A stretch of 64,000 bases of DNA from Nitrospirota bacterium (GTDB lineage Bacteria; Nitrospirota; Thermodesulfovibrionia; Thermodesulfovibrionales; Dissulfurispiraceae), in the NCBI GenBank assembly GCA_040754455.1, contig JBFMCP010000017.1:1-64000 (forward strand), given 5' to 3'. Position numbers and translations under genes: made by a program. How positions within the stretch are numbered: the first letter of the stretch is position 1; each line of letters begins with the position of its first letter. The notes below the pieces were generated by a model. The model was not told the DNA's origin. It worked only from the letters and a program-made list of their open reading frames with translations, and ran no database searches. Of this stretch, positions 1 through 64,000 are shown piece after piece.

Positions 1-1127
1 TAGTGTTCCATCTCTGCATGGAACACCGGCAGATAGAGCACCGCCAGACGGTATACAAAGATGCCGCCTGCGACGATGCCGACGCTTATAGCGATCTCCA
101 TCCAGCTGGGGAAGTAGGATGCCCCATTGCCAACCTGGGTGAAGAAATTGGTATTGAAGCGGTTGAACAACACACCGAAAATCACCAAACTGACACCGGT
201 GAGAACGCCGGGGATCGACTCCCTCACGTTCCTCAGTGCAAGCAGGATCATGGGGAGAACAAAGCCGATGACCAACTCGGCAAGATAGTATTTGCTCACC
301 GTACTGCCATCAAAAAGCAGCGGCAAGGTGCCCCGTGTTGCGAGGTCGGCAATCCTGGCGACAAGATAAACCAGCAGCGCGACCGTGGTGCCTTTGGCAA
401 GTCCTTTGATAATGTCCGTCTCGTACTCTCTCTTGAAGGCCTTGGCGCTCATGATGGATTCAAAGGTGACCATGGCCAGGCCGACACAAATAGCCGAGAG
501 GTAAAAGAGGTATGGCATGTTCGGTGAATACCAGAGCGACGGCACCTTGGAAGCCATGATAAGGAAGAATCCGCCGAGCGACGACTGGTGCAGGAACGAC
601 AGCACAATGCCGGCAATGATGAGCGGATAATGAAAAGGCTTGATGAGCTTCAGCGCCCAGCCCAGTTTCAGCCGCTCGAAGACGGCAGGGGCGAACTCCA
701 GAGTAAGCACCGTCGTATAGAGCGAAATGCACATGACGACTTCAAACATCACCGATCGGTACTGCCACATCACGAGAGGATGCCAGAACCTGAGCGGCTG
801 TCCGATATCAACAACGAGGCCGACGATGACCATCAGATACCCGAGGAATGCAGTGAGGATCGCCGGCCGCGCGATCGGACGATATTTCTTCATATTGAAA
901 ATGTATACTGCTGCGGTTATGGTGAATCCTCCTGCTGCCAGGGCAACGCCGCTCAGAACGTCAAAGGCGACCCAGAATCCCCAGGGTACGGCGTCGCTCA
1001 TATTCGTCGAAGCGCCGAGCCCGAACGCAAAGCGATAAAAGGCGGCAAATCCGCCGATACTCATCAGGATCAAGAGGACCAGCGTGCCGAACGAAAAAAG
1101 CGGAACCTGTGTTTTATTGGTGTTCAT
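1..1127 (-). CDS. NrfD/HybB-family membrane anchor subunit of formate dehydrogenase (stop codon probably cut by the window edge)
   Basis: Not in the ORF track. ATG at 1127 with SD GGAGG reads MNTNKTQVPLFSFGTLVLLILMSIGGFAAFYRFAFGLGASTNMSDAVPWGFWVAFDVLSGVALAAGGFT...DIGQPLRFWHP...SVMFEV, the typical HybB/NrfD N-terminus. The frame ends ...LPVFHAEMEH followed by TA at positions 2-1. Confidence 0.88.
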   Translation of the reverse strand, partial: MNTNKTQVPLFSFGTLVLLILMSIGGFAAFYRFAFGLGASTNMSDAVPWGFWVAFDVLSGVALAAGGFTITAAVYIFNMKKYRPIARPAILTAFLGYLMVIVGLVVDIGQPLRFWHPLVMWQYRSVMFEVVMCISLYTTVLTLEFAPAVFERLKLGWALKLIKPFHYPLIIAGIVLSFLHQSSLGGFFLIMASKVPSLWYSPNMPYLFYLSAICVGLAMVTFESIMSAKAFKREYETDIIKGLAKGTTVALLVYLVARIADLATRGTLPLLFDGSTVSKYYLAELVIGFVLPMILLALRNVRESIPGVLTGVSLVIFGVLFNRFNTNFFTQVGNGASYFPSWMEIAISVGIVAGGIFVYRLAVLYLPVFHAEMEH

Positions 1128-1130
1128 GGA

Positions 1131-1946
1131 TTATCCCTCCTTCTCATTCTTGGATGATGCTGAGCCACCGCCGCTGTTGCCGCGGTTTCGGATATACGCA
1201 ATGGCCGCCAGAATAGTAATCAGTCCGCCCACTTTCATGGGGATTGTTTTCAGCATCGCCCAGGAGAGCGTCGGCAGTGCAACGTTGGGGATGTTTGTTT
1301 TGAAACCGAGCTGTTCAAAAGGAACTCCGGATATATACATCCATGAGGTCCCTCCCGCCTCGTCCTTGCCATAAATGTGATCCACGTATTTGCCGGGATT
1401 CTCCTTGATCCGCCGCTCGGCTTCTGCCACAACATCGTCGTAATTGCCGAAGTAAAGCGCCTTCGGCGCACAGGCCTTGACACAGGCAGGTGGCAATCCC
1501 TCTTCCTGACGGTCCGAGCAGAAGGTGCACTTCTGTACGATAGGAGAGATCTTTTCCCATTCATATTTCGGCACATTGAAGGGGCAGGCCATCATGCAGT
1601 AGCGGCAACCGATACAGCGTTCCGAAATATAGTTGACCGGCCCGTTGGGTTTCTTCTCGAAAGCGCCGACAGGACACGCCGATACGCAGGCCGGGTCTTT
1701 GCAGTGCATGCACTGAGTTTTAATGAAGTCCCAGCTGCTGATCATGTTGTCCTTTTCCGTCTCGACGAATTTTACGACGGTATAGGCTTCGGAATTCATA
1801 TCGACCGGATTGGTGAAGGTGCCGTTCTGCACTGTCTTTTTGACCGAGCGGCCGTTCCAGCTTTTGCATGCGATCTGGCAGCTCCGGCAGCCTATGCATT
1901 TGGTAAGATCGACGAGTACGCCTTTTGGTTGTGCAATCGTTGCCAT
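1131..1946 (-). CDS. Formate dehydrogenase iron-sulfur subunit (FdnH/HybA family, 4x[4Fe-4S]) with C-terminal transmembrane helix
   Basis: CIGCRSCQIAC, CMHCKDPACVSACP, CIGCRYCMMACP and KCTFC...PACVKAC motifs; hydrophobic C-terminus; adjacent to the catalytic subunit. Confidence 0.92.
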   Translation of the reverse strand: MATIAQPKGVLVDLTKCIGCRSCQIACKSWNGRSVKKTVQNGTFTNPVDMNSEAYTVVKFVETEKDNMISSWDFIKTQCMHCKDPACVSACPVGAFEKKPNGPVNYISERCIGCRYCMMACPFNVPKYEWEKISPIVQKCTFCSDRQEEGLPPACVKACAPKALYFGNYDDVVAEAERRIKENPGKYVDHIYGKDEAGGTSWMYISGVPFEQLGFKTNIPNVALPTLSWAMLKTIPMKVGGLITILAAIAYIRNRGNSGGGSASSKNEKEG

Positions 1947-1954
1947 GGTTCCTC

Positions 1955-4900
1955 CTATGCCTTTGCCTTTTCGATGTTGACCATGAATGCCTTCGATTCA
2001 GGGATCATAGTGTTCGCATCACCGATGGTCGGCGTCAGGAGATTCGAGCTGTCACCGCCGCTCCCGTCCTCGGGAAACTGCCACCCGAAATGCCAGGGAA
2101 GCCCGACCTGGTGCACGGTGGAACCGGCAACCTTGAAGGGTTTGAACCTCTTCGTCACAACCGCGATCGCCCACACTTCACCGCGCGCGGATTTCACCGT
2201 CACCTTGTCGCCGCTCTTGATCCCCTTCTCTCTGGCGAGCTCTTCGCTCATTTCGACAAACTGCTGCGGCATCGCCTCGAGGAGCCAGGGCACATGCCTC
2301 GTCATAACACCGGTCTGCCAGTGCTCGGAGACGCGGTAGGTGGTGCCGACATAGGGGAACCGTATATCGCAGGAGAGATAGACGTCCTCCAGGTTTTTTC
2401 CGCCTTCGGCAAAGAACATCTTGACTGCAGGGTTGATCCGCTGCTTCGACATGATGTTTTCCTGCAGCGGACACTCGAGCGCCTCATAGTGCTCGGGGAA
2501 AGGACCATCGTTGAGTCCGGGGCCGAAGAGCGCACCCATGCCGTCAGCCCGCATGATGAAGGGGTATTTTCCCTTCTCATTATTGTAGGGCGGCGCAGGT
2601 CCGTCGGGGACATCTCCTTCCCAGACACCGGGCTTGTTGGTCTTGGGATCCAGCTTGGCCGGGTTCCATGAGAGGAGGGGCCGGTTCGGGTCCCACGGCC
2701 TCCCTTCCGGGTCAACAGAAGCCCGATTGTAGATGATCCTTCTGTTGACCGGCCAGCTCCACGCCCATTCGGGATAGAGACCCAGCCCAGTGGGATCGGT
2801 CTTCTTCCTCCGGGCCATCATGTTGGTGATCTTGCCGTCCTTCTGGGTGTAGCTCTGGCAATAGATCCAATTGCCCGATGAGGTCGTACCGTCATCCTGC
2901 AGATGGACAAAGGTGGCGCAGAGCTCGCCTTTCTTGCCGAGCAGGGCTGGCGGATTCGCCTTCTTATCATAAACATCGTCGAGATAGTAGCCATTGATCT
3001 CTTTCGCTATCTCGTGGACATTTACCTCTTTGATCTTGCCGTCTGGTCCTTTGTGGCCGTAATTCCAGGTTAGGTTCACGATCGGAGCAGGATACGTGCC
3101 GCCCTTCTCCTGGTAGAGCCTCTTGACCCGGTAGTAGAGCTCATTGATGATCTCGGCATCGGGCTTTGACTGGCCTATAGGCTCGATGGCCTTATAGCGC
3201 CACTGCGCCCAGCGGCCGGAGTTGGAGATGCTGCCCTCTTTCTCCACTGACGAGCAGCAAGGGAGCATGAAGACTTCGGTCTGGACCTCCTTGGGATTCA
3301 TGCCGGGACCTCTCCAGAACGAAGCGGTCTCGTTGTCGAAGAGGTTAACATTGACCATCCACTTCAATTTACTGAGAGCCTTTCTCGTTTTGTTGGCATT
3401 AGCCCCCGAGCATGCGGGGTTCTGGCCCCAGGCAAAGAAGCCCTCGAACTTGCCCTTGAGCATCTGGTCGAAGAGCATGAGCCATGAAGCGTTCATGCCC
3501 TCGTCGAGCTTCGGCAGCCAGGCATAGCCGAAATCATTCTCCTTCGTCGCATGAGGACCGTAAATTGCCTTCAGGTAGCTGGTGATGTATTTGCCTCTGT
3601 TGCCCCACCAGTTGACGCTTTTCGGGTCCTTTGTCGTAGGAGTATGCTTTTCGATATATCCTTTGAGGTTAGCAAGTGACGCCGTTGGTGTAGGGAGATA
3701 GCCGGGCAGTATATGGAAAAGAAGACCGTAGTCCGTCGAGCCCTGGACGTTTGATTCGCCTCGCATTGCATTGATGCCGCCACCGGGCATACCGATATTG
3801 CCGAGCAGGAGCTGGATGATCGCCATTGCTCTGATGTTCTGGGTGCCGACGGTGTGCTGCGTCCAGCCCATAGCGTAGCATTCGGTGCCGACTCTGTTCG
3901 GCTTTCCGGTGGACGCATAGAGTTTATACACCTCAATGAGCTTGTCCTTCGGTGTTCCGGTAATGCTCGAGACTTTATCGAGCGTATAACGGGAGTAGTG
4001 CTTCTTCAGGAGCTGGAATACACAGTTTTTGTCCTTAAGGGTCGGATCTTTCTTAGGAATGCCGTTTTCATCCATCTGGAAGGACCAGGCCTTCTTGTCG
4101 TATTTCCTGGTCTTCGCGTCATACCCGGAGAAGAGGCCGTCAAGCTCGCCGGGACCTTTGAAATCGGGGTTGACGAGGAATGAGGCATTGGTGTACTTCG
4201 CGACATACTCCCTGAAATAGAGATTGTTGTCGAGAATGTACTTGATCATGCCGCCCAAAAAGGCGATGTCCGTTCCCGATCGGAGGGGAGCATAGAGATC
4301 GGCTTTCGAGGCGGTCCTGGTGAAGCGTGGATCGACGACGATGAGCTTTGCCCCCCTCTCTTTCGCCTTCAATATCCATTTCATCGATATGGGATGGTTC
4401 TCGGCGGGGTTGCTTCCCATAACGAGGATGACATCCGCATTCCGGAGATCGATCCAGTGGTTCGTCATTGCACCGCGACCGAGCGACTCTGCCAGAGCCG
4501 CTACTGTAGCGCTGTGTCATATTCGGGCCTGATGTTCTATATAAACGAGCCCCAATGAACGAAGCCATTTCTGCAGGATGTAGCACTCTTCGTTGTCAAG
4601 TGCAGCGCTGCCGACATGGGCGATGCCGTCGGTCCTGTTGACGACGAACTCCTTCTCGACCTCGACGTCGACGCCGTCAGGACCCTTCTCTTTCACTTTC
4701 GATTTGGAAGTGACTTTGAATGTCCTGTCGCGGGTATCTTTTACCTTCCTAGCGATCTCATCGAGCGCCCAGTCCCACTCGACCTCTTTCCATTTATCAG
4801 AGCCCGGCGCGCGGTAGAGCGGTTTGGTGATGCGCTTTTCATTATTAACGAGTTGGTAGAGCGATGAGCCCTTCGAGCAGAGCGCCCCTTCATTAATAGG

Positions 4901-5122
4901 ATGTTCCGGGTCGCCCTCGGTGTTGACCACTCTGCCGTCAACGGTGTGCACTAAGATGCCGCAACCGACCGAGCAATAAGGACAGATAGTAGTGGTCTCC
5001 TTTGCGTTCGTGGTTTTCAGCCCCTTGGCGTATGCCATTGCTGGATCGAGATTAACAGCAGCGGTGCCGGCAAAGAGCGATCCGCCTGAGAGCTTGAGGA
5101 AATCACGTCTTGATAACCCCAT
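1955..5122 (-). CDS. fdnG: Formate dehydrogenase alpha subunit, Mo/W-bisPGD selenoprotein with Tat signal (joins ORFs 4517-5122 and 1955-4468; about 1055 aa)
   Basis: Tat motif SRRDFLK; CPYCSVGC Fe-S motif; in-frame TGA at 4517-4519 in EHQARI-U-HSATVAALAESLGRGAMTNHW, matching the FdnG Sec site; downstream RGESNVQG. Confidence 0.95.
4482..4502 (-). promoter_or_regulatory. Bacterial SECIS hairpin
   Basis: AGCGGCTCT-GGC-AGAGTCGCT stem-loop starts 14 nt 3' of the in-frame UGA. Confidence 0.8.
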
Positions 5123-5324
5123 AAGTCCTCCTTTGTTTGGCTAATAAAAAAATACCAGCCTATAATATAGTCAAATCAAAACAGCTTCAAATTTGTTAAA
5201 GTCGGTTTACTGTTAATAACAACAAACTGCAATAACTATAAACTATTTTCGACAAATGTTACAATAGGTAACTTTTTGACAGGTGTTTAATCGAAGAGTT
5301 AAAAGAAGTGCAATCCGAGCAATA

Positions 5325-5360
5325 GAATAAGGAAGCCCCGCCAAGAAGTGACGAAGGCTT
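5325..5360 (-). terminator. Possible intrinsic terminator after purM-M23-bactofilin
   Basis: Minus strand AAGCCTTCGTCA-CTTCT-TGGCGGGGCTT (about 11 bp with G-U pairs and a bulge), followed by a weak U tract. Confidence 0.4.
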
Positions 5361-5404
5361 TATTTTCAATCAGTTATGCAAGTAACCTTTGAGAGCGATG
5401 TTCC

Positions 5405-5788
5405 CTATTTTGATGCTGCTTCCTTGGCAGGGAAGTTTACAACATTGTTAGAATCTTCCTTCTGGACGAGCGAACGGCCTTCGAATGTTGCGCCTTCGGC
5501 AATAGAGAGCTTTCTCGAAACGATTTCTCCGTATATCTGGCCTGACTGTTTGATTTCAACGAGCTCTTCGGCCTTGATATTGCCTGACAGTTTGCCACCG
5601 ATAACGACGTTTTTGGCAATAATATCGCCGTTTACTGTTCCTTTTTCACCAATGACAACCCAGTCGGCAGTAATATTTCCCTCGTATTTACCATCAACTC
5701 TGAAGGTGCCTTGTGTAACTATGTCGCCTTTGAATTCCGATTGATGGCCTACCAGTGCCTCGAGCTTTTCACTTTTCTTGCTGAACAT
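5405..5788 (-). CDS. Bactofilin (polymer-forming cytoskeletal protein, CcmA/DUF583 family)
   Basis: FKGDIVTQGTFRVDGKYEGNI...VVIGEKGTVNGDI...IAEGATFEG beta-helix pattern; overlaps the M23 gene by 20 nt. Confidence 0.92.
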   Translation of the reverse strand: MFSKKSEKLEALVGHQSEFKGDIVTQGTFRVDGKYEGNITADWVVIGEKGTVNGDIIAKNVVIGGKLSGNIKAEELVEIKQSGQIYGEIVSRKLSIAEGATFEGRSLVQKEDSNNVVNFPAKEAASK

Positions 5789-6635
5789 TCTTCGCCTCCG
5801 CGATATATTTACGGGGATTCACCGCTCTTCCCTTGTGCCATACTTCGTAATGAAGGTGCGGGCCGGTCGAATTCCCGGTAGATCCGACATAGGAAACGAC
5901 ATCACCGCGCTTGACTCTCTGACCCACCTTCACCCCGATCGAGCTGTTGTGGGCGTAAAAAGTAGAGAAACCGTGGCCATGCTCGAGCACCACCAGATTG
6001 CCGTTGCCGCCGCTCCATCCGGCAAAGCTGACGACACCGTCAGCCGTCGCATGCACGGGGGTCCCTTTCGGTACCGCAATATCCATGCCTGAATGAAACT
6101 CCGAGCCGCCGTAGTGGGGATTCTCCCGGGTGCCGAAATCAGAAGTGAGCCTTCCCTTGAGCGGCCAACCCTTGGGCGTTGCCATATAGATGTCCCGCTC
6201 TTCCTTCAAAAACTCCTTGATGGTGCTGACGGAATCGATCGTCTTTCTAATCTGGTCCTTCAATATATCCATGTCCACATTGCCCGCGTCATGGGTCGTC
6301 ACCTTTGTATCGAAGTTCTCGAGTATCTGCTCCTTGTTTTTAAAGGACACGAGATTCGCAAGCTCCGACTGCGTTTTTTTCAATGTCAGCAGGGTTGATT
6401 TGAGCTCCGAGAACTGCGCCGTATAAAAGTTCAGCGTGTGTTTCATTTTGTAGTATTCCATGGTATTGACAGCCATCGAAATGACATAGACCGTGCCGAT
6501 CATCCAGAGGATTACCGATGCGACAATGCCTATTGAGGGAAGTTTGATATTGATCGTTCTGTTGCTGTCATGGGGAATCATCATTATGGAGACAGGAGTA
6601 AAAAGCTTTTTGAAAAGCCTTTTTACCTTATACAT
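5769..6635 (-). CDS. M23-family metallopeptidase with N-terminal TM helix and coiled coil
   Basis: HSGMD (HxxxD) and [10 protein letters not shown] (HxH) motifs. Confidence 0.93.
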
Positions 6636-7665
6636 AAATTATTTTTTCCACCCCCCCTTTTTCTATCGAGCCAATAGAAACCGCATCGAAACCGTACTGC
6701 TTCAATGTCGAGAGAGAAATATCCGCGTCCTGTTCGTCAACCACTATGATATATCCGATTCCCATATTGAATGTCCTGTCCATATCGTTATCGGGGACAT
6801 GACCCCGCTCTTTAATCATGGTGAATACCGGCGGCACCGGCCAGGAATACCTCTTGACCGTTGCCCGCAGCCCGTCTCTGATGATGCGCGGCAGATTGCC
6901 GACGATCCCGCCGCCGGTGATGTGCGCCATACCGTTAACCTGTATGTTTTTTTCACTCAACGCAGTGAATGCCTTAACATAAATTCTCGTCGGCCTGAGC
7001 AATTCCTCGCCGAGCGAGCACTTAAATTCGGGAATGTACGCATCGGGGGTAAGCTTCGCCGCCTCGAAGAACACTTTTCTTGCAAGCGAATAGCCATTGC
7101 TGTGCAAGCCGCTCGAAGAAATTCCGATGATGCAGTTCCCCTCTTTTATTTTTGATCCGTCAATAATCTTGCTCTTTTCTACCACACCGACTGCAAACCC
7201 TGCAAGGTCATATTCACCTTCAGGATAAAAGCCCGGCATTTCAGCTGTCTCTCCGCCGATGAGGGCACAGCCCGACTCCTTGCAGCCATCGGCGATACCC
7301 TTAACGACATCCTTTGATTTGTCCGCATTGAGTTTCCCCGTGGCGAAGTAATCGAGGAAGAAAAGCGGCTCAGCGCCGAGGGTGAGAATATCATTGACCG
7401 ACATGGCTACGAGGTCGATGCCGACCGTGTCGTGCTTGTCCAGCATAAAGGCGATCTTTAATTTCGTCCCGACGCCGTCCGTGCCGCTCACCAGCACCGG
7501 CTCTTTATATTTAGTGATATCGAGCTTGAACAGCGCACCGAAAGAGCCGATCTCGGTCATCACTTCGGGGCGAAAGGTCTTTTTGACGAGCGGACCGATA
7601 AGACTGACGAAGCGGTCCCCCTCGTCGATATCGACGCCCGCTTTTTTATAGGTCAATTCATCCAT
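6628..7665 (-). CDS. purM: Phosphoribosylformylglycinamidine cyclo-ligase
   Basis: [33 protein letters not shown] and TFNMGIG motifs. Confidence 0.97.
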
Positions 7666-7793
7666 GAATTCAATTCCTTTCAGTATAAAAAGTGCGCTAT
7701 TACGTTACCATAATGGAACAATTAATTCCATATATTAGTTAGCGCTGCGCTTCTCGATATGCAGAGTTTGGTTTCCTACAGGTGTGGTGTGGT

Positions 7794-7871
7794 CTTTGTC
7801 ATTACGAGGAGAGAAACGGGATTACAGGGCGAAACTTATCCCGGTCTGTAGTGGGACCCGCAATGACAGGG
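7794..7871. repeat. Degenerate REP-like nested palindrome
   Basis: TGTCATTACG...CGCAATGACA outer arms enclose an ATTACAG...CTGTAGT inner stem. The outer motif TGTCATTGCG recurs at 59698. Confidence 0.45.
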
Positions 7872-7883
7872 GCAACGGGTATT

Positions 7884-8726
7884 TCAGACGATCTTCATGC
7901 TGATATCCATCGCCCGCGCGGAGTGGGTGAGCGCGCCAATGGAGATGAGGTCGATGCCGGTTTCGGCGATTGTTCTGAGAGTGTCGAGAGTAACGCCGCC
8001 GGAGGCCTCGAGGAGAGCCCTGCCCTTTACGATGCCGGCTGCTTTCATCATATCAGCCGGTGACATGTTGTCGAGCATGATGATGTCGGCGCCTGCGTCG
8101 AGCGCTTCATTGAGCTCATCGAAGTTCTTTACCTCAACTTCGATCTTCATGAGGTGGTGTGCTTTCCTAGCGAGGGTGATTGCTTCACGGACGCCGCCGG
8201 CTGCGGTGATGTGGTTATCCTTAATGAGAATACCGTCGAAGAGGCCGAAGCGATGATTGGCGCCGCCGCCGATTGTTACGCCGTATTTCTCCATGACGCG
8301 CATCCCGGGCGTGGTCTTTCTCGTATCGACGATTCTCACCGGTAGTCCGGCGGCCTTCTCGACATAGGCATGGGTCAATGTAGCGATGCCGGATATTCGT
8401 TGGAGGATGTTCAGTGCCAGACGTTCTCCGGCAAGCAGGCTGCGTGCGTTACCGGAAAGCTCGGCAATAACGGTTCCTTCCGTGAGCTTTTCCCCCTCAT
8501 TATGGAGAACCTTTATTCGTATCGCGGGATCAACAGCGCGGAAGACCTCTTTGACAAAAGGCATACCCGCGAGAATGAGGTCTTCCTTCGCCTTAATAAG
8601 CGCTGTTGCTGCTTTGTCTGCGGGAACGGTTAAGAGGGACGTGATGTCACCCTGCCCTATATCTTCAGCCAGGGCAAGGCGTATGATTTCCTGGACCAGA
8701 AATGAGTAGTTCAGTTCGCGGTCCAT
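7884..8726 (-). CDS. nadC: Nicotinate-nucleotide pyrophosphorylase (carboxylating)
   Basis: ALAEDIGQGDITS, DTRKTTPG, HRFGLFD, KDNH and EASGG motifs. Confidence 0.97.
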   Translation of the reverse strand: MDRELNYSFLVQEIIRLALAEDIGQGDITSLLTVPADKAATALIKAKEDLILAGMPFVKEVFRAVDPAIRIKVLHNEGEKLTEGTVIAELSGNARSLLAGERLALNILQRISGIATLTHAYVEKAAGLPVRIVDTRKTTPGMRVMEKYGVTIGGGANHRFGLFDGILIKDNHITAAGGVREAITLARKAHHLMKIEVEVKNFDELNEALDAGADIIMLDNMSPADMMKAAGIVKGRALLEASGGVTLDTLRTIAETGIDLISIGALTHSARAMDISMKIV

Positions 8727-8735
8727 GGCCGGTCG

Positions 8736-9218
8736 TTATCGCTTTCTGAATATGGAGAAGAGCCCGAATATCCCGCCTGCCACTGCGCCGATGGCGAGGG
8801 CTGACTTCCAGTCGAGAAGCGTTGTTACTGAGCCGTTGATGTTCTGGCCGATCATGAGGATCGAAGTACTGTTGTTGGAATTGATCTCCCGTGCCGCCAT
8901 GACACCGGCAGCGCTCCTGTTCACGACCATCTCGTGAGACGAGACCGCAACAGGGGAGAACGAGAAATTCAGGTTGGTCGTTGTGCCTGCAGCAACAGCG
9001 CCGATGCTCTGGTTCAGGGAGAGGTTGGTCCCGCGCATCAGCACCGATGCCCCCTGGGTGACCTCCACCCGTTCGCCGTCGATGCTCAGTGCCCCCACCT
9101 GCTGCAGCTCGACATGTCCGCCGTCCACTGCCCTGACCGTGCTCTGTTTTATGTTGACGAATTCCGCTTCGACAAGGTCAAGCTTTTTTTCTTCGATATC
9201 CATCGGCTCTTTTTCCAT
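8736..9218 (-). CDS. Hypothetical protein with about seven 15-aa repeats (probable beta-solenoid) and a C-terminal membrane anchor
   Basis: Tightly packed between valS and nadC; repeat periodicity visible in the protein; hydrophobic tail ending in RKR. Confidence 0.8.
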   Translation of the reverse strand: MEKEPMDIEEKKLDLVEAEFVNIKQSTVRAVDGGHVELQQVGALSIDGERVEVTQGASVLMRGTNLSLNQSIGAVAAGTTTNLNFSFSPVAVSSHEMVVNRSAAGVMAAREINSNNSTSILMIGQNINGSVTTLLDWKSALAIGAVAGGIFGLFSIFRKR

Positions 9219-9227
9219 GGGGCCCCC

Positions 9228-12050
9228 TTAGGTGATGGTTTTCAGCAACGAGAGTGTTTCTTCTATTTTACCCTTTTTGGCGATAAGATCGTCATATTTT
9301 GCCTTATCCTTTTCGAGGACCTGTTTTGGCGCATTCCTGAGAAAATCTTCATTCTGTAATTTTTTATTGAGGAACCCCAGGGATTCGTCGATTTTCGCCA
9401 TCTCCTTCTGGAGCCTGCCGACTTCGGCGCGCACATCGAGCAGTCCTTCGATGGGAATGTAGATCTCCATACCGTCCTGCACCGATACCGCAGAGCCCTT
9501 GACGCGCTGCACATCGGTGCCGATAGTAATGTCCTTGGTCCTCGTAAGTTTTTTCAGTACCGCGAGGTTTTGTTTGAGAATCTCCCCGATCTTTTTAGAG
9601 TCGACCTTCACATCAGCCCTGATATCGAGCGACGGCGCTATGTTCAGCTCTCCCCTGATGCTCCTGATGCCGTTGACCGCATTCAGCAGGGCCTCCATAT
9701 CCTTTTCCGCTTCGATAAACCGCGGTAGCTCTTCCGGATAAGAGGTGAGCATGATCGTATGCTCCGGATCGAATATGTTTCTCCATATCTCTTCAGTTGC
9801 AAAAGGAACAAAAGGATGGAGCAGCTGAAGGCTCTTTTCAAGGACAAAGAAGAGGCAATTGACCACGAGGTTTTTCTCTTTGGTCGTTTCTTCCTGGTAG
9901 AGCACAGACTTGGTGATTTCGAGATACCAATCGCAGAACTCATGCCAGATGAAGTGATAGACGCTGTTCGCCGCATCGTTGAAGCGATAATTCTCGAGGT
10001 TCCGGTTCACCTCTTCGACGGTGTACGCCAGCCTGCTCAATATCCATTTGCTGGCGATATCGAGATTCTTTTCCTGACCGTAGACCGGCTCTTTTGTCCA
10101 GAACGCTTCGTTCCTGATGATGAACTTCGTCGCATTCCAGAGTTTATTGATGAAGTGGCGGTAGCCTTCGAGACGCTCTTCGGAGAAGCGGATATCCCTG
10201 CCCTGTGCGGCAAAAGCGGCAAGGGAGAATCTGAAGGCGTCGGCGCCGTATTTATCGATCATGATGAGGGGATCGACCACATTGCCCTTGGACTTGCTCA
10301 TCTTCTGCCCTTTTGCATCACGCACGATCGCGTGGATGTAGACATCCCTGAAGGGCACGTCGCCCATGAATTTGATGCCCATCATCATCATGCGTGCTAC
10401 CCAGAAAAAAAGGATGTCGAATGCGGTGACGAGCACGCTTGTCGGATAAAAGGTCTTCAAATCTTCTGTCATATCCGGCCAACCGAGGGTCGAGAACGGC
10501 CACAGGGCCGAGGAGAACCAGGTGTCGAGTACATCAGGGTCGCGGATGATATTCGTACTACCGCAGCCGGGGCAGACCTTCAGCTCCTCTCTCCGGCAGA
10601 AGGATTTCACTTCTCGCGGGATGCGTATGACTTTCGAATTCTTTATGATTTCGGCATGGCCCAGCCCTGCGGCGCGCAGCTCTGCGTAGGTGCCGCCGTT
10701 TACTGTCCTGCCGTCCTTGAGCGCGACAGGCTTATGGAAGATATGTTCGATTATCGACCCCTGCACGATGCCTTTGTCGTTTTTGCATTCGGGGCAGTAC
10801 CACACCGGTATCTGGTGTCCCCACCAGATCTGACGCGAAATGCACCAGTCATTGATGTCCCTCATCCATGCATAGTAATTATTTTCCCAAGAGTCAGGAA
10901 TAATCCTTGTCCTACCCTCCTGGACTGCCTTCACCGCATCTTCGGCGAGGGTCTTTATCTTTACATACCACTGGATGGTGAGAAGCGGCTCGATCACCGT
11001 TCTGCAGCGATAACAATGGCCGACCGCATGGGTATGTTTCTTTTCCTCCACCATAAGCCCGAGCTCTTTCAAGTCAGCGATAACCGCTTTCCTCGCGGCA
11101 GAGCGGTCCATTCCTTTATATTTCTCTCCCGCCTCGACAGTCATACGGCCGTCTTCGGAAATGACACTGATCGAAGGGAGCTTATGGCGCTTCCCCATTG
11201 CCTCATCATTGAAGTCGTGCGCAGGGGTGACCTTCACCGCACCGGTGCCGAAGGCTGCATCGACTGCCGGATCGGCAATAAGAGGAATCTTCCTGCCGGT
11301 AAGCGGCAACTCGAGCTCTTTGCCGATGAGCTGCTGATAGCGCTCGTCCTCGGGGTTTACGGCAACAGCGGTGTCGCCGAGCATGGTCTCGGGCCGCGTG
11401 GTTGCCACCGTAACTGAGCCGCTGTGGTCTGCAAGGGGGTATTTAATAAAATAGAGCCTGCCCTCGGTCTCCTCATGCTCCACCTCGAGATCGGAGAGCG
11501 CCGTATGGCAGCGGGGGCACCAGTTGATGAGGCGGTTGTCCCGGTAAATCAGCCCCTCATCGTAAAGCCTCACAAAGACTTCCTTGACTGCGCGCGACAG
11601 CCCCTCGTCGAGGGTGAACCGCTCGCGCGACCAGTCGCAGGAAGCGCCGATCTTTTTGAGCTGGTGGATGATCCTGCCGCCGTATTCAGCCTTCCACGTC
11701 CAGACACGCTCGATGAAGGCCTCCCTGCCCAGTTCCTGCCTGCTCACGCCCTCTTTGGAGAGTTCTCTTTCGACCACATTCTGGGTAGCAATACCGGCAT
11801 GATCGGTACCGGGAATCCAGAGCACCTTGTGGCCTTTCATTCTTCTCCAACGGGTAAGGATATCTTGAATAGTGGCGTTGAGGGCATGACCCATGTGGAG
11901 CGAGCCCGTCACGTTGGGAGGCGGGATCACAATACAGAACGGCGATTTCGGTGCCTTGAAATCAGGCTTGAAATAGCCATTCTGCTCCCAGACGGCATAC
12001 CATCTGTCTTCGATCTCTTCGGGATTATAGTTTTGCTTAATAGCGCTCAT
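9228..12050 (-). CDS. valS: Valine--tRNA ligase
   Basis: PPPNVTGSLHMGH, DWCISRQIWWGH and KMSKS motifs; C-terminal coiled coil. Confidence 0.98.
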   Translation of the reverse strand: MSAIKQNYNPEEIEDRWYAVWEQNGYFKPDFKAPKSPFCIVIPPPNVTGSLHMGHALNATIQDILTRWRRMKGHKVLWIPGTDHAGIATQNVVERELSKEGVSRQELGREAFIERVWTWKAEYGGRIIHQLKKIGASCDWSRERFTLDEGLSRAVKEVFVRLYDEGLIYRDNRLINWCPRCHTALSDLEVEHEETEGRLYFIKYPLADHSGSVTVATTRPETMLGDTAVAVNPEDERYQQLIGKELELPLTGRKIPLIADPAVDAAFGTGAVKVTPAHDFNDEAMGKRHKLPSISVISEDGRMTVEAGEKYKGMDRSAARKAVIADLKELGLMVEEKKHTHAVGHCYRCRTVIEPLLTIQWYVKIKTLAEDAVKAVQEGRTRIIPDSWENNYYAWMRDINDWCISRQIWWGHQIPVWYCPECKNDKGIVQGSIIEHIFHKPVALKDGRTVNGGTYAELRAAGLGHAEIIKNSKVIRIPREVKSFCRREELKVCPGCGSTNIIRDPDVLDTWFSSALWPFSTLGWPDMTEDLKTFYPTSVLVTAFDILFFWVARMMMMGIKFMGDVPFRDVYIHAIVRDAKGQKMSKSKGNVVDPLIMIDKYGADAFRFSLAAFAAQGRDIRFSEERLEGYRHFINKLWNATKFIIRNEAFWTKEPVYGQEKNLDIASKWILSRLAYTVEEVNRNLENYRFNDAANSVYHFIWHEFCDWYLEITKSVLYQEETTKEKNLVVNCLFFVLEKSLQLLHPFVPFATEEIWRNIFDPEHTIMLTSYPEELPRFIEAEKDMEALLNAVNGIRSIRGELNIAPSLDIRADVKVDSKKIGEILKQNLAVLKKLTRTKDITIGTDVQRVKGSAVSVQDGMEIYIPIEGLLDVRAEVGRLQKEMAKIDESLGFLNKKLQNEDFLRNAPKQVLEKDKAKYDDLIAKKGKIEETLSLLKTIT

Positions 12051-12158
12051 ATATTTTTTCCGTAACCCATATTATTACATAATTGCCCTGCTTATGAATA
12101 GTACCGGAATGGTAAAGGAACCGCCTCGATCAGCATGGCCGGCCAGGATAACAGCGGA

Positions 12159-13157
12159 TTACAGTTCTGCCGTGATCTTTTCTATTTCGCGTTGTATGAG
12201 TGTCTCGGCGACTTCGGGAACGATCTTTCCGATAGCGGCATTGATGTCGCGGTGCAGGGAGGCGAAATGTTCGTTCACCAGTTCTCTCGTCACCCGTTCG
12301 ATAATGCCCGGCGCAATCTCCGAGAGGGTCCGTGCCACCGACTCCTGTATCGCTGCGGAGAGCGACGGCGCTACTTCGCGATTGATCACATCGGCGATCT
12401 TCTCATCCACTGACTGTTTCACGACTTCGAGGATATCCTCGCTCGACGGCAGAGCGATTGTTGCCGCTCCCTGCTCGGGCTGGACAGGGTACGGAGCGGC
12501 GGTCTCTTCCTTTTCCTCCATAGCCATGGAGAGCTCTTCTGCAAAGTCCTTCGCCGTTTCTGAAAGTGCGACTTTCGACTCGTACTCCTCGTCGGCAGGC
12601 TCATCCGCAGCAGCAGTCACCGTCTGCTGCTCCTTCAGTGCCGCATCCCAGTTGATCTCTTCTTCCTGGGCTTGCGGTGCGGGCTGCGCTGCAGCAGCTG
12701 CTGCAGCGGACCCGGAAACAGCCATAGGCTCTTCTTCATGTACCACTTCCTCGATCGCGGGTTCTGCCGTTGCCTGCTGCGGCGGAACGGCGCTGATCAA
12801 CAAGGATTTCACCTTGCTGATCAGCTCCTGCGATTCGAAGGGCTTGATAATGAAGTCGTCCGCACCCACGGCTTTGGCGTATTCCTCATCAAAGGGCTCG
12901 AAGGCGCCTGCAAGGAGGATCACCGGGATATGGGCAGTAGCCATATTACTCTTTATCTTTTCGCAGAGCTGATAGCCATTCAGCTTCGGCATCTCGATGT
13001 CGGCGAGAATAATGTCCGGAGCAAACGTCTCAATGGCCTGGAGCGCCTGCTCGCCGTCGTTTACCGCTTTGATCTCGAAATGTTCATGAACAAGGACGAG
13101 CTCGACCACTTTCTGGATGGTAAGACTGTCATCGGCCAATAAAAGCTTATTTTGCAT
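12159..13157 (-). CDS. Response regulator with RomR-like architecture (receiver, acidic Ala/Pro linker, helical C-terminus)
   Basis: Start chosen at MQNKLLLADDS (ATG 13157, purine-rich SD); receiver D and KP motifs; C-terminus IGKIVPEVAETLIQREIEKI. Confidence 0.85.
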   Translation of the reverse strand: MQNKLLLADDSLTIQKVVELVLVHEHFEIKAVNDGEQALQAIETFAPDIILADIEMPKLNGYQLCEKIKSNMATAHIPVILLAGAFEPFDEEYAKAVGADDFIIKPFESQELISKVKSLLISAVPPQQATAEPAIEEVVHEEEPMAVSGSAAAAAAAQPAPQAQEEEINWDAALKEQQTVTAAADEPADEEYESKVALSETAKDFAEELSMAMEEKEETAAPYPVQPEQGAATIALPSSEDILEVVKQSVDEKIADVINREVAPSLSAAIQESVARTLSEIAPGIIERVTRELVNEHFASLHRDINAAIGKIVPEVAETLIQREIEKITAEL

Positions 13158-13223
13158 CCACCCTTCCCCCTTCTGCTGCATGAACGGCATCGCCACAGAT
13201 TTTAGAGGTACCGCTGCAATTTG

Positions 13224-13595
13224 TCAAGATTTTTTCTTGCTCCGGTAATCCTCGATCGCCTTCTTCAGCGCATCGGCGCCGAGATTGGAACAGTGCATCT
13301 TCTGCGGGGGCAGTCCGCCCAGCTCCTGGGCAACGGCCTCTTTCGATATCTGCAATGCCTCATCGAGTGTCTTGCCCTTCACCATCTCGGTGATCATACT
13401 GCTGACGGCAATGGCGGCACCGCAGCCGAAGGTCCTGAACTTCGCGTCCACGATCCGGTCATTCTCCACCTTTATGAAGAGCTGCATCGCGTCACCGCAG
13501 GTCGGATTGCCCTCCATGCCGATGCCGTCCGCATCGGGCATTTCACCGACGTTCCGGGGATTCATGAAGTGGTCCATAACTTTTTCTGAGTACAT
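13224..13595 (-). CDS. iscU: Fe-S cluster scaffold IscU/NifU-N
   Basis: YSEKVMDHF.NPRNVG, GNPTCGD, TFGCGAAIA and LPPQKMHCS motifs. Confidence 0.95.
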   Translation of the reverse strand: MYSEKVMDHFMNPRNVGEMPDADGIGMEGNPTCGDAMQLFIKVENDRIVDAKFRTFGCGAAIAVSSMITEMVKGKTLDEALQISKEAVAQELGGLPPQKMHCSNLGADALKKAIEDYRSKKKS

Positions 13596-13647
13596 ATAAA
13601 CTCTCCTTTTTCTCTAAAGCATGTTGTCAAAACTAACCACAGCGAAA

Positions 13648-13720
13648 GAAACAAAGCACCAAATTCGAAATCCTAAACAAACGGCAAGCACGAAATCCTA
13701 AGCACGAATTCCTTTGTTTC
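13648..13720. repeat. Intergenic 7-nt-period degenerate repeats enclosed by a 9-bp inverted repeat
   Basis: GAAACAAAG (13648) and CTTTGTTTC (13712) flank AAGCACG/AAATCCT-type heptamers. Confidence 0.65.
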
Positions 13721-13749
13721 AGATTTAGAGTTTATCCTCCTCTTAAGGG

Positions 13750-14946
13750 TTATCCTGTATAACAGGTGTCGCCTTGTGCGCCTTCACCCCAGCCCTTTGC
13801 AAAGGGCGACATCTCTCTCAACCGTGTAATCACCGTGGGGAATTCGGCAAGGCAATAATCGATGTCCTCCCAGGTATTTTCTTTTCCGAAACTAAATACG
13901 ATGGAGCCCTGGGCAAGCGCCGTAGGAACACCAAGGGAGAGCAGTACCGGTGACGACTTGAGCGCCTTCGAAGAGCAGGCCGAGCCGCTTGCAACGAAGA
14001 TGCCCTTCATGGCGAGCATGAGCAGCATCGCCTCTCCTTCAATGAATTCGACGACAAAGCTTGCGTGGTGCGGCAGACGGTGTTCGGGATGGCCAGTCAG
14101 GTAGACGTTCGGTATTTTCAGTATACCCTCTCTCAGTTTGTCCCTCAGCGTGCGACAGTGCTCCATCTTGGCCTGCAGCTCATGCTTCGTAAGCTCAGCC
14201 GCCGTGCCCATGCCGACGATCGCCGGGACGTTCTCGGTGCCGGCCCGCCTGCCGCCTTCCTGGATGCCGCCATAGATGAGGGGAACGATCCTCAAGCCCT
14301 CCCTGACATACAGCGCCCCTGCGCCTTTAGGTCCATAGAACTGGTGCGCAGCCATGCTCAGCAGATCGACACCGAGCTCTTTTACATCAACAGGAATATT
14401 TCCTGTGGTGGCCACGGCATCGGTATGCATGACGATATTTCTCTCTTTCGCAATCGCAGCGATCTCTTTGATCGGCTCGATGCTGCCGATTTCACTGCTT
14501 GCGTGGGTGATGGAGATGAGCACCGTCTCTTTATTGATGGAGCTCTTTACCGATTCAGGATCGACAACACCGTGTTTGTCGACCGGAAGGTAGGTGACCA
14601 CAAAACCGCTCTTCTCGAGGAAGCGCGCTGCGTTGAGAATGGAGTGGTGCTCGACCTTGGAAACAATGATATGTTTGCCTTGGTTCTGCCGCGCAAGGGC
14701 TATTCCTCTGAGCGCAAAGTTGTTCGCTTCGGCGCCGCTCGCGGTAAAGACAATCGTAGAGGGTTTCGCATTGACCAGAGCGGCCACCGCGCCCCTCGCC
14801 TTTTCTATGGCATCGCGGGCATTCATGCCGAGCGGGTAGACACTGAGCGGATTGCCGAACTCCTCCTTGAAATAGGGCATCATCGCATCAAGCACTTCAG
14901 GCCTGAGCGGGTTGGTTGCAACATGATCAAAATAGCATTTCCGCAT
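13750..14946 (-). CDS. iscS: Cysteine desulfurase (IscS/NifS family)
   Basis: FGNPLS, HTDAV, YGPKG, RAGTEN and SGSACSS motifs. The usual PLP motif SxHK reads AAHQ here. Confidence 0.9.
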   Translation of the reverse strand: MRKCYFDHVATNPLRPEVLDAMMPYFKEEFGNPLSVYPLGMNARDAIEKARGAVAALVNAKPSTIVFTASGAEANNFALRGIALARQNQGKHIIVSKVEHHSILNAARFLEKSGFVVTYLPVDKHGVVDPESVKSSINKETVLISITHASSEIGSIEPIKEIAAIAKERNIVMHTDAVATTGNIPVDVKELGVDLLSMAAHQFYGPKGAGALYVREGLRIVPLIYGGIQEGGRRAGTENVPAIVGMGTAAELTKHELQAKMEHCRTLRDKLREGILKIPNVYLTGHPEHRLPHHASFVVEFIEGEAMLLMLAMKGIFVASGSACSSKALKSSPVLLSLGVPTALAQGSIVFSFGKENTWEDIDYCLAEFPTVITRLREMSPFAKGWGEGAQGDTCYTG

Positions 14947-14964
14947 ATCCTCTCCCTGTAGTTA

Positions 14965-15037
14965 GTTCATCGTTCACGGCCCCTTGTTCATGGTTCACCG
15001 TTAACCCTCAGAACGATGAACGGTGAACCATGAACGG
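14965..15037. repeat. Heptamer-built palindrome (GTTCAYN / NRTGAAC units)
   Basis: Perfect 17-bp inverted repeat GTTCATGGTTCACCGTT (14986-15002) / AACGGTGAACCATGAAC (15019-15035), plus extra units. Confidence 0.8.
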
Positions 15038-15042
15038 ATCAC

Positions 15043-15294
15043 TCAATCGGTCAGCTTTCGTACGTAGAATTTATAATAATCCTCATCCTCATCCAGACCG
15101 ATAAATTCATTGCCGGTCCGCTTGCACCACTGCGGGATGTCCTCGAGTGCGCCGTCATAATCGGTGAGGATCTCGAGTACCTGTCCCTTTTCAAGCCCCT
15201 TGATCATCTCGTCGAGCTTGAGGAGATGCATGGGGCACATCATATACACGATATCGGCAGTTACATCCGCTTTTACGCCCTGTACAAATTTCAT
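15043..15294 (-). CDS. tusA: TusA/SirA-family sulfur carrier
   Basis: D...MCPMHLLK, GQVLEILTD and DIPQWCKRTGN motifs; 83 aa. Confidence 0.85.
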   Translation of the reverse strand: MKFVQGVKADVTADIVYMMCPMHLLKLDEMIKGLEKGQVLEILTDYDGALEDIPQWCKRTGNEFIGLDEDEDYYKFYVRKLTD

Positions 15295-15312
15295 TGTTTC
15301 CTACAGATTATT

Positions 15313-15337
15313 AAAGTTGATTATTATTGTCAACTAT
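15313..15337 (-). promoter_or_regulatory. IscR type-1-like operator overlapping an internal promoter for tusA-iscS-iscU
   Basis: ATAGTTGACAATAATAATCAACTTT matches 22/25 of ATASYYGACTRWWWYAGTCRRSTAT; contains TTGACA with TAATCT 17 nt downstream. Confidence 0.7.
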
Positions 15338-15762
15338 TTCCTCTTTCGCTTGTACACCTCACCCGATACCAGATGCTTGAGGGTGATCGTATTCAAAAAA
15401 GCCTCAATCTGCTCGCCCAGCGCCTTCCAGAGCAGATGGGTGACGCACTTGTCGGCCCTGACGCAGCCTTCGCCGGGTTCGAGACAGGAGGTGATCGCCA
15501 CCGGTCCTTCGAGCTCGTTCAGTATGGCAGCGATGCTGATCTTGTCGGGACTCGCGCTCAGGAGATAGCCGCCGCCCGGACCCTTGATGCTCTTTATGAT
15601 CCCGGCCTTTCTGAGCTTGTTAAGTATCTGCTCGAGATAGGCGACCGAGACATCCTGCCGTTCCGAGATTTCCTTGATAGTGACCGGCGTATCAGGGAAG
15701 CCGCGGGCGATTTCGTACATCGCCCTGACCCCGTACTGCCCTTTCGTCGATAGCTTGAGCAT
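15334..15762 (-). CDS. iscR: Rrf2-family regulator, IscR-like
   Basis: LSTKGQYGVRAM, YLEQILNKL and KGPGGGY motifs; CLEPGEGCVRADKCVTH three-Cys plus His Fe-S motif. Confidence 0.88.
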   Translation of the reverse strand: MLKLSTKGQYGVRAMYEIARGFPDTPVTIKEISERQDVSVAYLEQILNKLRKAGIIKSIKGPGGGYLLSASPDKISIAAILNELEGPVAITSCLEPGEGCVRADKCVTHLLWKALGEQIEAFLNTITLKHLVSGEVYKRKRK

Positions 15763-15767
15763 TGTGT

Positions 15768-15801
15768 ATGCTAATAATAACCTACTATTTTTGTCAAGTA
15801 T
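15768..15801 (-). promoter_or_regulatory. IscR type-1-like operator overlapping the iscR promoter
   Basis: ATACTTGACAAAAATAGTAGGTTAT (15801-15777) matches 22/25 of the consensus; TTGACA-N18-TAGCAT. Confidence 0.7.
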
Positions 15802-15936
15802 TCTCCTGGTGGCGCGGTTGACGACATTTCATGCGGGATATGGGTTTGAAGAAAAGATTAAACACGGGAACCCATATTACGGACGCCAGGGCAGTGCATG
15901 GTTTCTGCAGATCCTACTAAGGCGCTTTTGTGCTTC

Positions 15937-16557
15937 CTACTTCGGCGCCTCAAACTCCTCGTCGGCCTTTTTGCTCTTAAGACGTCTCACCAGATCCTCG
16001 TAGGATCGGGAGTTGATGATCTGGTTAAACTGTTTTCTGTAGTTGTTGACGAGACTTACCCCTTCGATGATTACGTCATAGACTTCCCACTGACTGTTCT
16101 TTCTAAGGAGCCGGTAATCGATGGGGGTTTCAACACCTTTTCGTATGATCTTTGTTCTGACCACTGCGTAATCGCCCTCGACGCTCTCTCCGGTATAGAG
16201 AACCTTTTCATCCGTATAATCTTCGATCTTCTTTATGTATGCCCGTTCGAGGAGGTCGCTGTAGAGCATGACAAACTCCTTTTTTTCCTCGGAGGTCCGT
16301 TTTCTCCAGTGGAGTGCGAGAGAGCGCTTCGCCATCTCCTCGAAATCGAAACGCTCGTCGACTATCTTCCGTATCGCAGCCCTCCGCTCCTGTGTCCTTT
16401 CAGGCCTTTTCAATTCTTTGTTTCTGAGGATGTTGAGCACCTTGTCGACCGATTGCCTTACCTGATCTGTCGGCTCTCCCGCAGAGGCGCTGGCAGCGAG
16501 GAGCAGCGTGAGCACACAGGTACCGAGAAGGATGCGCAGTAATCGCTTCATTTTCAT
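15937..16557 (-). CDS. mlaC: MlaC/Ttg2D periplasmic phospholipid-binding protein
   Basis: Signal peptide; FDFEEMAKRSL and YDVIIEGVSLVNNYRKQF motifs. Confidence 0.92.
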   Translation of the reverse strand: MKMKRLLRILLGTCVLTLLLAASASAGEPTDQVRQSVDKVLNILRNKELKRPERTQERRAAIRKIVDERFDFEEMAKRSLALHWRKRTSEEKKEFVMLYSDLLERAYIKKIEDYTDEKVLYTGESVEGDYAVVRTKIIRKGVETPIDYRLLRKNSQWEVYDVIIEGVSLVNNYRKQFNQIINSRSYEDLVRRLKSKKADEEFEAPK

Positions 16558-16577
16558 TGTGCCTCCTGTATTAGATC

Positions 16578-16669
16578 ACCGTTCACGCTCATGGTTCATA
16601 ATGGAAAAATGAAAACATATTGGCAGTCGTGTCTTACCGTTTACTATGAATAGAGAACTATGAACCATG
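16578..16669. repeat. Degenerate heptamer palindrome related to 14965-15037
   Basis: 11-bp inverted repeat CATGGTTCATA (16590-16600) / TATGAACCATG (16659-16669), with extra GTTCA/TGAA units. Confidence 0.6.
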
Positions 16670-16675
16670 TACTAT

Positions 16676-17119
16676 TTAAACTTTTCCGTAGATATATTTT
16701 GATATCAGATCTTCAAAGTCGATGGCCGACTCGGTCTCCCGTATCCTTCCACCGTCGCGGATGATCTGCTCCGATCCGCCGGGGGTGATCTGTATATACT
16801 TCTCGCCGATGAGCCCTTTTGTCTTTATCGACGCAATAGAGTCGTCCTGAAGTTTTATACCGGAATTGATCTGGAGTTCGGCAAGAGCCTGGTAATCCTC
16901 ATCAAGCTTAATGCTTTTCACTCTTCCCACCTCGACCCCTGCGATTTCAACGGTAGAGCCTGCCTTAATGCCGCCCGCCCGTTCGAATTCAGCATACACA
17001 GTATATCCTTTGCTCCCTATGACTTCGAGCTTCCCCAGTTTCACCGATATATAGCCAAGGGAAAGGACTCCGATGAGCAGAAAGATGCCTGCAGCCAGCT
17101 CAATATCAAACTTCCTCAT
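16676..17119 (-). CDS. mlaD: MlaD (MCE domain) protein
   Basis: N-terminal TM helix; VEIAGVEVGRV and IKTKGLIGEKYI motifs. Confidence 0.93.
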   Translation of the reverse strand: MRKFDIELAAGIFLLIGVLSLGYISVKLGKLEVIGSKGYTVYAEFERAGGIKAGSTVEIAGVEVGRVKSIKLDEDYQALAELQINSGIKLQDDSIASIKTKGLIGEKYIQITPGGSEQIIRDGGRIRETESAIDFEDLISKYIYGKV

Positions 17120-17139
17120 ACCCGTCCTCCGTTCTATCG

Positions 17140-17889
17140 TTAAGTTTCTATCTCTACCGGTTCTTCTTTGCAGGTCGTAATGAACTGCCGCACGACCGGG
17201 TTCTTCGAATGCTTGATCTCTCTCGGCGTCCCCACTTCAACGATCCTTCCTCCGTACAGCATCGCCACTTTATCGGCGACATCGAAGATCTCGGGAATCT
17301 CATGGCTGATGATGATGCCGGTGAAGCCGTATTTTTCATGGGTGTTGATAATGAGCCGGTGGATGGAATTCAGGATGATCGGGTCGAGACCGGTCGTCGG
17401 TTCATCGAAAAAGATGGTCGTCGGCTCGATGACGAGTGCCCGTGCAAGGGCCACTCTTCGCTTCATGCCGCCGCTGATTTCCGAGGGATACTTTCCCTCG
17501 ATATTCTTGAGTCCCACGTCCTCCAGTGCGCGCAGTGCCCTCTCCTTGATCTCGCTCTTGGAAAGCTTGGTCTTTTCCCTTAAGGGAAAGGCGACATTCT
17601 CGAAGACGGTCATCGAATCGAAGAGCGCGCTCCCCTGGAAGACGACGCCGAAGCGCTCCCTGATCCTGTCGAATTCCGCCTTGCTGATACTGGTGATATC
17701 GGCCCCGTCGACCAGTATCTTTCCCTTGTCGGGTTTGAGGAGGCCGATCAGATGCTTCATGAGCACGCTCTTGCCGCCGCCGCTCTCGCCGATGATGGCA
17801 ATGACCTCCCTGTCGGCAATCGTGAGATTGACGCCTTTCAGGACCTGCTGGTTGTTAAAGCTCTTTTCCAGATCAATAATCTCGATCAT
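17140..17889 (-). CDS. mlaF: MlaF ABC ATPase
   Basis: GESGGGKS, FQGSALFDSMTV, ISGGM and DEPTTGLDP motifs. Confidence 0.92.
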   Translation of the reverse strand: MIEIIDLEKSFNNQQVLKGVNLTIADREVIAIIGESGGGKSVLMKHLIGLLKPDKGKILVDGADITSISKAEFDRIRERFGVVFQGSALFDSMTVFENVAFPLREKTKLSKSEIKERALRALEDVGLKNIEGKYPSEISGGMKRRVALARALVIEPTTIFFDEPTTGLDPIILNSIHRLIINTHEKYGFTGIIISHEIPEIFDVADKVAMLYGGRIVEVGTPREIKHSKNPVVRQFITTCKEEPVEIET

Positions 17890-17901
17890 CCCTCATCCTT
17901 G

Positions 17902-18681
17902 TTATAGCAGTACCGAACCGATGAAGTAGTCCCAGATCAGAATTAAAATAGACGACATGACCACCGCTTCGGTGGTGGCCTTGCTCACACCCTCTGCACC
18001 GTACCCCGTATCGTCGGTATGAAATCCTTTGAAACAGGAGACCCATGCGACGATGACGCCGAAGCTCACCGATTTGTAGATGCCCATACGAACATCGGAC
18101 ATATCGAGGAAGTGCTCCATCTGGGAGAAGTAGGTGCCCGAGCTCATGCCGAGCAGTTTTACCCCTACCAGATAGCCGCCGTAAATACCGACGACGTCGA
18201 ATATGGCAGAGAGCAGCGGAAAGACGATGATCGCTGCAACGATGTTGGGTACGCTCAGATACCGCAGGGGATTGAGCGCCATCGTGATAAACACATCGAT
18301 CTGCTCGGAAATCTTCATGATCCCGATCTCGGCAGTCAGCGCTGAACCCGCTCGTCCAGTCACCATGAGCGCTGAAAGGACCGGACCCAACTCGCGGATC
18401 AGGCTCAATGCCACAGCCGGTCCGAGCAACGCATCGGAACCGAATTTCCTGAGGGTATAGTAGAGCTGAATGGCAAGGACCATCCCGGTAAACGCCCCGG
18501 TCAGGGCGATTACCGGGATGGATTTCGAACCGAAGAAGCGTATCTGCCTCAAGAGCAGATCGAATTTAAACGGCGGTACAAAGATCAAGGAAAAGGACTC
18601 GATGAGAAAGATAAACATCTGTCCCATCATCCTGAGTATTCTGATGACCCATGATCCTAATACACGTAGCAATGTTATCAT
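17902..18681 (-). CDS. mlaE: MlaE ABC permease
   Basis: RELGPVLSALMVTGRAGSALTAEIG and GAEGVSKATT motifs. Confidence 0.93.
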   Translation of the reverse strand: MITLLRVLGSWVIRILRMMGQMFIFLIESFSLIFVPPFKFDLLLRQIRFFGSKSIPVIALTGAFTGMVLAIQLYYTLRKFGSDALLGPAVALSLIRELGPVLSALMVTGRAGSALTAEIGIMKISEQIDVFITMALNPLRYLSVPNIVAAIIVFPLLSAIFDVVGIYGGYLVGVKLLGMSSGTYFSQMEHFLDMSDVRMGIYKSVSFGVIVAWVSCFKGFHTDDTGYGAEGVSKATTEAVVMSSILILIWDYFIGSVLL

Positions 18682-18888
18682 AAACGGTTAGGTGACGTAT
18701 TCATTACACGTTATCGTCAACGACGGCTTTTTCTTAATACTTATGAAGAGCTTCTTCCGCTGTCATAGAGACCGGGGAAACGGTCGACGTTTGATTTTAG
18801 TTGATTTGAAAGACCAAGTCAATTTATTTTGCTGTTTTTGAAGCGATTATGGAATGCAGCCGCTCTTGTCGGCCTTTGGTGACCTGCA

Positions 18889-19203
18889 TTACAGCACAAC
18901 GACATCACTGATCTCTACAAGACCTTTCTCCACTGCTCCGGAGATCGCGGGGAGCACCTTGTTAATCACCTCTTCCGAATCAATTGCTTCGATCTTGATC
19001 GGCAGGGTGGTCGACAATTCGAGCAGCTTCGACGTATGAAACACGCGGTCGCTTCCGTAGCCGGCCACACCTCTGAAGGCGCTCGCCCCTGCAACTTTGT
19101 TTCGGTAAAGGATATCCATGACGACCTCGTACACCGGTCTTCCCTCCACGCGATCCGTCTCATCGACATAGATGGAAAGCTTTTTCATTGCTCCTTTTTT
19201 CAT
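18889..19203 (-). CDS. DUF190 (PII-like) protein
   Basis: Start ATG 19203 with GGAG SD; GASAFRGVAGYG and LSTTLPIKIE motifs; downstream of crcB. Confidence 0.85.
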   Translation of the reverse strand: MKKGAMKKLSIYVDETDRVEGRPVYEVVMDILYRNKVAGASAFRGVAGYGSDRVFHTSKLLELSTTLPIKIEAIDSEEVINKVLPAISGAVEKGLVEISDVVVL

Positions 19204-19211
19204 CTCCGCTC

Positions 19212-19586
19212 CTATACGGCTTTCGCCAGTACTTCTCCGAGTTTCAGTGCAACAAAGCCCGCGATAACGCTCAAGAGTATATTCAGTGCGGCAATGAACC
19301 ATTCACCGTCTCGCAGGAGCGCTCCTGTCTCATATTCAAACGTGGAAAAGGTGGTGTAGGCGCCGAGAAAACCGACGGTGAGGAGCAGGCGCCACTGGGG
19401 ATTGACCAGAAAGCGTTCGTTGAACAGGACCATAAGCAGGCCAATGAGGAAACTCCCGCTCACGTTGATCACAAAGGTGCCGAGGGGAAAGCTTCTCCCC
19501 CATCTCTGTCCGATCCAGAGACCGACCGCATATCGGGAGATCGCGCCTAGAAAACCGCCTAATCCTATTATAAGGTAATTATACAT
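19212..19586 (-). CDS. crcB: Fluoride efflux channel Fluc/CrcB
   Basis: GGFLGAISRY, FPLGTFVINVSG and GFLGAYTTFSTF motifs. Confidence 0.96.
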   Translation of the reverse strand: MYNYLIIGLGGFLGAISRYAVGLWIGQRWGRSFPLGTFVINVSGSFLIGLLMVLFNERFLVNPQWRLLLTVGFLGAYTTFSTFEYETGALLRDGEWFIAALNILLSVIAGFVALKLGEVLAKAV

Positions 19587-19615
19587 GAATACCTGCCGCC
19601 CGGCTGTGCGCAGTA

Positions 19616-20914
19616 TTATGAGGCATTATACCGTTGTACATCAAGCTTCAACGCCGCAATCGCTCCGGGATCGTATCCTGCATGGAGAGCCGAAAAAACC
19701 GTATTATTGGTCAGAAGCGGATCGAGATCGTCATCGATGATTCCCTGTTCCACGAGATCGTCCCAGCAACCGGTCCCACGGAGGGGAGAGAATTCGGTAA
19801 GGTTGATCCTTATGCCGAGGGACTTTAAAAAAGCGACACCTTCCCGCACCTCTTCGAGATACTGGCCGGGGAGACCATACATGAGATACGCCCCCAGTTC
19901 TTTCTTCGTGAAGCCCTGTTTCTTAAGCTGCATGACCGCGTGCTTGATGTCCACGGAAGCAACTTTGCCGCCGGTGCTCTTTTGTCGCTCACTGTTTACC
20001 GTTTCGAGGCTCAATCGCAGGGTTATGAAGTTGCTTTTCCTCAAGAGCCACGCAAGCTCCTCATCCACATATCGGGCATGAAGGCCGTTAGGAGTATGGA
20101 ATCTGACATTCAGTCCCTCACCGATAATCAGCCTGAGCACCGGTTTGATATGGCACGCTGCATCAATGAGGAGCGCATCATCGTAAAAGGCATAATCGCG
20201 GACGCCGAGTGCATAGAGCGCCCTGACTTCATGGAGCACCTCGGTCGGGGGACGCCTGGAGTAGTGATCGTACAGGAGGTGTGAAGCACAGTAGGAACAG
20301 TGAAAGGGGCACCCCGTTGAGGTAAGGAGCGGGGCAAAGGGGTAGCTCCGGTAGAGATCAAGCTCGTAGTAGTGGAGCGGCGCCCGTTTTCTTTTGAGCT
20401 TGAAGCCGAATGTCGATAAGGCGAACGTAAGCCCGGCATTGATAGGTCCCTTGAAGATGAAATCGGCTCCGGAGTGCCGCGCTGCATGCTCCGGATAGAG
20501 GGTCGGATAGATACCGCCGAGTATGACCGGGACATCACCCAGCATGGCCCGGAGCCGCTCAATGACGCTCTGCACGCCCGGATACCAGTAGCTCATGACC
20601 GACGTGATGAGGACAATATCCACGGGCTGGGCGGCCCATACCTGCTCCTGGAACTCCTCATCGCTGATGCCATAGCGTTTGTATAGCCGTGGTATTCCTT
20701 TCAGGAGATCGGGTTTTTCGATCGGCTCGGACCTGAACCTCCCGGTTCCGTACTGTCGTGCCTTAAAGGAATCGGTGCAATCGATAAGCATGAGCTCTGC
20801 ATCGAAAGAGCTCAGAAACTCGGCTACCTTCAAGAGGCCGAGGGGACGCGCCCAGAGGTTGTACGCGGCGAAGTCGCAGATCCAGGGATTGACGAGGAGG
20901 ATTCGCAGTCTCAC
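19616..20914 (-). CDS. B12-binding-domain radical SAM protein
   Basis: GCPFHCSYC motif; N-terminal PLGLL, ILGGIY and FYDDAL motifs; GTG start. Confidence 0.88.
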   Translation of the reverse strand: MRLRILLVNPWICDFAAYNLWARPLGLLKVAEFLSSFDAELMLIDCTDSFKARQYGTGRFRSEPIEKPDLLKGIPRLYKRYGISDEEFQEQVWAAQPVDIVLITSVMSYWYPGVQSVIERLRAMLGDVPVILGGIYPTLYPEHAARHSGADFIFKGPINAGLTFALSTFGFKLKRKRAPLHYYELDLYRSYPFAPLLTSTGCPFHCSYCASHLLYDHYSRRPPTEVLHEVRALYALGVRDYAFYDDALLIDAACHIKPVLRLIIGEGLNVRFHTPNGLHARYVDEELAWLLRKSNFITLRLSLETVNSERQKSTGGKVASVDIKHAVMQLKKQGFTKKELGAYLMYGLPGQYLEEVREGVAFLKSLGIRINLTEFSPLRGTGCWDDLVEQGIIDDDLDPLLTNNTVFSALHAGYDPGAIAALKLDVQRYNAS

Positions 20915-21047
20915 CGGCGTTGGTTGTTCACGTCCTTCGATTGTAAGATACTCATGATTAAGGTTATAGTAAAAAACCGGGAGGAAGCAAGAAAAGAGGG
21001 ACTATCCTTACCGTCTGAATTTTCTGCTTCTGGTGGATTCTTTAATC

Positions 21048-21890
21048 ATGGGATACTACGAATTCAAAATCACCGTGGCCGATGAATCGAGAGACGCCCT
21101 TCTGCAGGGTATCTCTGCTATCGGCTGTCTCGGCGTCGTTGAACACGACGGGTCACTTACCGCCTATTTCTCGGATACCATCGGTATCGATGCGATAAGA
21201 AAAGGATTGGACGCATTCAGAGGAGTCCTCGCGTCATCCGGCCTGAATTCGGATATTGCCTACGAATATGTCTTCATCTCCGAACGCGACTGGAACGAGT
21301 CGTGGAAGAAAAAATTCAAGCCCATCGATGTGGGCGAGCACTTCTCGATCCTGCCGCCATGGGAGGAGAAGGTCGCAGGACGCATCAATCTGATCATCGA
21401 TCCCGGTATGGCCTTCGGCACCGGGCACCACGAAACCACAAAAACCTGTCTCCTCTACATCGAGCGGTTTTCCCATCGGGTCAGTAAAGAGCGCTTCCTC
21501 GACGTCGGTACCGGGACCGGCGTTCTCGCCATAGCCGCCTCATTCCTCGGTTTTGCCTCTGTCCTCGGCGTCGATATCGACCCGCTCGCCATCGATGCTG
21601 CACAGAGGAATGCCAGGCACAACAACCTGAAGAATGTGGAGATCAGGGAGGGCAGCATCACCACTGCCGGAGGCACCTATGATTTCATTGCAGCAAATCT
21701 CATGTCAGAGATACTCATCAGCATAGCCCCTGAATTAGCCTCCCGACTCACCCCCTCGGGTGTCGCTCTCCTCTCCGGCATGATCGTCGGCCAGGAGGAT
21801 GAGGTCATTGCCGTTATGGAGAACGCGGGGCTGCGCTACCGGGAAACGTTTATCGACGGCAGGTGGGTGACGGTGATCATGAGCCGTTAA
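21048..21890 (+). CDS. prmA: Ribosomal protein L11 methyltransferase
   Basis: DWNESWKK, IDPGMAFGTGHHETT and LDVGTGTGVLAI motifs. The start may instead be 21033. Confidence 0.95.
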   Translation: MGYYEFKITVADESRDALLQGISAIGCLGVVEHDGSLTAYFSDTIGIDAIRKGLDAFRGVLASSGLNSDIAYEYVFISERDWNESWKKKFKPIDVGEHFSILPPWEEKVAGRINLIIDPGMAFGTGHHETTKTCLLYIERFSHRVSKERFLDVGTGTGVLAIAASFLGFASVLGVDIDPLAIDAAQRNARHNNLKNVEIREGSITTAGGTYDFIAANLMSEILISIAPELASRLTPSGVALLSGMIVGQEDEVIAVMENAGLRYRETFIDGRWVTVIMSR

Positions 21891-21997
21891 CTTCCATCCC
21901 TCTTGCATTTTCAATGGGTAAATTGCCCCTCTCCATGGTGCGATTTCACCCAACAAGCTCAGAAATTGACGCAACAGGTCTATTATTTTTAACGAAC

Positions 21998-22016
21998 CCT
22001 GTTGAAAAACAACAGG
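21998..22016. promoter_or_regulatory. Palindromic operator candidate upstream of the sigma54 promoter
   Basis: CCTGTTG-AAAAA-CAACAGG; half sites CAACAAG (21951) and CAACAGG (21972) lie 21 bp apart. Confidence 0.45.
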
Positions 22017-22045
22017 CACCGGAACAAGCCGCTGCAACGCTTTCC

Positions 22046-22061
22046 TGGCACACGGATTGCT
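22046..22061 (+). promoter_or_regulatory. Sigma54 (-24/-12) promoter
   Basis: TGGCAC-ACGGA-TTGCT with exact GG-N10-GC spacing, in an intergenic region. Confidence 0.8.
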
Positions 22062-22072
22062 CCTCACTGCAG

Positions 22073-22378
22073 TGCTAGACTCTTTGGGGCAGTGTGACGA
22101 ACGCTTTCTGCCGGAGACCCTCAAGAGAAGGTCTGCCGGGAAAGAACTCTCAATGCGAGTGAGCATGTCCAAAGTGCCTCTCAGAGTGATCTTTGAAAAG
22201 AGATTATTGCACGACAATGTTCCAGGAAGGACGAGAGGGCAAAAGCCACGAGAGGAGCGGCTATCGACTACCCTGGACAGGGTCATGCATTATTCATGAG
22301 GGCCATGCAAAAGGACCGGCGTACATGTGCGATCGCGAGCGATATTACCGGAAGCCTTTTGGATGGCTTTTTTGTTTT
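22073..22378 (+). ncRNA. Candidate sigma54-dependent structured ncRNA, about 300 nt, family not recognised
   Basis: Bounded by the sigma54 promoter and a terminator; several long stems visible; no ORF with an SD or recognisable product. Confidence 0.55.
22352..22378 (+). terminator. Intrinsic terminator
   Basis: AAGCC-TTTTGGAT-GGCTT followed by TTTTGTTTT. Confidence 0.65.
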
Positions 22379-22455
22379 GAGCAGGTCAATAAAAAAAACA
22401 ACGGCGCTCTCCTGTTATAATGAGTTGAAGGCACCAACCTGGACCGGGGGTATCT

Positions 22456-22692
22456 GTGAGCGAGGCGGAAAAAAAAGAAGAGGGTCGTACTGTTGAGCGG
22501 ACCATCGATTTCGGCGACAAGCGCTATATTATCAGAAGAACAGATGCGCTCACGACGGTGATCAGGACTGATACGACGACAGGTGATGAACAGGTGATCA
22601 GCCGCTGCTGGGGCCTGGGAGATATGGACAACTACGAGTTTGAACCTGCGACGGAAACACTGAGATCAAAGCTTCGTTTTAAGAATAAATAA
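22456..22692 (+). CDS. Hypothetical small protein (78 aa)
   Basis: GTG start with GGGGG SD; extended -10 TGTTATAAT about 40 nt upstream; converges with ychF. Confidence 0.65.
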   Translation: MSEAEKKEEGRTVERTIDFGDKRYIIRRTDALTTVIRTDTTTGDEQVISRCWGLGDMDNYEFEPATETLRSKLRFKNK

Positions 22693-22707
22693 GCCGCTTT
22701 CGGGCGA

Positions 22708-23805
22708 TTATACATTAAACCTGAAATTGATGATGTCCCCGTCTTTAACCTCGTAGGTCTTTCCTTCGAGCCGCAGATGCCCCCTGTCGCGTGCCGCAGC
22801 CATAGAACCGTCGGCAATGAAGTCATCATAGCCCACCACCTCTGCTCTGATAAATCCACGTTCTATGTCCGAATGGATCTTGCCTGCCGCTTTCTGGGCA
22901 TTGGTCCCCCTCGTAATCGTCCATGCCCGCACCTCGTCTTCCCCGCTGGTAAGGAAGGAGATGAGCCCCAGAAGGTCATAGCTCACTTTTATCAATTTGT
23001 TCAGGGCCGGCTCTTCAATACCGAGGTCATCGAGAAATGCCCGTGCCTCATCCGGGGAAAGCTGGGCGATCTCCATCTCGATCTTTCCGCAGAGCACCAC
23101 TACTTTTGTCGTTTCCGCGACGCCCCTTTCGGCAATGAGCGTTTCGACGCGCCGCTGCAGGTCTGCCGCGCGCTCGGTATTCAGCTCTTTCTCACCGAGG
23201 TTGATCACGATAACCTCGGGCTTTGTCGAGACGAACTGGAGCGGCTTCATGAGTTTCTGTTCTTCCTCATCAAAGTGCATGTTCCGCAGGGGTATCTCTT
23301 TTTCGAGGGCTTCCCTGCATTTCAACAGGAGCTTCTTTTCCGCCTCATTGGGCTTCTTGCCCTTCTTTGCACTTTCCTCCATGCGCTCGAGCCGCTTCTC
23401 GACAAACTCGAGATCGCCAAAGACCAGCTCCATCTCGAGCGTCTCGACATCGCGCAGGGGATTCACCTCGTTCATCGGATGAGAGATCGAGGCATCTTCA
23501 AAGGCGCGCACGACGTGGACAATAGCATCCACATCCTTGATCAGGTCAAAGACCTTCCTGTTCTGCGCGACATCGCCCTTGGTGAGCCCGATGTAATCGA
23601 CATATTCGACGGTAGCGTAGGTTATCTTCTTGGGCCGGTAGATTTCGGCAAGCCTGTCGACGCGGTCGTCGGGGACTTTCACCACGCCGTAATTCGGTTC
23701 GCCGCTGATCGTAGGATACGTTGTCGTTTCGAGGTTCTGTCCCGTAAGGGCGTTAAAGATAGTGGTCTTGCCTGAATTGGAGAGTCCGATGATCGCGAGC
23801 CTCAC
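22708..23805 (-). CDS. ychF: Redox-regulated ATPase YchF
   Basis: GLSNSGKTT, VPDDR, EVRAWTI and AAGKIHSDIERGFIRAE motifs; C-terminal FRFNV. Confidence 0.95.
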   Translation of the reverse strand: MRLAIIGLSNSGKTTIFNALTGQNLETTTYPTISGEPNYGVVKVPDDRVDRLAEIYRPKKITYATVEYVDYIGLTKGDVAQNRKVFDLIKDVDAIVHVVRAFEDASISHPMNEVNPLRDVETLEMELVFGDLEFVEKRLERMEESAKKGKKPNEAEKKLLLKCREALEKEIPLRNMHFDEEEQKLMKPLQFVSTKPEVIVINLGEKELNTERAADLQRRVETLIAERGVAETTKVVVLCGKIEMEIAQLSPDEARAFLDDLGIEEPALNKLIKVSYDLLGLISFLTSGEDEVRAWTITRGTNAQKAAGKIHSDIERGFIRAEVVGYDDFIADGSMAAARDRGHLRLEGKTYEVKDGDIINFRFNV

Positions 23806-23822
23806 TGTTCCTCCTTAACAAA

Positions 23823-23922
23823 AAGCTATCAGTACCCAGCTGTCGGCTCACGGGGAGTCTCCGATCCGATCACGACGGGCCCGCTGTTCTGCTTTTTTGC
23901 TGAAAGCCGATGGCTGAAAGCT
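23823..23922. repeat. Degenerate heptamer palindrome (AGCTNTC / GCTGAAA units)
   Basis: AAGCTATCAG..CAGCTGTCGGC on the left and GCTGAAAGCCGATGGCTGAAAGCTT on the right are imperfectly complementary. Confidence 0.5.
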
Positions 23923-23925
23923 TGC

Positions 23926-24504
23926 TTATTCCGGTTTAATCAGGTTTGGAGCGCATTTGATCGCCTCAAAGGCAAACAGGATCCTCTTTTCCCTCTCTGC
24001 CCTTTCTGCAGGATAGGGAGTGAACGTGGCATCCTTAAACAAGCGGACCGCCTCATCTTTATCTGGGATCGCATCCATTCCCTCTGCAATGATTTTTCCG
24101 TCAATCGCATCCAGCACCCGAGCGTGCTCGCTGTCAGTCACCACCGCATAAGGTATCTGGTAGGGCTCAACGACACGGCAAAAAGCTATGGAATGGCGCT
24201 CCCAGGATTCCATCGAGCTCATGACACACTTTATGACGATGCAGCTCCGATCCCCGATCTTGAGGACGAAGTCAGCGGTGACGCAAAAAGAGATATCGGG
24301 CAGATCGAGCTTGAACTCCTTGTTCAGTTCCATATCCCCGGCAGCATACCTTTTTCGGGAGAGGAGAAAGTCATAGACTCTCCTCTGAACCTGCGTCAAT
24401 TGAAGGCCAGCCGCCTGCTCTTCCATCTCTATCTTTTCCCCCAGCAACGCTTTCCGGTGCTCGGGACTCGTCGGAATTTTCCCCAAATGGTAGTACTGTG
24501 ACAT
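23926..24504 (-). CDS. Stand-alone HsdR N-terminal-like (PD-(D/E)xK fold) protein
   Basis: ADFVL...IVIKC, WER, IPYAVVTD and G..AIP pattern typical of these small proteins. Confidence 0.6.
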   Translation of the reverse strand: MSQYYHLGKIPTSPEHRKALLGEKIEMEEQAAGLQLTQVQRRVYDFLLSRKRYAAGDMELNKEFKLDLPDISFCVTADFVLKIGDRSCIVIKCVMSSMESWERHSIAFCRVVEPYQIPYAVVTDSEHARVLDAIDGKIIAEGMDAIPDKDEAVRLFKDATFTPYPAERAEREKRILFAFEAIKCAPNLIKPE

Positions 24505-24578
24505 GTCAGCCTCTCAGGTTAGAGATACAAGAAAGGCAGAGGCGTTCCATCAACGCCCCTACCTTCAACGGTTATTGC

Positions 24579-25133
24579 CTAGCTCTTTACACCCTCTTTG
24601 AGCGTAAGCGCATATCTGGGATGCTCAAAAGGATGCATGGTCGGAAACTTTGCAAAGAGCCATCCTTTGAATACGCTCTTGCCGCCTTCGAAGACCTCGA
24701 CCCGGACTGCTGGGTTGTTGGGATTCACGCTCCCTGAGGTCAGCGTCGTACCATCCATTCTGAAATCAGGGAGGAATTCGCCGACTTTTACCTTGAGATT
24801 GGTATTGGGGAGTTCAAAATCAGAGCCGATTTTTACAGTGTACTCATTGCTCTTCTTTGTCGTCTTATCTTCCAGCACCAGCTTTACCTTGCTCCACTTC
24901 CCTTTGACATCGTTAGGCACGATGATCTTTTTCTCAACTTTGGGCCCCGCATTTCCATGCGGCGCCATCGGTGCCGGTGCTCCTGCAGGTCCCTGCATCG
25001 GTGCCTGCGGCATCACCATGGGCGACTGGGGCATCGGTGCCGTTGGAGTAATCTGTTCTTCTTTTTTCTTACAACCTGTCATAATCATCGATAATGCAAG
25101 GCCGGTTACCAGAATCGTAGAAATCCTCTTCAT
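24579..25133 (-). CDS. Lipoprotein, DUF2155-like
   Basis: Lipobox MTGC; Pro-rich linker; FKGWLFAKFPTMHPFEHPRY motif. Confidence 0.75.
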   Translation of the reverse strand: MKRISTILVTGLALSMIMTGCKKKEEQITPTAPMPQSPMVMPQAPMQGPAGAPAPMAPHGNAGPKVEKKIIVPNDVKGKWSKVKLVLEDKTTKKSNEYTVKIGSDFELPNTNLKVKVGEFLPDFRMDGTTLTSGSVNPNNPAVRVEVFEGGKSVFKGWLFAKFPTMHPFEHPRYALTLKEGVKS

Positions 25134-25157
25134 GTATACCTCCGCTGATTGTGGTTA

Positions 25158-25250
25158 TGGCGGAGAGGCAGGGATTCGAACCCTGGGTAGGGTGTTACCC
25201 CTACAACCGCTTAGCAGGCGGCTGCCTTCGACCTACTCGGCCACCTCTCC
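25158..25250 (-). tRNA. tRNA-Ser (anticodon GCT)
   Basis: GGAGAGGTGGCCGAGTAGGTCGAAGGCAGCCGCCT-GCT-AAGCGGT, long variable arm, GGTTCGAATCC and encoded CCA. Confidence 0.97.
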
Positions 25251-25380
25251 ATCAGTTTCAAACTATTATATTATCAACTGGAATGATGAATTGTAAAGTA
25301 AAAGAGGCGTGCTTTGCCCGGCCCTGCGGGCCGCCACGTACCATGGATAAAGCAGGAGAAAGGTCAGGTATAATACACAG

Positions 25381-26793
25381 ATGAACCTTCTTGACCACAT
25401 CAAGAATACACTCCGGAAATACGCCATGCTTTCACACGGGGATATTGTCCTCATCGGCCTTTCAGGGGGGGCCGACTCGGTCTGTCTGCTCGTCGTGCTC
25501 GACCGGATCAAAGCCGAATACGGCATCACGCTCAGTGCTGCTTACATCGATCATGGTCTCAGACCGGACGAGACCCCCCGTGAAATTGCGTTCTGCAGCG
25601 CACTCTGCAGTGCTTTGGGAGTGCCCTTTTTCACACAGGCGATCGATGTGCCTTCCTATGCCCGGGAAAAAGGCTTGAGCACACAGGAGGCGGCCCGCGA
25701 ACTGCGCTACCGGGCCCTTGAAACTATCGCCCGCAAGAGGGGCGCAACAAAGATTGCCGTGGGGCATAACGCCGACGACCAGGCGGAGACCATTCTGATG
25801 AGGCTCTTCAGGGGATCGGGACCCGCAGGCCTCTCAGGCATTCCCCCGGTCAGAAGGGATATCATCAGACCGCTCATCGAAATCGAGAGGAGCGCAATCG
25901 ATGACTTTCTCGCCCATTCTTCTCCTGACACAATTCGTCATCTGTCGATGCCCTACGTCATCGATTCATCCAATCTCAAACACTACTATCTGCGCAATAA
26001 AATACGCCACGTCCTTATGCCGGTTGTCCGGAGCATCAACCGCGATATCGTCAAGACCCTCTCGAGGACCGCGGACATCTTCAGAGATGAGGAGCGGTAT
26101 TTCGACCTCCAGGTCACCAAGGCATTGATGCGGCTCATTACCAACAAAACCGATGAACGGATAGAGCTCTTCCTCGCCCCGCTGGAGGCCATGGATACCG
26201 TCCTCCTCAGGAGAGTGCTCCGGCGTGCGGTGGACGAGATCAAGGGGCTCCGCGGCATCGGTTTTGTCCATATCGAAGACATCGCCACTTTGGTAAAGAA
26301 GGGGATATCGGGAGACCGTATCTATCTGCCGAAAGATCTGCGGGCGATAAAGGGGTATTCCACCCTCCTCCTTACCGTCGAACGTCCCCACCGTCTCAGC
26401 ACCCACGTGCTCGAACATCCGGGAGAGGTCGTCCTCAAGGAGGCTTCGCTGGTGCTCCGCTGCTCCCTTGTCGATGATAAAGAAATTCTCGATACCTACG
26501 GTGACGGGAAACACACTGCCGCCATCGACGCCGATAAAGTGCACTTTCCCCTTGTCATAAGGCCGCGAATACCCGGCGACCATTTCTATCCCTTCGGTTT
26601 CGGCAAGAAAAAGAAGCTCCAGGATTATTTCGTCGATGCGAAGGTGCCGAGAGATATGCGGGACGCCGTGCCCCTGCTCGTTGCGGACAATGAGATCGTA
26701 TGGGTCGTGGGATATCGCCTGGATGAGCGCTACAGGATTGATAAAAATACAACAAGAGTTTTAAAATTTGAAGTACATGCATTACAACGCTAA
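25381..26793 (+). CDS. tilS: tRNA(Ile)-lysidine synthetase
   Basis: LSGGADS, ARELRY, HNADDQAET, IIRPL and RNKIRH motifs; C-terminal domain. Confidence 0.96.
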   Translation: MNLLDHIKNTLRKYAMLSHGDIVLIGLSGGADSVCLLVVLDRIKAEYGITLSAAYIDHGLRPDETPREIAFCSALCSALGVPFFTQAIDVPSYAREKGLSTQEAARELRYRALETIARKRGATKIAVGHNADDQAETILMRLFRGSGPAGLSGIPPVRRDIIRPLIEIERSAIDDFLAHSSPDTIRHLSMPYVIDSSNLKHYYLRNKIRHVLMPVVRSINRDIVKTLSRTADIFRDEERYFDLQVTKALMRLITNKTDERIELFLAPLEAMDTVLLRRVLRRAVDEIKGLRGIGFVHIEDIATLVKKGISGDRIYLPKDLRAIKGYSTLLLTVERPHRLSTHVLEHPGEVVLKEASLVLRCSLVDDKEILDTYGDGKHTAAIDADKVHFPLVIRPRIPGDHFYPFGFGKKKKLQDYFVDAKVPRDMRDAVPLLVADNEIVWVVGYRLDERYRIDKNTTRVLKFEVHALQR

Positions 26794-26805
26794 CATGGAG
26801 GTAAT

Positions 26806-28248
26806 ATGAAATATAAGGCAAAAAACACACTGGTCACGTTCATCATCATCTGCGTTTTGTCAATCGCGCTCGACTTTCTGCCCACATCCTCTGCGCAGGC
26901 GGAGATGTCGAACAAAGAGGCGACGGAGGTCTTATCGAGATTCGGTGAGGCACTCGCAAAGGTTGCCGAACGGGTAAAGCCCGCCGTCGTCAACATCTCG
27001 ACCTCGAGGACGGTCAAGGCACCCCGCCACCCCTTCTTCGATGACCCCGTATTCAGAAAGTTTTTCGGCGACGGCATGCAGAGCCCCCAGCAGCGAAAGG
27101 TCTCGAGCCTCGGCTCCGGCGTCATCGCCACCGCCGACGGCTATATTGTCACCAACAACCATGTCATTGACAATGCCGACGATATCCTGGTCAAGCTTTC
27201 CGATAACAGGGAGTACAAAGGGAAAGTGGTAGGCCTCGATTCCAAAACCGATATCGCGGTCATCAAGATTGAAGAGAAGAACCTTCCCACTATCCCGTGG
27301 GGCAACTCCGACAAGCTGCACGTCGGCGAGATGGTGCTTGCCGTCGGAAACCCTTACAGCCTGAGCCAGACCGTTACCATGGGGATTATCAGCGCCCTCG
27401 GAAGATCGGGATTCGGCATTACAGATTATGAGGATTTCATCCAGACCGATGCCGCGATCAATCCGGGTAATTCAGGCGGAGCGCTGATCAACATCAGGGG
27501 AGAGGTCATCGGCGTCAATACCGCCATATTCAGCACTACCGGCGGCTACCAGGGCGTCGGCTTTGCCATACCTTCCAACATGGTAAAGAGCGTCATGGAC
27601 AGCATCATCAGCCAGGGCAAGGTCGTGAGAGGATGGCTCGGCGTGCAGATTCAGCCCCTTACGCCGGCGCTCTCGAAACAGTTCAAATTGAAGGACGAAA
27701 AAGGCGTGCTGCTCGTCGATGTGGTCGAGGGAGGGCCTGCTGACAAGGGTGGGCTGAAGAGAGGAGATGTCATCACCGAATACGACGGCAAAAAGATCAC
27801 CGATCCCTTCCACTTCAAAAACATGGTCGCCGCAACAAAGCCCGGCGCGGTGGTCCAGGTGAGAGTGATACGGAACGGGAGTCCGCTTACGCTGGGAGTG
27901 ACGATCGGAGAGCTGCCGCTCGAGCCTCAGGTTGCAGCCAACGGTGAGGTGGATAATGCCTTAAAAGGGGTATCGGTACTGGAGCTCACCGATGAAATGC
28001 TCCAGAAAATGAATATCACGAAAAAAATCAAAGGCGTCATTATCAACAGCATTGAGGAAGACAGCCCTGCAGCCGGCATCCTTACCAGAGGGGATATCGT
28101 TCTCGAAGTCAACAGAACCGCTGTCACCAATGTGAAAGAGTACAAGAGTACCGTTGCCGCCATAGAGAAGGGACAGGACGTTCTGGTGCTGATCGTAAGA
28201 GGCGGAATAACGCAGTACATTACCGTCCCTGCACCGGCAGCGAAATAA
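26806..28248 (+). CDS. DegP/HtrA (Do) serine protease with two PDZ domains
   Basis: Signal peptide; TNNHV, TDIAV and QTDAAINPGNSGGAL motifs. Confidence 0.95.
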   Translation: MKYKAKNTLVTFIIICVLSIALDFLPTSSAQAEMSNKEATEVLSRFGEALAKVAERVKPAVVNISTSRTVKAPRHPFFDDPVFRKFFGDGMQSPQQRKVSSLGSGVIATADGYIVTNNHVIDNADDILVKLSDNREYKGKVVGLDSKTDIAVIKIEEKNLPTIPWGNSDKLHVGEMVLAVGNPYSLSQTVTMGIISALGRSGFGITDYEDFIQTDAAINPGNSGGALINIRGEVIGVNTAIFSTTGGYQGVGFAIPSNMVKSVMDSIISQGKVVRGWLGVQIQPLTPALSKQFKLKDEKGVLLVDVVEGGPADKGGLKRGDVITEYDGKKITDPFHFKNMVAATKPGAVVQVRVIRNGSPLTLGVTIGELPLEPQVAANGEVDNALKGVSVLELTDEMLQKMNITKKIKGVIINSIEEDSPAAGILTRGDIVLEVNRTAVTNVKEYKSTVAAIEKGQDVLVLIVRGGITQYITVPAPAAK

Positions 28249-29370
28249 CTAGAGTCCCTCGAGCAGACGAACCATCACCTCGCTGCTCAGGACAAGGCCC
28301 TGCAGGGTGAGGCGCAGATACTGCCCATTGAGTTCCAGAAGGCCGTGGCGGATAAGTTCCCCCACGGCCTTGCTGTCTCGTATTCTCGCTGCTCCGTTCA
28401 ACAGCCGGAGGTCGAGCCCCTCGGTCATTCTCAGTCCGAGGAATATATGCTCTTTGAGCGCATCTTCCACCGAGAGGAGTGTTTCTTCACCCACAGGAAT
28501 GCTGCTTCTATTGAGCTCTTCAATGTAGCGCTCGGCATTGCTTATGTTGGCGATACGTTTTCCCTCAAAGAAGGAGTGTGCCGCAGCCCCGATGCCGAGA
28601 TAGTCACCTCGTTTCCAGTAATTCATATTATGTTTGCAGGCCCGCCCCGGCAGTGCAAGGTTCGATATCTCATAATGGAGATACCCGTGCCTCTTAAGAA
28701 GCTCGAGCCCCTCATAGTACATTTCGGCGATCTCATCGTCGGAAGGAAGGACGGTCTCATGTCGCCGGATGTGCTCCCAGAGGGGCGTCTCTCTTTCAGG
28801 AGTAAGCTCGTAGGTCGAGAGATGTTCCGGAGCGCACGAAAGGGCATGCGTAAGTGTGCGTTTCCATGCCGCAAGGGTCTGTCCAGGGATGCCGTAGATC
28901 AGATCAAGGGAAATAGTGTCGAACCCCGCTTTTCGTGCGGCCCGGACTGCATCTACGGCATGTTGGGATGTGTGGCACCTGCCGAGCAGCTTCAGCTCAC
29001 GATCATCGAGGGATTGCACCCCTATGCTGATCCTGTTGATGCCGGCACTGCGCAGATGAAGAAGCTTCTTTTCAGAGACGGTTCCGGGATTCGCTTCAAT
29101 GGTAATCTCCGCATCGGGATAAACCGAAAAGACGGCCTCCACTTTCTCGAGTACCACCACCATCTCATCCTCAGGAAGAAGGGTCGGCGTGCCGCCGCCG
29201 ATATAGATAGTCCTGAGATCTTTCGCCATACCTTCCCTCAGCGCTATCTCTCTGCAAAGGGCCTCGGTGTAAGCGCCTGCGTTTTCCAACGAAAAAGGGA
29301 TCGAATAAAAGTCGCAATAAACACACTTTTTGATGCAGAAAGGGATATGGATATAGAGCGACGTGATCAT
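28249..29370 (-). CDS. hemW: Radical SAM heme chaperone HemW
   Basis: YIHIPFCIKKCVYCDF, GGGTPT, YEISN and HNMNYW (HNxxYW) motifs. Confidence 0.93.
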   Translation of the reverse strand: MITSLYIHIPFCIKKCVYCDFYSIPFSLENAGAYTEALCREIALREGMAKDLRTIYIGGGTPTLLPEDEMVVVLEKVEAVFSVYPDAEITIEANPGTVSEKKLLHLRSAGINRISIGVQSLDDRELKLLGRCHTSQHAVDAVRAARKAGFDTISLDLIYGIPGQTLAAWKRTLTHALSCAPEHLSTYELTPERETPLWEHIRRHETVLPSDDEIAEMYYEGLELLKRHGYLHYEISNLALPGRACKHNMNYWKRGDYLGIGAAAHSFFEGKRIANISNAERYIEELNRSSIPVGEETLLSVEDALKEHIFLGLRMTEGLDLRLLNGAARIRDSKAVGELIRHGLLELNGQYLRLTLQGLVLSSEVMVRLLEGL

Positions 29371-29462
29371 CTGTTTTTATCAGAAGTGCATTCCGAGCAA
29401 CGTACTATGCACAATCATATTTTACATCATTTAGGCCTCTTCCCAGAATTTCCGGACAATGT

Positions 29463-29503
29463 CAGGGAGGGGTGGGAAAAGGAGCTTTAGCGCGCCTCCT
29501 TAG
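29463..29503. repeat. Half copy of the element at 30519-30674; includes an AGGAG..CTCCT hairpin that may terminate the AEC gene
   Basis: 35/41 identity to 30522-30562; the last 24 bp have one mismatch. Confidence 0.75.
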
Positions 29504-29516
29504 AGAATGCTCTGAA

Positions 29517-30455
29517 TTAAAAAGCAAGCATGTTTGCAAGGTGCGCGGCAACAGGCAGGGTAATAAAGGAGAGGAGCGTTGTAGCCACAATGATAAAGGC
29601 TGACAATATGGTATCGAGCTTGAAGCGTGCGGCGACGAGCAGTGATACCACCATAGTAGGCATAGCGCCCTCCATCAGAGATGATGCAAGTGCAGTGTCT
29701 TTGAGTCCGAGCACGCCAGCAGCGATAAAAGATATACAGGGCGCGAGCACCAATTTGGTGACCACTGCCGGAGCAATGATGTAGGCATGGCTCACTTTGG
29801 GCAGGGTAAGCGTAAGACCGATACTGAATATCATCAAAGGAACGACAAGGGCGCCAAACATATCCAGGAACTTCAGGATAAAAGCGGGAAGTGGAACCGC
29901 AAGGACATTCAGCGCCAATCCCAGGGCCAGCCCCCAGAGTGGAGGAAGCGCCGCTACTGTTTTTATGGAATTCCAGAGATCGAACTTCGTCTCCTCACCA
30001 TACCGCGAAGCGACCAGCGCCCCGATGATCCAGAGCAGCGGCGTCCCCGCAAGCAGATCATAAAAGAGCGCATACTTCGCAGCGCTGTAACCGTAGAGAC
30101 CGGTAAGGACGGGGATGCCGAGATACGTGAAGTTGCCGAAAGCGGAAGAGAGGATCAGCACTCCCTTCTCAGCTGGCTTTATCTGCATGCGTCTCCCCAG
30201 TATTGCATACATTCCCAAAGCCATTACGAGTGAAGCGCCGATGGTGATCCATGCAGTAGCAGGGACGAATATCACCTCGCTGTCAATAGTCGAGCTGTAA
30301 ATGACCTTTACACAGAGGGCCGGTAGAAAGATGTTGAGCACCAAGCTGTTGATTGCCGGACGGAGCACTGCGCCGTCGAGCCCGCCAACCTTCAACCTTC
30401 TGAAGAGAAGTCCTGCAACAATCATCAAGCCGAACGATAGAAGGGTATCGTACAT
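29517..30455 (-). CDS. AEC (auxin efflux carrier/malate permease) family transporter
   Basis: About 10 TM helices; FGNFTYLGIP, PPLWG and AMPT motifs. Confidence 0.9.
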   Translation of the reverse strand: MYDTLLSFGLMIVAGLLFRRLKVGGLDGAVLRPAINSLVLNIFLPALCVKVIYSSTIDSEVIFVPATAWITIGASLVMALGMYAILGRRMQIKPAEKGVLILSSAFGNFTYLGIPVLTGLYGYSAAKYALFYDLLAGTPLLWIIGALVASRYGEETKFDLWNSIKTVAALPPLWGLALGLALNVLAVPLPAFILKFLDMFGALVVPLMIFSIGLTLTLPKVSHAYIIAPAVVTKLVLAPCISFIAAGVLGLKDTALASSLMEGAMPTMVVSLLVAARFKLDTILSAFIIVATTLLSFITLPVAAHLANMLAF

Positions 30456-30518
30456 GGAGAATTATATCAAACCTTGCGTATTGGGGAGATATTTTGGAGT
30501 TCATGGAAGGTTAGGAGT

Positions 30519-30674
30519 AGGCAGGAATGGGTGCGGAGAGGAGCTTTATCGCGCCTCCTTAGCTCCCACAAAAGCGTCGCACTCTTGAGAACGCTATTCG
30601 TTACGGAGAAGTGCTCCATATCTCTTCCAATAAATCGCGCATTAGAAAGCTCCTTGGAGTACCCGTTCCTGCCT
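30519..30674. repeat. 156-bp element with long terminal inverted repeats (structured RNA or MITE-like)
   Basis: AGGCAGGAATGGGTGC pairs with GTACCCGTTCCTGCCT, then AGGAGCTTT with AAAGCTCCT, then GCGC with GCGC; small inner hairpins. Confidence 0.7.
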
Positions 30675-30766
30675 TTAATCTTCGCTTCTATGCATCTCCC
30701 CCTTGCATATGTCCTGTATATATCAATCACACAAGATATCATAAAAACCGAGGCGTGTATGACGCC

Positions 30767-31783
30767 CTAGTTATACAGGATATCCCGTTTCACCTCTTTC
30801 AATGTAGAGGTCCCCGTCAGGATCATGGTCTGAATGAGCTCATTTTTCATTTTGTTGAGCAGGAGCGCGACTCCCTCACGGTTGCCGCCGAATGCCCCGA
30901 CTACCAGCGGCCTGCCTACCAGAACTGCATCTGCGCCGAGCGCAATGAACTTGAGCACATCGGCGCCAGTACGGACACCGCCGTCAGCAAAGATCGTGAG
31001 CTTGCCTTTTACCTTCTGAACGATTCCGGAAATCACTTCAGCAGTGCCCGGAGTAAAGTCCATGACACGTCCTCCGTGGTTCGATACGACAATTCCTTTT
31101 GCTCCTGCTTCCACTGCCAGCTCAGCTTCCTTCGGTGTCATGATACCTTTGAGAATAAACGGCAATTTCGTAGCCGAGATCACCTCTTTGAGCTGACCGA
31201 CTGTTTTCGGACTGACCGGCTGGCCTTTCAGTGCCATGGTGATCAGTCCCGCTCCATCGATGTCCATACCGAGCGCCAGAGCACCTGCTGCTTCTGCCTG
31301 ATGGATACGTTTGATGATTTCTTCCTGGCTCCTCGGTTTGATAATAGCAATGCCCTTACCCTTTTGGGCAGCAATTGCCTGTATCCCGCTTTCATACATT
31401 CCTGGTTCTGCACCATCGCCGGTCATACCGACCGTGCCAGCCAGCGTACATCCGGCAATGACCTCATCAATGAACTCCTGCTCCGTCATCTTACCACCCA
31501 TGTTGTAGCTTACCCCTGTCATGGGAGCGGCAAGCACCGGAAGAGAGAGCCGCTCGCCCCATAGGACGATTGAAGTATCAGGTGATGTTACATTATGAAC
31601 GGTCTGCATGTTGAAGCGATACTTTGCAAGCGATTCAATATTAGCTCTGAAGCCGCTGCCGGTACCGGCCCCCCCCATGCCGGGCACTTCACCGGAACAG
31701 ACACGGCCGTCGCACACAGGACAGACCCTGCAGTAGCCTTGAAGCCTTTCTTTCGCATTTTTCTTTACGGTCGCTAAATCCAT
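30767..31783 (-). CDS. FMN-dependent alpha-hydroxy-acid oxidase/dehydrogenase
   Basis: LAAPMTG, ILKGI, VSNHGGR, DGGVRTG and VGRP motifs; N-terminal CRVCPVCDGRVC. Confidence 0.92.
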   Translation of the reverse strand: MDLATVKKNAKERLQGYCRVCPVCDGRVCSGEVPGMGGAGTGSGFRANIESLAKYRFNMQTVHNVTSPDTSIVLWGERLSLPVLAAPMTGVSYNMGGKMTEQEFIDEVIAGCTLAGTVGMTGDGAEPGMYESGIQAIAAQKGKGIAIIKPRSQEEIIKRIHQAEAAGALALGMDIDGAGLITMALKGQPVSPKTVGQLKEVISATKLPFILKGIMTPKEAELAVEAGAKGIVVSNHGGRVMDFTPGTAEVISGIVQKVKGKLTIFADGGVRTGADVLKFIALGADAVLVGRPLVVGAFGGNREGVALLLNKMKNELIQTMILTGTSTLKEVKRDILYN

Positions 31784-31853
31784 TGCTATCTCCCCTTATT
31801 TTATTGAATGATTTAAGTAACTCGCTTACTGAGTATTCTTTTGTACATACGCC

Positions 31854-32063
31854 TTAGCCCTCGAACTCCCACGGGCACTGAGGGCACCGTATCCTCACAA
31901 TGAAACCGATAAACTTTTTCTTCACCATTTCATGCTCAAGAGTGCACCCGCAGTCAAAACATAGAAAAGGTCCCGCCGTTCTTCCCGTCCTGTAGGAGTT
32001 CTTGATTTGTGCGACAAGTTGGTAAAGTCTTTTCTCTGGTAGATCAAAATTGCAGCAGCCCAT
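31854..32063 (-). CDS. Small Cys-rich protein, probable zinc ribbon
   Basis: 69 aa with MGCC, CFDC and CPQC; no clear SD. Confidence 0.6.
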   Translation of the reverse strand: MGCCNFDLPEKRLYQLVAQIKNSYRTGRTAGPFLCFDCGCTLEHEMVKKKFIGFIVRIRCPQCPWEFEG

Positions 32064-32075
32064 AGTGATTTCATA

Positions 32076-32121
32076 AAAGAGGAGAGAGTGCCGTACTGCT
32101 CATGCGCACCCTCTCCTCTTC
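32076..32121 (-). terminator. Intrinsic terminator after cstA
   Basis: Minus strand AAGAGGAGAGGGTGC-loop-GCACTCTCTCCTCTT (15 bp, one G-U) followed by U residues. Confidence 0.75.
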
Positions 32122-32130
32122 CTCTGTACT

Positions 32131-33942
32131 TTACTCTTCGACTACTTCGAGCACCGGATCGCCGTACTTGTCCAGTACAAGCCGTTTAACCTGCAGCAGC
32201 TCGAACCACCGTTTGAAGGCCGCTATGAAAACGATGGCCATGAGCGCCATAATAATGATCGAAAGTATCGCGAGCAGATATTTCTCCTTGGGAAGATAAT
32301 TGACCGTAACGTTCAGGTATCCCGCATACATGGTGATGAATGACATGGCGAGTCCCGGTATCGCGGTTATCCAGGCATACTTTGCCTTTCCCATGCGAAT
32401 GAGCATCGTCGTGCAGATGATCAAGGCGCTCGATGCAAGGAGCTGGTTGCTCATGCCGAAGAGCGGCCATATGGTCGAGATATCGCCGGTGTACACAAGA
32501 TAGCCCCAGGAACCGGTGAAGAGAAAGCTGGTTATGACAATGCCAGGCATCCATCTCTTTTCGAGGAATTTCGGAAAGAGCTTGCCGACCATCTCCTGAA
32601 GGAGGAACCTTCCTACTCTCGTGCCGGTATCAACTGCTGTCAGAATAAATACCGCTTCGAACATAATGGCGAAGTGATACCAGTACGACATCAATCCTTT
32701 CATAAAGGGAATAGAACCGAAGACATACGCCATACCGACGGCGAGCGAAACAGCACCGCCCGGCCTTCCCTGAATCTTTTCGCCGACTTCAGCGGAGAGC
32801 ATCGGCAGATTGACTGTTGCCATGCCGAGCTTTTCGAATGCCGCCGGCGGGGTGTTGATGGCAAAGTAGTCTGCAGGAACGAGAACACACGCAGCGATAA
32901 GGGCCATAATCGCTACGAAACCTTCAACGAGCATTGCACCGTAGCCGATGAAGAGGATATCCCGCTCATTGCCCACCATTTTAGGCGTTGTTCCGGTACC
33001 GATGATAGCATGGAACCCGGACAGCGCGCCGCAGGCGATCGTGATAAAGACAAAAGGAAATACGGCGCCCGGAATAATCGGTCCGCCGCCACTTATGTAC
33101 TTGGTGAGGGGCGGCATGAGCAGCGTGGGCTGCACAACAAAAATACCAGCCGTCAGCATTATGATGGTTCCGATCTTAAGATAGGTCGAGAGATAGTCCC
33201 TCGGGCAGAGCAGCAGCCACACGGGAAGCACCGAGGCAACGAATCCGTAGATCGGAATGATGATCGATATCTGTTTTTTGGAAAGGGAGAATATTGATGC
33301 CAGCGCCGGATTTGCTGCAACATACGGACCGACGAGCACTGTCAGAGCGAGCAGCACAACTCCCATGATACTTGCCCCTTTCACGTCGCCGGGCCTTATT
33401 TTGTACATATAAACACCCATCATGAATGCAATGGGCATAGTGGAAAAGACGGTAAACGTACCCCAGACACTTTCGAACATGGCGTTCACGACCGCAATCG
33501 AAAGTCCTGCAAGCGTAAGGATGAGGATGAAGAGAAAGGCGAATGAAGCAACGTTACCGGTAACCTTCCCGATCTCGCTTTCGGCAATCTTCGAGAGGCT
33601 TTGCCCTTTATGCCGCACCGAAGCGAAGAGCACTACCATATCGTGGACCGCACCGGCAATAACAGTGCCGATGATGATCCAGAGCGCACCGGGCAAGAAG
33701 CCGAACTGCGCTGCGAGAACCGGACCGAGGAGCGGGCCTGCTGCGGCGATCGCCGCAAAGTGGTGTCCGAAGAGGACATACTTATTGGTTTTGTGGTAGT
33801 CATGCCCGTCTGCCATGACAACCGCCGGAGTCGACCTTTCCGATCTCAGGTTCAACACCTTATTGGCGATGAAGAGACCGTAGTACCGGTAGGCGATTGC
33901 AAAGACGCATAAGGCGACAAACACCAACGTCAAAGCGTTCAT
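32131..33942 (-). CDS. cstA: Carbon starvation CstA-family transporter (BtsT/YjiY-like)
   Basis: FGHHFAAIAAAGPLLGP, PRDYLS, ITIACGALSGFH and WPLFGMSNQLLA motifs; start 33942 with SD. Confidence 0.95.
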   Translation of the reverse strand: MNALTLVFVALCVFAIAYRYYGLFIANKVLNLRSERSTPAVVMADGHDYHKTNKYVLFGHHFAAIAAAGPLLGPVLAAQFGFLPGALWIIIGTVIAGAVHDMVVLFASVRHKGQSLSKIAESEIGKVTGNVASFAFLFILILTLAGLSIAVVNAMFESVWGTFTVFSTMPIAFMMGVYMYKIRPGDVKGASIMGVVLLALTVLVGPYVAANPALASIFSLSKKQISIIIPIYGFVASVLPVWLLLCPRDYLSTYLKIGTIIMLTAGIFVVQPTLLMPPLTKYISGGGPIIPGAVFPFVFITIACGALSGFHAIIGTGTTPKMVGNERDILFIGYGAMLVEGFVAIMALIAACVLVPADYFAINTPPAAFEKLGMATVNLPMLSAEVGEKIQGRPGGAVSLAVGMAYVFGSIPFMKGLMSYWYHFAIMFEAVFILTAVDTGTRVGRFLLQEMVGKLFPKFLEKRWMPGIVITSFLFTGSWGYLVYTGDISTIWPLFGMSNQLLASSALIICTTMLIRMGKAKYAWITAIPGLAMSFITMYAGYLNVTVNYLPKEKYLLAILSIIIMALMAIVFIAAFKRWFELLQVKRLVLDKYGDPVLEVVEE

Positions 33943-34009
33943 AGATACCCCCTTATACAGATTTTTGTTTAGCATAGATAGATTGTTCGTGCCCTGTAAA
34001 TGAAAAAAC

Positions 34010-34060
34010 GGTGAATGGTCGTATGTGGTGGATGAATGGTTATAGGGGATCGATGAATGA
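34010..34060 (-). promoter_or_regulatory. LytTR-type operator: three direct repeats with 21-bp period upstream of cstA
   Basis: TGAATGG at 34012 and 34033, TGAATGA at 34054 (minus-strand consensus ACCATTCAYC). Confidence 0.8.
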
Positions 34061-34186
34061 CATGCCGCAGACGGATACTTATTTAATGTAACCAGTGAGT
34101 TACAAGCCTAGTAGCATACGAAAAGAACGTAGACGGATAGACATTTTTGAAATGCTCAAGAAGGGGGAACTGAAGCAGGAACAGAA

Positions 34187-34957
34187 CTAAATATTGAAGT
34201 ATTGCTTCAGATCCTTGACCATGTGACGGCTGACGAGCACCTCGGTCTTTTCCTTATCGCTCATCACCAGTTTGTAGCTGCCGTTGAACCAGGGAATGAT
34301 CTCGAGCACATGGCCGGCATTGACAAGGAATCTCCTGTGGGTCCTTATGAACCCACAGGAAATGAGTTTTGATTCGAGCTCCTGGAGTGTTGATTTTGTT
34401 TTGAATTTTCCCTCCTGTGTCACCACTGCAATCTCTCCTTCCAGGCATTGTGCAAAGAGTATCTTTTCAGGGGGAGTGGGGATAATCCGGTCGCCTTTAT
34501 AAAGAGGTATTCTCTTCTGAACATCACAGGGCGCTTTCTCCAACTCCTCTTTTTTCAGCACTTCAGGCGCGCAGTGCGCAGGACGTGCCTCGGTAAGGAA
34601 CTTAGCGGCCTTTGCAACCGACCGCTTGATGCGTTCGAGGGAAAAAGGTTTCAGGACATAATCGAAGGCTTCGGCTTCGAAAGCCTCGAGGGCATATCCC
34701 TCAAAGGCTGTTGCAAAAATGACGAGCGGCTTTTCGGGCACCTCGCGGAGAAAGTGCGTCAGTTCGAGCCCGCTGATTCCGGGCATCTGAATATCCATGA
34801 ATACAATATGCGGTTGCGTCTCCCGGATTCCTTTCAGCCCGAGCGTTCCGTTCGGCGCCTCGCCAACGATCTCTATACCCTCTACTTTCTTGAGGAGATA
34901 CTTGAGCTCTCTTCTCGCCGGCGCCTCATCGTCAATGATAAATGCTTTCAAAGCCAT
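34187..34957 (-). CDS. LytTR-family response regulator
   Basis: IIDDEAPAR, FMDIQMP, DYVLKP, FIRTHR and VSR motifs; start at ATG 34957. Confidence 0.94.
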   Translation of the reverse strand: MALKAFIIDDEAPARRELKYLLKKVEGIEIVGEAPNGTLGLKGIRETQPHIVFMDIQMPGISGLELTHFLREVPEKPLVIFATAFEGYALEAFEAEAFDYVLKPFSLERIKRSVAKAAKFLTEARPAHCAPEVLKKEELEKAPCDVQKRIPLYKGDRIIPTPPEKILFAQCLEGEIAVVTQEGKFKTKSTLQELESKLISCGFIRTHRRFLVNAGHVLEIIPWFNGSYKLVMSDKEKTEVLVSRHMVKDLKQYFNI

Positions 34958-34961
34958 AACA

Positions 34962-36674
34962 TTAGTGCGGTATGGTAAACGAGACAGTAGTCCCCTTGTC
35001 GATCTCGCTTTCAACCAACAAGGTATGCTCTGCCCCATAGAGCGTAGTAAGCCGAGCATTCACATTCTTGAGCGCAATACCGGTCCCGTTCTGATATTCC
35101 TTCTTCGGGATTTCCGAAAAGAGCGACGCAATCTGCTCCGGGGGCATTCCCACACCGTTGTCCGCTACAAACACCCGTACAAAACCGTTATCCCGGTATG
35201 CTCCGATCGTAATTTCTCCGCCCTCTTCTCTCTGGAGAATACCGTGTTTCAATGCATTCTCGACAAGAGGCTGGAGAATCAACGGCGGAACGTCGCAATC
35301 CATCACCCCTCTATCGACCGTGTAGTTCACCTTTATCCGGTCTTCGAACCGCGCCCTCTCCAGCGCTATGTATGCCTTACAGTGCTCGAGCTCTGTCGCA
35401 AGCGGAACATTCTTGTTTCCGGGATTGATATTCTTCCTGAAAAAGTTCGCCAGTTTCAACAGCAGGTCGGAGGCGGTCTCAGGATTGGTGCGGGTGTAAC
35501 TTATGATTGTATTGATCGCATTGAACAAAAAGTGAGGATTGATCTGTGCCTGAAGCGCCCTGATCTCTGCATCGGCAACAAGCTTTCGATGGTGTTCAAT
35601 CTCGGCAAGCTCGAGCTGGTTCGAAAAGAGATGGGCGAGACCGTTGGCAAGCTCCATGTCCAGTGGACTGATTCCTTCCTCTTTCATACGATACAGCTTG
35701 AGAGCGCCGATGGTCTTGTTCCATCGCTTGAGGGGAACGATAATCGCCGAACCGAGCGGGCAGTTCTCATTGCTGCATCCAATTTCGTATCTTGTCATCG
35801 GAACGTGAATACTCCCCGAAACAAGGGCATTCCTCGTTGCCGTCGTAAGAATGGGCGACTCTGCATTGTGGTGATCGCTTCCGGCACCTTTATGAGCAAG
35901 GATCATTGATGCATCCGCAATAGCAACAGCATCGAGATCGGTCATCTCAAGAATAATCTGGGCAGTTTCCGATGCCGACTGGGAATTAAGCCCGTTGCGC
36001 AGAATAGGGAGCGTTCTCAATGCGATTTTCAGTGCAGTTTGCGCCTGGTAGGCGCCCACCCGCTCCTGCTCCTTTGAGACCGACGAGACCAGTTCGATAA
36101 AGACCGCAAGTCCGACGGAATTGACGAAGATCATCGGAAAGCCAATCACTTTTACCAGGCTGAGTGCTGCATCGAACGGTTTTGCGAGGAGGAGGATGAT
36201 CACCATCTGGAGCACTTCGACGACAACTCCTGAAAGGAAAGCGGCGAAAGGATCAAAGGTGTTTTTCTTTATTTTATGGTACAAGAAGCCGCCGGCGAAC
36301 CCTTCAACGATCGTCGCCACTGCACAGGCAAAGGCGGTGAAGCCTCCAATATCTATGAGGTAGCGATGTCCTCCGGCGATAATACCTGCAAAGAGACCGA
36401 CGAGCGGTCCTCCGAGGATACCGCCAAGGGCAACGCCCACCACCCTCGAATTGGCGATAGCATTCTGCACGGGAACTCCCATGTAGGTGCCTGCGATGCC
36501 GAAAAGACCGAAGAGCACCGAAAGGGAGAGCTTCTCGTAGCGTGTTGCCTTACCGGTGAGGAGCTTCTTGAACGCCTCGAACCGCATAATGAAAATAAAG
36601 GCGATAGCGAATACACCCAATCGCTCGAGAAGATGTATAAACAATCCGACCATAGACAATGACTCCTTTATCAC
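34962..36674 (-). CDS. LytS/YehU-family sensor histidine kinase (5TM-LytS, GAF, His_kinase)
   Basis: NAIANSR, LQAQINPHFLFN, LQPLVENALKHG and GIALKNV motifs. The start may be 36653. Confidence 0.94.
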   Translation of the reverse strand: MIKESLSMVGLFIHLLERLGVFAIAFIFIMRFEAFKKLLTGKATRYEKLSLSVLFGLFGIAGTYMGVPVQNAIANSRVVGVALGGILGGPLVGLFAGIIAGGHRYLIDIGGFTAFACAVATIVEGFAGGFLYHKIKKNTFDPFAAFLSGVVVEVLQMVIILLLAKPFDAALSLVKVIGFPMIFVNSVGLAVFIELVSSVSKEQERVGAYQAQTALKIALRTLPILRNGLNSQSASETAQIILEMTDLDAVAIADASMILAHKGAGSDHHNAESPILTTATRNALVSGSIHVPMTRYEIGCSNENCPLGSAIIVPLKRWNKTIGALKLYRMKEEGISPLDMELANGLAHLFSNQLELAEIEHHRKLVADAEIRALQAQINPHFLFNAINTIISYTRTNPETASDLLLKLANFFRKNINPGNKNVPLATELEHCKAYIALERARFEDRIKVNYTVDRGVMDCDVPPLILQPLVENALKHGILQREEGGEITIGAYRDNGFVRVFVADNGVGMPPEQIASLFSEIPKKEYQNGTGIALKNVNARLTTLYGAEHTLLVESEIDKGTTVSFTIPH

Positions 36675-36777
36675 ATTTATTATGAGTCGTGAAGCCGCTC
36701 TCGTGTCAAGCTTTTTTGTTTATCTTTACTCCTCTTTTGGCTATAATTGTTATTGAAATCGCTCCAGGAGGGACGCT

Positions 36778-37344
36778 ATGGAAAAAAAGATATTCTACTT
36801 CGAAAAACCGGGAAAGGAGAATACCGAAAGCTGTCTCCGGATTGTCAAGGATGCGATAGCAGCGTTCAACTATAAACACCTCGTCGTAGCCTCTACGTGG
36901 GGAGACACAGGACTTCTCTTTGCCGAATCGTTGGGAAACACCGGAACCAATGTTATTGTTGTAACGCATTCCGCCGGCTTCAAAGAGCCGAACACCATCG
37001 AAATGTCTCCTGAAACAAGAAAGAAGATAGAATCCCTCGGCGCACGGGTCTACACCGGTACGATGATCACCCATACCCTGGAGACGGCCTTTGCTGCAAA
37101 GTTCAACGGCCTCTACCCTACCCTTATTGTCGCCCAGAGTTTGAGGCGGTTCGGTGAGGGGGCGAAAGTCTGCTGCGAGATGGCTATGATGGCGGCCGAT
37201 GCGGGGCTCATTCCTGAAGGAGAAGAGATTCTGACCGTTGCCGGCACCGGCAGAGGAGCCGATACCGTCCTCGTGATAAAATCTGCGGCATCGAAACGGT
37301 TCCTCGATCTGAAGGTGCTCGAGATATTGGCAAAGCCGCGATAG
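36778..37344 (+). CDS. Pyruvate-kinase C-terminal-like (alpha/beta) domain protein
   Basis: YFEKPGKENT, VVAST.GDT, MAADAGLI and AGTGRGADT motifs. Confidence 0.82.
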   Translation: MEKKIFYFEKPGKENTESCLRIVKDAIAAFNYKHLVVASTWGDTGLLFAESLGNTGTNVIVVTHSAGFKEPNTIEMSPETRKKIESLGARVYTGTMITHTLETAFAAKFNGLYPTLIVAQSLRRFGEGAKVCCEMAMMAADAGLIPEGEEILTVAGTGRGADTVLVIKSAASKRFLDLKVLEILAKPR

Positions 37345-37372
37345 CCATTAGCTCACAGTTTTTGTTTTTTTG

Positions 37373-38503
37373 CTATGAGCTGCGGAGATATCCCTCGACC
37401 ATCAGATCCTGCCCTACCCGTTTCACTTTCATGTCGCGGAGGAGGAACGCGTCTTCGAGGCGCTGGAATTCCTTGCCGCCGATAGCGGGTATGGAATCCT
37501 TTCCTCCGATAATTTTTGGAGCAATGAAGAAGACGATCTTATCCACAATCCCGTCACGGAGCGCAGCGGCATTGAGCGAGGAGCCGCCCTCGATCAGTAC
37601 TGACATTACCTGCCGCTCACCGAGCGTACTCATGAGACATGCAAGGTCGACCCGGTCCCCATCGTACTCCATAATCTCGACGCCCCTTTCGATGAGACCT
37701 TTCACCTTCCGGTTTCCGGCTTCAGACTTCTGACTTCTGGTTACGATGAGCGTCCGCGGCGGTATGCAGCAGACATTATAGTCGAGCGGCGTCTCGAGGT
37801 CCGGATCGATAATGACCCTCAGAGGGTTTTTCACGTTCTGCTGCCCGCTTTTCGCTCTTTCCCCGAGCCGCACCGTAAACTGCGGGTTGTCAGCCAGCAC
37901 TGTGCCGATGGCCGTCAGCACTGCATCTGACTCGCTTCTCATACGATGGACGATCTTTCTCGCCAGCTCTCCGGTGATCCACTTCGATTGGCCTTCAGGA
38001 GTAGCGATTTTGCCGTCGAGGGTCATGGCGACCTTGAGGGTCACAAAGGGGGTACGTGTGGTAATGTACTTCATATATGCCTCGTTCAGCCGCATCGCCT
38101 CTTCTCTCAGAATACCGTCTATTACCTGGATGCCGTGGCGCTGCAGCTCTTCGATCCCTTTGCCCGACACCTTGGGATTGGGGTCCTTCATGGCGATAAC
38201 CACCTTTTTAATGCCAGCGTCGATGATCGCGCCGGTGCACGGCGGCGTGCGCTTTTTGAGATGGCAACAGGGTTCGAGGGTTACATACAGCGTGGCGTTT
38301 TTTGCCCGCTCCTGCGCTTTCCGGATCGCGAGGGCTTCGGCGTGGAGCTGGCCGGGTCTCTTGTGGTAGTCTTCGGCAATAATCCTGCCGCTTTTGACGA
38401 TCACCGCCCCGACCATCGGGTTGGGGCTTGTCATTCCTTTTGCCCTAGCGGCAAGGGTTAAAGCCCTTTTCATGAATGATATGTCTTTATCGGCAACTTT
38501 CAT
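37373..38503 (-). CDS. ribD: Riboflavin biosynthesis deaminase/reductase
   Basis: SPNPMVG, HAE, TLEPCCH...TPPC, DGKIAT and EGG motifs. Start is 38503 or 38527. Confidence 0.96.
   Translation of the reverse strand: MKVADKDISFMKRALTLAARAKGMTSPNPMVGAVIVKSGRIIAEDYHKRPGQLHAEALAIRKAQERAKNATLYVTLEPCCHLKKRTPPCTGAIIDAGIKKVVIAMKDPNPKVSGKGIEELQRHGIQVIDGILREEAMRLNEAYMKYITTRTPFVTLKVAMTLDGKIATPEGQSKWITGELARKIVHRMRSESDAVLTAIGTVLADNPQFTVRLGERAKSGQQNVKNPLRVIIDPDLETPLDYNVCCIPPRTLIVTRSQKSEAGNRKVKGLIERGVEIMEYDGDRVDLACLMSTLGERQVMSVLIEGGSSLNAAALRDGIVDKIVFFIAPKIIGGKDSIPAIGGKEFQRLEDAFLLRDMKVKRVGQDLMVEGYLRSS
37706..37740. repeat. Five tandem degenerate heptamers in frame inside ribD
   Basis: CTTCCGG TTTCCGG CTTCAGA CTTCTGA CTTCTGG encode TRSQKSEAGNRK. 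Confidence 0.75.
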
Positions 38504-38539
38504 GCTGTTTGAATTTCGAAATTTCATTTTAACACAATT

Positions 38540-38659
38540 TTATTCATCCAAAGGACTTCTCACGCCAAGGACATTTTTCGCAGCCACATGAGTATAAATC
38601 ATAGTGGTGTGCAGATTCCTGTGTCCGGGCAATTCCTGAATCGTCCTGATGTCATAGCC
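38540..38659 (-). pseudogene. intI: Integron integrase C-terminal remnant
   Basis: Translates [39 protein letters not shown], the IntI-type C-terminus with the catalytic Tyr; an in-frame stop lies two codons upstream. Confidence 0.88.
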
Positions 38660-38746
38660 GCATTATACCGAATCGTCATCGCTCATTCAAGGTAAAAGCT
38701 CAATTTTATTAATAGCTACCATGTGCAGTCACCGGTCTTGGACACC

Positions 38747-38775
38747 TTGACAAGACATCCTCTGTCATCTAGAAT
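38747..38775 (+). promoter_or_regulatory. Sigma70 promoter facing the cassette (Pc-like)
   Basis: TTGACA-N17-TAGAAT. Confidence 0.8.
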
Positions 38776-38809
38776 CTTTCACAATGCAGTGGAAATATAA
38801 AAATAAATG

Positions 38810-39282
38810 TTAAAAGGAGAATGATAACGAAAAAAATAATTTTAACGGTCATCTTTCTAATGCTTGCGTTTCCGCTGCATGCAAAAGAAGCAGTCATATT
38901 CACCGGCATCCCAGAAATAAAAATTAGCGAGGGTGGTGTAACCAGAGCACCTGAGAACTTGAACAAAGAAAAGGCAATCAACTTCAAATGCACAATCACA
39001 AAAATTGACGACAAATATTATTGGACACCAAGGGAAAATATCGAATTAATTCCTATTTCCAGTGGGGCGTCCATCACCTATTGGGCGGTTAGCGGCTCAG
39101 GATATGTTCGTATCGTTAAACCTGAAATGAAAAAAGAGGTAAAACAACTTGGTGCAGTCGCAGGCGATCCAGAGGACTGAAATCTGTCACATATTACGGA
39201 CGAATGAAATAGCTGCTTTTAACAAAGTGCTGCACCTGACCGCTATTCCGCTGCGCTTCATAGCGGCTGGTGAGCTTTAGCG
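38810..39282 (+). mobile_element. Integron gene cassette
   Basis: Begins at core site G/TTAAAA (38809) just before SD AGGAGA and the ATG; AT-rich; ends in attC. Confidence 0.8.
38821..39180 (+). CDS. Cassette-encoded hypothetical secreted protein, possibly frameshifted near the C-terminus
   Basis: Signal peptide MITKKIILTVIFLMLAFPLHA; SD AGGAG. Confidence 0.75.
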   Translation: MITKKIILTVIFLMLAFPLHAKEAVIFTGIPEIKISEGGVTRAPENLNKEKAINFKCTITKIDDKYYWTPRENIELIPISSGASITYWAVSGSGYVRIVKPEMKKEVKQLGAVAGDPED

Positions 39283-39288
39283 TTAAAA
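39217..39288 (+). mobile_element. attC recombination site (72 bp)
   Basis: TTTTAAC...GCTGCACCTGACCGCTAT-TCCGCTGCGCTTC-ATAGCGGCTGGTGAGC...GTTAAAA: complementary R boxes, imperfect palindrome with extrahelical bases. Confidence 0.9.
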
Positions 39289-40746
39289 TCCGTATTCCTT
39301 CCATCTCATATCAACGAGCCTTTTAATTTCTTCGGACATGTAGATCTCCGGCGGCCATTCCCTCATCATGCCTTCCTCTCTCGACTTCCTTGTGGCGTCG
39401 ATGCCCATCTTCGAGCCGTAGCGCGGGAAGTTTGCCGCATGGTCGAGGTCATCGAGCGGGCCTTCGGCGATGACGACGTCGCGGCGCCAATCCGTATTGT
39501 TCAGAACGCGCCACGCCGTATAGGAGATATTCTGGACATCCACATCGTCGTCGACGATGATCAGCACCTTGGCGAACATCATCTGCCCTTTGCCCCAGAG
39601 GCCGTGGATGATCTTCTTTCCCTGACCGGGATAGCTCTTCCTGATCGATATCAGGGCGCAATTATGGAACACTCCCTCCATGGGAAGATTGATGTCTCTA
39701 ATCTCCGGGAAGTCGAGTTTCATGAGCGGCAGGAAGATGCGCTCCGTCGCCTTTCCCATATAACAATCTTCCATAGGCGGCTTTCCGACGATGGTTGCGG
39801 GATAGATGAGGTCCTTTCTGTGTGTAATACAGGTGACATGGAAGACCGGATAGTAATCGGCAGCGGAGTAGAATCCGGTATGATCACCGAAGGGGCCCTC
39901 GATGCGCATTTCTCCAGGCTCAAGGTATCCCTCGATCACAAGCTCGCTGTTCGCAGGGACTTCGATATCCGAAGTGATGCATTTCACCATCTCCACCGGC
40001 TCTCTCCGGAGAAATCCGGCGAAGAGCATCTCATCAACGGACTCCGGCAGCGGAGCGCTCGATGCGTAGATCACGGCTGGGTCGCTGCCGACCGCGATCG
40101 CCGCAGGCATTCTCTTGTTGAGCGCCTTGTATTTATCGTAGTGGCGCGCACCGTCCTTGTGAATATGCCAGTGCATGCCGGTGGTCACTTTATCATAGAT
40201 ATGGATCCGGTACATGCCGCAGTTCTGGCGGCCGGTCTCGGGATCCCTGGTAAATACCATGGGGAACGTGATGAACCTTCCTTCGTCGGTAGGCTGACCG
40301 TCGCCGGGCCAGCATTTCAGTACCGGGAACTTGCTCAGGTCAGGATTGTCTTTTTCGACAACCTCCTGGCAGGGGCCGCTCTTGACGTGTTTGGGCAGAT
40401 ATCTCGAGAACTCGAAGAGCTTCGGCAGCATCGCCAGCTTTTCCATCAAGGTTTTCGGCGGTGCCTGGTGGAGCAGCTCTTCGATGCGGCGGCCGACATC
40501 GTCGAGCTCTTTTACTTCGAGGGAAAGGCTCATCCTCTCGAACGAACCGAAAATATTGGTTACCACAGGATACGCCGACCCCTTTACCTTCTCGAAAAAG
40601 AGTGCTTTGCCCCCCTCGGGGCTCTTGCACATCCGGTCGGTGATTTCCGATATCTCGAGGATCGGGTCTACTTCTGCTTTTACACGATGGAGAAGCCCTT
40701 TTTTCTCAAGGGCGGCGATGAATTCTCTTAAGTCCTTATATGCCAT
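39283..40746 (-). CDS. UbiD-family (menaquinone biosynthesis-type) decarboxylase
   Basis: DLREFI, NCGMYR, EGPFGDHTGFY and KMGIDAT motifs. Confidence 0.92.
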   Translation of the reverse strand: MAYKDLREFIAALEKKGLLHRVKAEVDPILEISEITDRMCKSPEGGKALFFEKVKGSAYPVVTNIFGSFERMSLSLEVKELDDVGRRIEELLHQAPPKTLMEKLAMLPKLFEFSRYLPKHVKSGPCQEVVEKDNPDLSKFPVLKCWPGDGQPTDEGRFITFPMVFTRDPETGRQNCGMYRIHIYDKVTTGMHWHIHKDGARHYDKYKALNKRMPAAIAVGSDPAVIYASSAPLPESVDEMLFAGFLRREPVEMVKCITSDIEVPANSELVIEGYLEPGEMRIEGPFGDHTGFYSAADYYPVFHVTCITHRKDLIYPATIVGKPPMEDCYMGKATERIFLPLMKLDFPEIRDINLPMEGVFHNCALISIRKSYPGQGKKIIHGLWGKGQMMFAKVLIIVDDDVDVQNISYTAWRVLNNTDWRRDVVIAEGPLDDLDHAANFPRYGSKMGIDATRKSREEGMMREWPPEIYMSEEIKRLVDMRWKEYGF

Positions 40747-40895
40747 GGCGCTCCTGTATCTTAAGTTGTTGTAATTTTTTATTATATCTACGCCGGAGCG
40801 CGAATGGCAAGGGAATGCTGCGGTGCTACGCGATTATGACCCTGTTCCGCCACTCATTTTTTTGCCCGATGGTACCCTTCTTTAAATGTGGAGTC

Positions 40896-41309
40896 TTACA
40901 GAATTTCCAGTGCTGAGAAAAAGTACCCTATCTCGAACGCAGCTGTCTCGGGAGCATCTGAGCCGTGGACGGCATTCCTCTCGACACTCTCGGCAAAGTC
41001 CTTTCTTATGGTGCCCGGTGCGGCGTTTGCCGGGTTGGTGGCACCCATGATCTCTCTATTCTTCGAAATGGCCTTTTCACCCTCGAGGACCATAACGACA
41101 ATAGGACCTTCCGACATGAAGTCGGTGAGGCTGTCGTAAAAGGGTTTATCCTTATGGACGATGTAAAATCCTTTCGCCTGCTCCTTCGAGAGCTTGATCT
41201 TTTTCATTGCCGCTATCCGCAGGCCGTTCTTTTCGAACCTGCTGATGATCTCGCCGATAACGTTCTTCTTTACTGCGTCGGGCTTGATAATCGATAATGT
41301 CCTTTCCAT
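40896..41309 (-). CDS. ndk: Nucleoside-diphosphate kinase
   Basis: [11 protein letters not shown] and NAVHGSD motifs. Confidence 0.98.
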
Positions 41310-41322
41310 AAGAGCATCTCCT

Positions 41323-42255
41323 TTATAAATGTAGTTTCCGGACCAATGAGGCTACTGCAGCCGCCGATGTATCGAAGTCGCTTTTTTCCTGCTCGTTCAG
41401 TTTCAGCTCAACGATCTTTTCTATTCCGGACCTGCCCACGATGACGGGGACACCCATATAAATTCCCTTCGCACCGTATTCTCCATTGAGATAGGCGGAA
41501 CAGGGCATCATCCTCTTCTTGTCGAGGAGAATGGACTCGACCATCTGGTAGGTCGATGCAGCGGGGGCATAATACGCGCTGCCTGTTTTCAACAGAGCAA
41601 CGATCTCCGCACCGCCGTTCCTTGTCCGGTCGACCAAAGCCTGGACTCTTTCTTCGCTCAGCAACTCGGTAACCGGGACCCCGCGCACAGTGGTAAAGCG
41701 CGGCATCGGCACCATCTGGTCACCGTGGCCGCCGCACACCAATGCCTCAACGTCTTCAGATGATACCTTGAGTTCCCATGCTACGAAAGTCCTGAAGCGC
41801 GCTGCATCGAGGACGCCGCCCATCCCCATCACTCGCTCCGGTTCGAAGCCGGATACCTTCAGGCTGACATGTGCCATTACATCCATCGGGTTCGTCACCG
41901 CTATCATGATAGCCCGGGGAGACAGCCTGGAGGTCTTTTCCGCAACTTCCGCAACAATCTTGGCGTTGGCGCTGAGGAGGTCGTCCCTGCTCATACCGGG
42001 TTTGCGTGCAAGCCCTGCTGTTATGACGATAATATCCGATCCCTCAGTGGGTGCGTAGTCGTTCGTTCCGATAATGGAAGACGAGGAGCCCCAGAGAGGA
42101 CAGGCCTCGGCAAGGTCCAATGCCTTACCCTGGGGAACGCCTTCCACGATATCGTACAGCACGACATCGGCAATACCACCCTGCACAATCATCTGCGCAA
42201 GCGATGCGCCGACGTTGCCGGCGCCGATTACCGAAACCTTTTTCTTCATATCCAT
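41323..42255 (-). CDS. mdh: Malate dehydrogenase (LDH-like clade)
   Basis: [26 protein letters not shown] and GSAYYAPA motifs. Confidence 0.95.
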
Positions 42256-42287
42256 CTCCCGTTATGAAAATTTTCTCACTTGCGTTG

Positions 42288-42524
42288 TTAAAATCCGCAA
42301 ATAGTGAACGGCGCTTTTATGGTGACCCTCAGATGCTCATTCTCTTTTTCTACTGTATATGGACAATTGAAGGTACGGACATAGAGCTCTGTCATCTTCA
42401 ACTCTTTTTCCTTATTGTCGATGAGCATGGCGACATCCTCATCGACAGCGCAGAGACCTTCAAGTCGTTTTTTCAACAGCTTCAAATGCTCGGGGTGAGA
42501 CAGGCCGCGCGCATCCACAATCAT
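42288..42524 (-). CDS. TusA/SirA-like small protein lacking the canonical Cys
   Basis: IVDARGLSHPEH in place of LDxRGLxCPxP; in the operon between fabD and mdh. Confidence 0.65.
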   Translation of the reverse strand: MIVDARGLSHPEHLKLLKKRLEGLCAVDEDVAMLIDNKEKELKMTELYVRTFNCPYTVEKENEHLRVTIKAPFTICGF

Positions 42525-42530
42525 AGGTGC

Positions 42531-43457
42531 TCACTGCATTTCAGAGAGGGTTTTCTCCAATGTCTCGACATTCTCAACATTAAAGACCGCTGCAGTTGGT
42601 TCTATGCGTTTGATCAATCCTGAGAGGACTTTACCCGGCCCTGTTTCGATGAAACGTGTCACTCCTGATGCAGCAATCGCTTTGATGCAGTCCTCCCAGA
42701 GGACCGACCGGCTCAGCTGACTGACAAGGGACAAGCGTATCTCTTCAGCCTTTGCAATAAAACGTGCTTCGGTATTGTTGACGAACGCTGTCTTTGCATC
42801 ATTGATCGTAATTCCCTTCAGGACCACGTCAAGCGCTTTACCGGCCTCCTCCATCAGGGCACAATGGGAAGGAACGCTCACCGAGAGAGGAAGCGCCCGT
42901 TTTGCCCCTGCATCTTTTGCTTTGGCCATAGCCTCTTCAACAGCGGCCTTTTCACCAGAGATGACGATCTGCCCGGGGCAATTATAGTTCGCGACGCCGA
43001 CGTATCCTGATGAAACGCCTTTACACAGGGTATCAAGCACCTCACGGTCAAGGCCAAGTACGGCTGCCATGAGCCCTTTGCCTTCAGGCACCGCCTCCTG
43101 CATGATCTTCCCGCGGATCTCGGTTGCTTTGACCGCATCGTTGAAGGAGATGCTCCCAGCGGCAACAAGCGCCGAGTATTCTCCGAGGCTGTGGCCTGCT
43201 ACAACAGAAGGGACAACTCCTCTGGATTTCAATACAGTAAAAGCCGCGATGCTCGCTACCAGTAAACAGGGCTGTGTTCTGTAGGTCTTATTAAGCTCCT
43301 CAGCAGGGCCGTTGAAGCTCAATGCCGCCACATCGTAACCGAGGACGCGGGAAGCCTCGTCATAGAGCCCCTTGACCTCATCGAAACGATCGTAGAGGTC
43401 TTTTCCCATCCCCACCTGCTGCGATCCCTGACCCGGAAAAACGAAGCAGATCTTCAT
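42531..43457 (-). CDS. fabD: Malonyl-CoA:ACP transacylase
   Basis: FPGQGSQ, GHSLGEY, NYNCPGQ and VPSH motifs. Confidence 0.97.
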   Translation of the reverse strand: MKICFVFPGQGSQQVGMGKDLYDRFDEVKGLYDEASRVLGYDVAALSFNGPAEELNKTYRTQPCLLVASIAAFTVLKSRGVVPSVVAGHSLGEYSALVAAGSISFNDAVKATEIRGKIMQEAVPEGKGLMAAVLGLDREVLDTLCKGVSSGYVGVANYNCPGQIVISGEKAAVEEAMAKAKDAGAKRALPLSVSVPSHCALMEEAGKALDVVLKGITINDAKTAFVNNTEARFIAKAEEIRLSLVSQLSRSVLWEDCIKAIAASGVTRFIETGPGKVLSGLIKRIEPTAAVFNVENVETLEKTLSEMQ

Positions 43458-44644
43458 TTGCCCTTTATCTCTTTCAATTTCCTGATCAGGAGCGGCACGA
43501 CTTCGTTCGCATCGCCGACAATCCCGTAGGTAGCGACAGAGAAGATGGGTGCTTCGGGGTTCTTGTTGATGGCGATGATCACGTCTGACGACTGCATGCC
43601 GACGAGATGCTGTACCGCACCCGAGATGCCGCAGGCGATGTAGACTTTGGGGCAGACGGTCCTGCCGGTCTGTCCGACCTGGTGGCTGTAGGGTATCCAG
43701 CCCTCGTCCACCGCTGCCCTCGAAGCGCCGACAGCGCCGCCGAGGAGCTCGGCCAGCTCATGGAGCATGGCAAACCCTTTCTCGCCCATTCCCCTGCCGC
43801 CCGCGACGATCACTTCGGCATCCTGGAGGTTTACCATGCATTCTGATGTCTCCTTGATCGTCTCCAGGACCTTTGTCCTGCAGGTGAGGTTATCGGCAGC
43901 AACTGGGATAATCTCTCCCTTTTTATCAGTATTGTATTCACCCCGCTTCATCACCCTTGGCCGCACGGTCGCGATCTGGGGGCGGTAGTTGGGGCAGAGA
44001 ATGGTCGCCATGATGTTTCCGCCGAAGGCAGGACGTATCTGGAGCAGATTGCCCGAATCCTTGTCGATTTCAAGGGCGGTGCAGTCGGCGGTGAGCCCTG
44101 TCCTCAGCCGGGCAGCTACTCTGGGAATGAAAGAGCGTCCAATAGGGGTCGCACCCGCAAGGACGATCTCGGGTTTGTGGGTCGCGATTAATCGCACGAG
44201 CAACTGCGCATAGGGCTCGTCATTGAAGGTATCGAAGGAGGTATCCTTCGCATGATAGACCTTATCAGCACCCCATCTGATGAGCTCCTGCGCCTCATGA
44301 TCGTCGGCGCCCAGGAGAACGGCGCAGAGCTCGGTCTTCAACTCTTCGGCGAGCTTCCTGCCTGCGCCGAGGAGCTCGTACGCAACGGGGGCTACCTTCC
44401 CCTCACGCTGTTCCGCAAAGATCCATACTCCTTTATATGCCGAGAGATCGGCTTTCTGCATATCCCCCCCCTCGAGCACTTCGACAATTGCTCCTTCGGG
44501 ACAGACGCTCAGGCAGGTCTTGCAGAACTGGCAGTATTCATTGATAAAGGCCTTGCCTCCTTTTATCTCTATTGCGGTGAACGGACACGACTCAATGCAT
44601 TCCTTGCAGCCGGTGCACCGTTCTGTTTTTACCACTATACGCAT
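43454..44644 (-). CDS. etfA: Electron transfer flavoprotein alpha subunit with N-terminal 2x[4Fe-4S] ferredoxin domain
   Basis: CTGCKECIESCP and CQFCKTCLSVCP; GLTADCT, QVGQTG and GISGAVQH motifs. Confidence 0.95.
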   Translation of the reverse strand: MRIVVKTERCTGCKECIESCPFTAIEIKGGKAFINEYCQFCKTCLSVCPEGAIVEVLEGGDMQKADLSAYKGVWIFAEQREGKVAPVAYELLGAGRKLAEELKTELCAVLLGADDHEAQELIRWGADKVYHAKDTSFDTFNDEPYAQLLVRLIATHKPEIVLAGATPIGRSFIPRVAARLRTGLTADCTALEIDKDSGNLLQIRPAFGGNIMATILCPNYRPQIATVRPRVMKRGEYNTDKKGEIIPVAADNLTCRTKVLETIKETSECMVNLQDAEVIVAGGRGMGEKGFAMLHELAELLGGAVGASRAAVDEGWIPYSHQVGQTGRTVCPKVYIACGISGAVQHLVGMQSSDVIIAINKNPEAPIFSVATYGIVGDANEVVPLLIRKLKEIKGK

Positions 44645-45417
44645 TTGAGCCCCCTCAGTTCGTTGATAAGCGCATCGATCTGCTCTTCCACGCTCCCCTG
44701 CAGCATTTTCCGGTCGGTCTTTGCCGGGGGCGCAAAGATATTCTTCACCTGGGTGGGAGAGCCCTTCAATCCGACATTCTCTTCCTCGGCGCCGATTGCG
44801 GCAAGGTCCATCGTGGTGATGACCGCTTTCTTTGCCGCCATCTTTCCCTTGAGCGAAGGGAGCCGCGGCGTATTGATCTCCTTCACCACGGTCAGTAAAA
44901 CCGGAAGCGGTGATTCGACCACATCGTAGCCCTCGTCCGTCAGGCGCTGCACCTTGATACGGCCGTCACTCACCTCATCAATCTTGCGCACATACGAGAT
45001 GTGCGGGATGGTGAGAAACTCGGCCACTTCCGGTCCCACCTGTGCAGTATCGCCATCGATCGCCTGCTTACCGCAGAGAATGATGTCATAACCGATGGTA
45101 TCGATGGCCTTGTAGAGTGCGTACGACGTCGCCCAGGTATCGGCGCCGGCAAAGGCCCTGTCGGAAATGAGCCTGACCTCGTCGGCGCCCATTGCAATAG
45201 CCTCACGGAGCGCTCCTTCCGCCTGGGGAGGGCCCATGGTAATCACCGTCACCTTTCCGCCTGACCTCTCCCGTATCTGGAGCGCTGCCTCGAGGGCATG
45301 CAGGTCGTAGGGATTGATGATGCTGGGGACGCCCTCCCTGATGAGCGTGTTGGTCTCGGGATTTATTCTTACTTCAGCGGTATCAGGGACCTGCTTGATA
45401 CAGACAACAATGTTCAC
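44635..45417 (-). CDS. etfB: Electron transfer flavoprotein beta subunit
   Basis: CIKQVPD, SDRAFAGADTWATS, GKQAIDGDTAQVGP and GLKGSPT motifs; GTG start with GGAGG. Confidence 0.95.
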   Translation of the reverse strand: MNIVVCIKQVPDTAEVRINPETNTLIREGVPSIINPYDLHALEAALQIRERSGGKVTVITMGPPQAEGALREAIAMGADEVRLISDRAFAGADTWATSYALYKAIDTIGYDIILCGKQAIDGDTAQVGPEVAEFLTIPHISYVRKIDEVSDGRIKVQRLTDEGYDVVESPLPVLLTVVKEINTPRLPSLKGKMAAKKAVITTMDLAAIGAEEENVGLKGSPTQVKNIFAPPAKTDRKMLQGSVEEQIDALINELRGLKCV

Positions 45418-45436
45418 ATGTCCTCCTATGTAAAAA

Positions 45437-45585
45437 CAGTGTCAGTGATAAGTGTCAGCAAAAGAAGCAGCGACAATGTCAGTGTCAGACGTTATTTGAT
45501 TTTTTCTTTTTCTGACACTGACACTAAACACCGGCACTGTTTTCCTGATACTTGTCACTGACACTGATACTGTTTCTCTGACACA
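45437..45585. repeat. Hexamer-period (AGTGTC/GACACT) nested palindrome
   Basis: Perfect 13-bp inverted repeat 45477-45489/45511-45523 inside a 22-bp inverted repeat 45437-45458/45545-45566 (2 mismatches). Confidence 0.8.
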
Positions 45586-45609
45586 GAGATGAACTTGAAA
45601 TTATACTCT

Positions 45610-45978
45610 TTAATTCCTTCTTCTTTCAAGTATAACCGTTGCTATAGCGTACCCGCGTTCGTGGGAAAGGGTGACGTGGCAGGCGAGCGCACTTCCGATA
45701 TATTTTTTCAGCCGGCTGTTGAAATTGATGAAGGGTTTCCCCGTCTCTTTGTTCGCCACTTCGATATCATGAAACGGCACCGCCTTGCCCAGTGCTTTGA
45801 TAAAGGCCTCTTTGGCGGCAAAACGTGCAGCGAGCGAAGGGATGGGATCTTTTCTTCTGTAGCAATAGGCAATCTCGTGGTCGGTAAATATTTTATGCAG
45901 CAGCCGGTCGCCCCAGCGCTGCACCGCATGCCGCAATCTTTCAATGTCTATGATATCGGTTCCTATGCCGTAAATCAT
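45610..45978 (-). CDS. acpS: Holo-ACP synthase
   Basis: MIYGIGTDII, ARFAAKEA, GKP and TLSHE motifs. Confidence 0.95.
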   Translation of the reverse strand: MIYGIGTDIIDIERLRHAVQRWGDRLLHKIFTDHEIAYCYRRKDPIPSLAARFAAKEAFIKALGKAVPFHDIEVANKETGKPFINFNSRLKKYIGSALACHVTLSHERGYAIATVILERRRN

Positions 45979-46001
45979 GGAGCGACCTGTTCGTGACAGT
46001 A

Positions 46002-46718
46002 TCACTTAACGCTGTTGATGAGCTCCTTCATTTCCCGCACCGCCCGCTCGATGCCGACGAGCACTGCTCTGGAGATGATGCTGTGTCCTATGTAAAGCCC
46101 TCTCAGTTCTTCAATGGCAGCGATATTTTTCACATTAAAGTAGTTCAATCCGTGCCCGGCATTGGCGAGCAGGCCCTGCCTATCCGCCATCTTGACCGCT
46201 TCGATCACCCGGTGCAGCTCATCTTCCTGTTTCTTCCCCCTCGCATTCGCATAGAGCCCTGTGTGGATCTCGACCATATCCGCTTCGACCTCTTTTGCGA
46301 TATCCACATCAATGATATGGGGATTGATGAAGAGACTCACCGGTATGTTGGCATGGTGTATCTTCTCAATGATCTCCTTGAGGTGCTCCTTCTGCCCCAC
46401 CATATCGAGCCCGCCTTCGGTGGTAAGCTCCTGCCGCTTTTCCGGAACAATGGTAATCATATCCGGCCGCACTTCGAGGGCGATATGCACCATTTCGTCC
46501 GTAGCCGCCATCTCGAGGTTCAACTCGCACTGCACCACATCGCGCAGGACCTCCAGGTCGCGGTCATGAATATGCCGCCGGTCCTCCCTGAGATGCACCG
46601 TAATGCCGTCGGCACCGCCCAGAATTGCAAGAGTTGCCGCCATCACCGGATCGGGCTCAAAGGTCTTCCTCGCCTCACGCACCGTCGCCACATGATCAAC
46701 ATTGACCCCAAGTATCAT
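46002..46718 (-). CDS. pdxJ: Pyridoxine 5'-phosphate synthase
   Basis: LGVNVDHVATVR, HLREDRRHI, TTEGGLD and NAGHGL motifs; ATG 46718 with GAGGAGG. Confidence 0.97.
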   Translation of the reverse strand: MILGVNVDHVATVREARKTFEPDPVMAATLAILGGADGITVHLREDRRHIHDRDLEVLRDVVQCELNLEMAATDEMVHIALEVRPDMITIVPEKRQELTTEGGLDMVGQKEHLKEIIEKIHHANIPVSLFINPHIIDVDIAKEVEADMVEIHTGLYANARGKKQEDELHRVIEAVKMADRQGLLANAGHGLNYFNVKNIAAIEELRGLYIGHSIISRAVLVGIERAVREMKELINSVK

Positions 46719-46730
46719 ACCGACCTCCTC

Positions 46731-46945
46731 GTAGGCAAAAGTATAGAATAATAATCCCAAGTATTCCTTTATTGCAATGGCCGCGTGATCGAGACGGCGG
46801 GGAAGATAGTCTTCCCACCCATATGTTTTACCGGGCCAGATCCTGCAATTCGCAGGAACCGGTGCGGCCCTCACGCCTGCTTTGCCAAAGCTCAGCACCG
46901 GGCGTTTCATATGATATAAGGGAGTGATTATTTTCTTGAAGAGAA
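46731..46945 (-). pseudogene. Degenerate C-terminal remnant of a YdcF/DUF218 (ElyC-like) gene
   Basis: Reads KKIITPLYHMKRPVLSFGKAG...PVPA...DYLP...IAIKEYLGLLFY, resembling VTSAxHMxR...P.P...EYLG of DUF218. Confidence 0.65.
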
Positions 46946-46952
46946 AAAGCCA

Positions 46953-48650
46953 TCAATCCGTATCCGAAAACTTGGCGAGCGTCCCTCTCCTAGCGCCATA
47001 GCGAAAGATGGTGATCCCCTTCGCTCCCTTATCGTACGCCAGGAGATAGGCCCGCGCCACATCCTCCTTTTTCGCCTTATGGGGCATATTGATGGTCTTC
47101 GAGACTGCGTTATCGGTATACTCCTGAAAGGCCACCTGCATTTCGATGTGGTCTTCATAGTGAATCTCCAGAGCGGTCTTGAAGAGCTTTTTGATATCGG
47201 CAGGCACCTCGTTTATTCCCGCAAGGGTTCCCTTCGCTTTCACTTTATCCAGCAGCTCATCCGAATAAAATCCGCGCTCTTTGGCAAAGGCGACGAAATA
47301 TTTATTCACCTCATGCAGCTCGGTATCGAGGACGAACCGCCGGTAGGCGAGCGAGAAATAAGGCTCGATACCGCTCGAACAATCGGCAATGGTCGAGATC
47401 GTCCCGGTGGGCGCAACCGTCGTCGTTGTAGCGTTCCTGAGCTTCGGCATGCCCGGTGCATCGTAGATCGAGCCTTTGAAATTGGGGAAGACGCCGCGCC
47501 GTTCCGCGAGCTCAGCCGAGGCTTCGCGCGCTTTGTCCCTGACGAATTTCATGACCTGTCGTGCCAGCGCGAACGCCTTCTTATGATTGTAGGGAATGCC
47601 CAGGAGGACGAGCATATCGGCCCATCCCATAACGCCGAGACCGATCTTCCGGTTGCCCTTATGCATCCGCTCGATATCGGGCAGCGGATAACGATTTGCG
47701 TCGATAGTGTTGTCGAGAAACCGTACTGCGGTCTTTATGTCGCTGCCGAAAGCGTCGTAATCGATCCGCCCTTCCCCCACGTACTTGGAGAGGTTCATTG
47801 ACCCCAAAACGCATGCCTCATACGGCAGGAGCGGCTGCTCGCCGCAGGGATTGGTGCTCTCGAACTGCCCGATGTGAGGCGTCGGGTTCGCCCTGTTGAT
47901 TCTGTCGATGAAGACCAGGCCGGGATCGCCTGTTTCCCACGCGCTCTGCACAATCTCATCAAAGACCTCGCGGGCCTTGAGTTTTCCGACCACCACACCC
48001 GAACGCGGGTTGATCAGGTCATATTCACCGTCCCTTTTAAGGGCGTCCATGAACGCATCGGTCACCGAGACGGAGATATTGAAATTCGTCAGCTCCCTGC
48101 TGTCCCTCTTGATCTTGATGAACTCCATGATATCGGGGTGGTCGATCCTCAGGATGCCCATGTTGGCGCCGCGCCGCGCACCGCCCTGCTTGATCACATC
48201 GGTGGCGGTGTTGTAGATTTTTATGAACGAGACCGGGCCGCTCGCAATGCCGCCTGTAGAGCGCACGATATCCGCCCGGGGCCGCAGGTGCGAAAAAGAA
48301 AAGCCCGTACCCCCGCCGCTCTGCAGGATCATTGCCGCGTTCTTCAGCGTATCGAAAATGCTCACCATCGAATCTTCGACCGGCAGAACAAAGCAGGCGG
48401 CAAGCTGTCCCGCAGGCTTCCCCGCATTCATGAGCGTGGGTGAATTGGGCAGGAACCTGAAGGAGGTCATCAGACGATAAAATTGCTGTTCCCAATACAG
48501 CACATCATCCTGATAGAGCGCTTCGGCGCCAGCAATAGTGTGCGCAACGCGCCCGAACAGCGCCTCAGGGGTTTCAATGACCTTTCCCTGCTCATCTTTG
48601 AGGAGATAACGGGCGGTCAGAACTTTCAGTGCATTTTCTGAGAGTTCCAT
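46953..48650 (-). CDS. nrdJ: Class II (adenosylcobalamin-dependent) ribonucleotide reductase, short form
   Basis: [39 protein letters not shown] and KGITIFR motifs. Confidence 0.93.
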
Positions 48651-48674
48651 AGGTGAATTATACTATACTATCCG

Positions 48675-49223
48675 ATGGATTTCATGAAGCTCATCGAGCG
48701 GTATTACACGCCCGGCACAAAGGCGCACCACTTTCTCGTCCATCACAGCAGGCTCGTTGCACAAAAGGCATTACAGGTCGCCGGGCGTATCGCTAATCTG
48801 AAGCCCGATCTGCAGTTTATCGAAGAAGCGGCACTGCTCCACGATATCGGCATATTCATGACCGCTGCACCGGAGATCGGCTGCTTCGGAGAGCACCCCT
48901 ACATTGCACACGGCGTCCTGGGGAGGGAACTGCTCGATCGTGAGGGACTGCCGCTCCATGCCCTCGTCTGCGAGCGGCATGTCGGCGCCGGTCTGACCCT
49001 GTCCGAGATCGAAGAGAACAACCTTCCCCTTCCCCGACGCGACATGCTGCCCCTTACTCTCGAAGAAAAGATCATCTGCTTTGCCGACAAGTTTTATTCA
49101 AAGCATGAAGAGCGGCTTACCAGGGAAAAGCCCGTCGAAGAAGTGCGCGCCATGCTCGCGCGTTATGGGACGGGACAAGCGAAGCGGTTTGAGGAGTGGC
49201 TGGAGCTTTTTAAAGAAACATAG
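48675..49223 (+). CDS. HD-domain phosphohydrolase (HDIG)
   Basis: HHS, LLHDIG, CERH and ADKFYSK motifs. Confidence 0.88.
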   Translation: MDFMKLIERYYTPGTKAHHFLVHHSRLVAQKALQVAGRIANLKPDLQFIEEAALLHDIGIFMTAAPEIGCFGEHPYIAHGVLGRELLDREGLPLHALVCERHVGAGLTLSEIEENNLPLPRRDMLPLTLEEKIICFADKFYSKHEERLTREKPVEEVRAMLARYGTGQAKRFEEWLELFKET

Positions 49224-49266
49224 ACGGAAATAGCACAAGTATACCATTGATGGAATTCGGCCACGA

Positions 49267-52200
49267 ATGCTGTTAGACTTAAGTATAGGCGTATTCTTTA
49301 ACTCTGAGCTCCACCAAACGGTTTCACCCTCATGGTCCGGTGAAAAGGACGACAGCGGAGAGTTCATCTCTTCGGGAGACAGCACCGTGTGCGCAGAACT
49401 ATACGATCCGAAAAAGATTAAGGTGGGTGACCTCGACTTTGCAACATTGTTCGAGCCCCGGATCGAAGAGGGCCGCATCTTTTTCAATAGAAGAAGAGCC
49501 GTCATCATGGACGTTGCAGCGCTGGGAGCTCTACGGCAGCAATTGATCGATATGCTGGGAGAGGAGCTGGCGATGGGGGCCCTCTCCCGATTCGGCTATG
49601 CCCACGGCTGCAGTGATGCGATGATGCTGGGCGAAAGCTTTTCCTGGGAGACCGAAACCGATTGGCTTGCAGCCGGACCGTCTCTCCACACCCTCGAAGG
49701 CATCGTCCATGTTACCCCGCAGAAAATAGAGTTCGACCGCGCTTCCGGCCATTTCCATATGTACGGCGTTTGGCTCAATTCGTACGAGGCCGAGGTCCAC
49801 CTCACACTCCGCGGTAAGAGTGATCACCCGGTCTGCTGGACGCTTACCGGGTACGCGTCCGGGTACGCGAGCAGTTTCTTCGGGCGCGAGCTGTTGGCGA
49901 TCGAGACCGAATGTGCCGGCAAAGGAGATCCGCACTGCCGATGGGAAATCCGTCCTGTTGCCGGGTGGGGCCCTGAGGCCGAGCCGTATCTGAAGACCCT
50001 CAAGGCGGTGGATGTGCTGAACCAGCTCCAGCAGGCTCAACTGGTAGGTGCGCGCTTCCGCGATATGGCACTCAGCAGCGCTGATTGGGTCTGGGAGACG
50101 GATGCTGCAGGCCAGTACACCTATTGCTCCGGAGAGGTGAGGAGTGTTCTCGGATACGATCCCGGACAATTGATAGGCAAAAGCCTCTTTGATTTCATGC
50201 CGTCTGACGAGGCAGCCCGCGTCAAGCGCATCTTCGATGCGAGCGTCGTGAACAAGAAGCCGATCGTCGATCTGGAGCAACGCGTCCTTGCACAAGACAG
50301 ACGGGAAGTTGTGCTGCTGATCAACGGCCTTCCCGTGATCGACCGTGAGAATCGTACGACGGCTCTGCGTGGAATAGCAAAAGATATCACCCAGCGCAAA
50401 CAGATTGAGCAGTCTCTGCAGGAGAGCCGGAGACGGGCAGCCTTCCTTGCAGACCTACTCGAACGCTCCTCCCAGCCTTTTGCCGTCGGGTATGCAGACG
50501 GGAGACTGGAACTGGTCAATGCCGCCTTCTCACAGCTCACCGGATACGGCAAGGAGGAATTGATGACCATCGACTGGGCCCGGACGCTTACTCCTCCGGA
50601 ATGGAGGGCTATCGAGCAGGAGAAGCTGGAGGAATTGACCCGTACCGGGCAGCCGGTACGCTACGAGAAAGAGTATATCCGGAAGGACGGCTCCCGCGTG
50701 CCGGTAGAGCTTTTTACACACCTCATCAGGGATGAGCGGGGTCAAACACGACATTACTATTCTTTTGTCACGGATATTACTGAACGCAAGAGGGCCGAAA
50801 ATTCCCTTAAAGAGAGCGAGGAGCGGCTGCGGCTCTTCATCGAGCACGCTCCGGCAGCCCTGGCCATGTTCGATCGAGAAATGCGCTATTTGAGCGCAAG
50901 CCGCCGCTGGATGAGCGACTACGGCCTCGACGATCGCGACCTGCGCGGGCTGTCACACTACGACGTCTTCCCTGAGATACCCGAGCGCTGGAAGGCGGTC
51001 CACCGTCGAGCACTCGCAGGCGAGGTAATACGGTCCGATGCAGACCGCTTCGAGCGGGCCGACGGCTCGGTGCAGTGGCTCCGGTGGGAAGTGCGGCCGT
51101 GGTATCACGCGACGGGCGATGTGGGGGGGATTGTGATCTTCAGCGAGGACATCACCGAGAGGAAGCTTGCAGAGGAGACATCACGGGAAAAAGAGTTCCT
51201 GCTCTCCGAATCCCAGCGGATAGCCAACATCGGCAGCTGGAGCTACGATGTGGTGACAGGGCATGCACAATGGACACCCGAGACGTACCGCATCTTTGGC
51301 GTTTCCCCCGACACCTTTGCCCTCTCGCTCGAATCATTGCTCAGCCTGATCCATCCCGAAGACAAAACAGCCATGCAGGAATGGATTCGCGCCGCCTTGT
51401 CGGGCGAAGGGCCGGGAGATCTTGAGTTTCGCATTATCCGGCCTGACGGGAGTATCCGTTTTCTCAGCGGCAGAGGCGGTATGCACTACGACGTCGAGAA
51501 CAGGCCGGTCCGCCTGATGGGTACCGTGCAGGACATCACCGAGCGCAAAAAAGCGGAAGAGACCATCAGGTATCAGGCGTATCATGACCTGTTGACCGGC
51601 CTGCCCAATAGGGCACAGCTTATGCTGGCATTGCGCCACGAGACAGCAGAGGCAGAGCATCACCGCAAACTGTTCGCCGTGCTCCACCTGGATATCGACC
51701 GGTTCAGGGCGATCAACGAATCCCTGGGCCACGCCGTCGGCGATAAGGTCATTCTTGCCGTCAGCGAGCGATTGCAGTCGCTTGTTCGGAAGAACGACAC
51801 GCTTGCACGCGTCGGGAGCGATGAATTCATCATCCTGCTTGCATCCCTTGACCGCGCTGAAGATGCTGCACTCATTACACAGACCATTGTCACAGCTATG
51901 AGGAGGCCTTTCAGGATTGACGAGCGGGAACTCTATGCAACGGCGAGTATCGGCATCAGCATGTATCCGGAAGACGGCAGGGATACCGATATGCTGCTCA
52001 AAAACGCCGACATTGCCGTCTCGCATGCAAAGGAGCTCGGGAGAAATACCTATCAGTTTTTCAACCCTGCCCTCAACAGAAGGACGGTCGAACGGTTGCT
52101 CCTCGAAAACAACCTGCGCCAGACTGTTGAACACAATGAATTGGTCCCCTACTACCAGCCGCAGGTGAATATCAGAACAGGCGAGATCATTGCAATCGAG

Positions 52201-52860
52201 GCGCTGGTGAGGTGGCGACACAGCGCCCTCGGCATCATCGGACCCGCTGAGTTCATTCCGGTGGCTGAGGAAATCGGTTTTATTTCTTTCATAGATGAAT
52301 GGATGTTGAGAACGGCCTGTGCCCAGACCAGGGCCTGGCAGAAGGCCGGGCTCCCCCCGTTCAGGGTGACGGTGAATCTTTCCACGCAACAATTTCAGAA
52401 ACCGACCCTCGTCCACATGATAAAAGACATCCTCAACGAAACCGGGCTGGAAGCACGGTATCTGGAGATCGAGATTACCGAGAGCACGGCCATGCGCGAC
52501 ATCGACCTTGCGGTTCCGAACCTTAAAGGTCTTCACGAAATCGGCGTTGCGCTCTCCATCGACGATTTCGGCACCGGCTATTCGTCGCTGAGTTACCTCA
52601 AGAGATTCCCGCTCTACAAGCTCAAGATAGACCAGTCATTCATACGGGATGTACCGAAAGATCCGGATGACCAGGCGATTGTCAGAGCAGTGATTGCCAT
52701 GGGGCATAATCTCCAGTTGCGGGTCATTGCCGAAGGGGTGGAGACCGAGGACCAGTTGTCGTTTCTTAAAGCGAACCGTTGCGACGAAATACAGGGCTAT
52801 TTGTTCAGCGAGCCGCTGCCCCCCGAAAAACTCGAGGAATTCATCGAATCACGCACGTGA
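49267..52860 (+). CDS. XylR_N/V4R - 4xPAS - GGDEF(GSDEF) - EAL signalling protein
   Basis: EEGRIFF..RR, RFGYAHG, AGPSLH, CWTLTGYASGY and ETECAGKGDPHC motifs; four PAS/PAC units ending DITxRK; EALVRW and DDFGTGYSS. The start is uncertain and may be near 49417. Confidence 0.9.
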   Translation: MLLDLSIGVFFNSELHQTVSPSWSGEKDDSGEFISSGDSTVCAELYDPKKIKVGDLDFATLFEPRIEEGRIFFNRRRAVIMDVAALGALRQQLIDMLGEELAMGALSRFGYAHGCSDAMMLGESFSWETETDWLAAGPSLHTLEGIVHVTPQKIEFDRASGHFHMYGVWLNSYEAEVHLTLRGKSDHPVCWTLTGYASGYASSFFGRELLAIETECAGKGDPHCRWEIRPVAGWGPEAEPYLKTLKAVDVLNQLQQAQLVGARFRDMALSSADWVWETDAAGQYTYCSGEVRSVLGYDPGQLIGKSLFDFMPSDEAARVKRIFDASVVNKKPIVDLEQRVLAQDRREVVLLINGLPVIDRENRTTALRGIAKDITQRKQIEQSLQESRRRAAFLADLLERSSQPFAVGYADGRLELVNAAFSQLTGYGKEELMTIDWARTLTPPEWRAIEQEKLEELTRTGQPVRYEKEYIRKDGSRVPVELFTHLIRDERGQTRHYYSFVTDITERKRAENSLKESEERLRLFIEHAPAALAMFDREMRYLSASRRWMSDYGLDDRDLRGLSHYDVFPEIPERWKAVHRRALAGEVIRSDADRFERADGSVQWLRWEVRPWYHATGDVGGIVIFSEDITERKLAEETSREKEFLLSESQRIANIGSWSYDVVTGHAQWTPETYRIFGVSPDTFALSLESLLSLIHPEDKTAMQEWIRAALSGEGPGDLEFRIIRPDGSIRFLSGRGGMHYDVENRPVRLMGTVQDITERKKAEETIRYQAYHDLLTGLPNRAQLMLALRHETAEAEHHRKLFAVLHLDIDRFRAINESLGHAVGDKVILAVSERLQSLVRKNDTLARVGSDEFIILLASLDRAEDAALITQTIVTAMRRPFRIDERELYATASIGISMYPEDGRDTDMLLKNADIAVSHAKELGRNTYQFFNPALNRRTVERLLLENNLRQTVEHNELVPYYQPQVNIRTGEIIAIEALVRWRHSALGIIGPAEFIPVAEEIGFISFIDEWMLRTACAQTRAWQKAGLPPFRVTVNLSTQQFQKPTLVHMIKDILNETGLEARYLEIEITESTAMRDIDLAVPNLKGLHEIGVALSIDDFGTGYSSLSYLKRFPLYKLKIDQSFIRDVPKDPDDQAIVRAVIAMGHNLQLRVIAEGVETEDQLSFLKANRCDEIQGYLFSEPLPPEKLEEFIESRT

Positions 52861-52973
52861 GAAAGCAGAGCCTGTTGAAATCATCACACTCCCGATATAC
52901 GATAAGGACATGCCGTAATTGTTTCCGCATAAGGAGGAGAAACAGCGACTACGTTGAGTTGCACCCTGACGAA

Positions 52974-53993
52974 TCAGACCCTTCCCGCCACAGGGGGTGC
53001 CGGTTCCACCACTGTGCCGAGCAGCAGCTCCCGGATATGCTGTGCGTTCTTCTTTGATTCTTCGGCCTCTTTCTCCCACTCGGTGTATGACCTGAGGCGG
53101 CCTCGTCGACGACTGTCGTCGGCCAGGCGTTTGAGCATGTTCGCCCGTTCCTCAAGGGTGCGTACTGCGGCCCAGAGGGCACGCTCCAGGGATTCGTTCT
53201 GCGAGGCGAGCAGGGTGCGTATGGTAAAGGCGTGGCCGGTATTGCAGCGATAGCGTTGAATAGGGTCGTTCTTCACTTCCCAGAGCCCGCCGCCGCAATC
53301 GGGGCAGACAAAGGGCGCCTTGTCGCCCATCTGCTCTATGATGCTGATATCGCTCAAAGCGCTTTCGGCAATCTGCGTTTCTTTGAAAACGTCATCGGGA
53401 ATATGCATGTTTGTTTCCGTTCTCAACGGTTCTCTGACGATTCGATTGAGCAAGGGGCCCATTTGGACGGCGGGCAGTACGTAGTCAACCTTGACATTCT
53501 CTATCGCATTCCTCGGCATGTCGGGATATGAGGCATCGGCGGGGTCCTGTACGCAGGTGATGCCGCCGCACCGCTTTACCGTATAGAGTCCTGCGGTGCC
53601 GTCATCGAGCATGCCCGAAAGGACGACGCCGATCATATGTGAATCGTGAGAGGCTGCTGCCGAACGGAAGAGCGGGTCGATGGCGGGTCTGGCAAGGTTT
53701 TCGCGGGGCCCCCGCGTGAGCAGCACATGGCCGTCCTTAACGATCAGATGGAAGTCGGCCGGTGCGATATAGACAGTGCCGTTGCGGAACTGCTCCCCGT
53801 TTTCAGCATATTTCGCTTTAAGGCTGCCTGCGCGGCTGAAGATTTGGTCGAGAACCCCGTGCGACCCCGGCCCGACATGCAGCACGACAAAGAGGGGCGC
53901 CGGTATGTCCGGCGGAAGCGTGCTGATTATCTTTGAGACAGCCTCGATCCCTCCTGCGGAAGCACCAAGGGCTATAATCCTTTGTGGTACCAT
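52974..53993 (-). CDS. cheB: CheB-type methylesterase without receiver domain, with C-terminal Cys/His motif and coiled coil
   Basis: GASAGG, VLH, RPAIDPLF and SGMLDDG motifs; CPDCGG...RYRCNTGH; ATG 53993 with AGGAGG. Confidence 0.88.
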   Translation of the reverse strand: MVPQRIIALGASAGGIEAVSKIISTLPPDIPAPLFVVLHVGPGSHGVLDQIFSRAGSLKAKYAENGEQFRNGTVYIAPADFHLIVKDGHVLLTRGPRENLARPAIDPLFRSAAASHDSHMIGVVLSGMLDDGTAGLYTVKRCGGITCVQDPADASYPDMPRNAIENVKVDYVLPAVQMGPLLNRIVREPLRTETNMHIPDDVFKETQIAESALSDISIIEQMGDKAPFVCPDCGGGLWEVKNDPIQRYRCNTGHAFTIRTLLASQNESLERALWAAVRTLEERANMLKRLADDSRRRGRLRSYTEWEKEAEESKKNAQHIRELLLGTVVEPAPPVAGRV

Positions 53994-54131
53994 AGTATTC
54001 CTCCTATGGTTGGGGCTCTCAATTAAAGTATAGGGCAAAAACAAGAAAAAGGATAGTTTCGTATCCACGTTCCACGTTAACGGCAAAGAAAAAGGCTGTT
54101 ATATTCTTCTTTTGAACTCGGGACTTGAAAC

Positions 54132-56378
54132 CTACTTGTAGAGCTCGATTACTTTCTCCAATTCTTCCACGGGGAGCGGTTCGGAGATGAGAAAGCCCTG
54201 CATCTCGTCGCAGTCGACGGACTGCAGGAAGGCGAGCTGCTCTTCGGTCTCGACGCCTTCGGCGATCACGTTCATTTTCATGCTGTGCGCCATAGCGACA
54301 ATGGCGGTGATGATGGCCTTGTCATCGGGGCTGGAGGCGATGTCTCTGATAAAGGATTTGTCGATCTTGAGCGACTGCAGCGGCAGGCGTTTGAGGTAGC
54401 TCAGCGATGAATAGCCGGTGCCAAAGTCATCGATGGAGCACTTGACGCCCATACGGGCGAGCCTTGTGAGGTTGGAAAAGGTAATGTCCATATTCTTCAT
54501 GGCAGTGCTTTCGGTGACTTCGAGGAGGAGATAGCGGGGTTCAAGCCCGGTATCATGCAGCGCATGTTCGACCATTTCGACCAGGTTGGATTGCTGGAAC
54601 TGACGGGCCGAGAGGTTGACGGTGACGCAGAGCGAAGGGTGGCCTGCCTCCTGCAGCCGTTTGTTCTGCTCGCAGGCAGTGCGCAGGACCCACTCGTCCA
54701 GGGACACAATGAACCCCGTCTCTTCCGCAAGGGGGAGGAACTGCATCGGGTTGAGCAGTCCCAGCTCAGGATGTCGCCAGCGCACCAGCGCCTCGGTGCA
54801 GATGATCTGCCTTGTCCGGATATCGATCTGCGGCTGGTAATAGACGACCAGCTCTCCGCGCTGGAGCGTCTGGCGGAGGCTGTTTTCGAGAATCATACGT
54901 TCAAGGGTCCTGACATTCATAGCGGAGTCATAGAAGGCATAGTTGTTCCTGCCGAATTCCTTGATGTGATAGAGGGCGATATCGGCGTTCTTGAGCAGCG
55001 TCTCCATATGCTCGCCGTCATTGGGATAGAGACTGATGCCGATGCTCATCGTCACATGGAGCTCATGGTCGTTGACGGCGAACGGTTTTTTGAACTGCTC
55101 CATAATTTTCTGAGCGATCTTCGCGGCATCCTCGGCATGTGAGATCGAAGGGAGCAGGATCGTGAATTCATCGCCGCCGATGCGGGCGACAATATCGGAC
55201 TCGCGCACACAGCGCCTGAGCATCTCCGCCACGGCCTGCAGCAGCTTGTCGCCGAAGGTGTGTCCCATGGTATCGTTGATGACCTTGAAACGGTCGAGGT
55301 CGAGAAACATCACTGCCAATATCTTTTTGTTCCGGTGCGCCTGATTCAGGGCACTGATGAGGAGATCCGTAAAGAGCATCCGGTTCGGCAGGCCGGTGAG
55401 TGCGTCATGGTACGCCTGGTGTCTGATCGTCTCTTCCATTCTTATGTGCTCGGTGATGTCCGATATCATGGCGACGATGAAGTCGGGCCTTCCGCGCTCG
55501 TCATAGACGAACGAAACAATCAGATCGCCCCAGATCGTCGAACCGTCTTTCCTCAGATAGCGTTTCTGCATGCGGAAGCCCCCGCGCCGCTCTTCGAGGG
55601 TGCGTTTGAAAAGGAGCGCGTTTTCGGGTTCATCGTCGGGGTGGGTGACCACAGCGGCATGCCTGCCGATGAGCTCTTCTTTCGCATAGCCGAGCATTTT
55701 GTGGAACATCGGGTTGCAATCCACGATCCGGCGCTCGGTATCGGCGATGACGATGCCGACCGCGACATTGTCGAAGATGGAGCGGAAGCGCTTCTCGCTC
55801 CGTTGCAGCGCCAGCTCGGCATGTTTCTTCTCGCTGATGTCGATGACCGCCGTCCTTATGTGGTGTGCGGCTCTCTCGCCGTCTTCAGCGATAATGCTCT
55901 CGAACCGGGCGTAAAAATCGGCAGCGCCATACTTTTTGAGCCTTGCCTCACAGGTCTGCCGGCTCTGCCGGATGAGGGTATCTTCGAGGTGTTTGAAAAA
56001 AATCCTGTGATCATGCCTGTCGATGAAATCGAAGATCCTCTTTCCCGTCAGCGTACGCTTGGGCCTGTTCAGCATAATGCCGATCGTATGGTTGGCTTCA
56101 AGAATGTAGCCGTCACGGTCGAGGCTGAGATAGCCGATGGGAGCGAAATCGTAGAGGTCGCTGTATTTGCGGCGTGATTCCTCCAGCTCGTGCTGCGCCC
56201 TGCGCAGCTCCTCGTTCTGTATCTCAAGCTCGATCTGGTGCGTGCCGAGTTCGTGGACGAGGCGGTCCATGTCTTCCTTCGAGAGCTCGTGCAAACGGGC
56301 GTCCTGCTGCTCGAGCCTCTTTTCGGCCTGCTGCCGTAAGTCGTCCATCTCTGTCTCTTCCGGCTTTCGTTTTCGCAT
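54132..56378 (-). CDS. PAS-PAS-GGDEF-EAL protein
   Basis: HELGTHQIELEIQNEEL coiled coil; RIGGDEF, EALVRW and DDFGTGYSS motifs. Confidence 0.94.
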   Translation of the reverse strand: MRKRKPEETEMDDLRQQAEKRLEQQDARLHELSKEDMDRLVHELGTHQIELEIQNEELRRAQHELEESRRKYSDLYDFAPIGYLSLDRDGYILEANHTIGIMLNRPKRTLTGKRIFDFIDRHDHRIFFKHLEDTLIRQSRQTCEARLKKYGAADFYARFESIIAEDGERAAHHIRTAVIDISEKKHAELALQRSEKRFRSIFDNVAVGIVIADTERRIVDCNPMFHKMLGYAKEELIGRHAAVVTHPDDEPENALLFKRTLEERRGGFRMQKRYLRKDGSTIWGDLIVSFVYDERGRPDFIVAMISDITEHIRMEETIRHQAYHDALTGLPNRMLFTDLLISALNQAHRNKKILAVMFLDLDRFKVINDTMGHTFGDKLLQAVAEMLRRCVRESDIVARIGGDEFTILLPSISHAEDAAKIAQKIMEQFKKPFAVNDHELHVTMSIGISLYPNDGEHMETLLKNADIALYHIKEFGRNNYAFYDSAMNVRTLERMILENSLRQTLQRGELVVYYQPQIDIRTRQIICTEALVRWRHPELGLLNPMQFLPLAEETGFIVSLDEWVLRTACEQNKRLQEAGHPSLCVTVNLSARQFQQSNLVEMVEHALHDTGLEPRYLLLEVTESTAMKNMDITFSNLTRLARMGVKCSIDDFGTGYSSLSYLKRLPLQSLKIDKSFIRDIASSPDDKAIITAIVAMAHSMKMNVIAEGVETEEQLAFLQSVDCDEMQGFLISEPLPVEELEKVIELYK

Positions 56379-56402
56379 AGCTTAAATAACCACAGAGTCA
56401 CC

Positions 56403-56443
56403 GAGGCACGGAGAGAGATTAAAATTTCAGCTCTCCGTGTCTC
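56403..56443. repeat. Intergenic hairpin (13-bp arms)
   Basis: GAGGCACGGAGAG / CTCTCCGTGTCTC with one mismatch. Confidence 0.6.
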
Positions 56444-56452
56444 TGCAGTTTA

Positions 56453-59400
56453 TCATTTATCCGTTACATCCCCTATCGACAGCAGTATCGTCCGGGTCTT
56501 TTCGATCCTCCGGCCATTGAGCAGCATCGTTCGTCGGCCTGTTTCCGGGAAGTCGTACTCCACCTCGAAATTCTCGAACCGTGAGTCCATGGGCAGAATG
56601 TCCTCAAGGAGCCTTTTCAGCTCCGGGATATCCCACTGCCGGTTGCCGATCTCGTAGATGGGTCTCCCTTCGGTCTCTCCGGGAGTAACCCTGAAGGTGT
56701 CGTAAAAGGACTTGTTCGCCGATATCACCCGGAGCCCGGAGTCAAGAGCGATGAGCGGTTCGCGCACAGTATCGATGATGCCCTTCATGAGGGCGATCGT
56801 ATCTTCGAGCTCTTGCACCTTCTTCTGTTCCGTTATCTCGATGAACGTGATCACTACGCCCTCGATAATATTGTTGGTGGTCCGGTAGGGCATGATACGC
56901 GCCAGGTACCAGAGCCCTTTATGGTGTTTGACGATCTTCTCCCTCGTCGTCAGTGTCTTGAGCACCGCTTCCGCGTCATCGCAGAGCTCCGGGTAGTCCA
57001 GTTTTGTGACGATGTCGGCCATAGGACATCCGATATCGGACTGGATGAGGTTGATGACCTCGGTGGTCGAAGGGGTGAAACGTTTGATGCGCAGGTCAGT
57101 ATCGAGGAAGATCGTAGCGATCTGGGTGGATGCCAGTAGGTTATTCATGTCGTTGTTGACCTGTGCCAGCTCGTCCATTTTATGCTGCAGCTCGGAATTG
57201 ACGGTCATCAATTCCTCGTTGGTGGATTGCAGTTCCTCCTTCGAGGTCTCGAGCTCCTCATTTGTGCTTTGGAGCTCCTCATTGGATGATTGCAACTCCT
57301 CATTGGTCGCCTGCAACTCCTCATTGGAGGTTTCGAGCTCTTCGATCGTGGTCTGAAGGTGTTCTTTGGTGGACTTGAGCTCGAATTCGAGGTCGGCGAT
57401 CCGCTTGTTCATCTTCTCCTCGGGAAGAGAGGCTCCTTCGGCCTTCTCAGTCTTGGGAGTGACGACATCCCTGAAGACCACCATCATCAGGCCCCGCAAG
57501 CTTTCAGGCTCCTTTATATATTTGACGTCGAGGTTGATCATCTGGAAATCGCCGTTGGTCTTGACATTCAGTCCCTCCACGGCGATGTCCCTTGACTGTT
57601 TGAATGCCTGGCGCAGGGCGGTCCGCAGCTCGAGCCGCAAGCCCTCGCGCGCCATCTCGAAAATATTCAGGGTCGCCTTTCCTGCAGCAGGTTCCAGGTA
57701 CTTACCGGTCCTGCCGTGGATATAGAGGATGTCGCCATTGCGGTCCACAATGACGCTGGGCGGCGTATAATATTCGAGAAGAACATTGCAAGTTATATCG
57801 CCGATACTGACCTCACGGGGTTCCTTTTCCACGGCCGGACGTTCCCGCCGCGCAGCTTCATACCGGCCGGCAGGCCGCAGATCGAAGGGCATGAGCGCAG
57901 GGATCTCGGTCTTCCGCGCCTTGTAGATCTTCCATTTCTTATCGACGACTGAAAAGAGGTCGCTGGTGTCGCCGATGGATTCGGACGAGCCCAAAAAGAG
58001 GATGCCGTCGGGGTTCAGGGCGTAGCGGAAGAGGGGGAGCACCTTTCGCTGAAGTTCGGCGCTCAGGTAGATGAGGAGGTTCCTGCAGCTGATCATGTCG
58101 AGCTTGGAGAAGGGCGGGTCCTTGATGACATTCTGCACGGCAAAGACGATGGACTCCCTGATCTCTTCCTTGACCTTATAGGTGTTGTCCTTCTTGACAA
58201 AGAAGTTCGCCAGCCGTTCGGGTGAGACATCGACCGAAATGTTCGACGAATAAACGCCGGCCCGTGCGACCTCGAGGGCGCCGCTGTCGATGTCGGTGGC
58301 GAAGATTTGAAGCTTGTAGCTGCCCTTCAAATCCTGCATATATTCATTGAAGATGATGGCGAGGGAATAGGCCTCTTCACCGGTCGAGCAGCCGGGGACC
58401 CATAGACGCACCGGGTGACCGTGGGGTCTGTTCTGAAAGATGATCGGCAGGCCCTTTGTCTTGAGCGCCTCATACGCTTCGGGGTCCCTGAAAAAGTTGG
58501 TCACCCGTATCAGGAGCTCTTTGAAGAGTATTTCGACCTCGTCCGGATGGTTGCGGAGAAAAGCAAGGTAGTCCGCAATCTCGCTGATCTGGAGCACCGC
58601 CATACGGCGCTCGATCCTGCGCATGACAGTGTTGTACTTGTATTGAGAGAAATCGTGGCCGGTCTGAGACCGGATGGTGACGAATATCTTCTGGAGGACA
58701 TCGAGCGGCTTGACCTTGATCTCTTTCGGCGGCAGGGGCGGCTTGACTAGCGCACTCTTTGCATAGCGCAACAACTGTTCGGGCATTTTTTCTGCCGGAA
58801 GCACGTAATCGACCAGACCTGTGGCTATGGCGCTCCGCGGCATGCCGTCGTAGCGGGCGGTCTTGATGTCCTAGACCATCACGAGGCCGCCTGCGCCCTT
58901 GATCTCCTTCAACCCCAGCGTGCCCTCGGTGCCGGTGCCGGAGAGGATGATGCAAATCGCCCGTTCCCCTTGATCGGCAGCGAGAGAGCGAAAAAAGAAA
59001 TCGATGGGGTGGCGCATTCCCCGTCGCTCGGCAGGCTTCATCAGGTGGAGCGTCCTGTTAAGAATAGACATATCTTTGTCGGGAGGAATAATGTAGATGC
59101 TGTCCGGTTTGACCTGCATCCCGTCTTTGGCCTCGAATATCTCCATTTTGGTGTAGCGTCGCAGTAGTTCGCTCATGATGCTCTTGTGCTCAGGGGAGAG
59201 ATGGGGAACGAGCACAAAGGCCATGCCGCTGTCCGGGGGCATATGGGAGAAGAACTGCTCGAAGGCCTCCAGACCTCCTGCCGAAGCGCCGATACCGACG
59301 ATAAAGAAACCGCCCTTCTCGATCTTAGGTGACAGGTCTGCTTTTTCAGGCTCTTCGGGCATAACGACTTCCACCTCTTTCGCCGGGATCTCTTCCATTG

Positions 59401-59503
59401 GCTGTTCGATAGGCTTTCCGGGCGGTACCGCGGCAGGTGCAGGTGCGGTCTCCCCAGCATCTTTATTCTGATCGTTCTTCTTTACATCCTTCTTCTTTGC
59501 CAT
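56453..59503 (-). pseudogene. CheB-CheR-PAS fusion interrupted by one in-frame TAG (58871-58873)
   Basis: ORFs 58871-59503 and 56453-58843 share a frame: GGLVMV*DIKTARYDGMPRSAI. CheB GASAGG; CheR VTNFFRD, GCSTGEEAYS and SCRNLLIY; (NEELQS)n coiled coil. Confidence 0.85.
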
Positions 59504-59838
59504 AGACGCTCTCCCGTATGCGTTATGCTTCAAGCCCGTTGATCGAGACTCTCCCTGTTTCGCCTCGGATGAAGGTGTTGATGTGAAAGCCAAATATATA
59601 ATTATACAACTTCTATATATCATATTATAGCGTGATTCCTTTGTACCATTTCGCGGGCTTGTTGCTCATTATTAACCAGGCGATGAAACAGTGCATCTGT
59701 CATTGCGGCGTGCCTGCCCTTGAAGGTGGTCATCAGGGGACCGGCGGATGGCGATACTGCCTCTACTGGTATTTATGAAACGGCTTCAGGTAATTTATAA
59801 AGAAATACCCGGTACCGTCCACCGGCAGGGAAAGCGAA

Positions 59839-60906
59839 ATGATCCGGAAATTATTAGTGGCTACGTTCTTTTCCTTTTTGATAGTGGGCTGTTCAGGCAG
59901 CGAGACCGTCAGCAAGCCTGACCGCACTGTTTTCGATGACCGCCATATGAAGAACGTCACCCTGCTTACCTTCGAGGGTGACAACGGCGAGGCCTACTTT
60001 AGCTGGGACAGCCGGAAGCTCATCTTCCAGTCAAACCGCGAGGGGTATGCCTGCGACAAAATCTGGACCATGAATATCGACGGCTCTGATAAAAAAATGG
60101 TTAGCCCCGGTCATGGCGCCCATACCTGCTCGTTCTTCTTTCCCGACGGCAAGCAGATTATCTTTGCCTCCACCAGCCATCTTCCCGGCGACTGCCCGTC
60201 GAAACCGCAGATGCCCGGCGGCTATGTCTGGCCGCTCTATCCCTACGATATATTCACCGCCAATAAGGATGGTTCTGATCTCAAAAAGATAACGGACAAT
60301 CCTCAATATGACGCCGAGCCGATCGTTTCATCCGATGGCAAACAGATTGTCTTCGGCTCACAGAGAGAGGGCGACTTTGATATCTATGTAATGAACGCCG
60401 ATGGCTCGAATGTCCGGCGACTGACTGACCGCGTCGGCTATGACGGCGGGCCGTGGTTCTCGCCGGACGGTAAAAAGATCGTCTGGCGCGCCTGGTATCC
60501 TGACACCGAAGAGGAGGAGGCGATATGGCGGGACTGCATGGAAAAGGACTACATCCTCCCCTTCCCCCTCGATATCTGGGTCATGGATGCCGACGGTTCG
60601 AACAAAAAGAGGCTGACGAATAACGGCGCCACCAACTGGGCGCCGTCGTGGCATCCCGACGGGAAAAGGATCATCTTTTCGAGCAATATGGACGACTGGC
60701 ACGAGGATATCAAGAAATTCGGCCACAATTTCGAGCTCTATATCATCAATGCCGACGGCACTGGTCTCGAAAGGATCACCTACAACAATGTCTTCGACAG
60801 CTTCCCCATGTTCTCGCCAGATGGGAAAAAGCTGGTCTTCGGCTCGAACAGAAACCCCAAGAAGCCCAGGGCCACGGATATTTTTATCGCTGACTGGGTG
60901 GAGTAA
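59839..60906 (+). CDS. TolB-like beta-propeller (PD40 repeat) lipoprotein
   Basis: Lipobox IVGC; repeated FSPDGKKIVF and MNADGS units. Confidence 0.9.
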   Translation: MIRKLLVATFFSFLIVGCSGSETVSKPDRTVFDDRHMKNVTLLTFEGDNGEAYFSWDSRKLIFQSNREGYACDKIWTMNIDGSDKKMVSPGHGAHTCSFFFPDGKQIIFASTSHLPGDCPSKPQMPGGYVWPLYPYDIFTANKDGSDLKKITDNPQYDAEPIVSSDGKQIVFGSQREGDFDIYVMNADGSNVRRLTDRVGYDGGPWFSPDGKKIVWRAWYPDTEEEEAIWRDCMEKDYILPFPLDIWVMDADGSNKKRLTNNGATNWAPSWHPDGKRIIFSSNMDDWHEDIKKFGHNFELYIINADGTGLERITYNNVFDSFPMFSPDGKKLVFGSNRNPKKPRATDIFIADWVE

Positions 60907-60927
60907 ATCGGACCACAGAGGATGATA

Positions 60928-63900
60928 ATGAAAGGTCGTTTATTTCCTCTCCTTGTTATATTGTTGTTCACCACAGCATTTTCTACACCAACGCATGCAA
61001 AAGACCGTACATTGCTCCATCACGATCTCAAGGTTACGTTATATCCCGCAGAACATCGCCTTGTAGCAGAGGATTCCATCACCCTTCCTGATCATTACCC
61101 CTCCGACGTTCATTTCCTGCTCCATAAAGGACTTAATCCTACTTCACCGACACAGGGAGTACGCATCATCAGAGAGCATGAGAAGAAGGGAGCAGTTCCG
61201 ATCGAGTCCTTCAAGGTGACGCTTGCGCCGGGGGCCAAACGTTTAGTAATCAGGTATGCAGGAACCGTTCATCATCCGCTCATGTCGCACGGCAAGGAGT
61301 ACGCCCGCGGGTTCAGGGATACTCCAGGCATCATCTCTGATGAAGGCGTTTACCTGGGAGGCAGCTCCTTCTGGTACCCGGTCATCAATGAAGGGTTCAT
61401 CACTTTTCATCTCGATGTTGCCCTCCCCCCTGGGTGGGATGCCGTGAGCCAGGGTGCGCGGACGCTCCACAGCAAAGAGAAGGGCTCAGTCTCTGTCCGA
61501 TGGGAGTCGCCGGAACCGCAGGAGGAGATATACCTAGTAGCAGCGCGCTTCAGCGAATATACGCAGACAACAGGCAGAATTCCGGCAATGGTCTTTCTCC
61601 GCACTCCGGACAGGGATCTGGCGAATAAATATCTTGAAGCAACCGCCCGCTATATCGCCATGTATGAGAAGCTCATCGGCCCTTACCCCTATGCCAAATT
61701 CGCCCTCATCGAAAACTTCTGGGAGACCGGGTTCGGCATGCCCTCGTTCACCCTCCTCGGGCCGAAGATCATCCGCTTTCCCTTTATCATTACCTCCTCC
61801 TATCCCCATGAGATACTCCACACCTGGTGGGGCAACAGCGTCTTTCCCGATTACCGGAAAGGGAACTGGTCAGAGGGCCTCACCGCCTATCTTTCCGATC
61901 ACCTCATCAAGGAGCAGCAGGGCAACGGCGTCGAGTACCGTCAGACAACGCTCCAGAAATATGCCGACTATGTCCTAAACGAGCGCGATTTTCCGCTCAC
62001 CGGATTCCGCTCACGCCACAGCTCTTCTTCCGAAGCAGTGGGGTACGGGAAGTCGCTTATGCTCTTCCACATGCTCCGTCGTGAGCTGGGTGATGCAACG
62101 TTTGCCAAAGGGCTCCAGGACTTCTACCGTGAACAGAAGTTTAAGATCGCTTCATTCGATGATCTGCAAAAGAGCTTCGAAAGAGTCTCCGAAAAGAACC
62201 TCGGCAAAGAGTTCGACCAATGGCTGACCCGCACCGGTGCTCCAAAGCTGAAGCTTGTCAAAGCTGATGCCCAAGCGAAAGGAAATGAGTATCTGCTCTC
62301 AATCCGTGTTGAGCAGACCCAGAAGGGTGATGTTTATCGCCTGCACATACCTCTTGCAGTTACTATGGAGGGACAGGACCGTGCCTATCAGACCGTCGTA
62401 AGGATGGATAGAAAGCAGCTCGACATCACTCTTTCCCTGCCCTCACGCCCTCTACGGATCGATGTGGACCCTGAGTTCGACATCTTCCGCAGGCTCGATA
62501 TTGATGAGATACCTCCGGCCATAACCCAGGCCCTCGGCGCAAAGAGTATACTGGTAATTCTACCGTCGTCAGCACCGGCACCGCTGCTCGAGGCATACCG
62601 GGATCTTGCAAAAGCTCTGGCTGGTTCAGGTCCGGACACCTCGGAAGTGAAGCTTGACAAGGAAATCAAAAACCTCCCTTCTGATCGAGCCATTGCAATC
62701 CTCGGATGGGAAAACCGCTTTGCCGACAAAGCGATAACCTCCCTTTCGCGCTACGGGGTCATACGTCACCAGAAAGGGATCCGCATCGAAAAAACCGATA
62801 TCCTCTTCGACAACCACGCTGTTGTGCTCGCTTCGAGAAATCCGGGAAACAAAAATGCGGCGATGCTCTTTATTGCTTCCGACCGCGCGGATGCGCTTCC
62901 GGGGCTCGGCAGAAAGCTCCCCCACTATCATAAATACAGTTATCTCGGCTTCGAAGGTGACGAGCCGGCAAATATCGCGAAAGGCAGGTGGCCGGTGCTC
63001 GATTCGCCCATGACACTTTTCCTTCCCGATAGAAAGGGCGTCCGCACAAAAGCAGAGATGGGTAAACTCGCCGCCCGTGCGCCACTTGCCGTCCCGCCCC
63101 CGGTCTTTTTCGGTGAACGGATGAAGGAGACGGTCAGGCTCCTTTCGGGAGATGATTTGAAGGGGCGCGGCTTCGGCACCGCAGAGCTCGACCGCGCTGC
63201 CGAATACATTGCCGACCAATTCAAGGAGGCCAGTCTCGTTCCCGGCGGCGACACGGAAGGGAGCTATATACAGCAATGGCAGGAGAGGGGCAGCGATCCT
63301 GAACAGAATGTGACGCTGAAAAACATTATTGGTATCATTCCTGGGAAGAGGACCGAATTTTCAGGCCGGAGCGTCGTTATCGCAGCACACTACGACCACC
63401 TCGGTCTGGGCTGGCCTGATGCACGAGAAGGGAATAAAGGCAAGGTACATCCCGGCGCTGACGATAACGCCAGCGGGGTTGCGGTGCTTATTGAGCTCGC
63501 CAGGGTGCTCGGTAAAGCCCTTACTCCCGATCGCAGTGTCATTTTTGTCGCCTTTTCCGGCGAAGAAGCGGGGAGAAGGGGATCGAAATATTATGTAGCC
63601 AATCAGAAGCGCTATCCCGCAGGGCAGATTGTCGGGATGGTGAATCTCGATACTGTAGGCCGGCTCGGCAAGGGAAAGCTCCTGGTCCTCGGAGTGAACT
63701 CTGCAAAAGAGTGGATCCATATCTTCAGGGGAGCCGGGTTCGTCACTGGTGTCGAGATCGAGGCGGTGTCCGAGCGTATCGATGCGAGCGACCAGGTGAG
63801 CTTCGAAGAAGCAGGCGTTCCCGCGGTGCAGCTCTCTTCCGGGCCGCACCTCGATTACCACCGGCCTACCGATACCGCAGATAAAATCGACATCGAGGGG

Positions 63901-64000
63901 CTGGTAAAAGTCGCCACAGTGGCAAAAGAGGTGATCGAGTACCTCTCTAGCCGCACTGAACCGATGACGGCAACACCCGCCGCAGGGAAGGATGCTGATG
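60928..64000 (+). CDS. Secreted M1-family aminopeptidase fused to an M28-family peptidase (3' truncated by the window)
   Basis: Not in the ORF track. Frame 1 starts MKGRLFPLLVILLF; HEILHTWW...NWSEGL at 61807; later AAHYDHLG, GADDNASG, GEEAG, NLD and DYHRPTD. Confidence 0.9.
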   Translation, partial: MKGRLFPLLVILLFTTAFSTPTHAKDRTLLHHDLKVTLYPAEHRLVAEDSITLPDHYPSDVHFLLHKGLNPTSPTQGVRIIREHEKKGAVPIESFKVTLAPGAKRLVIRYAGTVHHPLMSHGKEYARGFRDTPGIISDEGVYLGGSSFWYPVINEGFITFHLDVALPPGWDAVSQGARTLHSKEKGSVSVRWESPEPQEEIYLVAARFSEYTQTTGRIPAMVFLRTPDRDLANKYLEATARYIAMYEKLIGPYPYAKFALIENFWETGFGMPSFTLLGPKIIRFPFIITSSYPHEILHTWWGNSVFPDYRKGNWSEGLTAYLSDHLIKEQQGNGVEYRQTTLQKYADYVLNERDFPLTGFRSRHSSSSEAVGYGKSLMLFHMLRRELGDATFAKGLQDFYREQKFKIASFDDLQKSFERVSEKNLGKEFDQWLTRTGAPKLKLVKADAQAKGNEYLLSIRVEQTQKGDVYRLHIPLAVTMEGQDRAYQTVVRMDRKQLDITLSLPSRPLRIDVDPEFDIFRRLDIDEIPPAITQALGAKSILVILPSSAPAPLLEAYRDLAKALAGSGPDTSEVKLDKEIKNLPSDRAIAILGWENRFADKAITSLSRYGVIRHQKGIRIEKTDILFDNHAVVLASRNPGNKNAAMLFIASDRADALPGLGRKLPHYHKYSYLGFEGDEPANIAKGRWPVLDSPMTLFLPDRKGVRTKAEMGKLAARAPLAVPPPVFFGERMKETVRLLSGDDLKGRGFGTAELDRAAEYIADQFKEASLVPGGDTEGSYIQQWQERGSDPEQNVTLKNIIGIIPGKRTEFSGRSVVIAAHYDHLGLGWPDAREGNKGKVHPGADDNASGVAVLIELARVLGKALTPDRSVIFVAFSGEEAGRRGSKYYVANQKRYPAGQIVGMVNLDTVGRLGKGKLLVLGVNSAKEWIHIFRGAGFVTGVEIEAVSERIDASDQVSFEEAGVPAVQLSSGPHLDYHRPTDTADKIDIEGLVKVATVAKEVIEYLSSRTEPMTATPAAGKDAD

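Follow-up and report, generated by a model that had tools for sequence, protein, structure and literature searches.

Several small RNAs (sRNAs) depend on sigma54 and on an enhancer-binding protein (EBP): Qrr1-5 (LuxO), CrcZ and CrcY (CbrB), GlmY (GlrR), NrsZ (NtrC) and Pxr. In Desulfovibrio vulgaris, Dv_sRNA2 is a target of the response regulator DVU0679, and predicted sigma54 promoters ahead of unannotated sRNAs or ORFs are marked as well, according to a part of PMC3333781. In section 5 of PMC3162934, sigma54 is described as almost never missing from diderm, LPS-bearing bacteria, and RpoN is listed for the single finished Nitrospirae genome in Table 1 of PMC3372290. A search of the literature on small RNAs in Thermodesulfovibrionia-type Nitrospirota returned nothing on-topic among the matches listed. 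By analogy, sigma54/EBP-dependent sRNAs are the closest known kind for the candidate RNA described here.

The window, that is, the whole stretch of DNA analysed, comprises 64,000 nucleotides of a Nitrospirota contig. Within it, the convergent genes prmA and ychF are separated by a spacer of 817 nt (21891-22707), which contains the candidate RNA and a 78-aa ORF, ORF78. A sequence-only reading of the window had proposed that the spacer encodes an orphan, highly structured, signal-induced regulatory RNA transcribed from a sigma54 promoter. Inspection of the sequence showed that all the elements it claimed are present where it had placed them. The observation is confirmed. Its interpretation is partly supported: promoter, terminator, above-average structure and a non-coding interval agree with a signal-induced regulatory RNA, whereas the suggestion of a sponge and the word orphan were not supported. 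ORF78, which lies between the RNA and ychF, had not been mentioned. The features of the locus are as follows.

21033-21890, plus strand: prmA, ribosomal protein L11 methyltransferase (Pfam PrmA, E 7e-63); left border of the spacer.
21916-21950 (about -156 to -122): two weak palindromes, GGGTAAATTGCCC at 21916 and GGTG-N6-CACC at 21937.
21972-21978 (plus), 21998-22004 (minus) and 22010-22016 (plus): three CAACAGG heptamers, -100 to -56.
22046-22061, plus strand: sigma54 -24/-12 promoter TGGCACacggaTTGCT, an exact match to the consensus.
22072-22378, plus strand: predicted non-coding transcript of ~300 nt, lying between promoter and terminator.
22079-22187, plus strand: 5' multi-branch domain, found in the MFE and centroid structures and stable in co-transcriptional snapshots.
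22188-22205, plus strand: short hairpin GAUCUUU-GAAA-AGAGAUU of the predicted fold.
22208-22290, plus strand: long interrupted hairpin of the predicted fold, UGCACGAC..UGUUCCAGG pairing with CCUGGACA..GUCAUGCA.
22293-22378, plus strand: intrinsic terminator (-32.1 kcal/mol), a three-way-junction hairpin followed by UUUUUUGUUUU.
22413-22421, plus strand: extended -10 element of the sigma70 type, TGTTATAAT, a consensus match that precedes the start of ORF78 by 35 nt.
22456-22692, plus strand: ORF78, a 78-aa ORFan with a GTG start and GGGGG 7-11 nt upstream.
22708-23805, minus strand: ychF, ribosome-binding ATPase (Pfam YchF-GTPase_C, E 4e-36, and MMR_HSR1); right border of the spacer.

The reading that we favour, with slightly less than an even chance of being right (about 0.45), is that the spacer is a lineage-specific insert carrying an independent, EBP-gated and terminator-bounded sRNA of ~300 nt together with a separately promoted ORF78. 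In such a scheme, RNA polymerase-sigma54 would rest as a closed complex at the -24/-12 site and would fire only once an EBP, encoded elsewhere, has been activated by its signal. The activator would probably bind the three CAACAGG heptamers. The transcript would fold into three hairpin domains and then stop at the strong intrinsic terminator. The RNA could act in trans as a signal-induced regulator, via base-pairing or protein binding, and ORF78 would form a second unit with its own extended -10 promoter. The case rests on strong signals that coincide in one sequence.

The sequence-only reading had described a consensus -24/-12 promoter, and the match is indeed exact. When both strands of the 64-kb window were searched with the pattern TGGCAC-N5-TTGCW, this site was the sole exact match, against 0.05 expected, and any exact match was found in 5 of 100 shuffled windows. 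Allowing one or two mismatches brought the number of sites in the window to chance level, and weight is therefore given to the exact match only. From the GC at -13/-12, transcription is predicted to start at ~22072. The consensus is not found in the prmA-ychF spacers of relatives; the six matches in 80 related loci all lie elsewhere. In one of these loci, L020, a long sensor-like ORF has its ATG ~15 nt downstream of a consensus sigma54 site (1560-1630, minus strand; TGGCACatgaaTTGCT), which leaves an unusually short leader, and in L025 a canonical site lies ~115 nt before an ORF. Such canonical sites directly upstream of ORFs count for the favoured reading. Genome-wide binding of sigma54 has been studied in Salmonella and in E. 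coli (PMC3844500 and PMC4551910).

Upstream of the promoter, the sequence CCTGTTG-N5-CAACAGG (21998-22016) is a perfect inverted repeat, with arms of 7 bp on either side of 5 nt. The CAACAGG heptamer occurs 15 times in the window, against 5.9 expected, and three of these copies are located within 45 nt upstream of the promoter. The cluster is a reasonable candidate for the enhancer (UAS) of an EBP. The centre of the palindrome, at ~-65, is nearer to the promoter than typical enhancers are, which counts against the favoured reading. The three upstream palindromes previously pointed out are all present and the one at 21998 is perfect, whereas those at 21916 and 21937 have short or imperfect arms; the latter two may be further putative activator sites. 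A scan of 62 ORFs of the window found neither rpoN nor an EBP (PF00158), and this also counts against the favoured reading. XylR_N and V4R domains are typical of sigma54 activators. At 49267-52860 (plus strand), the window encodes a 1197-aa protein in which XylR_N and V4R sensors are fused to PAS-GGDEF-EAL, not to a sigma54 AAA+ domain.

Folding of the segment 22073-22380 gave a minimum free energy (MFE) of -109.6 kcal/mol, as compared to -93.6 +/- 5.7 for shuffled sequences (z -2.83), and none of 100 shuffles was as stable. Every one of the nested stems listed by the sequence-only reading appears in this MFE fold. The outer stem of the 5' domain consists of GACUC/GAGU and UGGGGC/GCCUCU and encloses the hairpin CUUUC-CCGG-AGACC / GGUCU-CCGG-GAAAG (22104-22144), while the apical region of the long hairpin at 22208-22290 is purine-rich. 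For the reverse complement, folding is no less unusual (z -4.17). Since folding energy picks no strand, the strand is assigned from the promoter and the U-run. We also took 1276 segments of 300 nt from across the window, folded them and regressed their energy on base composition. The segment 22101-22400 ranked 24th on the plus strand and 15th on the minus strand of 1276, within the top 2%, and several coding or intergenic segments outscored it. The structure signal is high without being extreme, and the claim that can be made from folding is a moderate one. "Highly structured", the term used earlier, holds in the sense of above-average folding, but the folding is moderately unusual and is not strand-specific, which counts against the favoured reading.

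The MFE structure represents 0.06% of the ensemble, whose mean base-pair distance is 40; the individual hairpins are credible and the global fold is poorly defined. In MFE folds of the transcript cut at eight end points, the three upstream domains were unchanged with or without the terminator. At the same eight end points, no antiterminator competing with the 5' arm of the terminator was seen, MFE snapshots being a crude test of this. Independent folding of the domains and snapshots free of an antiterminator count for an independent sRNA. No tandem repeats were found in the RNA. A MITE-like repeated element was considered and rejected within the limits of the window, where the spacer has no second copy.

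Several other parts of the window showed unusual folding. The strongest outlier on both strands (z -4.6 and -4.2), 12601-12900, lies inside the response-regulator ORF 12159-13196 and is GC-rich with GCAGCAGC-type palindromes. Among the strongest outliers (z ~-4.2) is also the divergent intergenic region 45433-45587, between the ETF genes and the ORF 45589-45996, which contains an array of direct and inverted CTGACACTGA-like motifs, possibly an operator array or else a structured RNA. Between two minus-strand genes, the 310-nt spacer 30456-30766 is a further outlier (z -4.0) and contains 29-nt inverted arms at 30519-30547 and 30646-30674. Apart from folding, two molybdopterin oxidoreductase ORFs at 1955-5122 (minus strand), one with the Fe4S4 domain and one with the main body, share one frame and are separated by a single in-frame TGA (...HQARI-TGA-HSATVAAL...). 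From motif resemblance, this TGA looks like the selenocysteine codon of a formate-dehydrogenase-type enzyme.

The sequence-only reading had placed a U-tract terminator near 22378. A stable hairpin does directly precede the U-run, on the same strand as the promoter. A simple scan reports a hairpin at 22350-22371 with its T-run; folding reveals a larger, three-way hairpin (22293-22374; -32.1 kcal/mol) of which it is the tip, and termination is predicted at 22372-22378. The window has 176 T-runs of at least five, of which 87 are closed by a helix. Among these 87, the terminator ranks fifth by energy and has the densest T-run (10 of 11 positions are T; plus strand only). It is also the only one of the top 11 by energy that lies outside a called ORF. 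Located ~300 nt downstream of the promoter, it is the best intergenic hairpin with a U-run in the window. A loose terminator pattern is not enriched, with 15 found against 17.9 expected in 20 kb; this, together with the homologue searches reported below, which found none, counts against the favoured reading.

Downstream of the terminator, on the same strand, ORF78 starts after 77 nt. Its codon score, from the model described below, is 0.234, at the 22nd percentile of real gene fragments, and a search of 5.8 billion proteins returned only ORF78 itself, as two member sequences on two contigs. Because its codon usage is native-like and it is recorded in a protein collection, ORF78 is most likely a real gene, and the RNA is not an orphan in the strict sense, with a probable 78-aa gene so close on the same strand. 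AF2, run on the single sequence, predicted a four-stranded beta-meander with a pLDDT of ~80-87 over residues 11-50, followed by a disordered tail. ORF78 belongs to no family in Pfam, NCBIfam or PADLOC, a Foldseek search of the PDB gave no match with E <0.48, and the structure neighbours in the Atlas are single propeller-blade-like look-alikes only. With phmmer, 11 non-self matches were obtained among 1.84 billion representatives. These were rejected as homologues: eight of the 11 were scanned and proved to be Thr/Asp-rich repeat proteins (cadherin, kelch, NHL), and the matches were judged compositional.

The element TGTTATAAT between the terminator and ORF78 is a perfect TGnTATAAT, and its position counts for the favoured reading. 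TGnTATAAT occurs twice in the window, against 0.82 expected, each time with an ORF downstream on its own strand; the other copy, 30461-30469 (minus strand), stands just before a transporter gene. Pairing of the RNA with possible targets was scanned over 56 translation-initiation regions of the window, in which ORF78 ranked 14th, prmA 10th and ychF 19th. This duplex scan is uninformative because accessibility terms are absent from it and the duplexes are implausibly long. The RNA and the ORF78 mRNA share short complementarities of 6-10 nt, which by our own estimate are at chance level.

The locus was compared with 80 loci recovered with the PrmA of the window, nearly all from Thermodesulfovibrionales-type MAGs (best PrmA identity 67%). 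A convergent arrangement of prmA and ychF like that of the window is found in 24 of the 80. In nine of these 24 (L001, L003, L007, L010, L015, L016, L028, L052 and L061), the two genes overlap tail to tail; in six, the gap is 25-140 nt and in the remaining nine it is 237-2441 nt, where the figures come from tblastn alignment ends and are accurate to a few bases. None of the nine long spacers is related to the spacer of the window, nor to any other of the nine apart from a single match of 46 nt shared by L004 and L066. Their cargo consists of DUF433 and DUF5615 in L004, a BrnT toxin in L006, Fic/DOC in L020, a GNAT acetyltransferase in L066, a spermidine-synthase-like protein and a ferritin in L063, and ORFs without a family in L008, L014, L037 and L041. 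Because this cargo is so varied and unrelated, the prmA/ychF junction is an insertion hot spot of the clade. The spacer of the window is one more lineage-specific insertion, and the inserted DNA may be young, given the nature of the junction, which counts against the favoured reading.

Relatives of the spacer were searched for in the 80 related loci, where blastn and nhmmer gave chance matches of 18-45 nt only, and tblastx against the relatives' spacers gave nothing below E 0.14. Single-sequence covariance models of 22073-22205 and 22206-22378, run over 670 kb, recovered themselves and four matches with E >2. No match to the spacer was obtained by blastn in plasmid and phage collections.

The interval could be thought to encode one or several small proteins, such as the 48-aa ORF 22154-22299, rather than an RNA acting as RNA. 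It does contain open frames of 80 aa (TTG at 22057), 48 aa (ATG at 22154), 75 aa and 66 aa. A codon log-odds model was derived from 38 long ORFs of the window, and fragments of real genes, 78 codons in length, score 0.32 +/- 0.13 in it; by contrast, the five plus-strand ORFs that lie within the interval or overlap it, and the minus-strand ORF, score from -0.54 to 0.00, at or below about the 1st percentile of real fragments. The sequence-only reading had named a conserved translated ORF, for instance at 22154-22299, as a finding that would speak against its own proposal; on codon usage, the frames of the interval score as non-genic. It had also stated that no ORF has a Shine-Dalgarno sequence, and inspection of the sequence found nothing GGAGG-like before the internal starts. 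The 80-aa frame begins upstream of the predicted transcription start, and neither this frame nor the 75-aa frame has a homologue, or even a record of itself, among 5.8 billion proteins. Because codon scores are non-genic, homologue searches are empty and Shine-Dalgarno sequences are absent, the interval is most likely non-coding, and we hold a coding function to be very improbable. An RNA product might in turn be a sponge of the CsrB/RsmY type, titrating CsrA via multiple GGA motifs, and its length is comparable with that of CsrB-type RNAs. The count of nine GGA triplets in 306 nt, on which this option had been based, is right, but there is no enrichment: 8.57 +/- 2.0 are expected and 51% of 2000 dinucleotide shuffles reach nine. 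Moreover, all nine GG dinucleotides are predicted to be base-paired, and the hairpin loops contain none of them. No csrA was found among the window ORFs scanned. Rfam includes CsrB/RsmX/Y/Z-type models; with Rfam 15 at gathering score, the only match in the whole window was a tRNA, and a permissive search of 21800-22800 gave a microRNA model as best match (E 0.74). The interval itself has no match at gathering score or at E <0.7, in line with the earlier statement that it was not recognised as tmRNA, RNase P, 6S or SRP RNA. The sponge is largely refuted by the GGA count and the pairing analysis, and we give it hardly any credence.

Other explanations of the locus turn on its context. If the RNA were the 5' leader of ORF78, under attenuation or riboswitch control, transcripts from the sigma54 promoter would mostly end at 22372, a ligand or an RNA-binding protein would remodel the leader to cause read-through, and the extended -10 element would be a second, basal promoter of ORF78. 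Promoter, long structured region, terminator and ORF are the classical attenuator layout, the strand is the same with 77 nt from terminator to ORF78 start, and ORF78 resembles a real gene. The RNA and ORF78 are, in addition, both confined to the insertion, so that they may have arrived and work together. We nevertheless consider a leader unlikely: the upstream domains do not change and show no alternative pairing at the eight fold end points, no riboswitch or leader family of Rfam matches, a hairpin of -32 kcal/mol makes a very stable terminator, and the perfect TGnTATAAT past it can serve ORF78 alone. The interval might instead be non-functional DNA recently inserted at a hot spot, with incidental hairpins and a sigma54 site that either matches by chance or is bound unproductively by the holoenzyme. 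None of the relatives has the spacer, 15 of the 24 convergent pairs overlap or are at most 140 nt apart, the other nine hold unrelated cargo, and the fold is about as stable on both strands without being extreme. The genome-wide sigma54 binding studies mentioned above are also on this side, many sites in Salmonella and E. coli reportedly not being tied to productive promoters. Against it, an exact consensus, a triple of heptamers and the best intergenic terminator follow one another on one strand with no ORF between them, a combination that chance is very unlikely to produce. In GC content (0.49-0.52), the spacer matches its surroundings, and ORF78 has native-like codon usage. Inert DNA is, in our judgement, an improbable account of the locus. 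It is quite doubtful that the RNA and ORF78 make up a new kind of two-gene accessory module, in which the EBP/sigma54-gated RNA would neutralise, sequester or otherwise control the small all-beta ORF78 protein, whose constitutive synthesis would be driven by its own extended -10 element. Such a module would place an RNA-ORF78 pair at a junction where relatives hold toxin-antitoxin-type cargo and would be, if true, a signal-switchable RNA-protein pair without relatives in current databases.

The reading of an independent sRNA with a separately promoted ORF78, if the RNA is transcribed as predicted, would provide a sigma54/EBP-controlled regulatory RNA in Thermodesulfovibrionia-type Nitrospirota. 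It would also be a case of regulatory RNA genes arising at an insertion hot spot, as cargo specific to a strain. The practical value is limited because the organism is apparently known only from assemblies and the RNA structure has no supporting homologues.

As compared with known systems, the candidate shares with CsrB, RsmY and RsmZ a multi-hairpin architecture, a size of a few hundred nucleotides and a terminator, but its GGA motifs are neither enriched nor located in loops. CsrB, RsmY and RsmZ are, moreover, driven by GacA/UvrY-type sigma70 promoters and not by sigma54. With attenuation leaders and riboswitches, it has in common a structured RNA, an intrinsic terminator and a same-strand ORF 77 nt downstream. 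It differs from them in that no antiterminator was seen in the truncated MFE folds and no aptamer family matches, and in the extended -10 element past the terminator; a sigma54 promoter is unusual for such leaders. The order of promoter, RNA gene, terminator and protein gene recalls type III toxin-antitoxin systems (ToxIN-like), as does the junction, where relatives hold toxin-antitoxin-like cargo. In contrast to these systems, the candidate RNA has no tandem repeats, and ORF78, with only 78 aa, matches no toxin or defence family. An assignment to type III toxin-antitoxin systems was rejected on the absence of tandem repeats and of any Pfam, NCBIfam or PADLOC family for ORF78.

The sigma54/EBP-dependent sRNAs remain the nearest. 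Dv_sRNA2 is located downstream of the gene of its regulator, as far as the relevant part of PMC3333781 goes, whereas the candidate has no adjoining EBP gene. The candidate also differs from these sRNAs in matching no Rfam family in sequence or structure, in having no conservation found outside its own genome, and in having no demonstrated A-rich or GGA pattern of protein-binding motifs. What it shares with them is a -24/-12 consensus with nearby repeated upstream sites, leading into a predicted non-coding transcript that ends at a terminator. With ~300 nt, its size is nearest to that of CrcZ (~400 nt).
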